Shown here piece by piece: positions 1 through 64,000 of a stretch of DNA of 64,000 nt (position 1 is the first letter of the stretch; each line of letters opens with the position of its first letter). A model generated the notes under the pieces. The model was not told where the DNA came from. It worked only from the letters and a program-made list of their open reading frames with translations, and made no database searches. The stretch lies in contig NC_047075.1 in the NCBI RefSeq assembly GCF_902459465.1, forward strand, positions 248,001-312,000, given 5' to 3'. Both the position numbers and the translations under genes were made by a program. The DNA comes from Asterias rubens (taxonomy: Eukaryota).

Positions 1-684
1 TTGACGAAAAAACAGCAAAGAATAGTTAGTTATAAATTACCAAGGGTCTTCAGCAGTCACTACAGTACTATGGTGGTGAGTAGTGGTAGGTTCCCCCATG
101 GTTCGTTTGTGTGCTGGAACAGGATAAGTTGAGAAATAAAGTTTGTTTTTGGTGTTTTACACTTTTTGGACTAGGCACTTTTTGTGCATTGGCCGATTAT
201 GACCACTTGAGGGCGCTATGTCTGATGTGCGCGAGCTTCACTTGTCCCCGCCCCTCTCTCGGAGGTAGGGGGGTGGTCATGGGGATCATGACTGAAGATG
301 TTTACAACGGCCGAACCCATAACCATAAACAAATAATAATTATTATTATTATGAAACTGTGTAGTACAAATTTCTTCCGATAGCGCCCTCTTTTCAATCC
401 AATCCTCAGCCCATGTTAACTTCCAATATTGGGGGACATAATTCCCTGGCACCTATTTTTTGGTAGACGAAGGCCTAGGGAATAATTAGTGCTAATTATT
501 GAAACGGCAAAAGTATGTTTATTAGACATTTTAATTAGCACAAAGAACAGGACAACCGGAGGTCATAGCTCACATGGCCTTATTTTGTGTAAAATAACAC
601 CAGACCTCACCATGGAACCTCCATCACACACTGAGCCGCTGGTGGTCCCGGTTCCCAACGCACTGCAAACAACTCGACCCATCT

Positions 685-931
685 GAGACCCAAATTTCAT
701 AGAGCTGCTAAGCAAAACAATTTGCTAAGCATGAATTTTTTCTTTAATAAAAACAGGATTACCATTAAATTTCCATTTGTTGCATACTGCTTGTTACTAA
801 TATTCAGCTGCTGTTTGCTTATCCTGAAAATCACGTGGAAATTTTGTTGGTAATCTTGTTTTTATCAACTTAAGGCAAAAATTTCATGCTAAGCAAATCT
901 TTGGGCTTAGCAGTTCTATAAAATTGGGCCC
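685..931. mobile_element. MITE, family with TIR GGGCCCAATTTCATAGAGCTGC
   Basis: Near-palindromic about 250 bp, no ORF. Related copies at about 16331-16532, 44389-44579 and 58202-58445; degraded ones near 16620-16790, 30110-30255, 42520-42690 and 56398-56582. Confidence 0.8.
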
Positions 932-3126
932 TGGGATGACGACGAGGCAACTTATAGCAATGAACGATGTGGGTCTCAGACAATACTATGCCAGTGGGTC
1001 TCAGACAATACTATGCCAACAAACTCCTCATTATTATAGCTCAAGACATTGTCATAAGAATCATATCAACAAAATCCGAGGTCATGCGCACGTTTTATTA
1101 CGAAAAAAGAACGGCCATCGTCCAATGATCTGCCTCCTTTGTTTGCCTCAATGAGGGCGCTTTTTGGCCTCAGCGTGTGACGTCATGTAAGGGGTTCGTC
1201 AAGAATGCCTATACAAAAGCGTTCTGATCTCGCTATCCGGTCCGTAGGCATAACGAATGTGTTAAGCGTCTCTGAGCTTAAGTTGAACAGAAAATAATTA
1301 TTTGCTGTATTTATTAAAAACATCATATCAGAAAATATTTTAACTATCATAAGTAGGCCCCTATATCATTATCAACAATGACCAGAAACTTAAAGCCTAT
1401 TATTTCTAGTAATCAAACAACAACTACCGATAGAGTGCCTACGCTTTGATATCAGCTAAAACACGCGGCTGTACGTCCATTGTTGCAACCGAAACACAAC
1501 ACTTATCTTTATATCATCCTGTCTACTATAATTATTGAGGATTAAGAATGATAACAGTAGCCTGGGCGGAGTAGTTTTGGGTTAAAGTCCATCATTATGA
1601 TCATTCTAGTGATAACTCGTTCTTTCTGTCCGAATCTCTGTGAAACAATGGCAATAAGGATACCTTTGTAACCGAGATGGGTTTTCGATCTAGATGAGGC
1701 TTTACTAATTTGGGGTTTTATACACCGATGTGTGCTAGCACTGTTTACAAGCATCAAAACATAATACTCGGGTGGGTTGCGAACCTTGGTATTCTAGAGC
1801 AGATGTCTTACCAAAAATGTTGGATATAGCTCGTTTCTTATAATACAAAATAAAGTGCAACAAGCAACTATAACACTTGTGAATACGCTTTGTCAATATT
1901 GTTGGTAGGAGTGTTGGCCCTGAACAGATTTGGTGTATACATGGTCTCTGACTCGACGTTTCGAACAGTATGCTCTGCTTGTCTTCAGTAGATAAAATAA
2001 TTTGAATTATATTTCACTTCACAAAACGAAGTTACAAGCTTACGGTATACACATGAAGAATTGAACTCGAGTCATGATTTACTGCTCGATGCTGAATTTG
2101 AGTTTTCATCTGACCCATTTTAGAACAACGCCAAAACTTTACGATGATCAATATTGACTGAAGCTCCTTGCAATAAAAAATATAAAATAAAAAAACACAC
2201 ACACCAGGTCGTGCCCGGCACAACACTAGACACACACACCTCAAAAGCATGAGTATTTCATGTCAAGGGGTTAGATATTTATATAATGGTGTTTTTGATA
2301 ACGAAATGTTTTCACGACTTCAATTTTGTTTGGTTTGTTCCCCTTATACCATATTGGCGGTCGCTGTAACCTCATATAAGTTCTTCAAACAGAAAAAAGC
2401 ACACACCGTAGGCCTATAGATGTTGATCCAAAATGTTTGGAACTAAAATTTTCTGAAAGAGAATAACATGTAAAGGAGAGTGGAATAATTGAAACCACAT
2501 TAATTGAAAACAGAATAGCTCTCAAAAGCTGAGTGCCGACATCATCAGTGAAGGAATTTACACTGGGCGTTGGGTCGTCTACTGAATGCGTTTTATAGGT
2601 TTTATGCAAGAGTTTCACGAATAAACTCAAACATGCCGTAAATAGTAAAATTTCAGTATTTTTTTTAAATTTGTACCAGCAATTTCACACCAAAATAACC
2701 TTCATTCAAACATTAATTTTTGTTCACTGAAAGCCTTTTGCATTTCGTGCTAAACGTATTCAAAAGATCGACCCAGACTTCCAGTGCGCTTGAAGATCGT
2801 GGTGTATAATATTATTCAAAAAGTTGTGTGACTATTATTGAGCCAGACGAGCTCTGTATATAGGATTCTTTACAAGAAAATGGTGTCAAGCTGAAAGGGG
2901 ATATTGAGATAAACAACTTTCTGAACAACACACTGAATGAGGGCAGCAGCTCAATGAACCATAAGAGCAGAAGTAGGCCATACTATAGTTGTTCACACAC
3001 GGGGTGTTGAATGTCGCACTGGAAAACATATAGTGGCACACTGATAAGCATCCTCACGACACGACCCTTTCAAATAAAGGAAACTTCCCTTTGAAATTAC
3101 TACACTCTTATTTAATTACTCAATAA

Positions 3127-3368
3127 AGCTATACAGTTATCTATATGGAAAGATTAAACAGTAAGAAGGTATTGTACTATTGCCAAACAATTCAACCCTT
3201 AATAACATTTCGATGAAGCCCTCAGAAAGAAAAACTAGAATAAGCAGCTATACAGTTATCTATATGGAAAGATTAAACAGTAAGAAGGTATTGTACTATT
3301 GCCAAACAATTCAACCCTTAATAACATTTCGATGAAGCCCTCAGAAAGAAAAACTAGAATAAGCAGCT
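3127..3368. repeat. Perfect 119-bp tandem duplication
   Basis: agctatacagttatctatatgg...aaactagaataagc starts at 3127 and 3246. Confidence 0.9.
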
Positions 3369-3725
3369 CGGTACGGAGTTTATTATAGTTAAACAAACTT
3401 TTTGAATTATTGTAAAAAAGCTGAATTAAAAAACTTTTTGAATTATTGTCAAAAGAAGAATTTATTCGTTTTGTATAAAATAAATGTTATTTCTTAAGGA
3501 ATCAACCGACACCGTCGGCCCCGAAGTGGTACTCCTCGTACCCTTGGAGCAATTGTATTGTTCCATACGTAATATTCATCTGACTATAGATATTTTCATA
3601 ATATTGACCATACCCTATACCGTAGAGGGGTATGGTCAAAATTTGAAAATATCTAAATGCGATAATCATGAGAAAGTCCTTCTTCTTAAAATAATATTAA
3701 AGAAATAAAAACATTATTAACTCAC

Positions 3726-3967
3726 ATGAGGTTTTCTCTGATTTTATCCGGGTCTATGCCATTGATAATCCTTTGAGCAATCCCGGAGTCCGGTTCCTTA
3801 ACCGCGTCTTGGTAGCTCTTGGGTGCCGTAGATTCACCAGTTGAAGGTACCTCTTCACCAGCTGCTGCTGGGGCAGTCACGTAATGTCCGAATAAAATCC
3901 CAATCCCAAGTCCTACTGCTAGGACAACTACCGCAGCTATTCCAACAAGTGTTCTGCTCTGTGCCAT
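3726..3967 (-). CDS. First coding exon of a glutamate carboxypeptidase II / NAALADase-family type II membrane peptidase; remaining exons probably lie left of the window
   Basis: ATG at 3967. MAQSRTLVGIAAVVVLAVGLGIGILFGHY is a short cytosolic N-terminus plus a signal-anchor TM. It is followed by a spacer and IINGIDPDKIRENL, resembling the M28B 'ldelkaenIkkfL' helix. Strong donor AT|GTGAG at 3726/3725 (phase 2). No catalytic exons found in the window. Confidence 0.72.
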
Positions 3968-6011
3968 TTTTATTTTATGTTGATTTCTAGCTTGTAGGCT
4001 AAGCGTGGACTGACTGCATGAGGTATTCAACCTCCTGCTGCTAAACTAACTCAGTTATTTTATACGCAGTTGTAAACACACGTCATGAATATCTAATGCG
4101 GACCATACGGTTTTGAGAATAGTACGATGGCCTCTAGTTGCCAACTAATTCTAAAGCCCGTCCAGCAATACAAAAGTCAAGAACATTACAATAGTGTCCG
4201 TCATTAAACTATGAATTAATTTGTTCTTTATTTACATTTTTATAAAAAAAATTTAAGTCGTAAAATATCATCGGACGGTTTATTTTACTATACTTTTGGC
4301 AATAATAATGAAACCTTTGTGTCTCTTGCCAATTTGACATATTTTTTATTTTATTTTTTTTTGCTGGTTAAGTTTATTTTTTGACTGGTGGGACGGTGGG
4401 GGTATTTTAAATTTTTACTCATTCTGCGTCATTGCTTTTTATTATCTTTCTGTAATTGTCTAATGTTCTTAATGTCTATAGATTTATTGTAAATAATTTT
4501 AGATTATAATAACGGCCAGGGATATATATTTGAATTGAAGGCCTTCGGGCTAAAGCTTTTTTTTGTAAACCTGTTTTTATTCCAGGCATATGTCCCTGGC
4601 TTTTGTTTTGTTGGATTGTGTTTGTATTTTGTATGTGTTTTTATGCCGAATAAATAAATAAAAATAAAATAAAAAAACATACAGCGCCAACAAACAAACA
4701 ATTAACAACCAAACAAAATAGTATACAAAATACCCTAAAACAAAAACAAAACAACAATAACAATCAAGCTGTGAACGTGCTATCCACCCTCCCCACCCCA
4801 GTTCCCACCCATAGTGAATTTGAGCTCAGTTTCATTCACCACGTATTAAATATCAATTTCTCGGTCCGCATATTTTGCGGTTGTACTTCTCGGACACCGT
4901 TGTATTTTAGCCAAATAATTCTTCCACAAGCTGGCCAGTATTGAGCCAGGAGTTTATAAGTCAAGGCCTGATACGCACTGTTATAATGCTGAATCAGCAT
5001 TGAGGCTTAACTTCAATTCATTATTGATTTAAGGTCAACTGGTGGTTCTGATATCATAAAAGCTGCTGTTGAGTTGGTCTTATACAACCATCAATGTGTG
5101 TTTAACACCCATAGTCAATATGTGTGATTTGAACCCTTAAAAGTAAGAAGAAGTGGTTATAAGCGTCTTCGGTTACAGCATAATGGCCATTGACGTCACT
5201 AGGTTCTTTTCAGGACTCGGGAGTCTCGGGAACACTCGTGAGTACTGGTGGGTACTCGGTACTCAGTTTTTAGTCTGGACTCCAAACGATGTTCGAAAAA
5301 TACTCTTGTGGGAGGGGTTTCAAAAATAAGCTAGACAAAACAACCAGTCAAAAAGGAAAAGAAACGTGTGATATGAAATAAAATGTTAAAAACTTAGTAC
5401 AAAAACAACAACAAAATAATCTAACTAAATAAAACCATGCAAAAAATAGTTAATGGCCTGACGTTTCGACCCTAGCAGAGTCTTTCTCAAAGGCTAAAAA
5501 CCATACATCATTACTGTACGTAATTGATAGCTTAAGCATTTTTGTACTCGATTTGTTTAGAAAGAGTTTATTAAAATAAAAATCATTCTGTCAGCCAATA
5601 CGCTGTATTAGAAGATTTGTACAAGTTTAAAATACATTGCATTATTATAGTAAAAAGAGAAAAAAACAAATCACCATCACACCAAGAAGTTAAGAAAATT
5701 TTGTCAAAAGCATCGGAACAGAACAAAAATGTGCCAGACCCTATACTTAGCGCACATTATAGAGAACAGTTATTAACCTTGTAAGTCTGCTGCCACCTAT
5801 AACCGTCTCTGAAGTCTCCCATTGACATAGCTTGACCATCTGACGTCACACTTCGAGGCTCGTGGACGAATAAAAACAGGAGCCCATTCTCCCATTGACC
5901 ATTCGCGAAAACAGCCAAGACTCCCAGACTGCCCCTTTAAAGTAAGGGAACGTGGTTAAAGCGATCTTTGGCTATGGTAAATGACGTCACGTTCTACCTT
6001 GACTCGGTCTC

Positions 6012-6198
6012 TAGAGAACTCGGGAACACTCGGGAGTACTTGAGTACTCGGGAACACTCGGGAGTACTTGAGTACTCGGGAATACTCGGGAGTACCTGAG
6101 TACTCGGGAGTACTTGAGTACTCGGGAATACTCGGGAGTACTTGAGTACTCGGGAACACTCGGGAGTACCTTACTCGGGGGGTATATCTCGGTACTCG
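6012..6198. repeat. GAGTACTCGG-type minisatellite (9/27-bp periodicity)
   Basis: Runs of gagtactcggg / gagtacttgagtactcgggaa(c/t)actcgg. Shorter arrays at about 5215-5265 and 11068-11110. Confidence 0.9.
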
Positions 6199-7110
6199 GA
6201 TTTGAGTCTGGACTCCAAACGATGTAGGAGGAGGGGTTTCAAGATAAGAAATAAAGCAACAAAACTATGGGTAAAAAAAATGAAAACTGTGTTTATTTTA
6301 TGACCGTTATTAATAATGATACCAGCTCTTCTACAACACAATATGTCCAAAATGACCATTGTGCTTCACACACAAACAAAAAACAACAATCGTTATAGAA
6401 ACGAAAGTTGTTGCATGGATGAAATGTTAAAAATAATTGTAAAAAGTAATAACTATAATAAAACAATACCTTACTACTGTACAATGAAAAGTAAGCAATT
6501 AACATTTAAAGGTAAAAAAAAGGACACAAATAACCCACTACTAACACACCAAGAAGTTTATACAAAAGCAGCGGAACAAAAAATAGAATTGCGGGTTTTA
6601 ATTGTTTTATTTAAATACTGCTTTCACCATTCCTTTTGTTCTCATCACTCAATTTATCTTTTTAATGAAACTATGATTAAAATATAGTTTATATATTTAA
6701 CGTAAGGCATTGTCTTTGACTTTTTATTTGGTGATGAGTTATAACTAAATAAAAATAAAAACATTAAAAACGTTCCACCACTTATGTCACGTGGCATGCC
6801 AATCTCTCTAGTAAAACGACAAATGACGTTTATGAATCTGATTAAAATTAAATTTAATTACAAAACCAGCATGATTATCGTTATTCGAATACATAAAACA
6901 AAAACTTGTTTTATTGGCTAAGTCCAAAAGGCACACACAATTAATCGTCTGCGTCAGAACTAAAAGGTGAGTAGTGCAATTTGCTTATTTTGGAGCTTCT
7001 GGTACCAGGTTTTATTGATCAAGAGTGGTATTCAAAAGACTTGTCAGACTAGCCAAACATTCATTTGTTGATTTCGATCTCCTTTTCAAACTTTTATGCA
7101 TTTTTCAAAT

Positions 7111-9831
7111 CTAGTAGCTATAGAGATATGAAAAGAACAACAAATAGTAGACAATTAGGAAACCAGTGATGCAGACGTACGTGAGAATGCCGCACACCAG
7201 CGCTATAGTGGCCCATTTCTTTGCTTCTTTGGAGTTGCGAACAGCGCCCTCATTGTCACCAGCGTGCCAGCGATTCTTTGTCTGATGAAGAAATAAAAGA
7301 GAGAATACAAAATAAACGGATTGTTTTCTAAGCATGATTTCCTAAAAGGGCAGACCAAAGAGCTCATTTTTAAAGACACTGGACACCTTTGGTAATGGTC
7401 AAAGATTAGTATTACCATTTGAAGTGTAGTTTGTGTTAAATTTAAACTATTATAATCGAAACTTATAATTCTCAGGTAGTTAGTTTTCAAGTTTTTTACT
7501 AGAAAAATATTGGTAGAAACCATATATGCTGATTATTCAAAAAATGAGCAAACTATAACAAATATTATTTACCTTTTTTCAAAATTAAAGCACCATTGTC
7601 ATTCTGACGTACCTTCACCCACATTGCAAAAGTACTACACAATATTAGCTAAACATTTTCATAAATCTGTATCTGACAGGCTCATTGTCAGCGCTTGAGG
7701 GAATAGACAGCAACTCACCTCGGATGCCTTCATGATTGCTACAATGCCGCATGGAAGACAGCAACAGAAAGTCACAAAGATAGCGAATATCAAGTAATCG
7801 TTCGGCATAGGTCCCGTGGGTTGACGGACGATGACGGTCGATCCTGGAGGTTGTGCCTGTAACAACAAACAATCATGTCAATCATCTACTTTTGACGTCA
7901 TTGATGCCCCTAGGAATCAGCATGGTCGCAATTGAAACTAGTACTCGATTTCACACATAGGAAGTTGATCTTAAAATGTCTGTATCAAACTTTTTAATGG
8001 TCGACTTTGAGACGAAAGGTGGCACAGACCATGGAGGCACAGACTCGGCAGATAACCATTGGTGCACAACCAAGAAATGGTTAACCTTGTAAGTCTGCTG
8101 CCACCTAGCGTTTCAAAAGTGCCTCATTGCTGGTCAGTTCATTTGCATTCATATCCTAAGATGGACCATACCATTCATTATAATACATAGGAGCATAAGC
8201 TTACCGTGTAGACCCCTACTGGTTGCACGCCTGGGGGGTATGCTGCTTGCACGCCTGGAGGGTAGGCTTGTTGCTGGCCTTGTGGATATGGCTGCTGGCC
8301 TTGTGGATATGGCTGCTGGCCTTGTGGATATGGCTGCTGCGGGTACTGCTGAGGCTGAAACATAAAAATAGAAAATAATATTAGAAGGGTGGAAAACATT
8401 AGTGGATACATATAAATGACGTTGAGACTACAACACAGGAATATTATAATAGTTGACTGAACGGATTTCAAAACGGGCAATGTGCACATACCTGGGTAGG
8501 GGGAATGTACGCTGGTGGTTGGTCGATTGTGCCAGGTTCGTAAAAACCGGGACCTGACTGATCATACGCTGGTGGTTCTGTATTAAAAAGTAGAGAGGAC
8601 ATTTTGTGTGACAACACAAGTAGGAATTTGTGCAAAAATACAAAACATGGTATAGTTTTATAAGTTTTGTAATAAGATATCATCTGTGGACACTATTGAT
8701 TGGTAATTGTCAAAGACTATAGTCTTCACAGTTGGTTTATCTCAACATAATTTATGCAAAAAATAACAAACCTGTGAAAATTTGAGCTCAGTCGGTCGTC
8801 GAAGTTGCGAGACAGTAATAATAAAAAGAAAAAACACTCTTGCCATACGAAGTTGTGTGCTTTCTGATGCTTGATTTCGAGATCTCAAATTCTAAGCTTG
8901 AGGTCTCAAAATCAAATTCGTGGAAAATTACTTCTTTCTCGAAAACTACTTCACTTCAGAGTGAGCTGTTTCTTACAGTGTTTTATGCTATCAACCTCTC
9001 CCCATTACTCGTAATCAAGAAAGGTTTATGATGATAATTATTTTGAGTGATTACCAATAGTGTCCACTGCCTTTTATAAGCTTACTTATTATAGCTTTAA
9101 ATATCTATGATGCGTCATCATGTGGAGGAAGTATAACAGTTCATATTCCTGAGAAAGACTATAGTAGGAAGTTAACGGTTGCGGGTTTAACCTTTAGCCC
9201 GGACGCAGTCAGTATCCGTCGCCCATATGACTAAGAGTTTATACCTCACGTAGCTACAATAATGCAATGTGGTGAAAACGGGTGAATAATAAACAATTAA
9301 ACATTATTATTTAAGTCAAAAACATTTAAGATCAGGTTAAAAATATAAATAAGCAGTAAATAGAATATGGGGCTATTTTGACGAGCAGAATTTCTTGTAA
9401 AAACAGCCAGAAAGAGAAATAGACAAAACAAACAGAAAAACAAGCAAACAAATGACAAACTAACATAACAAAATACAGCTACTCTGACACAAGACTAATC
9501 AGAGGAAATACAACGAGTTCATAAGAATTAGCGAAAAGATGGCAGCATAGTTCAAGCTGAAGCGATAAATAATAAATGGGATAACTTTCCGTATGGCGCC
9601 ACCACTTTTTCACTCATTTTTACAAAAAGGGATAGCTCATTGATTAGATAGGCCTACTTTACTATTTCATATTGAATGAAAAAGTGATGGCGCCATAATA
9701 AATGTAACAAGGATTGAGACTAAAATTAATATCATTGAATGGCTATGAATCATTATGCTTTATACAATATTTTAACCAGTTTTTATACTACAAGGGCAAT
9801 AAGCACTGTGTACAGTACCTTGTTTCTCCAT
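7111..9831 (-). CDS. CD225/dispanin family protein A (PRRT1/IFITM-like, proline-rich N-terminus), about 185 aa
   Basis: Exons: 9831-9819 (MEKQ+G, donor GTACTG, phase 1; least certain), 8577-8492 (PPAYDQSGPGFYEPGTIDQPPAYIPPTQ), 8354-8205 (PQQYPQQPYPQGQQ...VYT), 7856-7719 (PNDYLIFAIFVTFCCCLPCGIVAIMKASE), 7281-7111 (TKNRWHAGDNEGAVRNSKEAKKWATIALVCG...YSY, TAG). All introns are GT-AG with matching phases. The DY-hydrophobic-CC-P-G-A and GD-GA-S-A-W pattern is the CD225 signature. Confidence 0.9.
8684..9075. mobile_element. MITE with TIR core GTGGACACTATTGGTAAT, in intron 1 of dispanin A
   Basis: gtggacactattg...gtaat at the left and attaccaatagtgtccac at the right. A related element lies at about 22968-23342. 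Confidence 0.7.
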
Positions 9832-12800
9832 GGTCAAACTGCCGCAGTAGACAGCACCAGTTCCAAAATGTAGCACTGACTAGTCAGACTTCAACCACCT
9901 CTATAACAGTTCCAGATTCCCTTCTGAAGCGCGGATAATCCACGTTGTTTTCAGTTCAATAATAAACACTTTTATTCTGGAATTTTAGGCTCTAAGTATT
10001 TGCTGTGATGTGTCGTTCTACAGGGGGAGGAAGTCTTTTTGTGACGCACTAGTATTTCGGCTTCACCATAACACACGTCATTCCGTGTGAATGAGCCCAA
10101 ATTGCAACCTTAGACATAATTAACATAACAATAACCTTTGTACTCATCGTTCAATTGTGTCAACATACTAGGAATTTAAACTTGCCATAGTCGATTCAGG
10201 TCTTTTCGATTCTCGGAGTGGAGAAGTCATGAATTGAAAGTCCGCTCCAATGCAAGACTGATTCAAATCTTTCTCATGTCAGACATAATCGATTTAATCA
10301 TCCTCTTAATTATCATTCATAAAGTCACCGTTGCAGCGCCCGATGTTATCTATATGAACCGTTGTAAACATCAACTTATTATTTATAAATAATACATTTT
10401 AGCACTCCCATACTTGTTTATTGTCTTGCGTGTGTGCTTCAGCCGCCTACATTAATGTAGAGAATGAGTGAAAATGGCGGTTTATAAAGCTTGACCGTTG
10501 CTACAGCGCATGTCGCATCATCACGTCTGACTGTTGACGTCACAGTCATAAATATGCAAATCACGTCATCAAGTATTAACAAAAACAGACAAAATCACAA
10601 ATTAAAGAAGCACAACAATAACCAAACAACAGGGTGTCTTTTGAATAACTCTCCCGTTCAATAATGATTCATTTATTACAAATATTTTTTCCAACAATGG
10701 TATGGTATGGTATAGATATAACGGTATCGGGCATGCAGTGGAGTTTTAAGCAAGACCTCTTTCATTGACCGCCATAAAATGAAACGTGCAAGCTGAAGAG
10801 CCCAAGCTGAAAGACTATCATTGGCTGAAAGTTGAACGCAGCGCGTAAAAGCGTGCACCTCTTTTCCATTGTTTGTCATCAACGATGGCGTTTAATGACG
10901 TCATGTGCAATCTATCCATTGACGGTTAAGTGTGGCTAATGCTGGTATATTCAACCGTTCAGTGATCCAATCACATACAATTTTAGACATTGACATTGAC
11001 AGATTGCCAAAATGATTGAAACATGGCCAATGACGTCACTAGGTTCTACCTGTACTCTGTCTCAAGAGAACTCGGGAGTACTCGGGAGTACCCGGGAGTA
11101 CTCGGTACTCAATCAACATAACAATAAAACCTTTCTAATTATTCAATTGCGTCATCATACCGGGAATTTAAAGTTGCCACAGTCGCCTCGGGTCTTTTGA
11201 TCGAGTGCGGTATTCACGTTTTTGTAAGTCCTGCTCCAATGCAAGACTGATGCAAGTCTTCCACTTAAATTGACCGTTGATACATTTAGTCACCATGCTG
11301 CAGCGCCCGATGTTGTCTATAGGAGGCATATTATTCTTATAAAGTTGTAGTTGTACAACGCACGATAACAAACAACTAATTTAGTTATAAATAATACATT
11401 TAGATGACGTCATGTGAAGTGGTCTATACTACCGGACCCCAATGTTGTTATTACTTTGGGAAGTTGTTGTCTCAAAAAGAACGAATTAAAATGCATCTAC
11501 ATCTGGTTGTGCAATGTTGGTCTTAAATTAAATAAATGAATGGCTACAATAAGCTAAGAAACTTGTGCTGCTTATAGACTGCTGTTGGTTCGAATCCCAT
11601 CTTTGCAGTAAATGGAACTTTCGTCATTCAGACATAAAACTTTGACTATTTTTCGACTGTCACTATTCATAATAAAGAATTAACAATAAGGAGATTTTTT
11701 TGAAACACTTCTAGTTTATTGAGTGATAAATAATGGTACGGCAAATAATACTGATTACAAACGACCAATTATTCTTGGACAGAAATTTCTCATTCCTCAG
11801 ATATGTGTAGCCAACTGTTGCTGGAGAGCTCAATAAATAATCTGAAGGCTCAATTCCCGGCAGACTGATATTTTAAAAGTCAGTCCAACAACCGCGAACA
11901 ACCAACAACATTAGAACTGAAAGGATCATATTGCCATCTTCTTGAATACACTTTTGGGTTTCAGGAAAAAACAAATTAGTCAAAGACCGTCAACTGACGA
12001 TTTGATGACATTCAGCCCTTCTCCCAAGTGTCTATTATCATAAATTATATAATAAACAAAAATAAAAATACTCAAACAGAAAATGGTTATTTACAGAATA
12101 TACCTCAAATCACTTCCAATGCATTTACAAATACAACGCCATTGTTGTGTGATACAATACACGGCACACTACAGTGGGCGAAAGACAATGTTTTAAACAC
12201 ACACTACATCGAGATCAAGTTAACTGCATCCAACAAATGCCCCCTCCCCCTGACATCCACATCCTAGCCCCACCCCTCTTTAGATTCATCTTCTATGTTT
12301 GGCATGGTCTATTCATTATCATGATGCCACCATCTTGGTCATGTGCCCCTTGTATTCAATAACAGTAATGAATGCTAACGTTCATTGTACAAAAAGGAAC
12401 CAGACTATTTAATGTCTCATTCCAGCCTCGGTTTGGTTACACTCATTTTGAATGGGAGAAAATCAAGATGGCTATCCCATGATAGAGCTATATAGATCTC
12501 ATTTTAAGACATTGATCCATCATTTTGGAATAGAAGTGAATGAAAAAAAAAAAAAAACGTTCACAGAGCGATAAACTCCAAACAGGAATTTTGTTTTATT
12601 TATTTCTCGTCATGACATTTCAGACAGAAATATTTCAAGGGATGTTTTGTACTATCATCTTCATTGATCGTGTAAGTTTTATGTAAAATAATGATCTAAG
12701 ACGAGTTTTTTCTCTTACCAATTCTGTAATGTCTCTTTAATTGATTGGTACATTACAATACCCTTATAACACATAAACACCTGTTCACATCTGTCCACTT

Positions 12801-14802
12801 CTAGATGCTCACAGCTTCATAACATAGTACATCCATTAATTACATCATTAAAAACTGCACCCAATTAAAGCACTGCTAGTGTGATTGATTATATTGTACA
12901 AAATGTACAAGTTTACAATTTTTTAAATCATGATAATACATTGTTATATGGATTTTTGAACTATAATTCAAATAATTTGTAAAATTTAGCTAGAACTCAG
13001 TAACAATCCATTAAATAAACTAAGATTTATAGTTTAATACATATTTGACTTAAAATTTTTTAGCCTCAGCTTGAACTAACTAGCCTCAGTATTATCAATG
13101 TTGCTGTCAATCGGTGCTAATGATGAACCATCAATAGGTACTTACCATAACAAAATGGTATGAAAAAAGCACACAAGCCAAATAGTCTGTTTGGAATACA
13201 CTTACGCTAAGCTTGGATTTAGGCAGCTGAGTTTTAAACCAATTTTTCCGTCTCATACTGAGAGTAAACACAGATGAATGGAACACAAATTGCCAATATT
13301 TGATTCAATACACAGGAACAGTCAATTTCTATAAATCTGTCATATTAACCAATCATTACAAAAACGCTGTAATTTGATCACTAATTATTATTATTATCTT
13401 AGCATGCCAAAATCTACAGCTACAAAAGAAGAAGCATCCCATTATTCACATTACGGTTTAAAACATCTGTACAGAAAGAAAAATCATAAAAACATATGAC
13501 AAATGCTCTAACGGTATGCGTGAAACAACAACATAAAACAAAATAAAATAAACTAAAAATTTAAAAGTTTTATTTCAAAGTAGATTTCAGCCTTAAAAAC
13601 TTATTAAACTCTCCTTCACCAATATTGGACTCTTGGTGGCAGCAGACACCCCTCCATAACCATTTTTGCAAATACCCATTGCGCAAACATAACTTGATCA
13701 CTAGCTAGACCAGCATGCACCATAATCGACTAGTATTCATGATACAGTGTACTACCATGTGTCTGCTCCACCTAGAGTTAAAGATTGATGAAGGATTGTT
13801 GTACAAAATGATTTGCATAAATAACAAAACGGTCCTAAAGTGGTTTTTGTAGCATGTAGCTTGCATGCTGATATTAGTGAGTGCAGTATAGAGCATTAGA
13901 GATGTCCCTATTGTTAAATACATCTTAATTGCACATGGACAAAATAAAATATTTACAGAGTAGTTCCAAGAAAGAGAATGAAAGAAAAACACATCCAATG
14001 TTGAATCGCACGAGTTTACAACTTGCTGTGTTACGACAACATTCATTGAACTTCAGAATAAGTGAAGCCCTTTATGACACCAGTATACAGAGCTGTCAAC
14101 ATTTTGCACCATGCAATCAGAAAGATTTTCAAATTTGTTCTTCAGAACAAAGAAAGATTGGTTAATTTTCAGGGAACTTTCAGCAGAATCAGGTAGTAGT
14201 TCTGCCGTGTTTAGGTTTGTTCACTTTGTACTTGCTACATTTCAAGGAGAACCTCGGAGTAGAGGCATGGAGGTAAATAAACCTACTGGAAATATCAAAA
14301 TGAGTGATGGATTTGTTCTTATAAATAATGTTACATTTATAACTAATTGATTTTTTTTTTTAGGAAATAAAAGAATAATGTCTTGCACTCATATGGCATA
14401 ATGCATATAAACTGATGCAAATTTCAACTAATACATATTCATATGTAAATTTGTTTGAATAATCGAAACAAACCTATAATACTGGGAATGTAGGGACGGG
14501 TTAAAATATGTATTTTTGGACGAAGGACGTTCTGTTTGGGTGATAATTGTAGATTACTTGTTCTGAAACTTTCATTTGTCTCACCACCAGTGTAACAAAG
14601 ACCTACAGTAGAACTAGCCTTAAGTTTTTAATATTAACTCCTCTAAGTTAGGACTAGCCTTAGTAAAGAGTCGTAGGACTAGTTCTAAGTTAGGACTAGC
14701 CTTAAGTTGTTTAATAACTCCTAAAGAGTCCTGAGGACTTTAGTTTTTAATAACTCCTAAAGAGTCGTAGGACTAGTCATAAGTTAGGACTAGCCTTAAG
14801 AA

Positions 14803-17151
14803 TCAAACGTAATCAAACGTAAAGTCGTCTGTAATATCGGAGACAGCGTTCGCAAAGACAACAAACCAGATGATCATGATAATAACTGTGAAAATATAAA
14901 TCATGAGTCCAGATACCAGACCAGCAACGTTCCAATTCTTGGCTGATTTTGAGGCTCTAGCGGCTGCGTTGAAGTCTCGGACTGCGACCAAACTCCGGAC
15001 CTGACAAAAGAGAGGAAAAATGAAGACAACAATAAGAAGAGCTAGTTTCTATGTCATGCATTTTACAATAACTTATCAATGCGCTTAACATAAGTGCCCT
15101 GGTACTCTTGCTCAGCTCCCTGGAGAGCATAAATAATGATAAAGCACCTTACAAAGACGCCAAAAAGCCTCAAATTAAAAGTAGGCCTACAAAGCTACAA
15201 AGAATTTAACTATACAAGTAAAGAAGTTAATTGAAAGAAAACACACATGATAACAAAAAAAAAGGATGTGTACAGCCCATGGCTGCCATAATGCTCCAAA
15301 GGCCTTTTCATGCACAATATCAACCTCTACCCTCGCATGTACCCATTTATACCCCTTGGTGAATAGAAGCAATTACAGTAAAGTATCTTGCTCAAGGACA
15401 CAAGTGACATGACCTGGATTCGAACTAACACTCCGATGACTTAACAATATCAACCTGCACACTCGCAGGACCCATTTATACTCCTGTGTGAAGAGAAGCA
15501 ATTATAGTGGAGTATCTTGCTTAATGACACAGAGTGGTTCGACTTAGAAACAAGTAGAAATAACAGTGGTCCACTTAAGGACACAAGTGACTAGACCGGG
15601 ATGCAAATCCACACTCAGCTGCACCGGAGCTCCAGTCAGCCACAACACACCACGCCACACCAAGCCACTCATTGACCACAGTGAGGACGCTGTTACCCAC
15701 AAAGGTTATTCTAGGCTGTTAGTGCAATCAGCCATTTGCGTGTTAGATTTGAATATTGTCTGGTACAATGACGTGCTTGATCCCTAGTTACCACTTGAAT
15801 TTGAATTCCTCAGACTATCGAGACAGTTGCTATGTTACATGATTAGGGGTAAGCTTACAAGTGCTTTGGTAACGTAAGAGACGGTGAACACCCCTACAAA
15901 TTCTGAATGGATGTGTATGGAACAATGGTACCAGGGTTTACTCCAGGTTGCTATAGAAAAGCTTTCTCCGAACCATTAGACATAGCATCGGTCTCTACAG
16001 TCTGAGGAATTAAAATAAGCGGTCGATATGCCTAAGCAAGGCATCGTACCCGACATTATTCAAATCTAACTCGCTTATTCTGAATGGTGTTTACTTACGT
16101 CCATGGATTTGATGAGAGCAATAATCCCAAATGGCAGACAACACAATAACATGACGAATATTGAGAAGCACAGGTAGTCATTGGGCTCTACTTGGGTTGT
16201 TCGGACCATCGCTGTGTGCTGTGGAGCACCAGTCTGTCAAATCAAATGAGAAAATAGAATTAGCTGTTGAAAACTGCTAAGCTACCAAAAGGAGAAGGAC
16301 TAATGGTATAAATGCAATGCAGTTATGGCCTGGACCCATTTTCATAGAGCTGCTTTAAATAGGCAGACAGTTTTGCTTACCAATTTACTGCTAAGCAGAA
16401 ATGAGCAGGATACCAGTCAAAAATTATACATATACGACAAGATGTTTTAGCTGGTAACCTTAGTCTAGTAAGCATAATCTGTTTGTGCTTAGCTACTTTT
16501 TGTGCTTAAGCAGCTCTATGAAATTGGGCCAGTGAGTTTTTAACCAACAAAGGCTACTACTGTTGCTACTTGTAGATGCTACGGACATTACACTTTAATG
16601 ATGTGGAAATCTAAGCTCATCTAATCTAAGTACAAAATGTTGCTAAGCACAACAAGATTATACTTTATACTTGAATAAGGATACCAGCCAATGTCACATG
16701 TGAAATTTCTGACTGGTATCCTGCTCATTTTTGCTTAGCAGAAAAATAGTTTTCTGAATAATCAACCTTATAAAATTTGGCCCTGGCCTAAGTAGGTAAT
16801 CAACAGCTAGGAACACTGGGTGCAAGACTAAGACAATGAGTAACTTTACCTTAATAGTAACTTGTCCTTGTGGTGTATACACAGCTTGGGGGACGTAGGT
16901 CTGAGTAGCGTACCCCTGAGGTTGCTGCTGAGGGTGTCCTTGAGGTTGCTGCTGAGGGTATCCTCGAGGTTGCTGTTGAGGGTAGCCCTGCTGGGGTGTA
17001 TAACCCTGATGCCCATATCCCTGCTGTGGAGGGTAGCCTTGATCCTGTTGGGCATAGGCTTGAGGGGCGTACCCTGGAGGTTGTGGGTAGCCCTGTGGGT
17101 TGACATCTTGGGCGTAGGGGGCAGTGGGTTGTTCTGGTGGGTACGCTGGGT
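14803..17151 (-). CDS. CD225/dispanin family protein B (tandem paralog of A); start exon not firmly identified
   Basis: Exons: 17151-16850 (phase 1 start; PAYPPEQPTAPYAQ...GYPQQQP repeats...QVTIK), 16233-16099 (EPNDYLCFSIFVMLLCCLPFGIIALIKSMD), 15000-14803 (VRSLVAVRDFNAAARASKSAKNWNVAGLVSG...FDYV, TGA). GT-AG introns, phases 0/0, same positions in the CD225 domain as in paralog A. Confidence 0.9.
15100..15445 (-). mobile_element. tRNA-derived SINE, degraded; a second decayed piece follows to about 15640
   Basis: Minus strand reads gttcgaatcc (B-box) followed by cacttgtgtccttgagcaagatactttac, the same body start as the copy at 48988. Confidence 0.6.
16331..16532. mobile_element. MITE, GGGCCCAATTTCATAGAGCTGC family, in an intron of dispanin B
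   Basis: Ends tggacccattttcatagagctgc ... gcagctctatgaaattgggcca. Confidence 0.78.
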
Positions 17152-17981
17152 CTGTAAGGAAGTGGAATTGATACTACTATTATATATTTCTAGTAATGAA
17201 ACCAATGATATCTCTTCAGTAAACTTCATCACTGTAGCTCGCAAGCCTGAGGAAACATGTAAACAAGGGTTGCTATGTGAAACAATAACAATATCAAAGT
17301 CTCATATAGCGCACGTATCTACCAAACAAGGTACTCAAGGTGCTGAGTATATATACAAACTTTCTTCAGATAACTTCCTACAAAAGAGCTAAAAAACATG
17401 GACTATGGCTCCCACTCCCACCACCCCACTGGAAAGCAATTAGCTCCTTCCCCATGAAACAAATCATGCCTTGAGCAGGCCTTTAAATCCCCCACGGCAC
17501 CAAAAGCAATTGCAAGGTACACTCCTCATCTAGACTCCCGCCCTTACCAGAGATAAACTGAGTATGATTCTTCAAAGCGAAGTTCAAGGCCTCCCCAAGC
17601 TGTGAATGTACTTGATTGTAGCATGGAGGCAGGCCATGATTGTAGCATGGAGACAGGCCATGATGGTAGGGAATGTAATTTATTCACGAAAACTACTCAG
17701 ATCTTTCATGTACTTCAATTTAGCCTTGACAGTGTGACACAGCACATCCCATGCATTTTATGTGTGGGTAGTGTATTGTAAAACCCATGGAGTGATGGAT
17801 GTCAGTGATACATGCAATGATGTTCGTCAACCATGGAGGTATGACTTCATGATCAAACCAAACCAGACCACATTGCATAGCTTTATAACCGGAATATTGA
17901 TGCACATCTTTGTATAAAACAGAGCTTTCTAATAAAATCAAACACCAATTTTCATTGTGACTAAAATATGACCAGCATGAT

Positions 17982-18345
17982 TTAAAGCCATTGGACACTT
18001 TCGTTAAACAGTATTGTCCAAGGCCCACACTTTGTGTATCACAACTTAATATAAAATAACAAACCTGTGAAAATTTAGGCTTAATCGGTCATCGGAGTCA
18101 GGAGAAAATAACAGGAAAACCCACCCTTGATTCCGCACGTTTCGCTGTGTCATGACATGTGTTTACATGGTGACATGACAATTGTTTCAATGTTTTCTCA
18201 AAAAGTAAAGCATTTCATGGAATAATATTTCAAGAGAAGTCTTTCACCACTACCTTCTGTAAACCCTGTATGTAAGTTATTTGTAAACTTGTGAACTTTT
18301 ATTTTTTGTTTCTGTTCCGAAAGTGTAGGCCTATAATAGCTTTAA
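17982..18345 (+). mobile_element. MITE with TIR TTAAAGCCATTGGACACTTTCG
   Basis: About 365 bp; the same element occurs in opposite orientation at 61215-61582. Confidence 0.8.
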
Positions 18346-18794
18346 AGGGTATATTCTTGATAAAATTTACTTATTGTACTCCCCAAAATAATGAGCATAT
18401 TAGTAAAGAGCACTGGAGAGCTGTTCTTCCTCCATGATAGTATAAAGCATTGGAAGAAATTTTCCTGTTAAGTAATGAAGTTTAAGAGAAGAGGCATTCC
18501 CCCCCCCCAACATTTGAATCTGAGAAAGGCTTTGAGCATGAAGCCTAGCATCTGAAAGCAAAAAATTATATGCAACAAGTAAAGGGTGCTTTTCCCATCG
18601 TTAATTTCTTACAACTTCAATAACTATGAGCAGAAATGTTCACATTGTTGCTATTTTATGCAAGTGTTGGGTTTTGGGATACACCATGTGATATTGATGG
18701 TCTTCAATATTGTCTTCGACAATCACCCAAAGGATATCCATAATCCTGCCTTTTTGTTTCCTATACAAAAACACTTGACACATGAAACATTCTC

Positions 18795-19192
18795 TTAAAG
18801 GAACACGTTGCCTTGGATCGGACGAGTTGGTCTATAAAAAACGTTTGGAACTGTTTTTTTATAAAAATTTTTATGCATATGGTTGGAAAGATGTTTTAAA
18901 AGTAGAATACAATGATCCACACAAATATGCCTCAAAATTGCGTGGTTTTCCTTTTACTGTGCGAACTAACATGGTCGGCCATTTATGGGAGTCAAAAATT
19001 TGACTCCCATAAATGGCCGACCGTGTTTGTCGACGAGGTAAAAGGAAAACCGTGCAATTTTGAGGCATGTTTGTGTGGATCATTATATTCTACTTTTACA
19101 ACATCTTTCTACCCATATGCATTTTATAACAAACGGTTACAAATGCTTTTCAAAGACCAACTCGACCGATCCAAGGCAACGTGTTCCTTTAA
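18795..19192. mobile_element. Palindromic MITE with TIR TTAAAGGAACACGTTGCCTTGGATCGG
   Basis: Perfect terminal inverted repeats; interior also self-complementary around ggccatttatgggagtcaaaaatttgactcccataaatggcc. Confidence 0.85.
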
Positions 19193-20789
19193 TAACAACA
19201 TTACAAGCGATCCTCTGACAGTATCCACTTCAATTCCAAACACTTCCTCCCAGTCTCACTAAACCAACCCCCACACTCACATGTGGAAAACAACATGCTG
19301 AAATTTTGGAAATCAACAAAATTGAATTTTAGCTGCTGCAAATTGTTGAGAATTGCAAGAAAATAATTTTAAGGCCTGACGTTGGACCGTAGCAGAGTCT
19401 TTCTCCAATAAATGCTCCAGAAGTTCTTTAAAACATTAAAAAATAAATAAATAAACTAAACTAAAATAAATTATTTGTGTTAAATGTAGGTAGACAAATT
19501 CATGTGTATACTCTGTTAATGATGAACCACTCTTTAAAAGCCCCCCAAAAAAGAACAAAACAAATTTTGCAGCATTTTATTTTAAACTCTCTGCGACTTA
19601 TTTTTGCACAAATTACTGCTAATGCGAGCCCTAATTGTTATTATAAAACATTGATAAATTGACAGATAAATTTGTTACGGCTACATATCCGACCTTTACA
19701 ATAGAGTAGTTGATGCGCATATCTTTTAAATCTGATTTTGCTCTTTAGGCATACGTACGGTACGATATAGCCAGCAATCTTCTCTTTATTTATGATGCAT
19801 TCCCTTCACATAACAAAATAGCTCATGACAGCAGGCACAATCCTTCACACGGAACATTCCATTACGCTTAGAGAGGGGTTATTAGTGTTCATCCGGAGGG
19901 GACAAGCCTTTCTCAGGAAGTGAATGCGTGTGATGTGTAGTGAAGTGTAGAATGTAAAGCCAGTAGCAATGGCCCACTAGGTGTTGTTTGTACAAGATAG
20001 CCTCTAATGGCTGCGTGATACACAGGTTTTTATCAATTAACAACACTGGCCATGTAGAAATATAATCATGGGACTTGTCTTAAAAACATCAATAAATTAT
20101 CAGGGGGAAATTGTGAAACTAACCATCAGTTTATGTTGAGTTATGTACCAATATTTTGTAATAAAACAGCATTGGCCACTTAACAAAATAATTATGGGCC
20201 ATCAAAACTGGCGATTAATTAATTAATTGATTAATCATATTACCAACATGTTTATCAAGTAAAAGGCTACTTAAACAATATTCAATGGGAATGGGTCATG
20301 TCAAGTTGTACCAATATTTTAACAAATTATTGAAAACAATTAACAATGTGTCAGACCTGTCAAGACAGGCAATTAAAAAAATTAATCATGGGTTAGGTCC
20401 TATGTCACATATATTTGATCTATTAATAATGTTGGTCACTTAAACAAATAATAATGGATCAAGTGAAGGCATGAATTTGTTATCAAACATAATTGTTTTT
20501 CAATTCTTACACTTTCTGTAAAGCATTTTTCAAGTCAATTTCTTTGCGTACATTTTGACTCCCAATATGGCAGACAGTATTGGCACATGAACTGCGTGCG
20601 CTGCGTGAGTGTGCATCGAGTGTGTTACATAAAATGTATCACTTGCTATTAAAAACTCAAACATAAAACACTGTCAAAACAAAATTTTGAAAATGATTTG
20701 GTGTTGAAAAAAGACAATTTACTAGAGCAGAATTTGACCAACTGAGCTATCTAACCCTATGATAGCGGTCTCCCTATTTTGACACTATC

Positions 20790-21125
20790 TTTGTACTTGG
20801 GTGCCGTCAGAAGCCATTTATCATAAACTGCTGTGTAGCAAGGGATCACACCCAAGTTTATACAACCTGGGAAGTGGCAGCCAGGGGATCACCTCAAGAG
20901 GATGCGACGAAATTAATGATTTAGCATTGATGTAATTGCTCCAAGGTCAGAGAATTTTGTCAGTACTTTGTTTAGGGGTGCCAGTCAGAAGCCATAACTG
21001 CTGCATAACCAGGGATCACACCCAAGTTTACTATACAACGTGTGAAGCAGTAGCCAGGGGATCAACTCAAGGGGATGCGACTAAATTAACGATTTAGCAT
21101 TGATGTAATTGCTCCAAGGCCAAAG
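20790..21125. repeat. Diverged two-copy tandem (about 175 bp) of an interspersed-repeat segment
   Basis: gggtgcc(a)gtcagaagccat...agggatcacacccaagttt...ggatgcgac...atttagcattgatgtaattgctccaagg occurs at about 20799 and 20976. Confidence 0.7.
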
Positions 21126-22245
21126 CGTTTGCTCAATGTTCAATAGCCATCGTTGACATGATGAAGCGATTCCGTCTTGACCAACCGCCATGAGTGACCA
21201 GGATGACCAATAAACAAGTGACCTCCAGAGAGCATGAGTTTTGCAAGAATCTTGACTTCCGGGCACCTCGAATAGTAGCTTGACAGCATTAGCTGCTATG
21301 ATTGTAAGCCTCGATCCTCCCGATGGCAGATCGAGGGTTTTAATCATCGCACACCTAACTAAGTACCACTGACTACAGCATGTATTGTGGCAAGTGATTT
21401 ATAACAGAACTTGTATCTTAGATTCTTGTCATGCCTGGGATTTCATCTTTGAGAGGGCACAGGCATTTTCATTTTGCAAAGGGCACTTTCCTGAAAAAAA
21501 TCTAAAAGTCTGTAGAAAGGTTATAATTTCAAAGGGGCACCAAGGCCAAGACCAGGGCAACAGAGGCCATGGTCTCCATGAAATTCCAGGGCTGCCTTGG
21601 GATGTTTTATCCATTAAGTCAGTATAGTTTGACTTCTTAACAGTAACTTGATGTTGAATTTGCAATGTATTAAGTTTTGTCAATCTTGTAACTTTATTGA
21701 CCTTAATTGACTTTATTTGACCTTAATTTCTGCTTCATATTCTTTTCACCATAAAAAATAAAGACTTAAATTTAAAGCAATACATTGACTTGCATTTTCC
21801 TACTGGAGCCTAGCCCCACTTGTGTGGCCAAGGATAGCTGAATCATAGCCACACAAGTGGGGCTAACTCAAGCCCACAGCCATGCCAGCCAAGGAAAAAA
21901 GGGGTAATATTTCTGTTTAAATAAAAACAAAATGAGTAGGCTAGCTAGGCCTACACAACATGAACACTCACTGCCCTCACTTCATGTATAGCCCCACTTG
22001 TGTGGCCAGGCCAAGACTAGCCTTACCTTGGCCACACAAGTGGGGCTAACTTCAGTACAGAACACTGGCTCATTGGCTGAGATTTGAGAACACCACAGAC
22101 AGTCTAGTAAATCAAGAAGATGAAGAAGACAGAGCCTAGTGTATGTGTGAACTCCAAATTGTCATAAGCAACTAATAGTTCAAAATCAAATTGAACCAGC
22201 AAGTCACACTGCTCTGCTGCTCCTCTGCCCATACCCAATGCTTAC

Positions 22246-22270
22246 CCATCCCAATTCTCACAGAAGGCAT
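22246..22270 (-). CDS. Candidate start exon of dispanin B (MPSVRIGM+G, or just M+G giving MDPAYPP)
   Basis: ATGCCTTCTGTGAGAATTGGGATGG|GTAAGC is a consensus donor in the phase 1 needed by the 17151 exon. An alternative candidate is ATGTTGTTTTCCACAT|GTGAGT near 19265-19280. No way to choose without RNA data. Confidence 0.35.
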
Positions 22271-23984
22271 CTGTCAATCATTGTCAAGTGTTACTGTCAG
22301 TCACTGCTGATCCAAAATCCATCGTAGACTAGTATTTATTAGTAAGTAGTAGTAGATCCTACATTTTAAATGATTTATATCAGTTGTAAAACTAAAGTGG
22401 CGATAATGACACAAAGAACACATAATAACCAATAATACATGAGCATTTACATACCTTTATATTCACTCATACTGCATGAAGTCACCACAACTCAGAGAAT
22501 TCTTGAAGATCGACCAAGTCAGTACCACTCGTTTACCCGTTCTTCAAGATGCTGTGTTGTTTTCTATTTTATTTACGCCCAATTGTGCTCTTTTGTATAT
22601 TCCCAGGGCGTTGCTGTGTGTGAGAAAAATAACGGAGCCCAAGGCTTTGGCGATTGGGCGATTCATAAACATCGCCAAGAGAGGGCGCCCCAACAGGCAA
22701 AGACGGGTACGGGTGTGCGCATCACACATAGTAACCAACATGCTGATGCTAAAATTAATTTAAAACAAATACTTTTTACAAATTTAAAAGTCTCTGAGCC
22801 TCTGTGAAACAAATCAGATTATTTTTCCAACAACTAAACTTCATTTTTATTTTCACAATTTAGTAGGTAAGCCGTAAAAACACCGCCATAAACTAAACCC
22901 AACCCAAACGACTAGAACTCCAGACTTCATCAAATTGACCCTACAGCTTTTAGAAAAATTGGGCCATTTTAAAGGGATGGTACACGTTTGGTAATTACTA
23001 AAAACAAATATTAATTTAAAAACTGACTTGGTATACTGATAGTAGAACACATTGTGGGAAACGGCTCCCTCTGAAGTAGCATACATTTTTTGAAATAGGT
23101 AATTTCTCAATAAAATAATAAAAGACTTCTAGCTAGAAGTAGCTAGAAGTCTTTTATTCCTATCTGAAAGCACACAAATTATTTTGTCCAATAAGGGTGT
23201 TTTTCTTTCATCATTTTCTCGCAACTTCGATGACCAATTGAGCCCAAAAATGTTCACAGGCTTGTTATTTATGCTTATGATGGGATACACCAAGTGAGAA
23301 CACAGGTCTTTGACAATTACCAATAGTGTACAGTGCCTTTAGAGGGCCAGGTCACCCCAACATGAAGTCAACAACCCTAATTGCACAATACTAGAACATT
23401 TTTTTTTCAACAACCCGTACAACCAAATCTCGGCTCCACACGTGAAGTTCTCTCTCAGGTGCACGGCGGAAAGTTGAAACCGCCACACCGGATTGACACG
23501 CTTATGAATGCAATAGAAAGTAAAATAGCTGTTTACAACTTGAGGACATGGATTTTTTTTACATACAGACGACAACACCATGTCCTGCTGACATCTTTCC
23601 GATTGCTCTACGGCCCCAGCGTATTGTTGATCACATAGTAACACAAAATAGTGTTTATTCTTTAGAGAACTTCATACAAACTTGTAAATACCTGCAAACA
23701 ACGGTCGATCTAGGGACCAAGTGAATTGGATTTAATTGTTGGAGTTCGAGATTGGTTTTTTCATTTCAACACAATTCAGTGGATGAATCGAATTGGCACA
23801 GTGAGTTTTAATTTGTTTATTTAATTGCCATTTTTATTTCTTTTTATTTTACACTTCTTTCCTGGAGACAAGCAGAATTCTGTTCCAAACGTCGAGGTTC
23901 GAACCGGCTCTTTCCAGAGCACACTCCCTCAAAAGAGATTTAATTAATACAATGGTTGTACCCGACACACCCGCCAGTTTACTA

Positions 23985-24200
23985 TTTTGGTTACGTTCGT
24001 GTGGATTTTGTTTACGTTCACTTGTAGTTTGTTTACGTTCATGTGGATTAGGTGTACGTTCATGTGGATTTTGTTTACGTTCATGTGGATTGTGTTTACG
24101 TTCATATGGATTGTGTTTACGTCCATGTGGATTGTGTTTACGTTCATGTGAATTTTGTTTACGTTGGGTGTTTGTTTGTTTGGTTGATTGATTGATTGAC

Positions 24201-24231
<31 letters not shown>

Positions 24232-24270
24232 CTGATTGATGGATTGACTGATTGGGTTTGTTTGTTTGTT
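23985..24270. repeat. 21-bp minisatellite followed by (GATT)n and (TTTG)n microsatellites, just before the acceptor of MS4A-like 1
   Basis: About 8 units of ttgtttacgttcatgtggatt, then about 17 gatt units. Confidence 0.9.
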
Positions 24271-24314
24271 TTTACAGGTGACCTGATTGGTTGTATTGTA
24301 AGACTGTAGCAGTG

Positions 24315-27300
24315 ATGGCTTATAAACCTCGAGTAGCTCTTGGAGCCAGTACAACCCTAATCATTTGCAGTTTGATTCTCATGGGTCTTTTTGTAGTGTG
24401 TGCTACTGGCAACTGCATCGCTGGTGAAGTAGCGTTTGGATCACCACTATGGACTGGTGGTCTGGTAATAAACTAGTGTTTAAAACATTCATCTTAAACT
24501 AACTGGGTCAGAATATAACCTGGAGTCCTTGCCCCTGACCCAACTCGAGTCAAGCTGACCCGGAAACTGATTAAAAGGGTTATTTTGACTGTAATTATGT
24601 GTCATCGTTTTGTGTAATAAATTGTTGACACATAATTGACCTAGATATCGACCCCACAAGTTCTTGATCCGGTTCAATTCTGACCCGGGAAAATTTTAGA
24701 ATTAACTTTGGGCTTTCCATTGTCGTAACATGAGGGGGCGGGGGACAGCCGCTGAGTCTCCCGACCACAGCCATTGCTCCAATACAGCACCACAGAACAT
24801 AACTATGTATCTACCAATAAGTAACATGACAAGTAGAAAATCTGTTTCAATTCAGCCTGTAAACAGCAGTCATTCCATTTCCAGATAAAACGAAAGGAAC
24901 GCAATAGGAAATTCCTGTTGTTGTGGTTATAGGTAGCGACTCATACGAAGGTAGCCTATTATACATCCACGGTATTTTAGCATTTGAAACTTTGCATGGT
25001 GGAAATACGATATGGAAAGGTCTGCGGTAACACCATGTTATGATAATTTCTAAATGAGGTGGGGTGGTTTTGAAAAAAAACCCATTGGTTTCATTCATTT
25101 CAATCAGTATGCTCTGATCATCTTCTGCAGCTGTATTTTTACCATGCATCACCGAGCTCCATTTCCCGCCTCTATTTCCCGGTATGCTGGTCATCTCACC
25201 CCCTTGCAAGCTCGCCCCAAACAAAGTCGCCCCCTGCAAAGTCGCCTCCTGACCGGCTCGACCCGGGACTTTTCAAAGTCGCCCCCTTACAATGTCGCCC
25301 CTGGCAAATTCGTCCCTAACAAAGTCGGCCCTAGCAAACTCACCCTCTAACAAAGTCGCCCCAGACAAAGTCGCCCCTAAACAAAGTCCCCCCAGATGTT
25401 ATTTAGTTTGGAAAATGATTGTTAAATAGATTGTTAAGAGGATATTGATTGAGGCCAACATAAAGCCTATGTTTAGTTTGAGTTTGGGTAAAAATCATCA
25501 ATAGATAACTCAATAACTCAATGTATAAAATGTATAAAATGTACATGATTGGCAAGAAATGAATGACAGTGATAATTAATGTTAGATCATTTTAAACAGT
25601 TTAAATATAGGCCTACTCGGGTTTAAAGAAGAGAACCTTCACTATTTTCAATCACCAAATAAAATCTGGAGCGACTTTGCTAGAGGCGACTTTGTCTACC
25701 ACTCAGGTAATTTGCATTTTCTACGTTGTTCTGTGAACGCGCACATAACCACATAGCCATGTAGCGTCCCGAAAAATCACCCCTTGATAAACTTCGTTTT
25801 GGGTTTTTTTTTTCTTCAAAATCTAAACAAACAGGCTTTGTTAACTGGAATAATCGGAGTGTATATGTCAGCAACGAAGTCAGAGAATAGATGTGTAAGT
25901 AGATAACCCTTTGTCTTTTCCTACACAATATTATAACTATTATTTTGTTTGTCGGCCATTTTGGATTTTGGTTTATATTTTGTACATGAAATTTTGATCA
26001 CAATTTTTACTTTATATTTCTACTACCAATAATTGGACCATTTAAGTTTGTTTACTTTCTCTTCAAGATTTTGTCATTTCTTTTCGTCTGTCAGAAATCT
26101 TTGTGTGTTTTTTTGTTGTCCTTAAAAGTGGGTATTAAATCAGCACCCAATGTCGAACATTGTGTATCGTTGCTTTTTTTTGTCAAAATGATGAGGACAA
26201 ACTCCAAAACGCCCTCTAATGGTAGTTGTTGAATTGGTGTATTACATCGTGTGAGATTTATCATTAAAGAATATTCCTCGATTTTTTTCAAGACTTCGGC
26301 TGTGAAATTTACAAGAAAAAGGAGAAGAAAAAACACAGGCAGTGGACGGAAATAAACAAAAATGTTAAATAAAAGGGACCGATTCGAAATCTGCAGGCTA
26401 TTGTTGCCTAAAAGTATTCATAGTTTGTTTAATTTCATTGTAATTTTCTACCCTTTTACACTCAGGGGCCGTTATTCTTAGCTTTGAGCATCATTTGCAT
26501 ATTCATCTCCATTGCATGTATTGGTTTGTCACTATACGCTTCAATAAACGAACTCATCATCTGGAACTTTTTCTTTTGGTTGACCATGGCGACTATGGCT
26601 TTGACTTTGAGTATCGTGTCCTGTGTGACGTCATGTCAATATTGTTGCTGTTGCCAGGAAACACGACCAATACAGGTAAGTTGTTTATTTTCTTTTAACC
26701 TTAATTCTTTAGAGCTGGGTTCTTACTCAAAGTTAAAACAAAGAGTATACTTGCCCTACCATAATTATTAGAAAAACGTTGAGTTCCGATTGTCAACAAA
26801 GATTCGCTTGGCATTCACTTTCTGATTGGAAGGTTGGTATTTTTATTTGTTCATTCATTTTACTCGTTATGTAATAGGGTACTGAAAGGGTTGCCGTAGT
26901 TAGTTCTACCGATAGATCAGGTTTCCACATCAATATGATGCACTTCTTAAGTACAATGTGGTTGAACTTTGTAAATTTATTTACAGCGAAACTTCAACCA
27001 AAAGGCAACCAACATAAGGCGTGATCACTGTCACATGGATACAGCCCGGTATACCTTACATTTTGAATCAGCAATACTTCAATAATAACTTTTACTTATT
27101 ATTTTGTATTCTACCGTAGCAGACTGTTGTTTACCATGGTGGACATCAAGTTCCTCAAAACATCGTTTTAACAAACACCAACACCATCCAGCACCCCCAG
27201 CAACAAGGTCAGCCCCAAATGGTATTCCTTAACCCTTACGGCGCACCCCAGGGAGGGCAATTTGTACCACAGGGTTATTCTGCACCACAAGTACTGAACC

Positions 27301-27977
27301 AGCCACTAGGTGGCGCCCCAGGTTGTCAACTTTGGTATCCACCAACCCCAGTAGATGTACATGTACGTCCATTTGTAGCCCCGGTCCAGCCACACCCCTC
27401 AGCACCACCTCCTCCCCATCAAGAACAAACACCAGTCGCCAACCAGATTAGACCAGTTACAACCGCTCCAGACCAGTCACAGGCAGTTCAACTCTCCACA
27501 ACAGAAAACAACCAATGGACCGCTCCCCAAAGTCAGCCGACTCCATTGACACAAGCTCAGCAAGGCGTTGGTAGCCCTTCGTCTCAGCAATCAGACACAC
27601 CGTCTTCGAAGCCAGTTGCCAACCAGATTAGACCTGTTACAGCCGATCCAAACCAGTCACAGGCAGCTCAACCCTCCACAACTCCTCCCGCACAACCTCC
27701 GAACGTTTATCAGGAATTGATAAAAGAAGAAAACACCCAAAAGAGGTCTCCCGAAGTGCCTGATGATGGGAGTTACGTGGATCCTATTAAGGCGTCTTCA
27801 AGTCCGCCGGAAAACTCGGCATCTCGAATCGATTCTGGAGCTTACGCGTGTATAGAAGAGCCGTCTTATAATTACGCCGATCCTGGGCTGGCGCGGGAGT
27901 TTGTGTCGCCCGCAGAGCGATCCGAGTACGTCAATGACAGTGTCGCCAAGCGACCAGAGGCAAAAAGGCCCAAGTAA
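24315..27977 (+). CDS. MS4A/CD20-like four-pass membrane protein 1 with a long P/Q-rich, tyrosine-motif C-terminal tail, about 425 aa
   Basis: Exons: 24315-24464 (TM1...FGSPLWTGGL), 25835-25894 (ALLTGIIGVYMSATKSENRC), 26466-26675 (TM3, TM4, CQYCCCC), 27120-27977 (tail, TAA). All GT-AG, all phase 0. The P-x-W-x-G motif before TM2 is typical of the CD20/MS4A family. An upstream acceptor TTTACAG at 24277 implies a non-coding first exon. Confidence 0.85.
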
Positions 27978-28860
27978 TAAACTAATCCGAGCTCGCAAAA
28001 ATATAATTCTGCCATATACATGTAGTCACATTATCAATGAAGAAAAAACAGTAGTTCTATAAAAAACAGCTGAAATAACGCAATCATTACAGTCCAAAAT
28101 ATGAATTGTATGTCATTTTATTAGTATGTCATAAATTTAGTAATTATATTTTAAAAGTACTTTAAACAACAAATTAATGGTCAATGTGAAATATTACAAT
28201 TAAAAAGTATTTAAACAACCGTTCTATGTCATCAGTGCCAAGAAATGGAAGTAGCGCACTCATCCCCATTGTGTTTAATTTAAATTTAAAAAAACATCAA
28301 AATACGCGGCGCGTGCTTGTTTTAAGTGTTTGTCATCAAAGATGGCGGACATAGTGCAATAGATCTTAAGATAGATTTAAGTTGTTACTGTGCAGTATCA
28401 CTTTCCAGATTTATTATACGATTATTAACAAACCGTCTCGGATTACTCAAAATTGCCAAACACCCGAAGCTATGGTTGTGACGTCATGATTAAATCAGGT
28501 CCGTTGATGTACATTCGTGCCATTGAGTGATATGAGTTCATGTACAGCCGCCCACAATCATGACGTCACAGAAAATTCAATGCACCAGTGTATTTAATGA
28601 GTTGTAATTAAATCTATTTGTATGAACTTTTCTGTTTAAAGTTGGAAGTCACCATACAAATTACTGAACTGTTTTCGTTACAAATTAATTACAAAATGGT
28701 GAACGATAAGTTGATTTATAATTAGAAAACATTGTCAGAAAATTAAGTACATTCAAGTAAACAGGGAAAAATAACCCAAGTCCGAGCACGAATAATTTGA
28801 TTTTGACAATATTTTTAGAGACACTTTGTTAAAGCCATGTTACACGAAGTACAGGCAACG

Positions 28861-29213
28861 AGGGGTCGATTTCACAACACTCTTCCTAACTTGGGACTAG
28901 GGCAATGCTAAGAGATAGGACAGTAGTTAAGCGCAGTTACTGGTTGTCCTCAGTCGATTTCACAACACTCTTCCTAACTTGGGACTAGGGCAATGCTAAG
29001 AGATAGGACAGTAGTTAAGCGCAGTTACTGGTTGTCCTCAGTCGATTTCACAACACTCTTCCTAACTTGGGACTAGGGCAATGCTAAGAGATAGGACAGT
29101 AGTTAAGCGCAGTTACTGGTTGTCCTCTGTCGATTTCACAACACTCTTCCTAACTTGGGACTAGGGCAATGCTAAGAGATAGGACTAAGTTAAGCGCAGT
29201 TACTGGTTTTCCT
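28861..29213. repeat. 88-bp tandem repeat, 4 copies
   Basis: gtcgatttcacaac at 28865, 28953, 29041 and 29129. Confidence 0.92.
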
Positions 29214-30360
29214 CACTTCACATTTTCTACCCACGAATTAACACAGATGCATGAACTCTTTGTTAAACACAAGATGAAAGTGACTTGACATAATTATCTC
29301 GGCGTTCTAATTTCAAATTTTCAATGGCACGATTTGAAAACCTAAAACAAAGAAAGTGCCTGCGTGCCTTTTTTTATTAATTTTAAATTTATTTCCCGTC
29401 CAATCAAAGTCCAATCAATGAGGAAGATATAAAATAAAATTGAGTTTACGAAATACAAAATAATCACATAAAGAAGTTAATATAAACAAGTACAAAAATA
29501 ATATATTGAAAATACGTTAATTCTCTACAACCTTCGCATGTGACCAATTAGGAAGAAATTATTAAGGTGATATTTTTGGACGATGGTGGCAGCAGACAGA
29601 ACGTTTTTTTTGCGACTCACATAAAGTGCCACGCCCATTTTTATATCCCAAAGGAATTTTCAAACAGGTTAAACAATATACATTGTAGACCAATCTATCA
29701 TTCAGTAACCCGTATCACTAAGAAACATGTTGCTGTCTTGACTTATTAATGACGTCACCTAAGAAGCTCCTCATTGGTCAGCTATCTTTAGACAATTTTT
29801 TGACGGTTAATTTTCCACGAGGTAAGTTTTCTTGAAATACGTTAAAATTTAGTAAAAATTTGACCCTAAACGCTGAGAATGACCATAATGTTACAACACG
29901 AATAATTATAAACCTGTACAAAAAAACGAAAACACTGAATAAACAACAAACAATAATCAAATAGGCACCGAATTTGTAATCAATTTTAGTACGACTGTTG
30001 TTTTAAATATAGTTTCCAAAAGTGTTTAAATTCCAGCTGAGTGTTTGTTTATACAAGAATCAAATGATCCAAAGAAGCTAACAGTACAAAGCCCACTTTC
30101 AAAGACTTACTAAGCACAGAAAAGTGTTGCTTAGCAGGAATTTACCAGCCCAAATTACATTAAGTGTACACTGTTGGTGTCCCACTTAATGTTTCCTTGG
30201 CAAAGGAATTTGTCAAGTACTTTTTTCTGCATAACAGCTTTATAAAGTTGGGCCAAGGACGTATCGGTGGAGATCAGGCGAACCTTAGACTGTTGGGTTG
30301 TAGCGCCCCCATCGTCAGTTAATATTCCAGCTTATGATGAATCCCACCGTTGAGGGCGCC

Positions 30361-31960
30361 TTATATTCGCCCTTTTCCGACGTCATCAATGATCTGTTTT
30401 GAACAATAACAGTAATTAAGAATTACGAATAATGATGTAAACATGGACTATGACCAGGCTGAGGGTATAAAACAATCATCACCAGCAAAGATTTAAATAG
30501 TATTGGTTAACAGTAAAGGTGCGACTATGCATAACCACTTTAACATTAGATATCATTTAATGAATAATAATACAAATTTGAAGGCCTATAATTATATGAA
30601 ACATTTAAATCACACGTTGAATAATAATAGTCAATATATTAAACAAACAACATAAGCGACATGCACAATGGGAATAAGTAACAGTGACAATATAGCAACA
30701 GTGCCAATCAAAGATCAATAAACAAGAATCTATCATGAAGAGATGTTTATCAATCAGTCAACCAACCGATCACTTAAATAATCAATGAATCAATAAATCA
30801 AGCAATCAATTAATTAATCAACCAATCAAGAAATTAATCAATCATAAATAAATTAATCAACAAACAATCAAATAAATATATCACTAATCCATCAATGTTC
30901 CTGTCAATAAATCAATCAATAATTATAAGTAAATAAATCAACAAACAAATCAATCAAATCACTTTTCCGTCAATTGGTATCAATGAACAATCAATGTAAA
31001 ACAAATTCCACACTGTCATAAACAAAGTGAAAAAATACACAAGATGTAAAGAACAGATGGGACTGAGTAATTATTAAAGACTTGAAGAAAGGAAGGAAAC
31101 AATATGAAGGATAATTTAAGAGGTACAAAGAAACAAAATTGAAGATGAAAGTCAAAACAGAAAAACCTTACCTCTGAATATTCCGCACAGCAACACCCAA
31201 TACCAAACGCAGCCAACCCTGACATCGTTGCTAACAAAGCTAAGAGGTCAATACCAGCATCCGCTGCGATGACCCCAACCCAAAGTTCAAAGGTAAGATT
31301 GAAGGATTGGTTCTGAAACGTTGCTGGTTGATATTCTTGAAAGTATTGACTGTTGTAAAGGTTGTATGTGTGGATAGCGACGTTGCCAAGGGCTGAGGCG
31401 ATTGCTAGGATGCACATAAAAGCGGTCCCTCTTGAACTCTGTGGGCAAACAACAAAATAAAGTTTGAATAAGTTGAGTTCCATTTTTTAACTGTGGTTTT
31501 AATTCACAACATTGTACATTTAAAATTCATGCCCTGTACGGACAGAGAATTCAGAATTGTGATTTGTCAGAATTACGATAATGTTATACAAAACATTACA
31601 AAACAAGTTTATCTTACCCAATCATCGTCGCTCATTTTCTTTGCAATAAAAATTGATGCTACACCAGCCATAAAAATCTGTTGGCAAAGAAAAAGCAAAA
31701 CAAATTGAAAACATCTGTATTGTATGTCCTGATAAAGAGCCACATTGAAAGGTTTGACCAATTCTGTTCAATCAATTAGGATAACTTACCGCTGCCCCAC
31801 CCCATATAAGGGCATGACCAGTTGTAAAGATAACAAGGAAGTCAAAGAAGTTGAAAACAACGCCCGCAGCGGCGTAAAACATGCCAATGGTAATCAGGAG
31901 AGCACCGCTGCATTTGAGACATCGGAACCGACATCTTGTAGAACCACAAGAACAACACAT
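30361..31960 (-). CDS. MS4A/CD20-like four-pass membrane protein 2 (convergent paralog), about 176 aa
   Basis: Exons: 31960-31790 (MCCSCGSTRC...HALIWGGAA), 31677-31618 (IFMAGVASIFIAKKMSDDDW; 60 nt like exon 2 of paralog 1), 31438-31172 (TM3, loop with NQS and NLT sequons, TM4, GCCC), 30393-30361 (IIDDVGKGRI, TAA; least certain). All GT-AG, phase 0. Confidence 0.8.
30755..30995. repeat. Degenerate (AATC)n microsatellite
   Basis: Repeated aatc/aatt/aata tetramers in the last intron of MS4A-like 2. Confidence 0.75.
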
Positions 31961-34766
31961 TGTAATGGCGGACTGCTTCTATTCAATCTGTTGGTTAAAA
32001 AAGATCAACCAATAGTTAATACAAACAGGTTTTTTTTGTTCAATTGACGATACTTATGCTTTCATCAGCCTGTTATGGGAAAGACACTGGAGACTCTTCA
32101 TGAGCATGCTGATGACTCGCTGACATAAATTTCACCCATCTGCCTATAAAGCAAAAAGTAGCTAAGCACAATTTACTCTCTAGGTTAAAGTTACAAACAA
32201 TGTCACATGCCATATGTGACTAGTATTTTCGCTAAGCATTATTTTCTGCTTGGGCAGTTAGATGAAATTGTGACCTGGTTGAAAGTTGACACCCTCTCGT
32301 GAAAATAATATCGGCAACACAAGAAGGAAGTGTCCATTTAATCATCAGTCCATAATTATAATTAATGCAACTATTAGCTTCAACATTTACTTCACCATAC
32401 AATATTGTGTTGGGTCCTGTGAGTGCTGGGTATAGCTTCAGCTCTTTCTTGCACTAGGTGTGTCTAAATTATCTTTAGCTTCAATATATTATTTCTGTCT
32501 AGGGATGTTGTTTGTCTTTTTGTTTCATCCTAGAGTTGTGGGTTGGAAATATAAAGATGTTTCTCAACTCTTGCTATAAAATGATTGGGATTTGTTTAGT
32601 ATACGATGTAAAGACAATTTTGAAACAAACAACAAAATAAACAAACAAACAAACAAACAAACAAGCAACATCACTGCAAAATAAATTGATTTTGTAAAAA
32701 ACATATGCCATTCACAAAATGTACTATTTGCGACGTTGAATAATTGTCCATTATTACTATACATGGGTACGTTAGAGTAAAACTTGGCAACATTTAACTT
32801 CACTCTGAATGAAAGAGATCATTTCTAAATGATGGGATCACTACCCACTATGGTTGGTGACGACATGAGTATGACGTCATTAAGGTTTACTGTGAGTACA
32901 TATCGACGTTTGGTTAACACATGTAATATTGGATTTCATTATTATGTTAATAAGTGTCTGTATTGATGAAATGTCACTGATATTAAATCGCTTCTGTAAT
33001 AACTAAATGACTGTTCGTAAACATATGGGTAGGCGGGGCATGGGATTGGGTGTGTTTGGACTTTAACAACATATCTTTTCACACGACAGTAATTTATCAT
33101 GGGTCTCTTGCTATTAAGTTTTACAAGTTGCACTTCTTGTGAAAGGACACCAATGTTTAGACTGACATGGGTCCCCCTCGTATAATGATATCGCAAATTT
33201 GATGTTAAACTTTGTTGTTGTTTCACACGAGGTGCAAGTTTGCACCCATGCTAAAATTAAGCAAGGGACCATTGCTAAATTGTTGTGTGTAAACGGCTTA
33301 TGTGATCCAGGCGTATACCATCCATTGGAATATCACATTGTTATGGCAGGTCTCGTTCATGCTTGAACTCTGAACCATTATCCTTATTTACCCGGAACTG
33401 TGCATGGTTCCTTCTAATTACTACATATCTGATTACATCCTATTAGTTTTACTGATAAGACTTTTGTTGTTTTTCTTTATCAGTCAAAACATGTTATTAA
33501 AAGTGAAGGTAAATATTTGATGTACTTAAGGATGTTTGATGTTTCTTTCTAAAAAGAAAGATAAAAGCAACTAAAGTGTGCTTAAGGTAATATTGTCTAG
33601 GACCTCTTGTGTTTGTTTGTACCGATATTATGCATCAAGTTAATAAACCACATGGGATATTATGCAGGTAGGTACATATTGATCTAATTGATGGCACAAC
33701 TCTTGCATCTAGAGTAAAGAATGTTATTTTGGTTTAACATTTACACGGTTGTTTGATGCTGGTAACCAGTAAAATCATAATGGTACATGAACATTGGCTT
33801 GTGCTTATTTGGAGATTGGTACGTAATGACGTCACTATCGTAAATATTTATTTAATGCCGCTGGTAGTCTCTTTTTAACGCTGGAAGACAAAAAGAGATT
33901 ATAACCTCCATATTTGGAAGACGTATGAGAAACTTTTTCACTCAGAAACGTTTCTCATCATACAGAAACGTTTATCAAATTGAAACGTTTTTAAATCTCT
34001 CACTCTAAAACCACAATTTGAAGAAGAGAATCGTTTCTCACAATCTTATTTATCATTCAAATTCAATTAAATTTTTATTGGACCACAAAAAGGTAGTTCA
34101 AATGCTCATACAGTAAACAACTATTGATACATTAAAATCATTAAAACACATGCTTCTTTTATGATAATTAATTTTCAGTGGAGTAATTACCAAGTGCATA
34201 CATTCCCTTAAAAAACTTACCCTTTCAATTCGTTTGAAACGAAGCAAAGGAGACGCCAATACGAGAAATGTAATCCATAAAATTGAATGTGATAATAAGT
34301 ATGTCCTGTGCTACACGCATCTCCATATGTCGATTTATAGTCCAATACCATCGTTACGGTATTATACGCAATGTCGTCAAGTAGTCTATTGTTACAATTT
34401 TAATAATATTAATTAAAATATTGGAACATCGATTTTATATTAATATTCTACTAATTATCTACATACAGCTACAGATCATTGTAAACACTCCCCAGAATGC
34501 ATTGCAACAAAATGTTGTGTGGTGGTTTATTTGATTTGATTAATAATACTAATATTATTAGTTATAACAGTAAATAGATCAGGGTTATTGAGTTAGCCTC
34601 TATATTACTGGTATTATTATTAGGCCTACGGCAATACCCAAAAATCCATAGTAAACATGTAGCGTTGTTCATAAGGCTCATATTTTTAAGTAATGGGTCT
34701 ACTTCTATGTTGTTGTGTTTTTGTGTTTAAAAAACAATTGGGGCAAAGGAATTTTCAATGGGGCAA

Positions 34767-35304
34767 NNNNNNNNNNNNNNNNNNNNNNNNNNNNNNNNNN
34801 NNNNNNNNNNNNNNNNNNNNNNNNNNNNNNNNNNNNNNNNNNNNNNNNNNNNNNNNNNNNNNNNNNNNNNNNNNNNNNNNNNNNNNNNNNNNNNNNNNNN
34901 NNNNNNNNNNNNNNNNNNNNNNNNNNNNNNNNNNNNNNNNNNNNNNNNNNNNNNNNNNNNNNNNNNNNNNNNNNNNNNNNNNNNNNNNNNNNNNNNNNNN
35001 NNNNNNNNNNNNNNNNNNNNNNNNNNNNNNNNNNNNNNNNNNNNNNNNNNNNNNNNNNNNNNNNNNNNNNNNNNNNNNNNNNNNNNNNNNNNNNNNNNNN
35101 NNNNNNNNNNNNNNNNNNNNNNNNNNNNNNNNNNNNNNNNNNNNNNNNNNNNNNNNNNNNNNNNNNNNNNNNNNNNNNNNNNNNNNNNNNNNNNNNNNNN
35201 NNNNNNNNNNNNNNNNNNNNNNNNNNNNNNNNNNNNNNNNNNNNNNNNNNNNNNNNNNNNNNNNNNNNNNNNNNNNNNNNNNNNNNNNNNNNNNNNNNNN
35301 NNNN
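34767..35304. other. Assembly gap (538 N)
   Basis: Run of n characters. Confidence 1.
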
Positions 35305-35744
35305 TATTGGATTGAACTGGATTGTTACACACATCGGTATATAAATAACACTACGACATTTACAATTACACAACTCCAATTGTACAGCAGTTTGTAATAA
35401 TTATTAAGTTCCAGTTTGTGTTAGATGTGCTAGTCTTGTTAAACTCTTCTATGTGAAATGGATTCACTTTCATCAAATTAGTTGCCAATATCTATTATTG
35501 ATTTTTTTTTTACATAAACAATTTTAAACAAAATAATGTTCTCAAGTTATGCTGGTATTAATATTATTTTATTTCTCCTTGTTGTTTTTTTAACCCTTTT
35601 CTGTTTTCCAAACATAATATATAAAGCTTTGTAACATACAATGCTAAGGAAAAGTTATTCAAGCATTTTTTGTTTCAGGTTTCCTAGAATGACTGCTTTC
35701 ACCACGCCTTTGGTGGCACATGTACGTCACGTATACACCGAAGG

Positions 35745-35891
35745 GTACGTTCGTTTAGCTTTCCTGGGTCGACCCCGGTGTGTGACGTTTTTTATCCCAG
35801 GACGAGTGTGTGCAGATAATTACCCACGTCCGTCCTGGTAAAAAAACCGCCACGCACCGGGGTGGACCCAGGGGAGCTAAATGAACGCACC
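35745..35891. mobile_element. Small palindromic MITE
   Basis: gtacgttcgtttagctttcctgggtcgaccccggtg ... caccggggtggacccaggggagctaaatgaacgcac. A related element lies at about 50766-50950. Confidence 0.7.
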
Positions 35892-38461
35892 CTATGTGAC
35901 TACTTGGATGCACTTCCTAGATACATTTTAAGCTAAAACTATTTTTATTTCCTTTTCCATCATTTGCTTATTTTATTAAATAAAACATAAAAATAAACAA
36001 TGATGAAGTGCAGAAAACTGTCAAAAGAGGAAGTCCGTTTTCAAAATATGTTGAGCGATACGTAAAATAAGGAACAAGTTTAATGAGGAAGTATTATTCA
36101 TATTTCTCATGAAAATGTGTTCTTCGATTTCAATATCAACATGACATGAAATGCTAGGAAATGTATACGAAGATGCGTCTAATTTACTAAGTAGCACCCT
36201 TTTTCACTTGTTATGATAAAACTATTACTGTTATTTTCTTTACCAAAAATAAGGTTATGCTTTTGACAAAGTGAAGTGGAAAAAAATAATGTCCGTGTCC
36301 TGCCACCACTTCACTTTTTCTTTTCGTAATGAACTAAAAAGTAAATAATTATCATTGTATACCTAAATGAGATAATCTTGTTATTTTAATTTGTGGTATC
36401 AGGATACGGAAATCTTTCCCAGTGGGTGGGGGATGGACCCAACATTATACCCGAATAGACAACAAATTGTTAAATGGCGGTCGATAGACCCACTCCCTTT
36501 GGCGTGATACAAATATATTATCCATAGAAGTGGTGGGGATCATAAGTGTGTCAAACATGTGAATATTGATAGGTGTGAATTTAAAAGCAACAGCAATACA
36601 TTTTGAAGGTTTAACTATTATATAATACCAAGCTAAATAGAAAAAATATTCAAAATCACAGTTTCTTGAAGATTGAAATGTCAAATTCAGTTTGTTTCTA
36701 TGAAAGCCCAAATCCTGAACTGAAGTTTATTCATTAGTGTCATCCGCCAAATTTGTTTTTAATTGAAAAGAATATTCTCAATGAAATACAATGGGCTTAC
36801 TACTACACAGTTTAACAAAATATCACTTTGTATCGAGCGTGCATTATAATAAAAACAAGTTTGATAAAGAAAGTATTTACAGCCTAACCACGCTATACGC
36901 GGCCATTTTGCAAGCACATGTCATCACCCATTACGAACCCATCCCATTTCAGTGTCAGATAACTTCGTACCTTTTACAACTTCACTTTAAAAAACTTACC
37001 CAAATATCCCTCGGCGCCGTTGAGTCGTATACTATGGAGTCACTTCTACTTTTCCTCCGTACTGCAATAAAATCTCCCTCAAACAACTCACAGAGCAGGA
37101 AATAATGTTGTATTTTTCCACAATTTGGTGTCCAACTTGAAACAAGGTTGGGAGGGGCGCAATAACGTACAGTGGAGTGTTGAGTCAGACTGCACACTCT
37201 AACGCACTTCGAAGTGGGGAATCAGTCTTTGAGCAGACAAAAAGAACGTGCCCTCACCCCAAACCTTTCTATTCAGCTACCCTTATGGGTTGACATAATA
37301 ATAGCACTGTCGATGGGTGGTGATTGTTATGGTAATTAGATTCAGACTTGTAATGCTGCGTGGAATGTGATTTGTAACTTCAATGTTGGTAGGTTACGAA
37401 GGGTAGACTTTACTTAGTAGTTCGTCGTGTGACGCTGATTTAATTTCTCTATGTAATCATAATATTATTTTAATAGTAATAACAATAACGGACAACATTG
37501 CGCAACACCTATGAATAAACTCTACTGCACATTACATGAAATACATAAGATGCAAAGAAAAGGGATATACAACACAAACAGATCAACAAATTGGGTTTAA
37601 CTTCGATTTATTGTATACATTAAGTAAAGATGATTGTCTAATACAAGGAGGGATGACTCCAAAGTTTTGGAGCAGCGTACACAAAATTGAAGAAAAAATT
37701 CCTGTTTTTTTTTACAGCAAGTCTTACAAATAATTTTGTTCAATGATTTATCATGGGAAACAAAAAATGTTATTTCTTTCATATCCATGGTGGAGTGAAT
37801 TTCTCAAAGAGTTAAAGTCAAGTTCAGAATCTCGAGTTAGAACTAACTCGTAACGACGTTAAATTGGCATCAGGGATGAAGAATAATATATGTGAATAGG
37901 TGAGCCGCAAATAATACTCCATCATGAGTTTTGGAAAAGTGTGATTTGGGAAAATGAAACGTGACAAAAAAAATTATAGTCTACTTTTTATTGCAAAGGT
38001 AAGACAAAGACAACTCCTAGTTTTTGATAAACAAAATAATTTAAGTTTTGATGGGTAAACACTTCTTTTTCTCTCCTTTATGAATTATTTTAATCTTTGT
38101 TTTTAATATCTAATGAATCTGAAATATAATAGTAATAACAATTATTGATTGTAATTAGTTTTGCATTAAATATAACAGAATATTGATCTCAATTAAGTTT
38201 CGGGAATCAATCAGAGAGGCCACGTAAGTTACTTAAATAAAACGATAAAGTAAATATTTTCAAAGGGAAACAAACCTTTAAAAGTTACTAAGCCAAGTGG
38301 AAAATTGACATCTTTTACTGATATAATTGCCAGAGTAATAGAACCATCAACTAAACACCATTCAGTCATTTACCTAGTCGTGAGTCGCTAGGTTTGTCGA
38401 TTTCGTTCGTTTTACACCTGTAAAACAAGCAGCTACTGGCGATTCTCGCTCAACAGAGGAC

Positions 38462-39146
38462 GCTATGCAGATATTGCAATATTCCTGTACCCATTGCTTG
38501 TGCACAAAGAAAACAGACCGTAACATTACGTGCTGTGGACCCAGGATATGGCAATATTCCTGTACCCATTGCTTGTGCACAGTATATGAGAAGACATTTA
38601 CGTGCTGTGGACCCAGGATATGGCAATATTCCTGCACCCATTGCTTGTGCACAGTATATGAGAAGAAAGACCGTTACATTTTCGTGCTGTGGACCCGTGA
38701 TATGGCAATATTCCTGTACCCATTGCTTGTGCACAGTATATGCGAAGACAGACCGTTACATTTTCGTGATGTGGACCCAGGATATGGCAATATTCCTGTA
38801 CCCATTGCTTTGTGCACAGTATGGGCCTTGGTGGACCCGTGATATGGCAATATTCCTGTACCCATCGCTTGCGCACAGTATACGAAGAGAGACCGTTACA
38901 TTTTCGTGCTGTGGACCCGCGATATGTCAATATTCCTGTACCCATTGCTTGTGCACAGTATATGGGAAGACAGACCGTTACATTTACGTGCTGTGGACCC
39001 GGGATATGGCAATATTCCTGTACCCATTGCTTGTGCACAGTATATGAGAAGACAGACCGTTACATTTACGGGCTGTGTACCCGGGATATGGCAATATTCC
39101 TGTACCCATTACTTGCGCACAGTATACGGGCCTTGGTGGACCCGTG
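38462..39146. repeat. Minisatellite, about 82-bp unit with 60-72-bp variants, about 9 copies
   Basis: Recurrent ggacccaggatatggcaatattcctgtacccattgcttgtgcacagtat. Confidence 0.92.
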
Positions 39147-39310
39147 ATAATGGAATAATTATGGTAAATTGAATCTAAAATTAATGGATAACGAACTACA
39201 AGGATTGAAGATGCACTATCTATAGCAATCTTCTGGATGTATTCTTACTAAATCGACCTTTGATTTTGACCTCAGGCTGAGCAGTTTGTCTTGATTAATG
39301 ATAATTATTA

Positions 39311-40391
39311 TTAGTCTAGGCGGCAACCAAGTACCTCAAAACGCATACAGCATTCATCCTTCCATGTTTTTGGTAGAATACGCAGGTACCTTGCAAACAA
39401 TGTCTCTGCGAATGTTACAGTAGCTTGTGTCTCACTGTCTGTATTGCCACTCTGAAAAAAAAATGAAGGAATCCGACTTCAATTCAATTTCATTTCGGTA
39501 ACAAATTAATGATAGATCAAAAAAAAATGTTACTTCCATGACGTTTTGACCTTTTCTTTTTAGTCACTGATTTGGTCGAAACAGGGGGGGGGGGCAGCTA
39601 CACTTTTTTGCAGCAACTGCGCAATTTCTATTTCCTCAAAATACAGATTTAAAATAGGTAAGTAAGTTGATGGGATATCACCATCAACCCTTGTTTGAGA
39701 ACCGTTTAATGATCTGAGAAGAACTAGGAATGAGAAACAGCCTCGACGTTTCGAGTAGTGTGATCTGCAAGTTTTGATAGAGAAAGGCTGGACATGGACT
39801 GTTTTAAGTGTCCTGTGGGACAATGGTTAAACTTACTTCTAGTGGTACTGCACCAGCAGTCATTACGGCACTCCATTCGAGGCCATTGTCACTGAACTCC
39901 ACAGTGAATGTCATTACCCAGTTATACACCGGAGTTTCACCTAGATCGCGCCCCTGAGTGATAAGAGCAGTGATGTGAACCTTTGACACGAAGTCAACTT
40001 GTATCCATGGTGTTCTGTCGCTGTTTTTCTTACACCATCCACCAGCGCTACCACTAAACTCTAAGTGCAAAATTAATAAACAAAATAATATTTTACCATA
40101 GTTTCCTAAAACTATACGAATTCGGCTAAATTTCACAAAACTCGTAGGTTGTTTCCGGAAGAGGCGACTTCGACTATAGCTACAGCTTCGGCTGTGGCTT
40201 CGGCTGTGGCTAATACCTAAAACAAGATCAGATTCCTGTGGACTGACATCAGACACTGATGAATTTACCTTGAGTATTAAGACGAGCTTTTACAGCTTCG
40301 TATCCACTAGACCCCCACTCTGACGAAGCTGTTATACTGTCATCAGGTATAGCACCACTCTCCATTCCAAGTGGAGCCGCATACGGACAAA
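39311..40391 (-). CDS. F5/8 type C (discoidin) domain, C-terminal part of a gene; upstream exons unresolved
   Basis: Exons: 40391-40269 (CPYAAPLGMESGAIPDDSITASSEW...ARLN), 40060-39837 (GGWC...PWIQVDF...ITQGR...WVMTFTVEFSDNG..W), 39451-39311 (SGNTDSET...ARYLRILPKTWKDECCMRFEVLGC-RLD, TAA). Complete discoidin consensus with phases 1/1/0 matching. Confidence 0.92.
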
Positions 40392-40984
40392 CTAAAGTAA
40401 AGAGTGACAAAAAAGACGAAATAAAACACAAAAATCCCGACAAACACCATCAAAAAAACCACCACAGCAATCAACAAACACTAATTAATTGCACAACCAA
40501 GTTTATCTGGATATGATGACGTCATAAGTAGATCATCAGAGGGCCGGATACGACAAGTATCGTCGCGTGTACAGATAGTTCTCGCTGGATAGACGCATTG
40601 CAACTTGGGATTTTTGTTCTGATCTGCTTCAAGCCCTCTGTTTACCTATTCATTGTCAACAAGACATGTGACAGTGGTCTACTATACGAACCATGCATGT
40701 GAGTCAGTAAACTTCAAGCGGGAAAAACAGGATGTCAAAACACTGTGACGTCAATATTGTATACCATTAATCTCGAAGTGTGACGTCAGATGTTCATGCT
40801 ATTGATGTGGCCTCACCTGTGAGGGCACTTTTTGGCCTCCGTGAGGGCACTTTTGAAGCGTGTGACGTCACTATCGAGGGGTCTAATGTTTTAACAACTA
40901 AGGGGAAAGCTCAGGTGCTTTTTTAAACGAAGTTAAAATACGATCTAGAGACTCGCATAGTAATTTGATGAGATAGAACAATAC

Positions 40985-41152
40985 CTTGGTATTTTGGGGT
41001 AGGTGTCATATGACTTCGCTCCTCCTCTTTGCGGCAGCCATTTTGAACGGATTGAAGCATCCAGCGGTAGACGTTGAGCGGATCGTCACCAAGTTTTGGT
41101 TGAAGAACAGGCCCGAAGTAACAAGATCGCATACCGCCCTCAACGATGTCCA
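40985..41152 (-). CDS. Possible upstream exon of the discoidin gene
   Basis: Open 168-nt stretch (DIVEGGMRSCYFGPVLQPKLGDDPLNVYRWMLQSVQNGCRKEEERSHMTPTPKYQ) bounded by TTTCAAAG| and G|GTATTG, phase 1 at both ends, compatible with the 40391 acceptor. No recognisable domain. Confidence 0.3.
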
Positions 41153-41240
41153 CTTTGAAATAGTATAATAAAACAAGTATTATTTTTTATGTTAGGCAAA
41201 CTAGTTCTTCAGAGAAGGTAATTTTGGCCGTTTTCATAAT

Positions 41241-41415
41241 AGACTTGTGGACAAGTCGTTACACTAACCTTGTCGCAGTGATAGTGGAACGATTCTCTCA
41301 CAACTATCTCGCGACACTGCTACTGCTCTGCGCGAGACTGTGAGCATTATTCTTGTGGTTCCGAGAGGGCCGTTTCGCTATCACTGCGACAGACAAACGA
41401 CTTGTCTTCAAGTCT
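41241..41415. mobile_element. MITE-like inverted repeat, about 50-bp arms
   Basis: agacttgtggacaagtcgtt...tgtcgcagtgatag...aacg pairs with cgtt...ctatcactgcgaca...aacgacttgtc..caagtct. Confidence 0.65.
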
Positions 41416-44388
41416 ACTGGTTGACAATCTTTGACATTATTTCACACTATTTTGAAGCATGGCAATTGAGGTCATTGGGCGGCCATATTGGAACTCTTAA
41501 CTTTATAAAGCGTGCAATGCACCGTCAATGGCACCGGATGCCGGTTACGGTGGGCCGGATGCGGCCATGATGCCAATCCAAAGCTCCACTCCATGGTCTT
41601 AGATGAAGTATTAATCAACTTATTTTTGTTCAGACAGTTCCACGGTCATTATTGTCAGCTCAAATTATAATTTCTTTCTAAAAACCTATTATGGATATTA
41701 CAAAATATTACCCAACAATGTGGCTTCTGTGTTCAGGAAATCACAAGGACCTTGGTCAGAGAAATACACACTCATAAATTATTTTGTCTCAAATTACAAC
41801 AATGGACGACACCCCATCGAGTTAAAGACATACGGAAACCATTAAATCTGTGTTTAATTGGGCTCCTTCTAAATTCAAATACAAAGTATATATAGAAAGG
41901 GTAGTAATCAATATTTCTTTTCAATCTGAAGCGCAGAGGTAATCAATTTTATGCACACATTTTAATCCCCATATTGTAAAGCAGGGGGAACGTATTATTG
42001 TCAATATAATATTGCTTAAAAGGATTGTACAACCCACTGTTTGTTTCATTTTTTGTTTGTAGACATACCCCCTAACAATCCTGTGAACATATCATTACAA
42101 AGGTGGTAGTGTTTTTGAGATATTGTCGGAAAACTGGAGCGGCTGTGCGTCACGTAGGAAGAATAATCTGCTATTTGTAAACACCATATGAGAAGCGTTA
42201 CCGTAGTAACGCTTCTAACAATAAATTATAATTAATATATTGAGGGAGAAAAATAGAAATTTTGTACATAACCGCGGTACTTCAAAGTTAAATGTTTCTC
42301 AAAATGCATCCCAAAGCTGGTGTCACATTTAAAGAAATTCAACGGGTTTGTTTGCCAGACGTGTTTGTTTGCAATACACGTGGAGGGTTGTATTTGCTCT
42401 TCCAAAAACAATGACGTATATAACTTTCCCTATTATTGGTGTAGGGAACACTCTAGTGTAGGGCTTGCACAAGTCTAGCTAAAGGAAAATAGACATTATT
42501 TCAAGGGGCTGCTTGCTTAAGCCCAACGAACAAGCTAAGCTCTACACAATTAAGCACAAATGCAAAGATACCAGCTAAAATAGAATGTCACATGTACCAT
42601 TTGCGACTGGTATCTTGCACAATTTTTGCTTAGCAGAACATTGTTAAGCATCATATCTCGCTGAAGCAGCTCTACGAAACGGGGTCCATAGCGTTGCTAT
42701 AGAAACGTCCAATATGAAGGGTCCAATTAAGAACCCATTGTCATTATTGTTTACTTCCGACCCCTTTTCTGACCTTAAAAGCAAATTATCTGTGGTTTCT
42801 TGAACCGTCCATTAAAATCCTATAAATGTATGTGCACAATTAAACAAATATATGAAAATTTCATTTCAAGAGGCGGTCGCGTTTTGGGTATATTAGGCTA
42901 CAAGACGTAGGCCAACTCGAGGAGTTACTGATAAAAAGGAAAATGTTATCTTTCTTTGCATGATGTGATAGAATGAAATAATAACACAGCTCCCGTATCC
43001 ATTATAATAACTTTGCTGTATACTTTGGGACAATAATAAATCAGTTATACATTATTATAAGCGGAATAAGTGTGCTTTTTGGTGATGAGTAAAATTCATT
43101 CATTTTCTTGTTTTTACACAGCATAGCCCCTTAAACCAAATGTGAACACATCATAAATAAATTTTAACAAAAACCCACAAAAACGTCAAATAAATACGTT
43201 TAAATGTTGGGATTTATTGTTCTAATTCTTGAATGTTTTTAATGCGATAACTGACACTTATTCCTAGATGCATTTCTTAAACATTCAAATTCACAATTGC
43301 CTATGATTTTAAAAACATTCGGTAAAGACTCTGCTTGGGTCGAAACGTCAGGCCGTTATACATTTCTTTGCATTTAAACCATGTTTCCCTTTGGTTGATA
43401 GGCCGGCAGTTTATAACAGCTGATTGAATTATCTAAAAAATAAATAAAACGATAAATCTAGTCCGTGGTAGTAGAATAAAGAAAGACAGTTCACTCTAAG
43501 AACAAACTCTACCCGGCAAGTAGATGTACACCAATACCGCAAACCAAATTTATATTGATACCTCAACATGCAATGCCTCAAATCATATATAAATAAAACT
43601 AATTTACTTTACCGAGTTGCAAGTACAGAAGGACCAAGATTTGCAACGCATTGATGATACAGTGGTTGATATTCATCATTAGCAAGGGCGCCACAGGTAA
43701 ACAATTCAAAAATGTTCGTCAGATAAAACAGAGAGAATTTTTAACTTGTCTCCTCGTCAATTATTCTCTGCTTCTATGAATGAGCTAGTAGCTTTTACCG
43801 AAGCGTGCCAACCACTCAATGACGTCACAGAGATGCGCAGCAAACACTATAGAGTAACAATAGATAGCATGCTAGCTGATTAACTCAGTGGACCAATCAG
43901 ACCGATGGTATTTACAACGAAATGAAACGTAGATGGTGAAATACAAGCGCATTTTATCTATAGCTTAGCATAAGCATTCTACAGCTGAAGCACAGTTGCA
44001 CAGGTAAATGCAACGATACACCTTTGGTTTTGGGAACCGTCGAATTGTTTCAATGTTATTTTTATGAAGTCGTTTACAATAAAGAGAACTTAATCGGTTC
44101 AATTCATTTACATATGATTTAATTCAAACTGCACATTTGAGTACTTTAGAGTAATATCAAACATTGTGCCTACAAGTAAATATGAATGCAGTACTATAAT
44201 AATAATTATTGTATGGTGTGGCAAACATGCTGTACAATGTGAAATCAGTGTCAAAGTGACTTTATAAGCTACTAGAAAAAGATGTCCACATCAAAATTTA
44301 GGGCCCTTCTAAACTGTTGTTGTTTTTATACTGTTGTTTTTATGGCTGACATTTTGAAACTGTAACTCTCTGTTCAGAAATGAGTACT

Positions 44389-44579
44389 GGGCTCAATTTC
44401 ATAGAGCTGCAAGCACAAACAGTAGCTAAGCACACCAATTATGCTTACCAGAATAAGGTAATCAGCCAAACTACCATGCCATAAGTACAATTTGTGAATA
44501 GTATCCTGCTCATTTCTGCTCTTAGCAGATAATCGTTAAGCAATACTTTTCTGCTAAGAAGCTCTATGATATTGGGCCC
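44389..44579. mobile_element. MITE, GGGCCCAATTTCATAGAGCTGC family
   Basis: Ends gggctcaatttcatagagctgc ... gctctatgatattgggccc. Confidence 0.75.
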
Positions 44580-47500
44580 TATATAATGAGATATTTTGAA
44601 ATGATCATTCAACTATGTACTATATAAAAAAAACAATCCGTTTAGCTCCTCCCCCTTCTGTGTAAGCCAATCACAGCTGTAAACTGCTGTATCAAGTCTT
44701 AAAAAGTTAGACATGGGTGTGGTTTAACATGGGTGTGGTTTAACATGGGTGTGGTTCAACATGGTTCAAATGCTCTCTACTGTCAACAAGTCTACCAAGT
44801 CTGCATGGATTCTAGAAATAAAGTAATTTGAATAGAACATGCTGTTGGATCAGTGAGAAATGCGTATAATTTGAATACATTAGCATAATGTATATCCACT
44901 TGTTGTCAGAGTCACACAAGGGGCAAAGTATTGAGCAGGATCATATTTACATCTTATGCCAAGGACACAGGATTAAATTCAAGCAGGAAACAGACTATGA
45001 AAGTTAAATCTTTGTCAAATTCCAATCATTCTATTTACTGCAGAATTCTACACTTATGCTTAGATTGTTTCCTGGCCAAGTTATCAAGAGATTGATCTTA
45101 AAGGGGCACACGCCTTTAAATCTCTTAAAAATCATCCTGTTTGGAAATGCTCCTAATCATTTTTAAGAGTTGTTCATGCAGAAAAACTCCTGCAGTTTTC
45201 TTGGAATTATATAAACTACTGATAACAAAAAGCTCATACATTTGCCTCTTGAAAGGCAACCAGCCGAAAATACAGTCTGCTGCCAAAGAGTGGAGTAGCT
45301 TGGAGGAAAGTATACAAAATACGACTTGCCTAAAACACTCTAGCTACTAGAGTTTTATTTTCAATATGTAAAGTAGTGACCATTTGTCCATACTGGCACC
45401 TTATAATATAATAATAGTTAACTGTCCAATGTTGCAAACTATCAGTAGCTAGGGGGCATTCTTACAATTACCACAGTCATCTAGTCCAAACACTTTCAAT
45501 AAACCCTTTGCATTTGACGTCACAAGCTCAAAGCAGCCCCCCTTACTGAGGTCAATGATGAGCTCTCATTGGTTGAGAGTTATGTGCGGTGTGAACATCT
45601 ATTCACCGTTTGACATCCAAGATGGCGGGCAATGCAGGGGGTCTATGGAGCAAGTTGGGAACTTGGCTTCTAACTACCGCTTCAACCTGACAACAACATT
45701 GTATGTAACCCCACTACCCAGCACCGATTAAATAAATAAAAAATAGATCATTAACAATTTCCCACAAGAATAGTCACTTGCATTGGTGTGTAAATGAAAA
45801 ACTCTCTTGAGATGAAAGCTTTAATTTATGGGGACGAAAAAAGAAAAAATTGAAATACATCTAATTACATTAAAAAAATCAAATTAAATTCAATATTAAT
45901 TAATTCAAAAATAAATTATTGCACATGTCAAATCAAATGAACAACTAATAGTGGCTGTGTGATACTATAAAAACGCTTAATGAATAAATAATTATGAAAC
46001 AAAATAATAGTATGTACAAGTTAAAACTCAGTTCAAAAACAGGAATACATTGGCAATAAAGTTGTTGGGAAAAAAATGAGATAAGCTATTAAAGAAATCA
46101 TGAAACAATTCAATTCACATGTTACTATTATATATAAATAAACGACCAGGGACAGTTAGTGCATAAGCAATTTGTGAGTTAGATTTGCATGTCTGGTTCA
46201 GTGAGTTGCTAAAAAACAAATTACTGCTTAAATTTGAGTTAAACAAAATAGTTAGTGGCCTTACGTTTCAACCCTAGCAGAGGCTAGTTTGCAACAGCAA
46301 GTTCTATTTCCTAAGTAAGATTTTCTCATACTAATGAGAGACACTCTCTAAACTTGTTCAGCACTTGTTATTTTAAACAGTATTTCTATTGATGTTTCGT
46401 GACCACACAAAGTTGATAAGGTCTCATTTGAACAGTGTAGTATTTTGCCTACCAGGAACTTCCCCGGAATGCACAGGGTAACTGTTTAGCGAACTAAGTG
46501 ACAGGGTTTCCACATAATGACTTACTATTTTGCACTGAACAGAGAACAATTCTTCTAGGCAGTTACTACTCCAAACCTAATAAGCACCACTTTGAAGGTT
46601 TGCACATTATATCTATTTAAACATATATGTACATGTAATTCTTTTTTGGGGGGCCAAGAACCACAATATTGTACCAAGGCAGTCACGAATTGTTGTTTCT
46701 TGTAAATGTGGGGGGGGGGGAGATATGGTTTTCTGACATTGTCAAATATGAACAAACACAATCCATGAGCTGCACGTTTAACTCTTGTAGCACAACCATG
46801 CATAACAATATTTGGTCCCTTTTTGTTACAGAAAAAAATTTATCAAAATATTCAAAACTTATTAATCATTTTATTTTTCTCAAATAAAATGGGGGGGGGG
46901 GCAGGTGGATGGAAAAGCTATTGCAAGATTACATACACGCTTTAAATTTGATTGGTTAATTGGTTATAGGATTTGGGGATGTGCATTCATTGTCTGAAAT
47001 GTATCGTAAAAAAACTAGGCATTAGTAAAAACACCTATTATGGTTCATTCATGCAGATTGGCCTTAGAAATTGCTTGTGTTAACAGCTCCAAAGCACAAG
47101 CGTCATTACCAGGATTGTAACCCACACTCTGCTGCTAACAACACCTATGACCTTTCACTAAACTAACTTATAATCTTAATGCACAGATTTACTAAGCATG
47201 TTGTAAAAAAGCTCCTTATGCTTGAATTGTATACATTATAGAATAGAGTACTGAGCAAGTCAGCCGCTAAGCAAATACATGTGTTTATGCTTAGCGTCTG
47301 TTAAAGTCCCTTGTGCATTAATTTAACAATACAGCATTACAGCCTAAAACCTCATCATAATCAAATCTCCTCAAAAAACGCCAACTTTACTTTAGAACAA
47401 CCTTAACGAGAAAAGTGATTTTTTTAAGAAGAAACTTTCTATTTAGCCAATAGTACTAATATCAATAAACACTCTGTCAAACACCTGGCTAAGTGCGCTA

Positions 47501-47994
47501 TAATAACGATATTTAAACCAACATAGTACGCTATGGGCTCGCTACCAATCAAACACTTATTGCGATATGTACACACTCTCACCCTCTCTCTCTCAGAATT
47601 AAAAAAATGGTGCAGAATTCTTCAAAATTTGTAATAAGAACAGTTAATCTAATATTCACATCTTTGATGTCATGCAAAATACAGATAGTCAAGTTACCAT
47701 CAAACACTTAAAACGTTCTTCAATTCAAAATTCAAGTTTGTACTTTTTTTTATAGGTACATAAAAGTTAAAGCATATTTCAGTGGGCTTCTACAATATGA
47801 GCAATTCTTCAACAGTTTAACACAGAACAAGTTGGTAAAATATTATTCACAAAACCAATAATGCATGCGTAGATAAAAGTACATCAGTGGGCAATATTAA
47901 CAGGCATTAATTAGTTCTTTATTTCATACAATGAGGTCCATTATTTACCCAATGGGTGACTTTCTCCTTAAAAAGGTTAATCATTGCCATTAGT

Positions 47995-48135
47995 TTTATC
48001 ATTTTAGACAGGTCCTTTATTTTAGGCAAGTCCATTATTTTAGACCAGTCTATTATTTTAGACCAGTCTATTATTTTAGACCAGTCTATTATTTTAGACC
48101 AGTCTATTATTTTAGACAGGTCCATTATTTTATGG
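47995..48135. repeat. 18-bp minisatellite
   Basis: About 7 units of accagtctattattttag. Confidence 0.88.
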
Positions 48136-48987
48136 GTCCAATATTCTAGACGAGCCAAATATTTTTGATGAGGTCCATAGTGGCATTCTTCGGTATCAAC
48201 AGGTGCTATGACCTTTGACCTTTGGTCAAATTGCTGGTAACATACAATACACAGTCACAGATGTGTAAATGCTACTTACATCATATAATATATGATTCAA
48301 CCACAATACAAGTACGATAACGAAAAACAACAAAGTTTGGTCGTGTCCAAATTATTGGCTCGGGCAAAACACCAGACCTTGAAGTTCACTCTTGAGGGGC
48401 ACAGCAAATGTCCTTAGATATGGGGCACTACTATGGAGAACATTTTGAACTTTGCCAAAGGGCACCACAGCAAAAGCACCGGGCAATTGCTTTGAGTGCC
48501 GTGGGTTGAGCTATCGGGTTTGAGATGTGCGTCTAGCTGGACGTAGTGGCTGTGGTTTTGATTTGTTTTTTTCAGACGTTGGGCATAGACAGCTTTTTAT
48601 CCATCACTTTATGACTAATCCGAGTTGATTCTCCCAACTAAAAACCTTTAATTCCTCCTCATGTGAGGATAGTACAAACTTTCACCATTGAGTTGTAAAA
48701 AGGTTACTTTAATTTATATTCTCTCACTGTAGATAAGCACACTAGATTGCCATCTACATAGAATCAAATCAATGTGTATTGTAGCAAGGTCATTTAATTA
48801 GATCTAAACGATCGCACCAAAACCAAAAATATGTTATTTGGTAAAACCAGGGTTGAGATTCACTGCTGACAAAACAGTTCAAAATTAGGATTCAGATCTT
48901 AGGAGGTACGTTGAAATGATAGAAATTGTACCTGGGGATTATAGATTCCCAGGAGCTTTTGCGAGCAGTATCTTCAGTGCTAGAGGA

Positions 48988-49291
48988 TGTGTCCTTAAGC
49001 AAGATACTCAACCATTGCTTCGTCCTTCAGATGAGACGTAAAGCCGTTGGTCCCATGTCTTGTGTAAACGTATGTTAAAGAACCCAGTGCACTTATCATA
49101 AAGAGAAGGGGTTGGCCCCGGTGTTCCTGGCTGGATTGGCAGCATATTGCGCCCAGCACCTTGTAAACCATTGTACATGGTGCTAAGGATTAGGTCTTAT
49201 ATCTCAAACTTCATCCCACTCATTGCAGTAATAATACCTGGCGCTTTGTATCCTTTGGCAAAAGGCGCGTTATAAATACGGTTATTATTAT
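48988..49291 (+). mobile_element. SINE body, 5'-truncated, with (TAT)n tail
   Basis: tgtgtccttaagcaagatact...aaagaacccagtgcacttatc...gcgcgttataaatacggttattattattg. No ORF. Confidence 0.6.
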
Positions 49292-49478
49292 TGTTATAAT
49301 GTTGAAATAATGGAATTTCAACCATTTGAAACCAACTGTGTGTTAGACTTGACAGAGCTTTTGGGAACAGTTTCCTCGGAACTACAGAAGTAGATTAAAG
49401 AGTAGGGTTTCTTTATATGCGGACAAAAATAACATCACAAGTCTGATTAAAAAGTCTTATTTCAGATAAAACTCTGAA

Positions 49479-49598
49479 AACTTTCCCATCCCTGTTAAAC
49501 CCAACTCCAACGACACAACTTTCCCATCCCTGTTAAACCCAACTCCAACGACACAACTTTCCCATCCCTGTTAAACCCAACTCCAACGACACAACTTG
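49479..49598. repeat. 38-bp tandem repeat, 3 copies
   Basis: ctttcccatccctgttaaacccaactccaacgacacaa at 49481, 49519 and 49557. Confidence 0.9.
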
Positions 49599-49858
49599 AT
49601 TGTCCTACACTGGGTCAAAGATCAAAATCTTGGTCCCAACTATTTCAAGTTAATTGCTACAAAGCTAAAAACCAGTGCGCTCCTCCAATGAAATATGTAA
49701 ATTACATTTACGGATGATTTTCTTCAACGGGCCAAATTATGTTTTCAGATAAAACTCTGAACTTTCTAATCTCTTCTTTAAAAACCCAAGTCCATTGCGT
49801 CAAAGATCCAACCTCTCCCAATCTTGGTCCTAACTATTTCAAGTGTATGGCTACAAAG

Positions 49859-52800
49859 CTAATAACCGGTACGTTCATCCGCCATATGTAGAGCTATCCT
49901 CTTACACAACTCCGTTTCCGTCTCTTGAGGGAACAGACAAACCTCGTTCTGGGTCGTAGCAACCACTTTATAGAGACGCTGGAATAGACTGCACTTACGA
50001 CCTCGGGTCTTCTTCAAATTGGAGATGAAGATATATTTGTCTAGATACGTTTCTCTCTCCTCTACGAAGCGAGTTGATCTACTCTTCTGTAATGAGGTAA
50101 AAGGTTTAAAAGGTCAATACCAAAGGTTAAAAAGGTCAATACCAAAGGTTAAAAAGGTCAATACCAAAGGTTAAAAAGGTCAATATAAAAGGTTAAAAAG
50201 TGGATTGATTTCACAAAGTAATATCAATAAAAACAGAATCAATTTGACATTAAAAAATATAAAATAATCTCCTATACACAATTTTAGTCCTCCACTCAAT
50301 AGTACAAAAGACAAAATACACAATACCAAATACACAGCACAGTTAGTTACTATTATGGGCGGAAGGTCAACGCAACATGAGGCTGGCAACACTAAAGTTC
50401 ATAATAGGGAGGTTTAGCTGCACGTTCCGCGTTAACGTCAAAGTCAGGTACGCACGGTCACGCAGACGTCACACATGAGCATGCAATAAGCACAAAGTGG
50501 CGACGTCACCTAGAAACAACACTTTTTTTTGACGTTCATGTTCATGTTTTGCTCGCAGAAAGTGCAGCTTAACCTCCCTATTGATTCAATCAGCCCTAAA
50601 AATTACAATTTTTTTCTCTAATAAAATGATAATTTAAATATAGAAGATTAGGTTGAAAGGAGATAATAGAGTATGGTTCCTTTTTGGAGTCTATGAATTA
50701 CGGCTGTCATTATTGCCATTGGATACAGGGAACAATACCAATGTGGCCGCAGCAGTATGATAATGGGTGCGTTCGATTAGCTTCCCTGTGTCGACCCCGC
50801 GGTGCTCATATGGGTGAGCCCTTGACAAGAGCTAATTGAACGGTCACTCACCCTCTCGTGGTGACGTCATGCATCTCTGGGCAGCCCAAATCGACCCGTT
50901 CCACAACAGGACACTTGGGGCTGACCTGGGATGCTAATTGAAAGCACCCACAGTGTATAGATTAATCTAAACGAATCTGTTTACCTTATCGGACTGAAAG
51001 GATAAAATGCTGGTATCTGTAGCGTCCACTGCAAATGCTTCAACCAATGGGGCAGACTTATCAATGTGCTTGCATAGAGCACCTAGTAATTTGTCCTGCA
51101 AAATAAAAATCAATCAATTTACATTGCTAATAATTAGCTGATGCAAACTGCTTACTAACCGAAAAGACCTGAAGACATTTCGAAGCAGAGTCTTTCTCCT
51201 TTATACTGTGTGACTTCCAAACATGATAATAATAATTTAAATTATAATACATTTTTATAGCATCTAATCTATTTCTGTAAAATACTCTAAGGTGCTTCAC
51301 AAAAAAACTTGCACAATTATATTAAAATGCTCCCAAGGATGATTTACATAAGAATCAAAATGTACCAGGGAATAAGTACATAAACAATTTAAAGTTAAAT
51401 TACTATAAAATGCCCTCTGCTCATTGCCTTGGTGCCCCTTGATTTCCATGCCCTCTGCTCATTGCCTTGGTGCCCCTTGATTTCCATGCCCTCTGCTCAT
51501 TGCCTTGGTGCCCCTTGATTTCCATGCCCTCTGCTCATTGCCTAGGTGCCCCTTGATTTCCATGCCCTCTGCTCATTGCCTTGGTGCCCCTTGATTTCCA
51601 TGCCCTCTGCTCATTGCCTTGGTGCCCCTTGATTTCCATGCCCTCTGCTCATTGCCTTGGTGCCCCTTGATTTCCATGCCCTCTGCTCATTGCCTTGGTG
51701 CCCCTTGATTTCCATGCCCTCTGCTCATTGCCTGGGTGCCCATTGATTTCCATGCCCTCTGCTCATTGCCTTGGTGCCCATTGATTTTCATGCCCTCTGC
51801 TCATTGCCTTAGTGCCCCTTGATTTGTTCTAAATGAGACTTACTGCTGGTGCATTGTGTTCTTCGACCAGGCTCTTTAGAGACACCATCTGTAGCTCATA
51901 GCGATCCATGTCCAATCCTTCAAAATCATTTTGATCTGTCAACAAAAACAAAAACAATCACAACAATTTAAATGATGTAAAATAAATAATTGCAATGTGT
52001 TCAGGGGTGGATTTCACAAAGGTAGTCCTAACTTAGGACTAGTCCTAGGCAATGCTAAGAGATAGGACCAGTCCTAAGTTAGGATGAGTTACTGGTCCTA
52101 ACTTAGGACTGGTCCTATCTCTTAGCATTTACTGGTCCTAACTTAGGACTGGTCCTATCTCTTAGCATTGCCTAGGACTGGTCCTAAGTTAGGACTACCT
52201 TTGTGAAATCCACCCCTGATCCTAAGTGATGTCATTTCCCGCTTTTAGAGTTGGAACAATAACCTTAGCCTTGCTCAAGGCAGTCGAATTATTCACTCCG
52301 AAAAAAGACCGCCGCTGTATAAAAACCCACTCATATTCACTGTGCGTAACATCGCACGACACGATGCCCCCGTACACTATCCTTGTAGGGCCTGTGTTGA
52401 AGCCACTGACCTCATTACTATAATAAGCGAAAAGTTCCCACGGTCAGCTCATTACCATAATGCCCGCGAAAGACGAGACATGTCTACATCACACACCACC
52501 ACGACGGACGCTCAGCGAGCATGATAGGCGTGCGTGATTGGACGTCAAAATGAATAATTCATTTGCCTCACATCCTGTGTTGTCTGATAGGTCTGATGAA
52601 AGATATACATATTCATGGGCTGCATACTAGCATATCTGAGAGGCCCCCCAATTTTCTCCACTTGTGGAAATTTTTCAATACTACACATTAAACCCGGAAG
52701 TTACAGACCCGACAAGGCTGTCGGCCTGACGGCCTCCGCATGCGGTTAGTGGTACGAGTGCGGATGACTTGTGTGCACAGTATTCGTACGATGTGACAGT

Positions 52801-55768
52801 GTGTATACGGGTGGGTCATGCGGTGTGATCGCATGCACCACGCACAGGGTATACAGGTGGGTTTACAGCGGCGTCTTTTCGGAGCGAATAATGCGACTGC
52901 CTTGAGCAAAGCTACAATAGCCTCAGCACCGGGGAGTACGGAGATCGAAGAGGAAACAGTGTACATGTTTCAAGAAATCACTTTCTTTTCACAAGGCAGA
53001 AATAAAAACTCTGAAGTTTCTAATCCCTGTTGTTTTAAACAGCGCCCTCTACTGTCCAACCAAAAGCAAACAATATAACAAATATATTGGTGGTTCTGAT
53101 GTTAAAGAGCGCCCTCTAGTGGCTTACCAAAAGCAAATATGACCGTCGTATTGACGGTCCTGATGTTAAAGAGCGCCCTCTAGGTTCTTACAAAAAGCAA
53201 ATATGACAACCATGTTGACAGTACTTATGTTACAGAGCGCCCTCTAGTGTCTTACCAAAAGCAAATATGACCACCGTATTGACAGTCCTGATGGGTTCCA
53301 ACTCCAGTTGATGACCGAAGAAATCACTGACCCGATGCCAGATGAGATCAGCGACCCCACACGCCACATCGACCGTCACTAGTCGTCCCAGATTGTTGAA
53401 GTAATGGAGGAAGTGCTTGACGCTAGATGTGTACAGAGCATTACGCCGCTGTGGAAATACAATGAAATATTACATAAACATGTGAAGTGAACTTGACGTC
53501 ACAGCTGTCTTTGCTGAGAAAGTTTTATAGGAGTAGAGCTCATCTCTACTGTTGTGAATTGCCAGTTACGAATGTGTGACGCCAAAATTCACTTCGCCTT
53601 CGCGGGAAGTATGAATCCAGCTTTAAACATGGCCAACTGCATTCAGACAACAACACTGATGTGAACGGGACTGTGTTAAGCCTCATGATTCATGGTGATG
53701 TGGTCTAGTGGTTAGACTGCAGGACTTGCAATCACAAGGTTGTACATGTAGGTTCGAATCCCACCAAGCTAATCACTGATTTCACAATGACTAGATCAAG
53801 TATTGTCATCTAGTTATATGTAGGTTCGAATCCCACTAAGCTAATCACTGATTTCACAATGACTAGATCAAGTATTGTCATCTAGTTATATGTAGGTTCG
53901 AATCCCACTAAGCTAATCACTGATTTCACAATGACCAGATCAAGTATTGTCATCTAGTTATATGTAGGTTCGAATCCCACTAAGCTAATCACTGATTTCA
54001 CAATGACTAGATCAAGTATTGTCATCTAGTTATATGTAGGTTCGAATCCCACCAAGCTAATCACTGATTTCACAATGACTTGATCAAGTATTGTCATCTA
54101 GTTATATGTAGGTTCGAATCCCACCAAGCTAATCACTGATTTCACAATGACTTGATCAAGTATTGTCATCTAGTTATATGTAGGTTCGAATCCCACCAAG
54201 CTGACCACTGATTTCACAATGACTTATCAAGTATTGTCGTCTAGGTACTAAATCACATATTCTTGGTTTTTGCAACTCATTACCTGTGTTCTGCTCGTAT
54301 CCGCTTCATCACTCTGTCCAGCTTCTTTCATCTTGTCTGGATGCTTAGCGCTGTGAGCCGTTATCTGCTTAATCACCTTCTCTTCCGGTATGGCAAGATT
54401 TAAGGCAAATAAATTGGGGAACTGTAAAAGAGAGGATACCAGATTTCAGTTAATAGTAAAAGTAATAACAACTGTATTTCTAACACCTCCAAAAGAGTCT
54501 CTTAGCACTCAGACAAACAAACAAAAACTACATAAAAATACAATGAGTTGAACAGAAATGTTATAGGAAGACTCTTGAAATGTGCCTTGAGAAAAGCACT
54601 TTACTATAATTGCTTTGAAGAGTTGGGAAGGAAGTGCATTCTGCTCTACCAGCCAGGCTGCTAGTGGATGATACCCACGCCTACACCCTTATGGGGTGTA
54701 CAGGGGGTAACCCTGTTTCAGCCCCAGGATCAGGTGGCAACGTGCCCTTGGTGGCAGTAGCCCTCTCCTAGTGCATTCTGCTCTACCAGCCAGGCTCCTA
54801 GTGAATGATACCCACGCCTACACCCTTATGGGGTGTACAGGGGGTAACCCTGTTTCAGCCCCAGGATCAGGTGGCAACGTGCCCTTTGTGGCAGTAGCCC
54901 TCTCCTAGTGCATTCTGCTCTACCAGCCAGGCTCCTAGTGGATGATACCCATGTCTACACCCTTATGGGGTGTACAGGGTGTAACCCTGTTTCAGCCCCA
55001 GGAGTAGGTGGCAACGTGCCCTTTGTGGCAGTAGCCCTCTCCTAGTGCATTCTGCTCTACCAGCCAGGCTCCTAGTGGATGATACCCACGCCTACACCCT
55101 TATGGAGTGTACAGGGGGTAACCCTGTTTCAGCCCCAGGATGAGGTGGCAACATGCCCTTTGTGGCAGTAGCCCTCTCCTAGTGCATTCTGCTCTACCAG
55201 CCAGGCTGCTAGTGGACGATACCCATGCCTACACCCTTATGGAGTGTACAGGGGGTAACCCTGTTTCAGCCCCAGGATCAGGTGGCAACGTGCCCCTGGT
55301 GGCAGTAGCCCTCTCCTAGTGCATTCTGCTCTACCAGCCAGGCTCCTAGTGGATGATACCCATGTCTACACCCTTGTGGAGTGTACGGGGGTAACCCTGT
55401 TTCAGCCCCAGGATCAGGTGGCAACGTGCCCCTGGGGTGGCACTTCATCTGGGTCAATAGCCCAAATTAGTTAAGTGTAGTCGCCATCTTGAAGTGGCTG
55501 TCTGACCTTGTGAGTTTGGCTTCATTACAGTATATCTCTTAAAAATAAAACCTAAAACAAACATTTTTCAGAAAAAAAAAACCTAACTCCTTACCCTCTT
55601 CTCAAAGTTCTTCATATCATATTCTGGTTCTTGGATGTATTTTTCACATCGGAGTAAGAATCTGAGGTTGGGCATGATGTCAACGATGTGAGGGCGCTTT
55701 GCGTCTTTCTCAATCTCATTCCCTATCAGTTCCAAGATCCATTCCAACGACAGCAATGACTGGTTATC
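49859..55768 (-). CDS. Adenylate-kinase-fold protein (invertebrate 'AK5-like' type), 3' six exons; P-loop exon not found
   Basis: Exons: 55768-55595 (SLEWILELIGNEI...HIVDIMPNL), 54421-54284 (FPNLFALNLAIPEEKVIKQI), 53448-53256 (RRNALY...YFNNLGRLVTVD...IWHRVSDFF...TVNTVVIFAF), 51935-51844, 51095-50985, 50086-49859 (...VCLFPQETETELCKRIALHMADERTGY, TAG). All GT-AG with phases 0,0,1,0,0. Element order matches the NMP kinase core (PLETVLDML / LIDGFPR / LxLDxPEE / KRLxxY / YxxxGxLxxVD). Confidence 0.8.
50100..50192. repeat. 22-bp tandem repeat, about 4 copies
   Basis: aaaggttaaaaaggtcaatacc repeated. Confidence 0.88.
50403..50583. mobile_element. MITE with TIR AATAGGGAGGTT(T)AGCTGCAC
   Basis: aatagggaggtttagctgcac ... 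gtgcagcttaacctccctatt. A relative with (a/g)atagggag ends lies at about 59090-59292. Confidence 0.7.
51410..51823. repeat. 38-bp minisatellite, about 11 copies
   Basis: atgccctctgctcattgccttggtgccccttgatttcc, head to tail without spacers. Confidence 0.95.
52002..52218. mobile_element. Palindromic MITE with TIR CAGGGGTGGATTTCACAAAGGTAGTCCTAACTTAGGACT
   Basis: About 80-bp near-perfect arms built from GTCCTAACTTAGGAC subrepeats. Degraded relatives at about 14610-14800 and 58460-58590. Confidence 0.85.
53035..53292. repeat. 64-bp tandem repeat (4 units) overlapping an exon 3' end and donor site
   Basis: Donor-like TTTTG|GT on the minus strand after 53256, 53192, 53128 and 53061; each unit has agcgccctct. 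Confidence 0.88.
53697..54245 (+). repeat. tRNA-derived SINE head expanded into a 72-bp tandem array (7 B-boxes)
   Basis: A-box-like TGGTCTAGTGG at 53701; GGTTCGAATCCC at 53751, 53823, 53895, 53967, 54039, 54111 and 54183. Confidence 0.9.
54633..55442. repeat. 137-bp tandem repeat, about 6 copies
   Basis: gtgcattctgctctaccagccaggct at 54633, 54771, 54908, 55045, 55182 and 55319. Confidence 0.95.
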
Positions 55769-58201
55769 CTGAAACACACAAACAACAACAACAACAACAT
55801 TTTATTGTGTTGATTCTTCTCAAATTTGTTGATTTCTGAGAAGTTCACAAAATTTTAAGCTGCACAAATTCCATATAATCCAATTCACTCCAGAGTGACA
55901 TACGTGTAATAGCATGGATGCCTTGAAGTTTAATTTGGACACTGTTTTTATAAATTAATGACATTAGCCATGTCACATTTGAAAGACAATACAAGTATGC
56001 TTCAGCCAAACTTCCAAACTTTGGGTCTAGTCCAGAACTCCCCCCATGTTTAAAGAATCCTCAGGACAACCCTGAAGTTAATGTATGTCTATTCCATCAG
56101 AGCAAGCAATGTCATAACATTGAGTTCCTCATGATGATTTATGAATGTTTTGTGATGAGGTTGCCATTGTTAGTCTTTCTTGCACTTAATTAAAGAGGAC
56201 TTTCTCTGCTCAATGAAGACTACTATCATACGATGGTCTTCAGGGGAACACCCTCCTTCTGTAATTAATACAGTCTGTCAAATGCAGAATGTTTTATTTT
56301 TATTTTATATACTGAGCCTATTATGTGTAAATGACTTCAGTGACTGTGAACTGGCTAGAGGAAAGGCAAATCCCTTTGGTAGTGTGGTGTAATGACCAGA
56401 GCTCAATTTCATCTGCTTTTAACAGCACTGAATATTGCTTAATAATTTCCTGCTAAGCAGAAAAGAGCAGGATGTCAGTCACAGATAGTACATGTCAAAA
56501 TGGTGTTTTGGCTGGTAACCTTATTCTGCTCAGCATTTTGTTGCTGTGCTTACAAGCAGCACTATGATAAAGGCTCTGGGCCAACATGTACTGTACATTA
56601 TACAGTACGTGCAAGGGTTGTCCCACTTATTATTGTAGGGAGAAAACAGAGTGTCTGCCTCATTAATATTTTGTTGGCCCTCAATCAGACAGATTTGAGA
56701 GCCGAATAAAAGGAATGTACTTGTACATGATTTTACTCAGTGTAAAAAAAAAACGACCTGGGGGTTGCTGACTAAAACAAATGGTCCTATTTGCCCCTGA
56801 AGTGTAGGGACTGTTTTTTAAGATTGATGCTTGGTCATTTGCAATTAAACGCAGGGGTAGGCATAATACATTATAGGGGTGTTTTTCATTTGGCATGTTT
56901 GGAGGGGGAATAACCTGAAAGGGCTTGGGACTCCCCATATCAAATTGAGCCGAGAATAAAGTACGAGTCGATGGATGAATTTCTCTTTACTGTAAAAATC
57001 TGGTGAGACTTTGCAGTATTTTGCAACACTATATTTGAATATTTAGCATTTTGCAAGGTATCCTTCAGGAGTTTAATAAGTTGGATGCACTCCTAATGAT
57101 ATTGTTGTAGCAAGCTACACACACATGTACATGTACTAGGCCCACTGTACTAGTGTACTGTATTAAAGCACCAAATTATGCCATGTATGCTAGAACTAGA
57201 ATAAGGTTAACCAGAATAAAGTTACGCCCTCGATTGGTTAAATAAGCGTGTGCGTATTCAGCGCTGAGCAACTCAACCAATAGAATGCGTTCTCTTTGTG
57301 TTGTTATCGTTATCATTTTCATTATCGCTGCAGTGTGACCGGGCCTTTAGCCAGTTTGGAAAAAGCTTGAGAAATAAAACTATGTTATTCAACACAAAGT
57401 GGTTAAACAGGTCAATTATTACAAATGAATTAAAGACCATGCACTCGTCTTGATTCAACATTTGCAAGACGAGTTGATCACATTATACAGCAATTAGAAT
57501 CCTCATTGCTATAGTGATTCGCATTGTGACATCACATTTCTGCTCAAGCAATTAAGATTTGGTTTTTGATATCAATCTTAGCTCTTTGTGCAATTTAGCC
57601 CTGGGCCTTCATTAGAATGGAAATAACTAATAAACCCAGACTATTATGACGGTTTCATATTTTTCAATGTTAAAGTCTATGGGAAAACTTTTAAAGGGGC
57701 ACTAAGGCTAGACCAGGGGCAACAGAGGCAATTGCCTATGTGGCCTCCATGTCCCAGGCATGTTGCTAGATAAAGTTTTATTATTGCCATTTGTTCATTA
57801 CGTTTCAGTTTGAGCTTAATAACTAGTGAAGCATTACTCGGTAAAGGAAACTGATTAGGTTTGCAGACTTCAGTGAATAATTTCCACAAGCTTGCACTCG
57901 CCAAAATGAGTTTGCAATCAACAACAAGACAAGGTATTTCTTGTCCTTGCTCTATGGTCTACCATACAGCTTGAGCTTCTCTAGATCAATGTTTATCCAG
58001 TAAGGTTTATATTGACATGATGTACCTCTCTGATCTATTTTCATGGTGGCTTGTCTGAAATGAAGCAGCACAGCATTGTCTATGCACAGTGTAGGCCTAA
58101 CAACTGAAAGTTTCAATCAGTATGCTCTGATCAATTGTCTTCATCAGAAGATAGGGAAAAAACACCATAATAAAACTCTTGATCATGTACATGTACAGCC
58201 A

Positions 58202-58445
58202 GGGCCCAATTTTATAGAGCTGCTTAAGCAAAAGATTTTGCTTAAGCAAAAAAATCTTTGCTTTGTAAAATCAGATTACCGGCTAAGACTCCACTTATTT
58301 GTTATGCTCAGTAAACAACAGCTTAATATAAGTCATTAGCAATGTACATGGCATGAGATTTTTGCCAGTAACATGTGTAAAATAAGCAAGCTATTTTCGT
58401 GCTTAAGCACATTTGTTGCTTAAGCAGCTCTATGAAATTGGGTCC
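58202..58445. mobile_element. MITE, GGGCCCAATTTCATAGAGCTGC family
   Basis: Ends gggcccaattttatagagctgcttaagca ... tgcttaagcagctctatgaaattgggtcc. Confidence 0.78.
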
Positions 58446-59974
58446 AGGACAGGAATACCTGATCAATTTCACAAAATGCTTGAGTTAGGACGAGTAACCC
58501 GTCCTTACTTGGTTCAATGCGTCCTACGTCTTTGAATACGGAACTGAACTCGTCCAAAGTCTTAAGATTAATCCTAAGTTAGGGAAAAGAGCTTGGTGAA
58601 ATTGACGGCAGTCACAGTAGAATTTTTCTTGTTATTGTACACTCTACTGTACATTACACATCAATATGTCTGTGCACTCTATTCTGTCTGTGTACATATC
58701 GTCATGAGCTTGTTTGTTTGTTTTGGGATGATCTTCCCATCAAGGAATTTGGCAAACTCCCACAAGAGGATATAAACGCCAAGATCGCATCATCCTCTCC
58801 AAGATGGATTTGACAAGTAGGATTTAATCACATACTTGCCCTTAAATTAAGTGACTAGCCAGCAGGGAGGACCAGTTAGTTTGTTATTCCACTAATCAAT
58901 CAGCTCGTAATACACTTTAAGAAATAAGGATTCTTTTCAACACCCAACTAGCCAGCCAGAGCACTTGCAAGGAATTTTGAGTTTCCCTCAGGAGTGTTTA
59001 ACTGACATTTGGACACCAGACCAATGTTAATTGAGAGAACCTTGCATTATTTGTTTCAAACATTTTTGTACTACATGTACATGACAGATTGATAGGGAGC
59101 GAACGGATACGCTAGCGAACGGATACGCATACGCATACTTTAAGCTATCCGTAACCTACTTACATGTACATGTAGCACGCACGATATCAATGTCGTCTGC
59201 ATGTATAGCGGATAGCGAGTAGCGTATGACGTCATAATGATGACATATCTGTCGCACTAACCGTATCCGTTGGCATGCGAAACCTCCCTATTGAAGGATA
59301 GCACGTTTCTTAAAGCTGTTTTTCCAATGGTGAAGGTCTGTCCATATTGAACTCAACACATTTTCATCTTGATACAATGTATGTAGCGCACAACTTGAGG
59401 AGTACATGTATGTTGATTAATACTAGATGTCAATTTGAAACAGCACAGGCTTTGCAGCAATCCAACATTGAGGGACACTTCTATTTATTTAATAGATAGA
59501 AATATGTCTTACTGTGTAGAATGGAAGACCCAATGACAATGGTGGTAATTATCTGACTAACTCAAAGTTGAAGGTTTCACAGCAGATTGTACCATCTGTA
59601 AACAGGATGAATTATAAGATACTTTGGCTATAGGCCTCCCTGTACACATACAGTACCATACCATCTTCCGTAACACTAACAGTAAATTAATAAGTCTTCA
59701 ATTCAATATAATAATGCATAGGCATTTTCAATTCAGGGTAATGGACAATGGTTTCTCTCATATAAATATAGAATTCCATAAAGTAGTACAATGCATTACA
59801 TCACGCAGAAAGCAAATTCATTTCTGAATATCTTAATCTCCATAATTCCAGTCCACTGACTGACCTTTATTATTTAACAAGCTGTGTTCATCCCCATGGG
59901 AGGAATTATGCGTGAGGTGTGGGTATAACTGGCTGTGACAGCTGACTGATATAACTCAGCCAGGCTTGGAATAT

Positions 59975-60342
59975 GGAATGGGTCTACTGAAGCCATGGGT
60001 CCACTCAGGATGGAATGGGTCTACTGAAGCCATGGGTCCACTCAGGATGGAATGGGTCTACTGAAGCCATGGGTCCACTCAGGATGGAATGGGTCTACTG
60101 AAGCCATGGGTCCACTCAGGATGGAATGGGTCTACTGAAGCCATGGGTCCACTCAGGATGGAATGGGTCTACTGAAGCCATGGGTCCACTCAGGATGGAA
60201 TGGGTCTACTGAAGCCATGGGTCCACTCAGGATGGAATGGGTCTACTGAAGCCATGGGTCCACTCAGGATGGAATGGGTCTACTGAAGCCATGGGTCCAC
60301 TCAGGATGGAATGGGTCTACTGAAGCCATGGGTCCACTCAGG
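59975..60342. repeat. 37-bp minisatellite, 10 essentially identical copies
   Basis: ggaatgggtctactgaagccatgggtccactcaggat, head to tail. Confidence 0.95.
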
Positions 60343-61214
60343 ACATGCTCTCTAGCGCCACCTGGACCCAAACATTCATAGAGTTGCTTTAAAGACCATA
60401 CAAAATACCCCCTTCAGCCATCTACATTTTAAAGATCATGTATTAATTAATACCTTACCATATTCCTAGATTTTTACACGGATCTTGTACAGTATTTGAG
60501 AAAAAAACGAAATTCGCGGCGAAAAATTATCCCGCAATATAAAGGGTTCACCGATGGTGGCAGCAAACATATTGCCAAAATTAATGACTTAGCTGGAAGT
60601 GTGGTTTCTTCGGGTTTACTCGCTGCCGCCTGCACACGACCGTGTACAGCAATGGTCTGGTTACTTCAGATCAAACTCACAAAAATTATTTTAAAAATCA
60701 TCAAATAGAATGCCCCAGAAATGCCCCAGATTGCACGGTAGGGCTATTAAGATGAACATCGAGTTAAAAACATTCTAAAGACCTCATTTCGTCACAACAT
60801 CAAAAATTTTGTTCATGGTTTTGAAAATGTCCCCCAGTTTATAACAAATCTGGGGGAGGACCTGATTCATCATCATGCAAGCAGTCAGCAGACAAAGTAG
60901 AAGAAGTGTGTGGTAGAGTGTGGATTGGATGTCAAGGGACTTGTGATAATTGAACGTGTAACTGTTCACATGATCCATCTGCCGATGTTATCAAATTACT
61001 GCTGTGTGTGTGAATCAGGAATAGGACTACATATCAATGCAAAGTTATGCAAGTGGGTCAGGGATTCCAAAAGGCTGCTACGTAAATTAGTAGCGTCTCC
61101 TTGTTAGGCTTTAAAAGGGAGGGTACCATTGGTAATTACTACTTAATTAATGACTGTAAAAACCTCATTGCCTAATTTGATTTTCTCTGATTCTAAGTAT
61201 GTAACTGAGACTGT

Positions 61215-61582
61215 TTAAAGCCATTGGACACTTTCGGAACAGAAAAAAAAAAGTTCACAGATTTACAAATAGTTTACTGGGTTTACAGAAGGTAATGGTG
61301 AAAGACTTCTCTTGAAATATTATTCCATGAAATGCTTTACTTTTTTGAGAAAACATTAAAACAATATCAATTCTCTAAATTTAGATTTATTCTAAACACA
61401 TGTCATGACACTGCGAAACATGCGGAAACAAGGTTAGGTTTTTTCTGTTATTTTCTCCCGACTCCGATGACCAATTGAGCCAAAATTTTCACAGGTTTGT
61501 TATTATATATATAACTATGTTGTGATACACGAAGTGTGGGCCTTGCACAATACTGTTTACCGAAAGTGTCCAATGGCTTTAA
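61215..61582 (-). mobile_element. MITE with TIR TTAAAGCCATTGGACACTTTCG
   Basis: Both TIRs intact; interior is the reverse complement of 17982-18345. Confidence 0.82.
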
Positions 61583-62889
61583 GGGGAATCAAAATTGGTC
61601 CTTTTCAGATTGTGTGTATTTCCAATTTCAGATTATTTTGTGTGTGTGGACGTTAGGCCTACAACTCCAGTTTTCCGGAAATTACATTCATGCAAAGATG
61701 TCTAGCCACTTTTTCAATCCAAGACTACAGTACAATGTTGTAAAGACACTGACTACAGACTGATCCCAAGTACTTTATGTGTACGTATTATTAGTTGATG
61801 TAAATTAAATAGACATTTAATGAGACTAGCGTTCACAGCAAGCTTTCTAAATTAACCAATTAGCCCACGCATACCATTGTATACTGTACGAAAACCAGAC
61901 ATGGGACCTAATTACATTCACGTAAATAGAGCTGTTTTTTCATTATAACCCACTTACATTGTAGATACCAAAGGATTTCACAAAAATGATTGTAAGTGTC
62001 TTGCATAATGACATAAATGTCAAGACCAGGACTCAAACCCACACTCTTCTGATCAGAAACAACAAAGTCTTGAGTCTAGTGTGTATCAACCGACAGTCAC
62101 AACACCAAGTACGTACATTCAAGCGTGTCCTCCGCAACCCCCCCCCCCCCAAATAAAAAAAGTTAAAAAAATTAAAACAGTTTGAAATCTGCCTGATGAT
62201 TGCACTGTCTATGATAGATCACAAGCCTTGAATTTCATCTTTGAGACCTCTGGCAAGGCATTTTTAATTTTGCACTGGAAAAATGGGCACCAACATGACC
62301 AAGGCCAAGACCAGGGGCAACAGAGGCCATGTCCTACACGTGACCTCCAGGTACATCCAGACCTGACATCAGGGCATTCACAATGGCAGTTGTAATGCCA
62401 CAGTAATGTTTTAGTGCCACATAAATATTCCCTGATCGCCTCTTAAAGTGAGTATCTGTATGAAGTTCTTAAGAGTTCTTAAGAGGCTGAGTTGGAAACC
62501 TCCTTAGGGAATTTCGTCAGTGATATTTACATTATAAATTAGCCGATTCCAACAGCTATGAATTTCATAAATATTAAATAACAGTAGAGGCCTTCTGTGT
62601 TGCTGACGTACATCAGGCACCCTACATGTATGACTTGTGATCTTGTGCGACATTTCTATCTTTGTTTGATGGAATACAAAAATATGTTTTTACCGTAATC
62701 AAATTCCATGTTACTGTTATAAATTCTGAGTCATCCTCACACATGCTTGGATGTACACTGTACACATTCATGTAACATAGATAGAGTAGCGTCAGTAGCC
62801 TATATGTGTAGGCCCCTACTGAGACAGATATTTTCCTTCTGGATTTGTTTCATTATTTTTTCAAGCATGTTAAGGGAACTTCCCATTGT

Positions 62890-63812
62890 CAGCTGATACT
62901 TCACAGAGGCAGAGGGGCAATGGAGGCACTTGTCATTGCCTTGATGCCCCTTGAAAGTTTCAGGCCCGTTACTTCACAGAAGCAACCAAGAAAATGCCTC
63001 CATGTCCCAGGTCATTGCATTGATGCACCAGTTTCAGGTTTATTACTTCACAGAGGCAATTGCCTCCATGCCATTGGTCATTGCCTTGGTGCACCAGTTT
63101 CAGGTCTGATACTTCACAGAGGCAATTGCCTCCATGCCCCTTGGTCATTGCCTTGGTGCACCAGTTTCAGGTTTATTACTTCACAGAGGCAATTGCCTCC
63201 ATGCCCTTGGTCATTGCCTTGGTGCCCTTGAAATATTCCAGTTTCAGGTCTAATACTTCACAGAGGCAATTGCCTCCATGCCCCTTGGTCATTGCCTTGA
63301 TGCACCAGTTTCAGGTTTATTACTTCACAGAGGCAATTGCCTCCATGCCCTTGGTCATTGCCTCCATGCCCCTGGTCATTGCCCCTTGAATGTTCCAGTT
63401 TCAGGCCTGATACTTCACAGTGACAATTGCCTCCACGATCTTGGTCATTGCCTTGATGCACCAGTTTCAGGTCTGATACTTCACAGAGGCAATTGTCTCC
63501 ATGCCCCCTGGTCATTGCCTTAGTGCCCTTGAAATGTTCCAGTTTCAGGCCTGATACTTCACAGTGACAATTATCTCCATGCCCTTGGTCATTGCCTTGG
63601 TGCACCAGTTTCAGGTCTGATACTTCACAGAGCAATTGCCTCCATGCCGCTTGGTCATTGCCTTGGTGCCCTTGAAATATTCCAGTTTAAGGTCTGATAC
63701 TTCACAGAGGCAATTGCCTCCATGCCCCTGGTCATTGCCCCTTGAATGTTCTTGTTTCAGGTCTGATACTTCACAGTGACAATTGCCTCAATTCTCCTTG
63801 TCATTGCCTAGG
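62890..63812. repeat. Complex minisatellite (about 64-80-bp units)
   Basis: Recurrent cagtttcaggtctgatacttcacagaggcaattgcctccatgcccttggtcattgccttggtgc. Confidence 0.9.
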
Positions 63813-64000
63813 TACCCCCTTGAAACATCCCTAGATAGAAGTTTACAATATTCCTCATTCGAATGCGTTGTCCAATGGAGAAACCCTTTCAAGAACGAAG
63901 CATCACGCCTGCTTTGTGATTGTACCAAGTCAGTGTAAACATGCAATTGATTTGTACATCTGCAATCTGCATTCTGTGATACTGTTCCAGCCATTTTAAT

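What the first reader, a model, noticed from the sequence alone, without database searches (positions are those of the whole stretch)
24315..27977. MS4A/CD20-like protein carrying a multi-tyrosine adaptor-type tail
Seen: four TMs, a post-TM4 CCCC cluster, then a 285-aa P/Q/S/T-rich tail encoded by one exon. Its distal part holds NVYQEL, SYVDP, AYACI, NYADP and EYVND. Established: VYEEL is the first ITAM tyrosine of Fc-epsilon-RI beta (MS4A2), YxN is the Grb2 SH2 motif, and YxxP is the Crk/Nck/Abl-type SH2 motif; most MS4A tails are far shorter. Inference: an invertebrate MS4A that has acquired a LAT-like phosphotyrosine scaffold, possibly for immune-cell or sensory signalling.
Basis: partly seen in the sequence, partly recalled or inferred. 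Interest (0 to 1): 0.7.

Follow-up and report, generated by a model that had tools for sequence, protein, structure and literature searches.

The report
Sea-star CD20-like protein, tyrosine-motif tail
This is a real, transcribed sea-star gene for a very divergent CD20-like four-pass membrane protein whose long disordered cytoplasmic tail keeps five tyrosine motifs across starfish and a brittle star, so it probably works as a membrane docking adaptor, but it is not shown to be a true MS4A.

Summary
Four phase-0 GT..AG coding exons (24315-24464, 25835-25894, 26466-26675, 27120-27977) encode 425 aa: four TM helices, a CCCC cluster after TM4, and a 285-aa single-exon P/Q-rich tail with five Tyr motifs. 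Spliced RNA contigs from three studies carry exactly these joints.

- The family profile does not hit solved MS4A sequences.
- Three other lines place it in the wider CD20-like superfamily: fold matches (MS4A proteins, Fc-epsilon-RI beta, sarcospan), a weak profile link to a Pfam-positive annelid protein, and an identical phase-0 intron four residues after the TM2 P-x-W-x-G motif in canonical CD20-like genes of the same genome.

The family is found in asteroids, an ophiuroid and hemichordates.

In the distal tail, ten positions are invariant across four lineages. Four are tyrosines and three are their specificity residues: YxxL, YxD, YxN.

There is no ITAM. This species has no PPxY, though its relatives do.

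Phosphotyrosine docking is the best reading but is inferred. A sorting or ubiquitin-ligase adaptor role is the main rival.

The parts
24278..24464 (+). Exon holding the start codon. The 5' UTR part is 24278-24314 and the CDS is 24315-24464 (aa 1-50). It encodes the very short N-terminus (MAYK...), TM1, exoplasmic loop 1 with two conserved Cys, and the start of TM2 ending ...SPLWTGGL.
   Evidence: The RNA contigs begin their match at 24278, after an AG, and join 24463/25834. The donor lies in phase 0 four residues after the W of P-x-W-x-G, as in four canonical CD20-like genes of this genome.
25835..25894 (+). 20-aa mini-exon: the rest of TM2 and the cytoplasmic loop SATKSENRC. The loop is nearly invariant in asteroids.
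   Evidence: joints 24463/25834 and 25894/26466.
26466..26675 (+). Exon encoding TM3, a very short exoplasmic loop, TM4 and the juxtamembrane Cys cluster.
26643..26654 (+). CCCC cluster (aa 130-133) directly after TM4, a putative S-palmitoylation site.
   Evidence: Read from the sequence. A cluster of 2-4 Cys at this place is kept in most family members, hemichordates included; the short Acanthaster paralog P0008 lacks it. Palmitoylation itself is inferred.
27120..27977 (+). Tail exon: 285 aa plus the stop codon at 27975-27977. The 3' UTR continues beyond 28150. The acceptor is the first AG of a tag|cag tandem.
   Evidence: The contigs are continuous from 27118 to 28150 with no internal joint.
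27153..27188 (+). Conserved proximal block PQNIVLTNTNTI (aa 152-163), of unknown role.
   Evidence: Nearly identical in Asterias, Acanthaster and both Patiria paralogs, and recognisable in Amphiura.
27417..27419 (+). His240 codon in PPPPH. A. amurensis has PPPPY here, so this species lacks any PPxY motif.
   Evidence: No variant was reported here in the four RNA runs.
27432..27503 (+). Internal repeat unit 1 (aa 245-268, PVANQIRPVT...STT).
   Evidence: The A. amurensis isoform lacks the 60 aa between the two units.
27612..27683 (+). Internal repeat unit 2 (aa 305-328).
27702..27719 (+). NVYQEL: Y337 and L340 are invariant, giving a YxxL motif. Hemichordate relatives have (P)PEYxxLQ here.
27771..27785 (+). 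SYVDP: Y359 and D361 are invariant.
27840..27854 (+). AYACI: Y382 with a hydrophobic residue at +3. The asteroid orthologs have YAYV or YDYV, and Amphiura has YAYV twice.
27870..27884 (+). NYADP: Y392 is invariant and followed by acidic residues. The neighbouring Y390-N391 is deleted in one natural allele.
   Evidence: The 6-nt deletion after 27866 in run X9 and the C>T change at 27862 (P388L) in all four runs are.
27924..27938 (+). EYVND: Y410 and N412 are invariant, a YxN (Grb2-SH2-type) motif. It is followed by a basic KRPxxxxPK C-terminus.

Best explanation
The locus is an expressed gene of a sea star, almost certainly Asterias rubens. It encodes a strongly diverged member of the CD20-like four-pass membrane protein superfamily. 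Relatives were found only in asteroids, an ophiuroid and hemichordates.

Shown:
- the exon structure and its transcription;
- four TM helices with short loops;
- a fold closest to MS4A, Fc-epsilon-RI beta and sarcospan;
- an intron position shared with canonical CD20-like genes;
- a juxtamembrane Cys cluster kept in most family members;
- a collinear set of tyrosine motifs (YxxL, YxD, YxxI/V, Y-acidic, YxN) kept across two echinoderm classes inside an otherwise fast-changing disordered tail.

Inferred:
- Both termini are cytoplasmic, by the positive-inside rule. The long Thr-rich loop 3 of the orthologs, which has a glycosylation sequon in Acanthaster, fits this.
- The Cys cluster is palmitoylated.
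- The tail is a docking scaffold, most likely phosphorylated on the conserved tyrosines by Src-type kinases. Phosphotyrosines would then recruit SH2 proteins: Grb2/Drk at YVN, Src/Syk/SHP/PLC-gamma types at YxxL and YxxI, Crk/Nck types at YVDP and YADP.
- The four-helix core pairs with an unidentified partner receptor, as Fc-epsilon-RI beta does.
- The YxxL and YxxI motifs may also act as AP-2 sorting signals.
For: Gene and transcript.

Orthologs and paralogs.

Fold:
- Foldseek against Swiss-Prot models puts nine MS4A-family proteins first (E 3e-4 to 5e-3), followed by TMEM196, ENTREP2 and TMEM176B.
- Among solved structures, Fc-epsilon-RI beta is first at E 3e-3.
- With the better model (pLDDT 77), VIA-align gives sarcospan Z 17.4 and 16.7, Fc-epsilon-RI beta Z 16.1 and 14.6, and CD20 Z 12.2.

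Sequence link:
- The three-species profile hits the Owenia protein P0010 at E 3.6e-4 over 1.8 billion proteins.
- P0010 passes Pfam CD20 with 37.4 bits against a cut-off of 27.9. The Ptychodera relative P0011 scores 23.4 bits.
- hhalign of the family against P0010 gives E 5.9e-5 and probability 65%.

Shared intron: four PF04103-detected genes on C3, C19, C2 and C10 end their first TM exon in phase 0 exactly four residues after the W of P-x-W-x-G, as this gene does.

Tail:
- The invariant distal positions are Y337, L340, Y359, D361, S379, Y392, Y410, N412, P424 and K425.
- The motifs come in the same order in Asterias, Acanthaster and Patiria; in Amphiura the YxxL/YAYV pair is duplicated.
- The distal tail is acidic, pI 4.7, and 6.3% Tyr.
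- Against A. amurensis the tail is 94% identical while the TM core is 80% identical. By my count from the alignment, 15 of the 26 core differences fall in the two exoplasmic loop regions.
- Two natural variants, P388L and loss of Y390-N391, leave all five conserved tyrosines intact.
Against: - No datum shows tyrosine phosphorylation, palmitoylation, membrane orientation or any partner.
- Pfam CD20 does not reach even E 10 on this protein family. The profile misses solved MS4A sequences.
- Four-helix bundles cross-match easily. The tool's own note puts noise for helical models near Z 13-14, so Z 16-17 is only modestly above it.
- There is only one YxN, and no ITAM or ITIM in the tail.
- YxxL and YxxI are equally good AP-2 sorting signals.
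- All relatives except this species carry PPxY, which points to WW-domain ligases rather than SH2 proteins.
- The alignment of a low-complexity tail favours matching rare residues such as Tyr, so the p-value is optimistic.
- The tissues of the RNA runs are unknown, so nothing supports an immune-cell or sensory role.
Confidence: 0.5

Rival explanations
1. Sorting or ubiquitin-ligase adaptor. The tail would work mainly without SH2 proteins. YxxL and YxxI would be AP-2 endocytic signals. The PPxY motifs of the family would recruit NEDD4-type WW-domain E3 ligases. The protein would then steer itself or a partner receptor into endosomes, as ENTREP/FAM189A2, NDFIP or LAPTM proteins do.
For: - PPxY is present in A. 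amurensis, Acanthaster (two copies), Patiria, Amphiura, and in the hemichordates Saccoglossus and Glandiceps. In Saccoglossus one PPxY overlaps the YxxL motif (PPEYISL).
- That overlap is the layout I recall from the IFITM3 PPNYEML motif (own knowledge, not tested here).
- ENTREP2, which has a CD20-homology region plus a long PPxY tail, is among the fold matches. Its PPxY-ITCH binding is published (PMC8811627).
- YQEL and YACI fit the YxxPhi pattern.
Against: - The protein in this window has no PPxY at all: PPPPH and PPNVY. It still keeps every other tyrosine motif.
- The invariant +2 Asn of YVN and the +2 Asp of YVD are not explained by AP-2 or WW binding.
- Five conserved tyrosines are more than sorting needs.
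Confidence: 0.25
2. True MS4A ortholog. It would work as MS4A proteins are proposed to, as a channel or chemoreceptor subunit or as an Fc-epsilon-RI-beta-type ITAM amplifier, with the tail a lineage-specific appendage.
For: MS4A proteins are the top nine Swiss-Prot fold matches, and Fc-epsilon-RI beta is the best solved match by Foldseek. The TM2 motif P-L-W-x-G and the KSE..C loop look like the same region of CD20 as I recall it; I did not test that resemblance.
Against: - No Pfam CD20 match, and no profile hit to solved CD20 or Fc-epsilon-RI beta sequences.
- The TM1 Gln seen in canonical CD20-like genes of this genome is absent here.
- The N-terminus is only about 4-9 residues.
- No ITAM.
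- Sarcospan, TMEM196, ENTREP2 and TMEM176B match about as well.
- Published analysis found no bona fide MS4A outside jawed vertebrates (PMC2826416).
Confidence: 0.1
3. Structural or accessory four-pass subunit of a membrane complex, sarcospan-like. The tail tyrosines and prolines would be constitutive, phosphorylation-independent binding sites, or stickers of a condensate-forming Q/P-rich region.
For: Sarcospan is the best VIA-align match, Z 17.4. The proximal tail is 18% Gln and 18% Pro with spaced aromatic residues. The conserved PQNIVLxNTNTI block is unexplained by any tyrosine model.
Against: Sarcospan has no comparable tail. The conserved +2 and +3 residues after the tyrosines fit SH2 or AP-2 type recognition better than generic stickiness. 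The Q/P-rich part is the least conserved part of the tail, and 60 aa of it are missing in the A. amurensis isoform.
Confidence: 0.1

Closest known systems
Fc-epsilon-RI beta (MS4A2) and the MS4A family
   Same: Four-helix transmembrane core with short loops. Best solved structural match by Foldseek (8y81_B, E 3e-3), and Z 16.1 and 14.6 by VIA-align. Nine MS4A-family proteins head the Swiss-Prot fold list. The C-terminal tail carries a YxxL motif and is predicted to be cytoplasmic.
   Different: No Pfam CD20 match and no profile hit to the solved sequences. No ITAM spacing. The N-terminus is nearly absent. The tail, about 290 aa, is several times longer. The family is found only in echinoderms and hemichordates.
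ENTREP / FAM189 proteins (CD20-homology region plus long PPxY tail)
   Same: Short N-terminus, CD20-like membrane region, then a roughly 300-aa Pro-rich disordered cytoplasmic tail with short docking motifs. ENTREP2 appears among the fold matches. Orthologs of this gene carry PPxY. PPxY-ITCH binding is shown for ENTREP (PMC8811627).
   Different: This species' protein has no PPxY. There is no detectable sequence similarity in the tail. The multi-tyrosine acidic distal region has no ENTREP counterpart that I know of.
LAT / NTAL / PAG-type transmembrane adaptor proteins
   Same: By analogy only: a juxtamembrane Cys cluster, a disordered cytoplasmic tail, several conserved tyrosine motifs including a YxN, and no enzymatic domain.
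   Different: Those adaptors are single-pass; this protein is four-pass. It has only one YxN. There is no homology: Pfam finds nothing in the tail and the Atlas feature search of the distal tail gave no usable hit.
Sarcospan
   Same: Highest VIA-align scores: 8yt8_S at Z 17.4, rmsd 2.8 over 134 residues, and 9c3c_n at Z 16.7. It is a four-pass protein that I recall being grouped with CD20-like proteins (own knowledge, not verified here).
   Different: Sarcospan has short termini and no tyrosine-motif tail. Sequence identity is 11-13%.
Canonical CD20-like (PF04103) genes of the same genome, on C3, C19, C2 and C10
   Same: The same P-x-W-x-G motif in TM2, with a phase-0 intron exactly four residues after the W. 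At one C3 locus TM3, the loop and TM4 lie in a single exon, as here.
   Different: Those genes are detected by PF04103 and keep the TM1 Gln. This gene and its C15 paralogs are not detected, and the family profile does not hit those loci.

Membership tests
CD20-like superfamily (Pfam PF04103 sense) | Match to the PF04103 HMM above its gathering score (27.9 bits) | tested here: not met
   No CD20 hit at E <= 10 on the four exon translations or on the A. amurensis ortholog. None at E <= 1 on the Acanthaster, Patiria, Amphiura and short-paralog proteins. The PF04103 genome scan hits C3, C19, C2 and C10, not C15.
CD20-like superfamily (Pfam PF04103 sense) | Four TM helices with short loops and both termini on the cytoplasmic side | tested here: met
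   Hydropathy. AlphaFold helices at 5-32, 44-64, 70-99 and 105-132. Orientation is inferred only: Lys/Arg sit in the N-terminus and loop 2, and loop 3 of the orthologs is Thr-rich, with a glycosylation sequon in Acanthaster.
CD20-like superfamily (Pfam PF04103 sense) | Fold closest to solved or modelled family members | tested here: met
   MS4A proteins, Fc-epsilon-RI beta and sarcospan lead each list. The margins over generic four-helix bundles are modest (Foldseek E 3e-4 to 3e-3; Z 16-17 against helical noise of about 13-14).
CD20-like superfamily (Pfam PF04103 sense) | Significant sequence-profile link to a Pfam-positive member | tested here: inconclusive
   The profile hits Owenia P0010 at E 3.6e-4. 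P0010 scores 37.4 bits on PF04103, and Ptychodera P0011 scores 23.4 bits, below the cut-off. hhalign probability is only 65% and covers TM1-TM2 only.
CD20-like superfamily (Pfam PF04103 sense) | Gene structure shared with canonical members | tested here: met
   A phase-0 donor four residues after the W of P-x-W-x-G in this gene and in four of four PF04103-detected genes of the same genome.
MS4A family proper (vertebrate MS4A1-20 clade) | Phylogenetic placement inside the MS4A clade | not testable with these tools
   No vertebrate MS4A, TMEM176 or ENTREP sequences could be obtained. Zuccolo et al. 2010 found no bona fide MS4A in invertebrates (PMC2826416).
MS4A family proper (vertebrate MS4A1-20 clade) | Sequence-profile match to solved MS4A proteins (CD20, Fc-epsilon-RI beta) | tested here: not met
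   The 8-sequence family profile searched against all PDB sequences at E <= 10 gave only an unrelated mannanase at E 0.36.
ITAM-bearing signalling subunit | YxxL/I, 6-12 residues, YxxL/I | tested here: not met
   A regular-expression scan finds no ITAM in this protein or in any ortholog. YQEL and YACI are 45 residues apart.
LAT-type transmembrane adaptor | Single-pass membrane anchor with a minimal ectodomain | tested here: not met
   Four TM helices.
LAT-type transmembrane adaptor | Juxtamembrane Cys motif and several conserved Tyr docking motifs including YxN | tested here: met
   The CCCC cluster is conserved in most family members. Five collinear Tyr motifs, one of them a YxN with invariant Asn. 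This is met at sequence level only.
LAT-type transmembrane adaptor | Palmitoylation, inducible tyrosine phosphorylation and SH2 recruitment | not testable with these tools
   Needs biochemistry.
ENTREP/FAM189-type PPxY adaptor | PPxY motifs in the cytoplasmic tail | tested here: not met
   None in this window's protein. PPxY is present in A. amurensis, Acanthaster, Patiria, Amphiura, Saccoglossus and Glandiceps relatives.

The most novel reading that the evidence does not exclude
Echinoderms and hemichordates own a private family of palmitoylated four-pass transmembrane adaptors. In this reading a CD20-like chassis independently acquired a phosphotyrosine and PPxY docking tail. It would do for still-unknown echinoderm receptors what Fc-epsilon-RI beta and LAT/PAG do in vertebrate immune cells. 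The fast-evolving exoplasmic loops would track a partner or ligand, while the cytoplasmic motifs stay fixed.
Probability: 0.25. Interest if true: 0.7.

Novelty: new variant of a known kind. Interest (0 to 1): 0.45.

Why it matters
Echinoderm signalling is known to use Src-family kinases and SH2 proteins (own knowledge), but I know of no described membrane scaffold that gathers them. This work turns an uncharacterised gene into a small defined family with a testable motif map. RefSeq names the relatives 'uncharacterized', 'pollen-specific extensin-like' or 'DDB_G0291608'. The map consists of five specific tyrosines, one Cys cluster, and a PPxY that this species has lost.

It also bears on a disagreement in the literature about whether invertebrate CD20-like genes share ancestry with the vertebrate CD20/MS4A group. 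The shared intron position argues for common descent of this divergent family with canonical CD20-like genes, even though the HMM fails.

If the tail proves to be only a sorting signal, the finding is an ordinary lineage-specific membrane protein.

Tried and rejected
- Pfam on each exon translation and on all orthologs gave no CD20 and nothing else credible.
- The family profile against PDB sequences gave no relevant hit.
- The Atlas feature search of the TM core gave CD20-bearing clusters only at 0.83-0.84, which the tool rates as a lead only. The same search on the distal tail gave no usable hit.
- Paper searches for the RefSeq names of the Acanthaster and Patiria orthologs found nothing. 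A search meant to document the sarcospan-CD20 relation found nothing useful, so that relation is cited from memory only.
- The look-up of encoding contigs had no record for P0002 or P0005. I therefore could not compute dN/dS between Asterias species or inspect the full-length Patiria locus.
- tblastn of the Owenia protein against the canonical CD20-like loci was too insensitive. It was replaced by direct translation at the PF04103 hit coordinates. One of those loci has a masked N stretch just upstream, which I left alone.
- ITAM, ITIM, ITSM, NPxY and di-leucine scans found nothing in the tail. The single ITIM-like match, SLYASI, lies inside TM3.
- An Rfam histone stem-loop match in intron 1 (20.5 bits against a gathering score of 34) was treated as chance.


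Full report
**1. What is in the sequence**

Reading 24000-28300 and assembling the candidate exons gives four coding exons: 24315-24464, 25835-25894, 26466-26675 and 27120-27977. Each has a length divisible by three and GT..AG borders. Together they encode 425 aa.

Hydropathy and two AlphaFold models of the near-identical A. amurensis core (pLDDT 69 and 77) give four helices at about residues 5-32, 44-64, 70-99 and 105-132. The N-terminus is only a handful of residues.

Residues 130-133 are CCCC. Exon 4 alone encodes 285 aa. The proximal tail is about 18% Pro and 18% Gln. The distal 95 aa are acidic (pI 4.7) with 6.3% Tyr.

**2. Is the gene real and is the distal exon used?**

Contigs from public runs were laid on 24200-28150.
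- Two contigs of about 2.57 kb (runs X5 and X6) carry all three predicted joints with GT..AG ends and cross exon 4 without interruption to beyond 28150.
- X1 carries all three joints on separate contigs.
- X9, from another study, carries the exon 3/4 joint.

Intron-less joined forms in runs from three studies show a spliced transcript, although the runs' library type is recorded only as a guess.

The ATG exon starts at 24278, and about 338 nt of the contigs lie further upstream, so at least one non-coding exon precedes the model. The acceptor of exon 4 is the first AG of a tag|cag tandem.

Two natural variants appear. C>T at 27862 (P388L) is in all four runs and in an ENA protein (P0001). A 6-nt deletion after 27866 that removes Y390-N391 is in X9. 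Neither touches a conserved tyrosine.

**3. Organism and relatives**

The assembly has 417.6 Mb in 150 contigs. Contig C15 is 14,674,731 bp long. That is the length recorded for the contig carrying Asterias rubens LOC117299525. The window is therefore almost certainly A. rubens.

Long-tailed orthologs:
- A. amurensis P0002, 367 aa
- Acanthaster planci P0003, 461 aa, named 'pollen-specific LRR extensin-like' in RefSeq
- Patiria miniata P0005/P0013, 470/471 aa, and the paralog P0004
- the brittle star Amphiura filiformis P0006, 401 aa

Short paralogs without the tail motifs exist in Asterias (P0007/P0014, 182 aa) and Acanthaster (P0008).

More distant relatives come from the hemichordates Ptychodera, Saccoglossus and Glandiceps.

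In this genome the family profile hits only C15:
- this gene;
- the short paralog about 67 kb upstream, on the same strand, matched in four pieces that fit the same four coding exons;
- a possible third exon-1-like ORF near 193.3 kb on the other strand.

No sea-urchin, sea-cucumber or crinoid member surfaced. That is not evidence of absence.

**4. Is it MS4A/CD20-like?**

*Against.* Pfam CD20 (PF04103) gives nothing at E <= 10 on the exon translations or on P0002. It gives nothing at E <= 1 on the other echinoderm proteins. A PF04103 scan of the whole genome finds genes on C3, C19, C2 and C10 but not this locus. An 8-sequence family profile finds no CD20 or Fc-epsilon-RI beta among all PDB sequences.

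*For a more distant relationship.*
- (a) Fold. Nine MS4A-family proteins head the Swiss-Prot model list (E 3e-4 to 5e-3), followed by TMEM196, ENTREP2 and TMEM176B. Fc-epsilon-RI beta is the best solved match by Foldseek. With the better model, VIA-align ranks sarcospan (Z 17.4, 16.7) and Fc-epsilon-RI beta (Z 16.1, 14.6) first, with CD20 at 12.2. The tool warns that helical models reach Z of about 13-14 by arrangement alone, so this is supportive but not decisive.
- (b) Profile link. The three-species profile reaches an annelid protein (Owenia P0010) at E 3.6e-4 in a library of 1.8 billion proteins. P0010 passes Pfam CD20 at 37.4 bits. The Ptychodera family member reaches 23.4 bits. hhalign of the family against P0010 gives E 5.9e-5 and probability 65% over TM1-TM2.
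- (c) Gene structure. At four of four PF04103-detected loci in this genome, the first TM exon ends in phase 0 exactly four residues after the W of a P-x-W-x-G motif (..YWAGFS|gt..IWAGIG|gt..YWAGIV|gt..IWTGIF|gt). This gene ends ..LWTGGL|gt in the same phase. At one C3 locus TM3, the loop and TM4 sit in one exon, as here.

An identical intron position and phase next to the same motif is hard to get by convergence.

*Conclusion.* This is a divergent branch of the CD20-like superfamily. It is not shown to be an MS4A. Zuccolo et al. 2010 concluded that invertebrates lack bona fide MS4A genes (PMC2826416). The shared intron adds a kind of evidence not mentioned in the passages of that paper I read.

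**5. The tail**

A local-pair MAFFT alignment of the tails of A. rubens, A. amurensis, Acanthaster, Patiria and Amphiura shows the tyrosine motifs in the same order in the asteroids; in Amphiura the YxxL/YAYV pair is duplicated:

| Motif | Forms seen |
|---|---|
| 1 | YQEL / YQPL / YM(P/Q)L |
| 2 | Y(V/I)D |
| 3 | YACI / YAYV / YDYV |
| 4 | Y(A/D)(D/E) |
| 5 | Y(V/L)N |

In the distal tail the only positions invariant across the four lineages are Y337, L340, Y359, D361, S379, Y392, Y410, N412, P424 and K425. That is four of six tyrosines against six of 95 other residues (Fisher p = 7e-4). Three of the non-Tyr invariants are the +3 Leu, the +2 Asp and the +2 Asn of the motifs.

The p-value is optimistic, because aligners favour matching rare residues. 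Collinearity and conservation of the specificity positions do not depend on it.

Between the two Asterias species the tail is 94% identical at aligned positions, and the TM core only 80%. By my count from that alignment, 15 of the 26 core differences fall in the two predicted exoplasmic loop regions (33-43 and 96-106). Across orders, loop 3 varies from about 5 residues in Asterias to 35-45 Thr-rich residues. So the outside changes quickly and the cytoplasmic motifs do not.

The first motif is older than echinoderms. Hemichordate relatives end in (P)PEY-x-x-L-Q, followed in Saccoglossus and Glandiceps by PPEY.

PPxY is present in every long-tailed relative examined and in two of the three hemichordate relatives (Ptychodera has none). 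It is absent in this window's protein: PPPPH where A. amurensis has PPPPY, and PPNVY at the first motif.

No ITAM, ITIM or ITSM is present in the tail. The likeness of NVYQEL to the Fc-epsilon-RI beta VYEEL goes no deeper than Y..L.

A 60-aa segment between two 24-aa direct repeats (27432-27503 and 27612-27683) is missing in the A. amurensis isoform. This marks the Q/P-rich middle as dispensable spacer.

**6. Mechanism**

*Shown:*
- a four-helix membrane core;
- a juxtamembrane Cys cluster kept in most family members;
- a long low-complexity tail with conserved short motifs.

*Inferred.* Cytoplasmic termini follow from Lys/Arg in the N-terminus and loop 2, none in loops 1 and 3, and a Thr-rich loop 3 in the orthologs, with a glycosylation sequon in Acanthaster. 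On that topology the tail faces kinases and adaptors.

The best single reading is a docking scaffold. The Cys cluster would be palmitoylated. The conserved tyrosines in acidic context would be phosphorylated and read by SH2 domains. An invariant Asn at +2 is the hallmark of Grb2-type binding, YxxL/I fits Src, Syk, SHP and PLC-gamma types, and YxDP/YADP fits Crk/Nck types. These assignments rest on established knowledge and were not tested here. I give this about 0.5 for a docking role in general, and less for SH2 docking specifically.

The main rival, at 0.25, is a sorting or ubiquitin-ligase adaptor in the manner of ENTREP (PMC8811627). It is favoured by the family's PPxY motifs and by YxxPhi signals. 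It is disfavoured for this species by the loss of PPxY with retention of all the other motifs. The two readings are not exclusive. Nothing supports a particular cell type.

**7. Novelty and verdict**

This is an uncharacterised family found only in echinoderms and hemichordates, and it sits below the Pfam detection limit. It combines a known chassis (CD20-like) with a known kind of tail (short-motif adaptor) in an arrangement not described for either. That makes it a new variant of a known kind.

The functional idea is reasonable, gains real support from motif conservation, and remains unproven. Interest 0.45.

Noticed in passing
window 24982-25153 (intron 1): A short element inside intron 1 has very high summed contig depth (up to about 69,000) in all four runs. 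It is carried by many short contigs with diverging loose ends, which suggests a dispersed, heavily transcribed repeat rather than part of this gene. A sub-threshold Rfam histone 3' stem-loop match (20.5 bits against a gathering score of 34) lies at 25040-25087 on the minus strand.
   Followed up: partly
window 23984-24254: A 21-bp minisatellite (8.7 copies, 23984-24165) is followed by a (TTGA)n run (24172-24254). They sit directly upstream of the acceptor of the ATG exon at 24278.
   Followed up: no
window 25200-25396 (intron 1): A 15/31-bp tandem repeat with the unit CAAAGTCGCCCC.., about 8 copies at 75-78% match.
   Followed up: no
G000:C15:203728-205385 (+) and about 193336-193464 (-), outside the window: A tail-less 182-aa paralog (A. 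rubens LOC117299525), matched in four pieces consistent with the same four coding exons, lies about 67 kb upstream. A third exon-1-like ORF (..LIFGLLLISLWVACFERC...APLWTG) lies 10 kb further on the other strand. Together they form a small family cluster.
   Followed up: partly
L005:13080-13900 (Patiria miniata paralog P0004): The RefSeq model of this paralog leaves the conserved frame in the tail exon. Another frame continues with DIQHTYE.., YTYTYAG and LYEYVIDP motifs after an internal duplication. It then carries a stop codon exactly where the orthologs have the tyrosine of YVN. The cause could be a frameshifted model, an assembly error or a decaying paralog.
   Followed up: partly
window 27862 and 27867-27872: The reference allele has Pro388, but all four RNA runs and an ENA protein have Leu. 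One run has an in-frame loss of Tyr390-Asn391.
   Followed up: partly
window 27153-27188: The block PQNIVLTNTNTI, about 20 residues after TM4, is the best-conserved stretch of the proximal tail in asteroids. It contains no tyrosine, and no model here explains it.
   Followed up: no
L008 (G000:C3:20307000-20316000), just upstream of locus position 3214: A masked N stretch directly precedes the first TM exon of a canonical CD20-like gene. It was left untouched, and only the sequence beside it was read.
   Followed up: no
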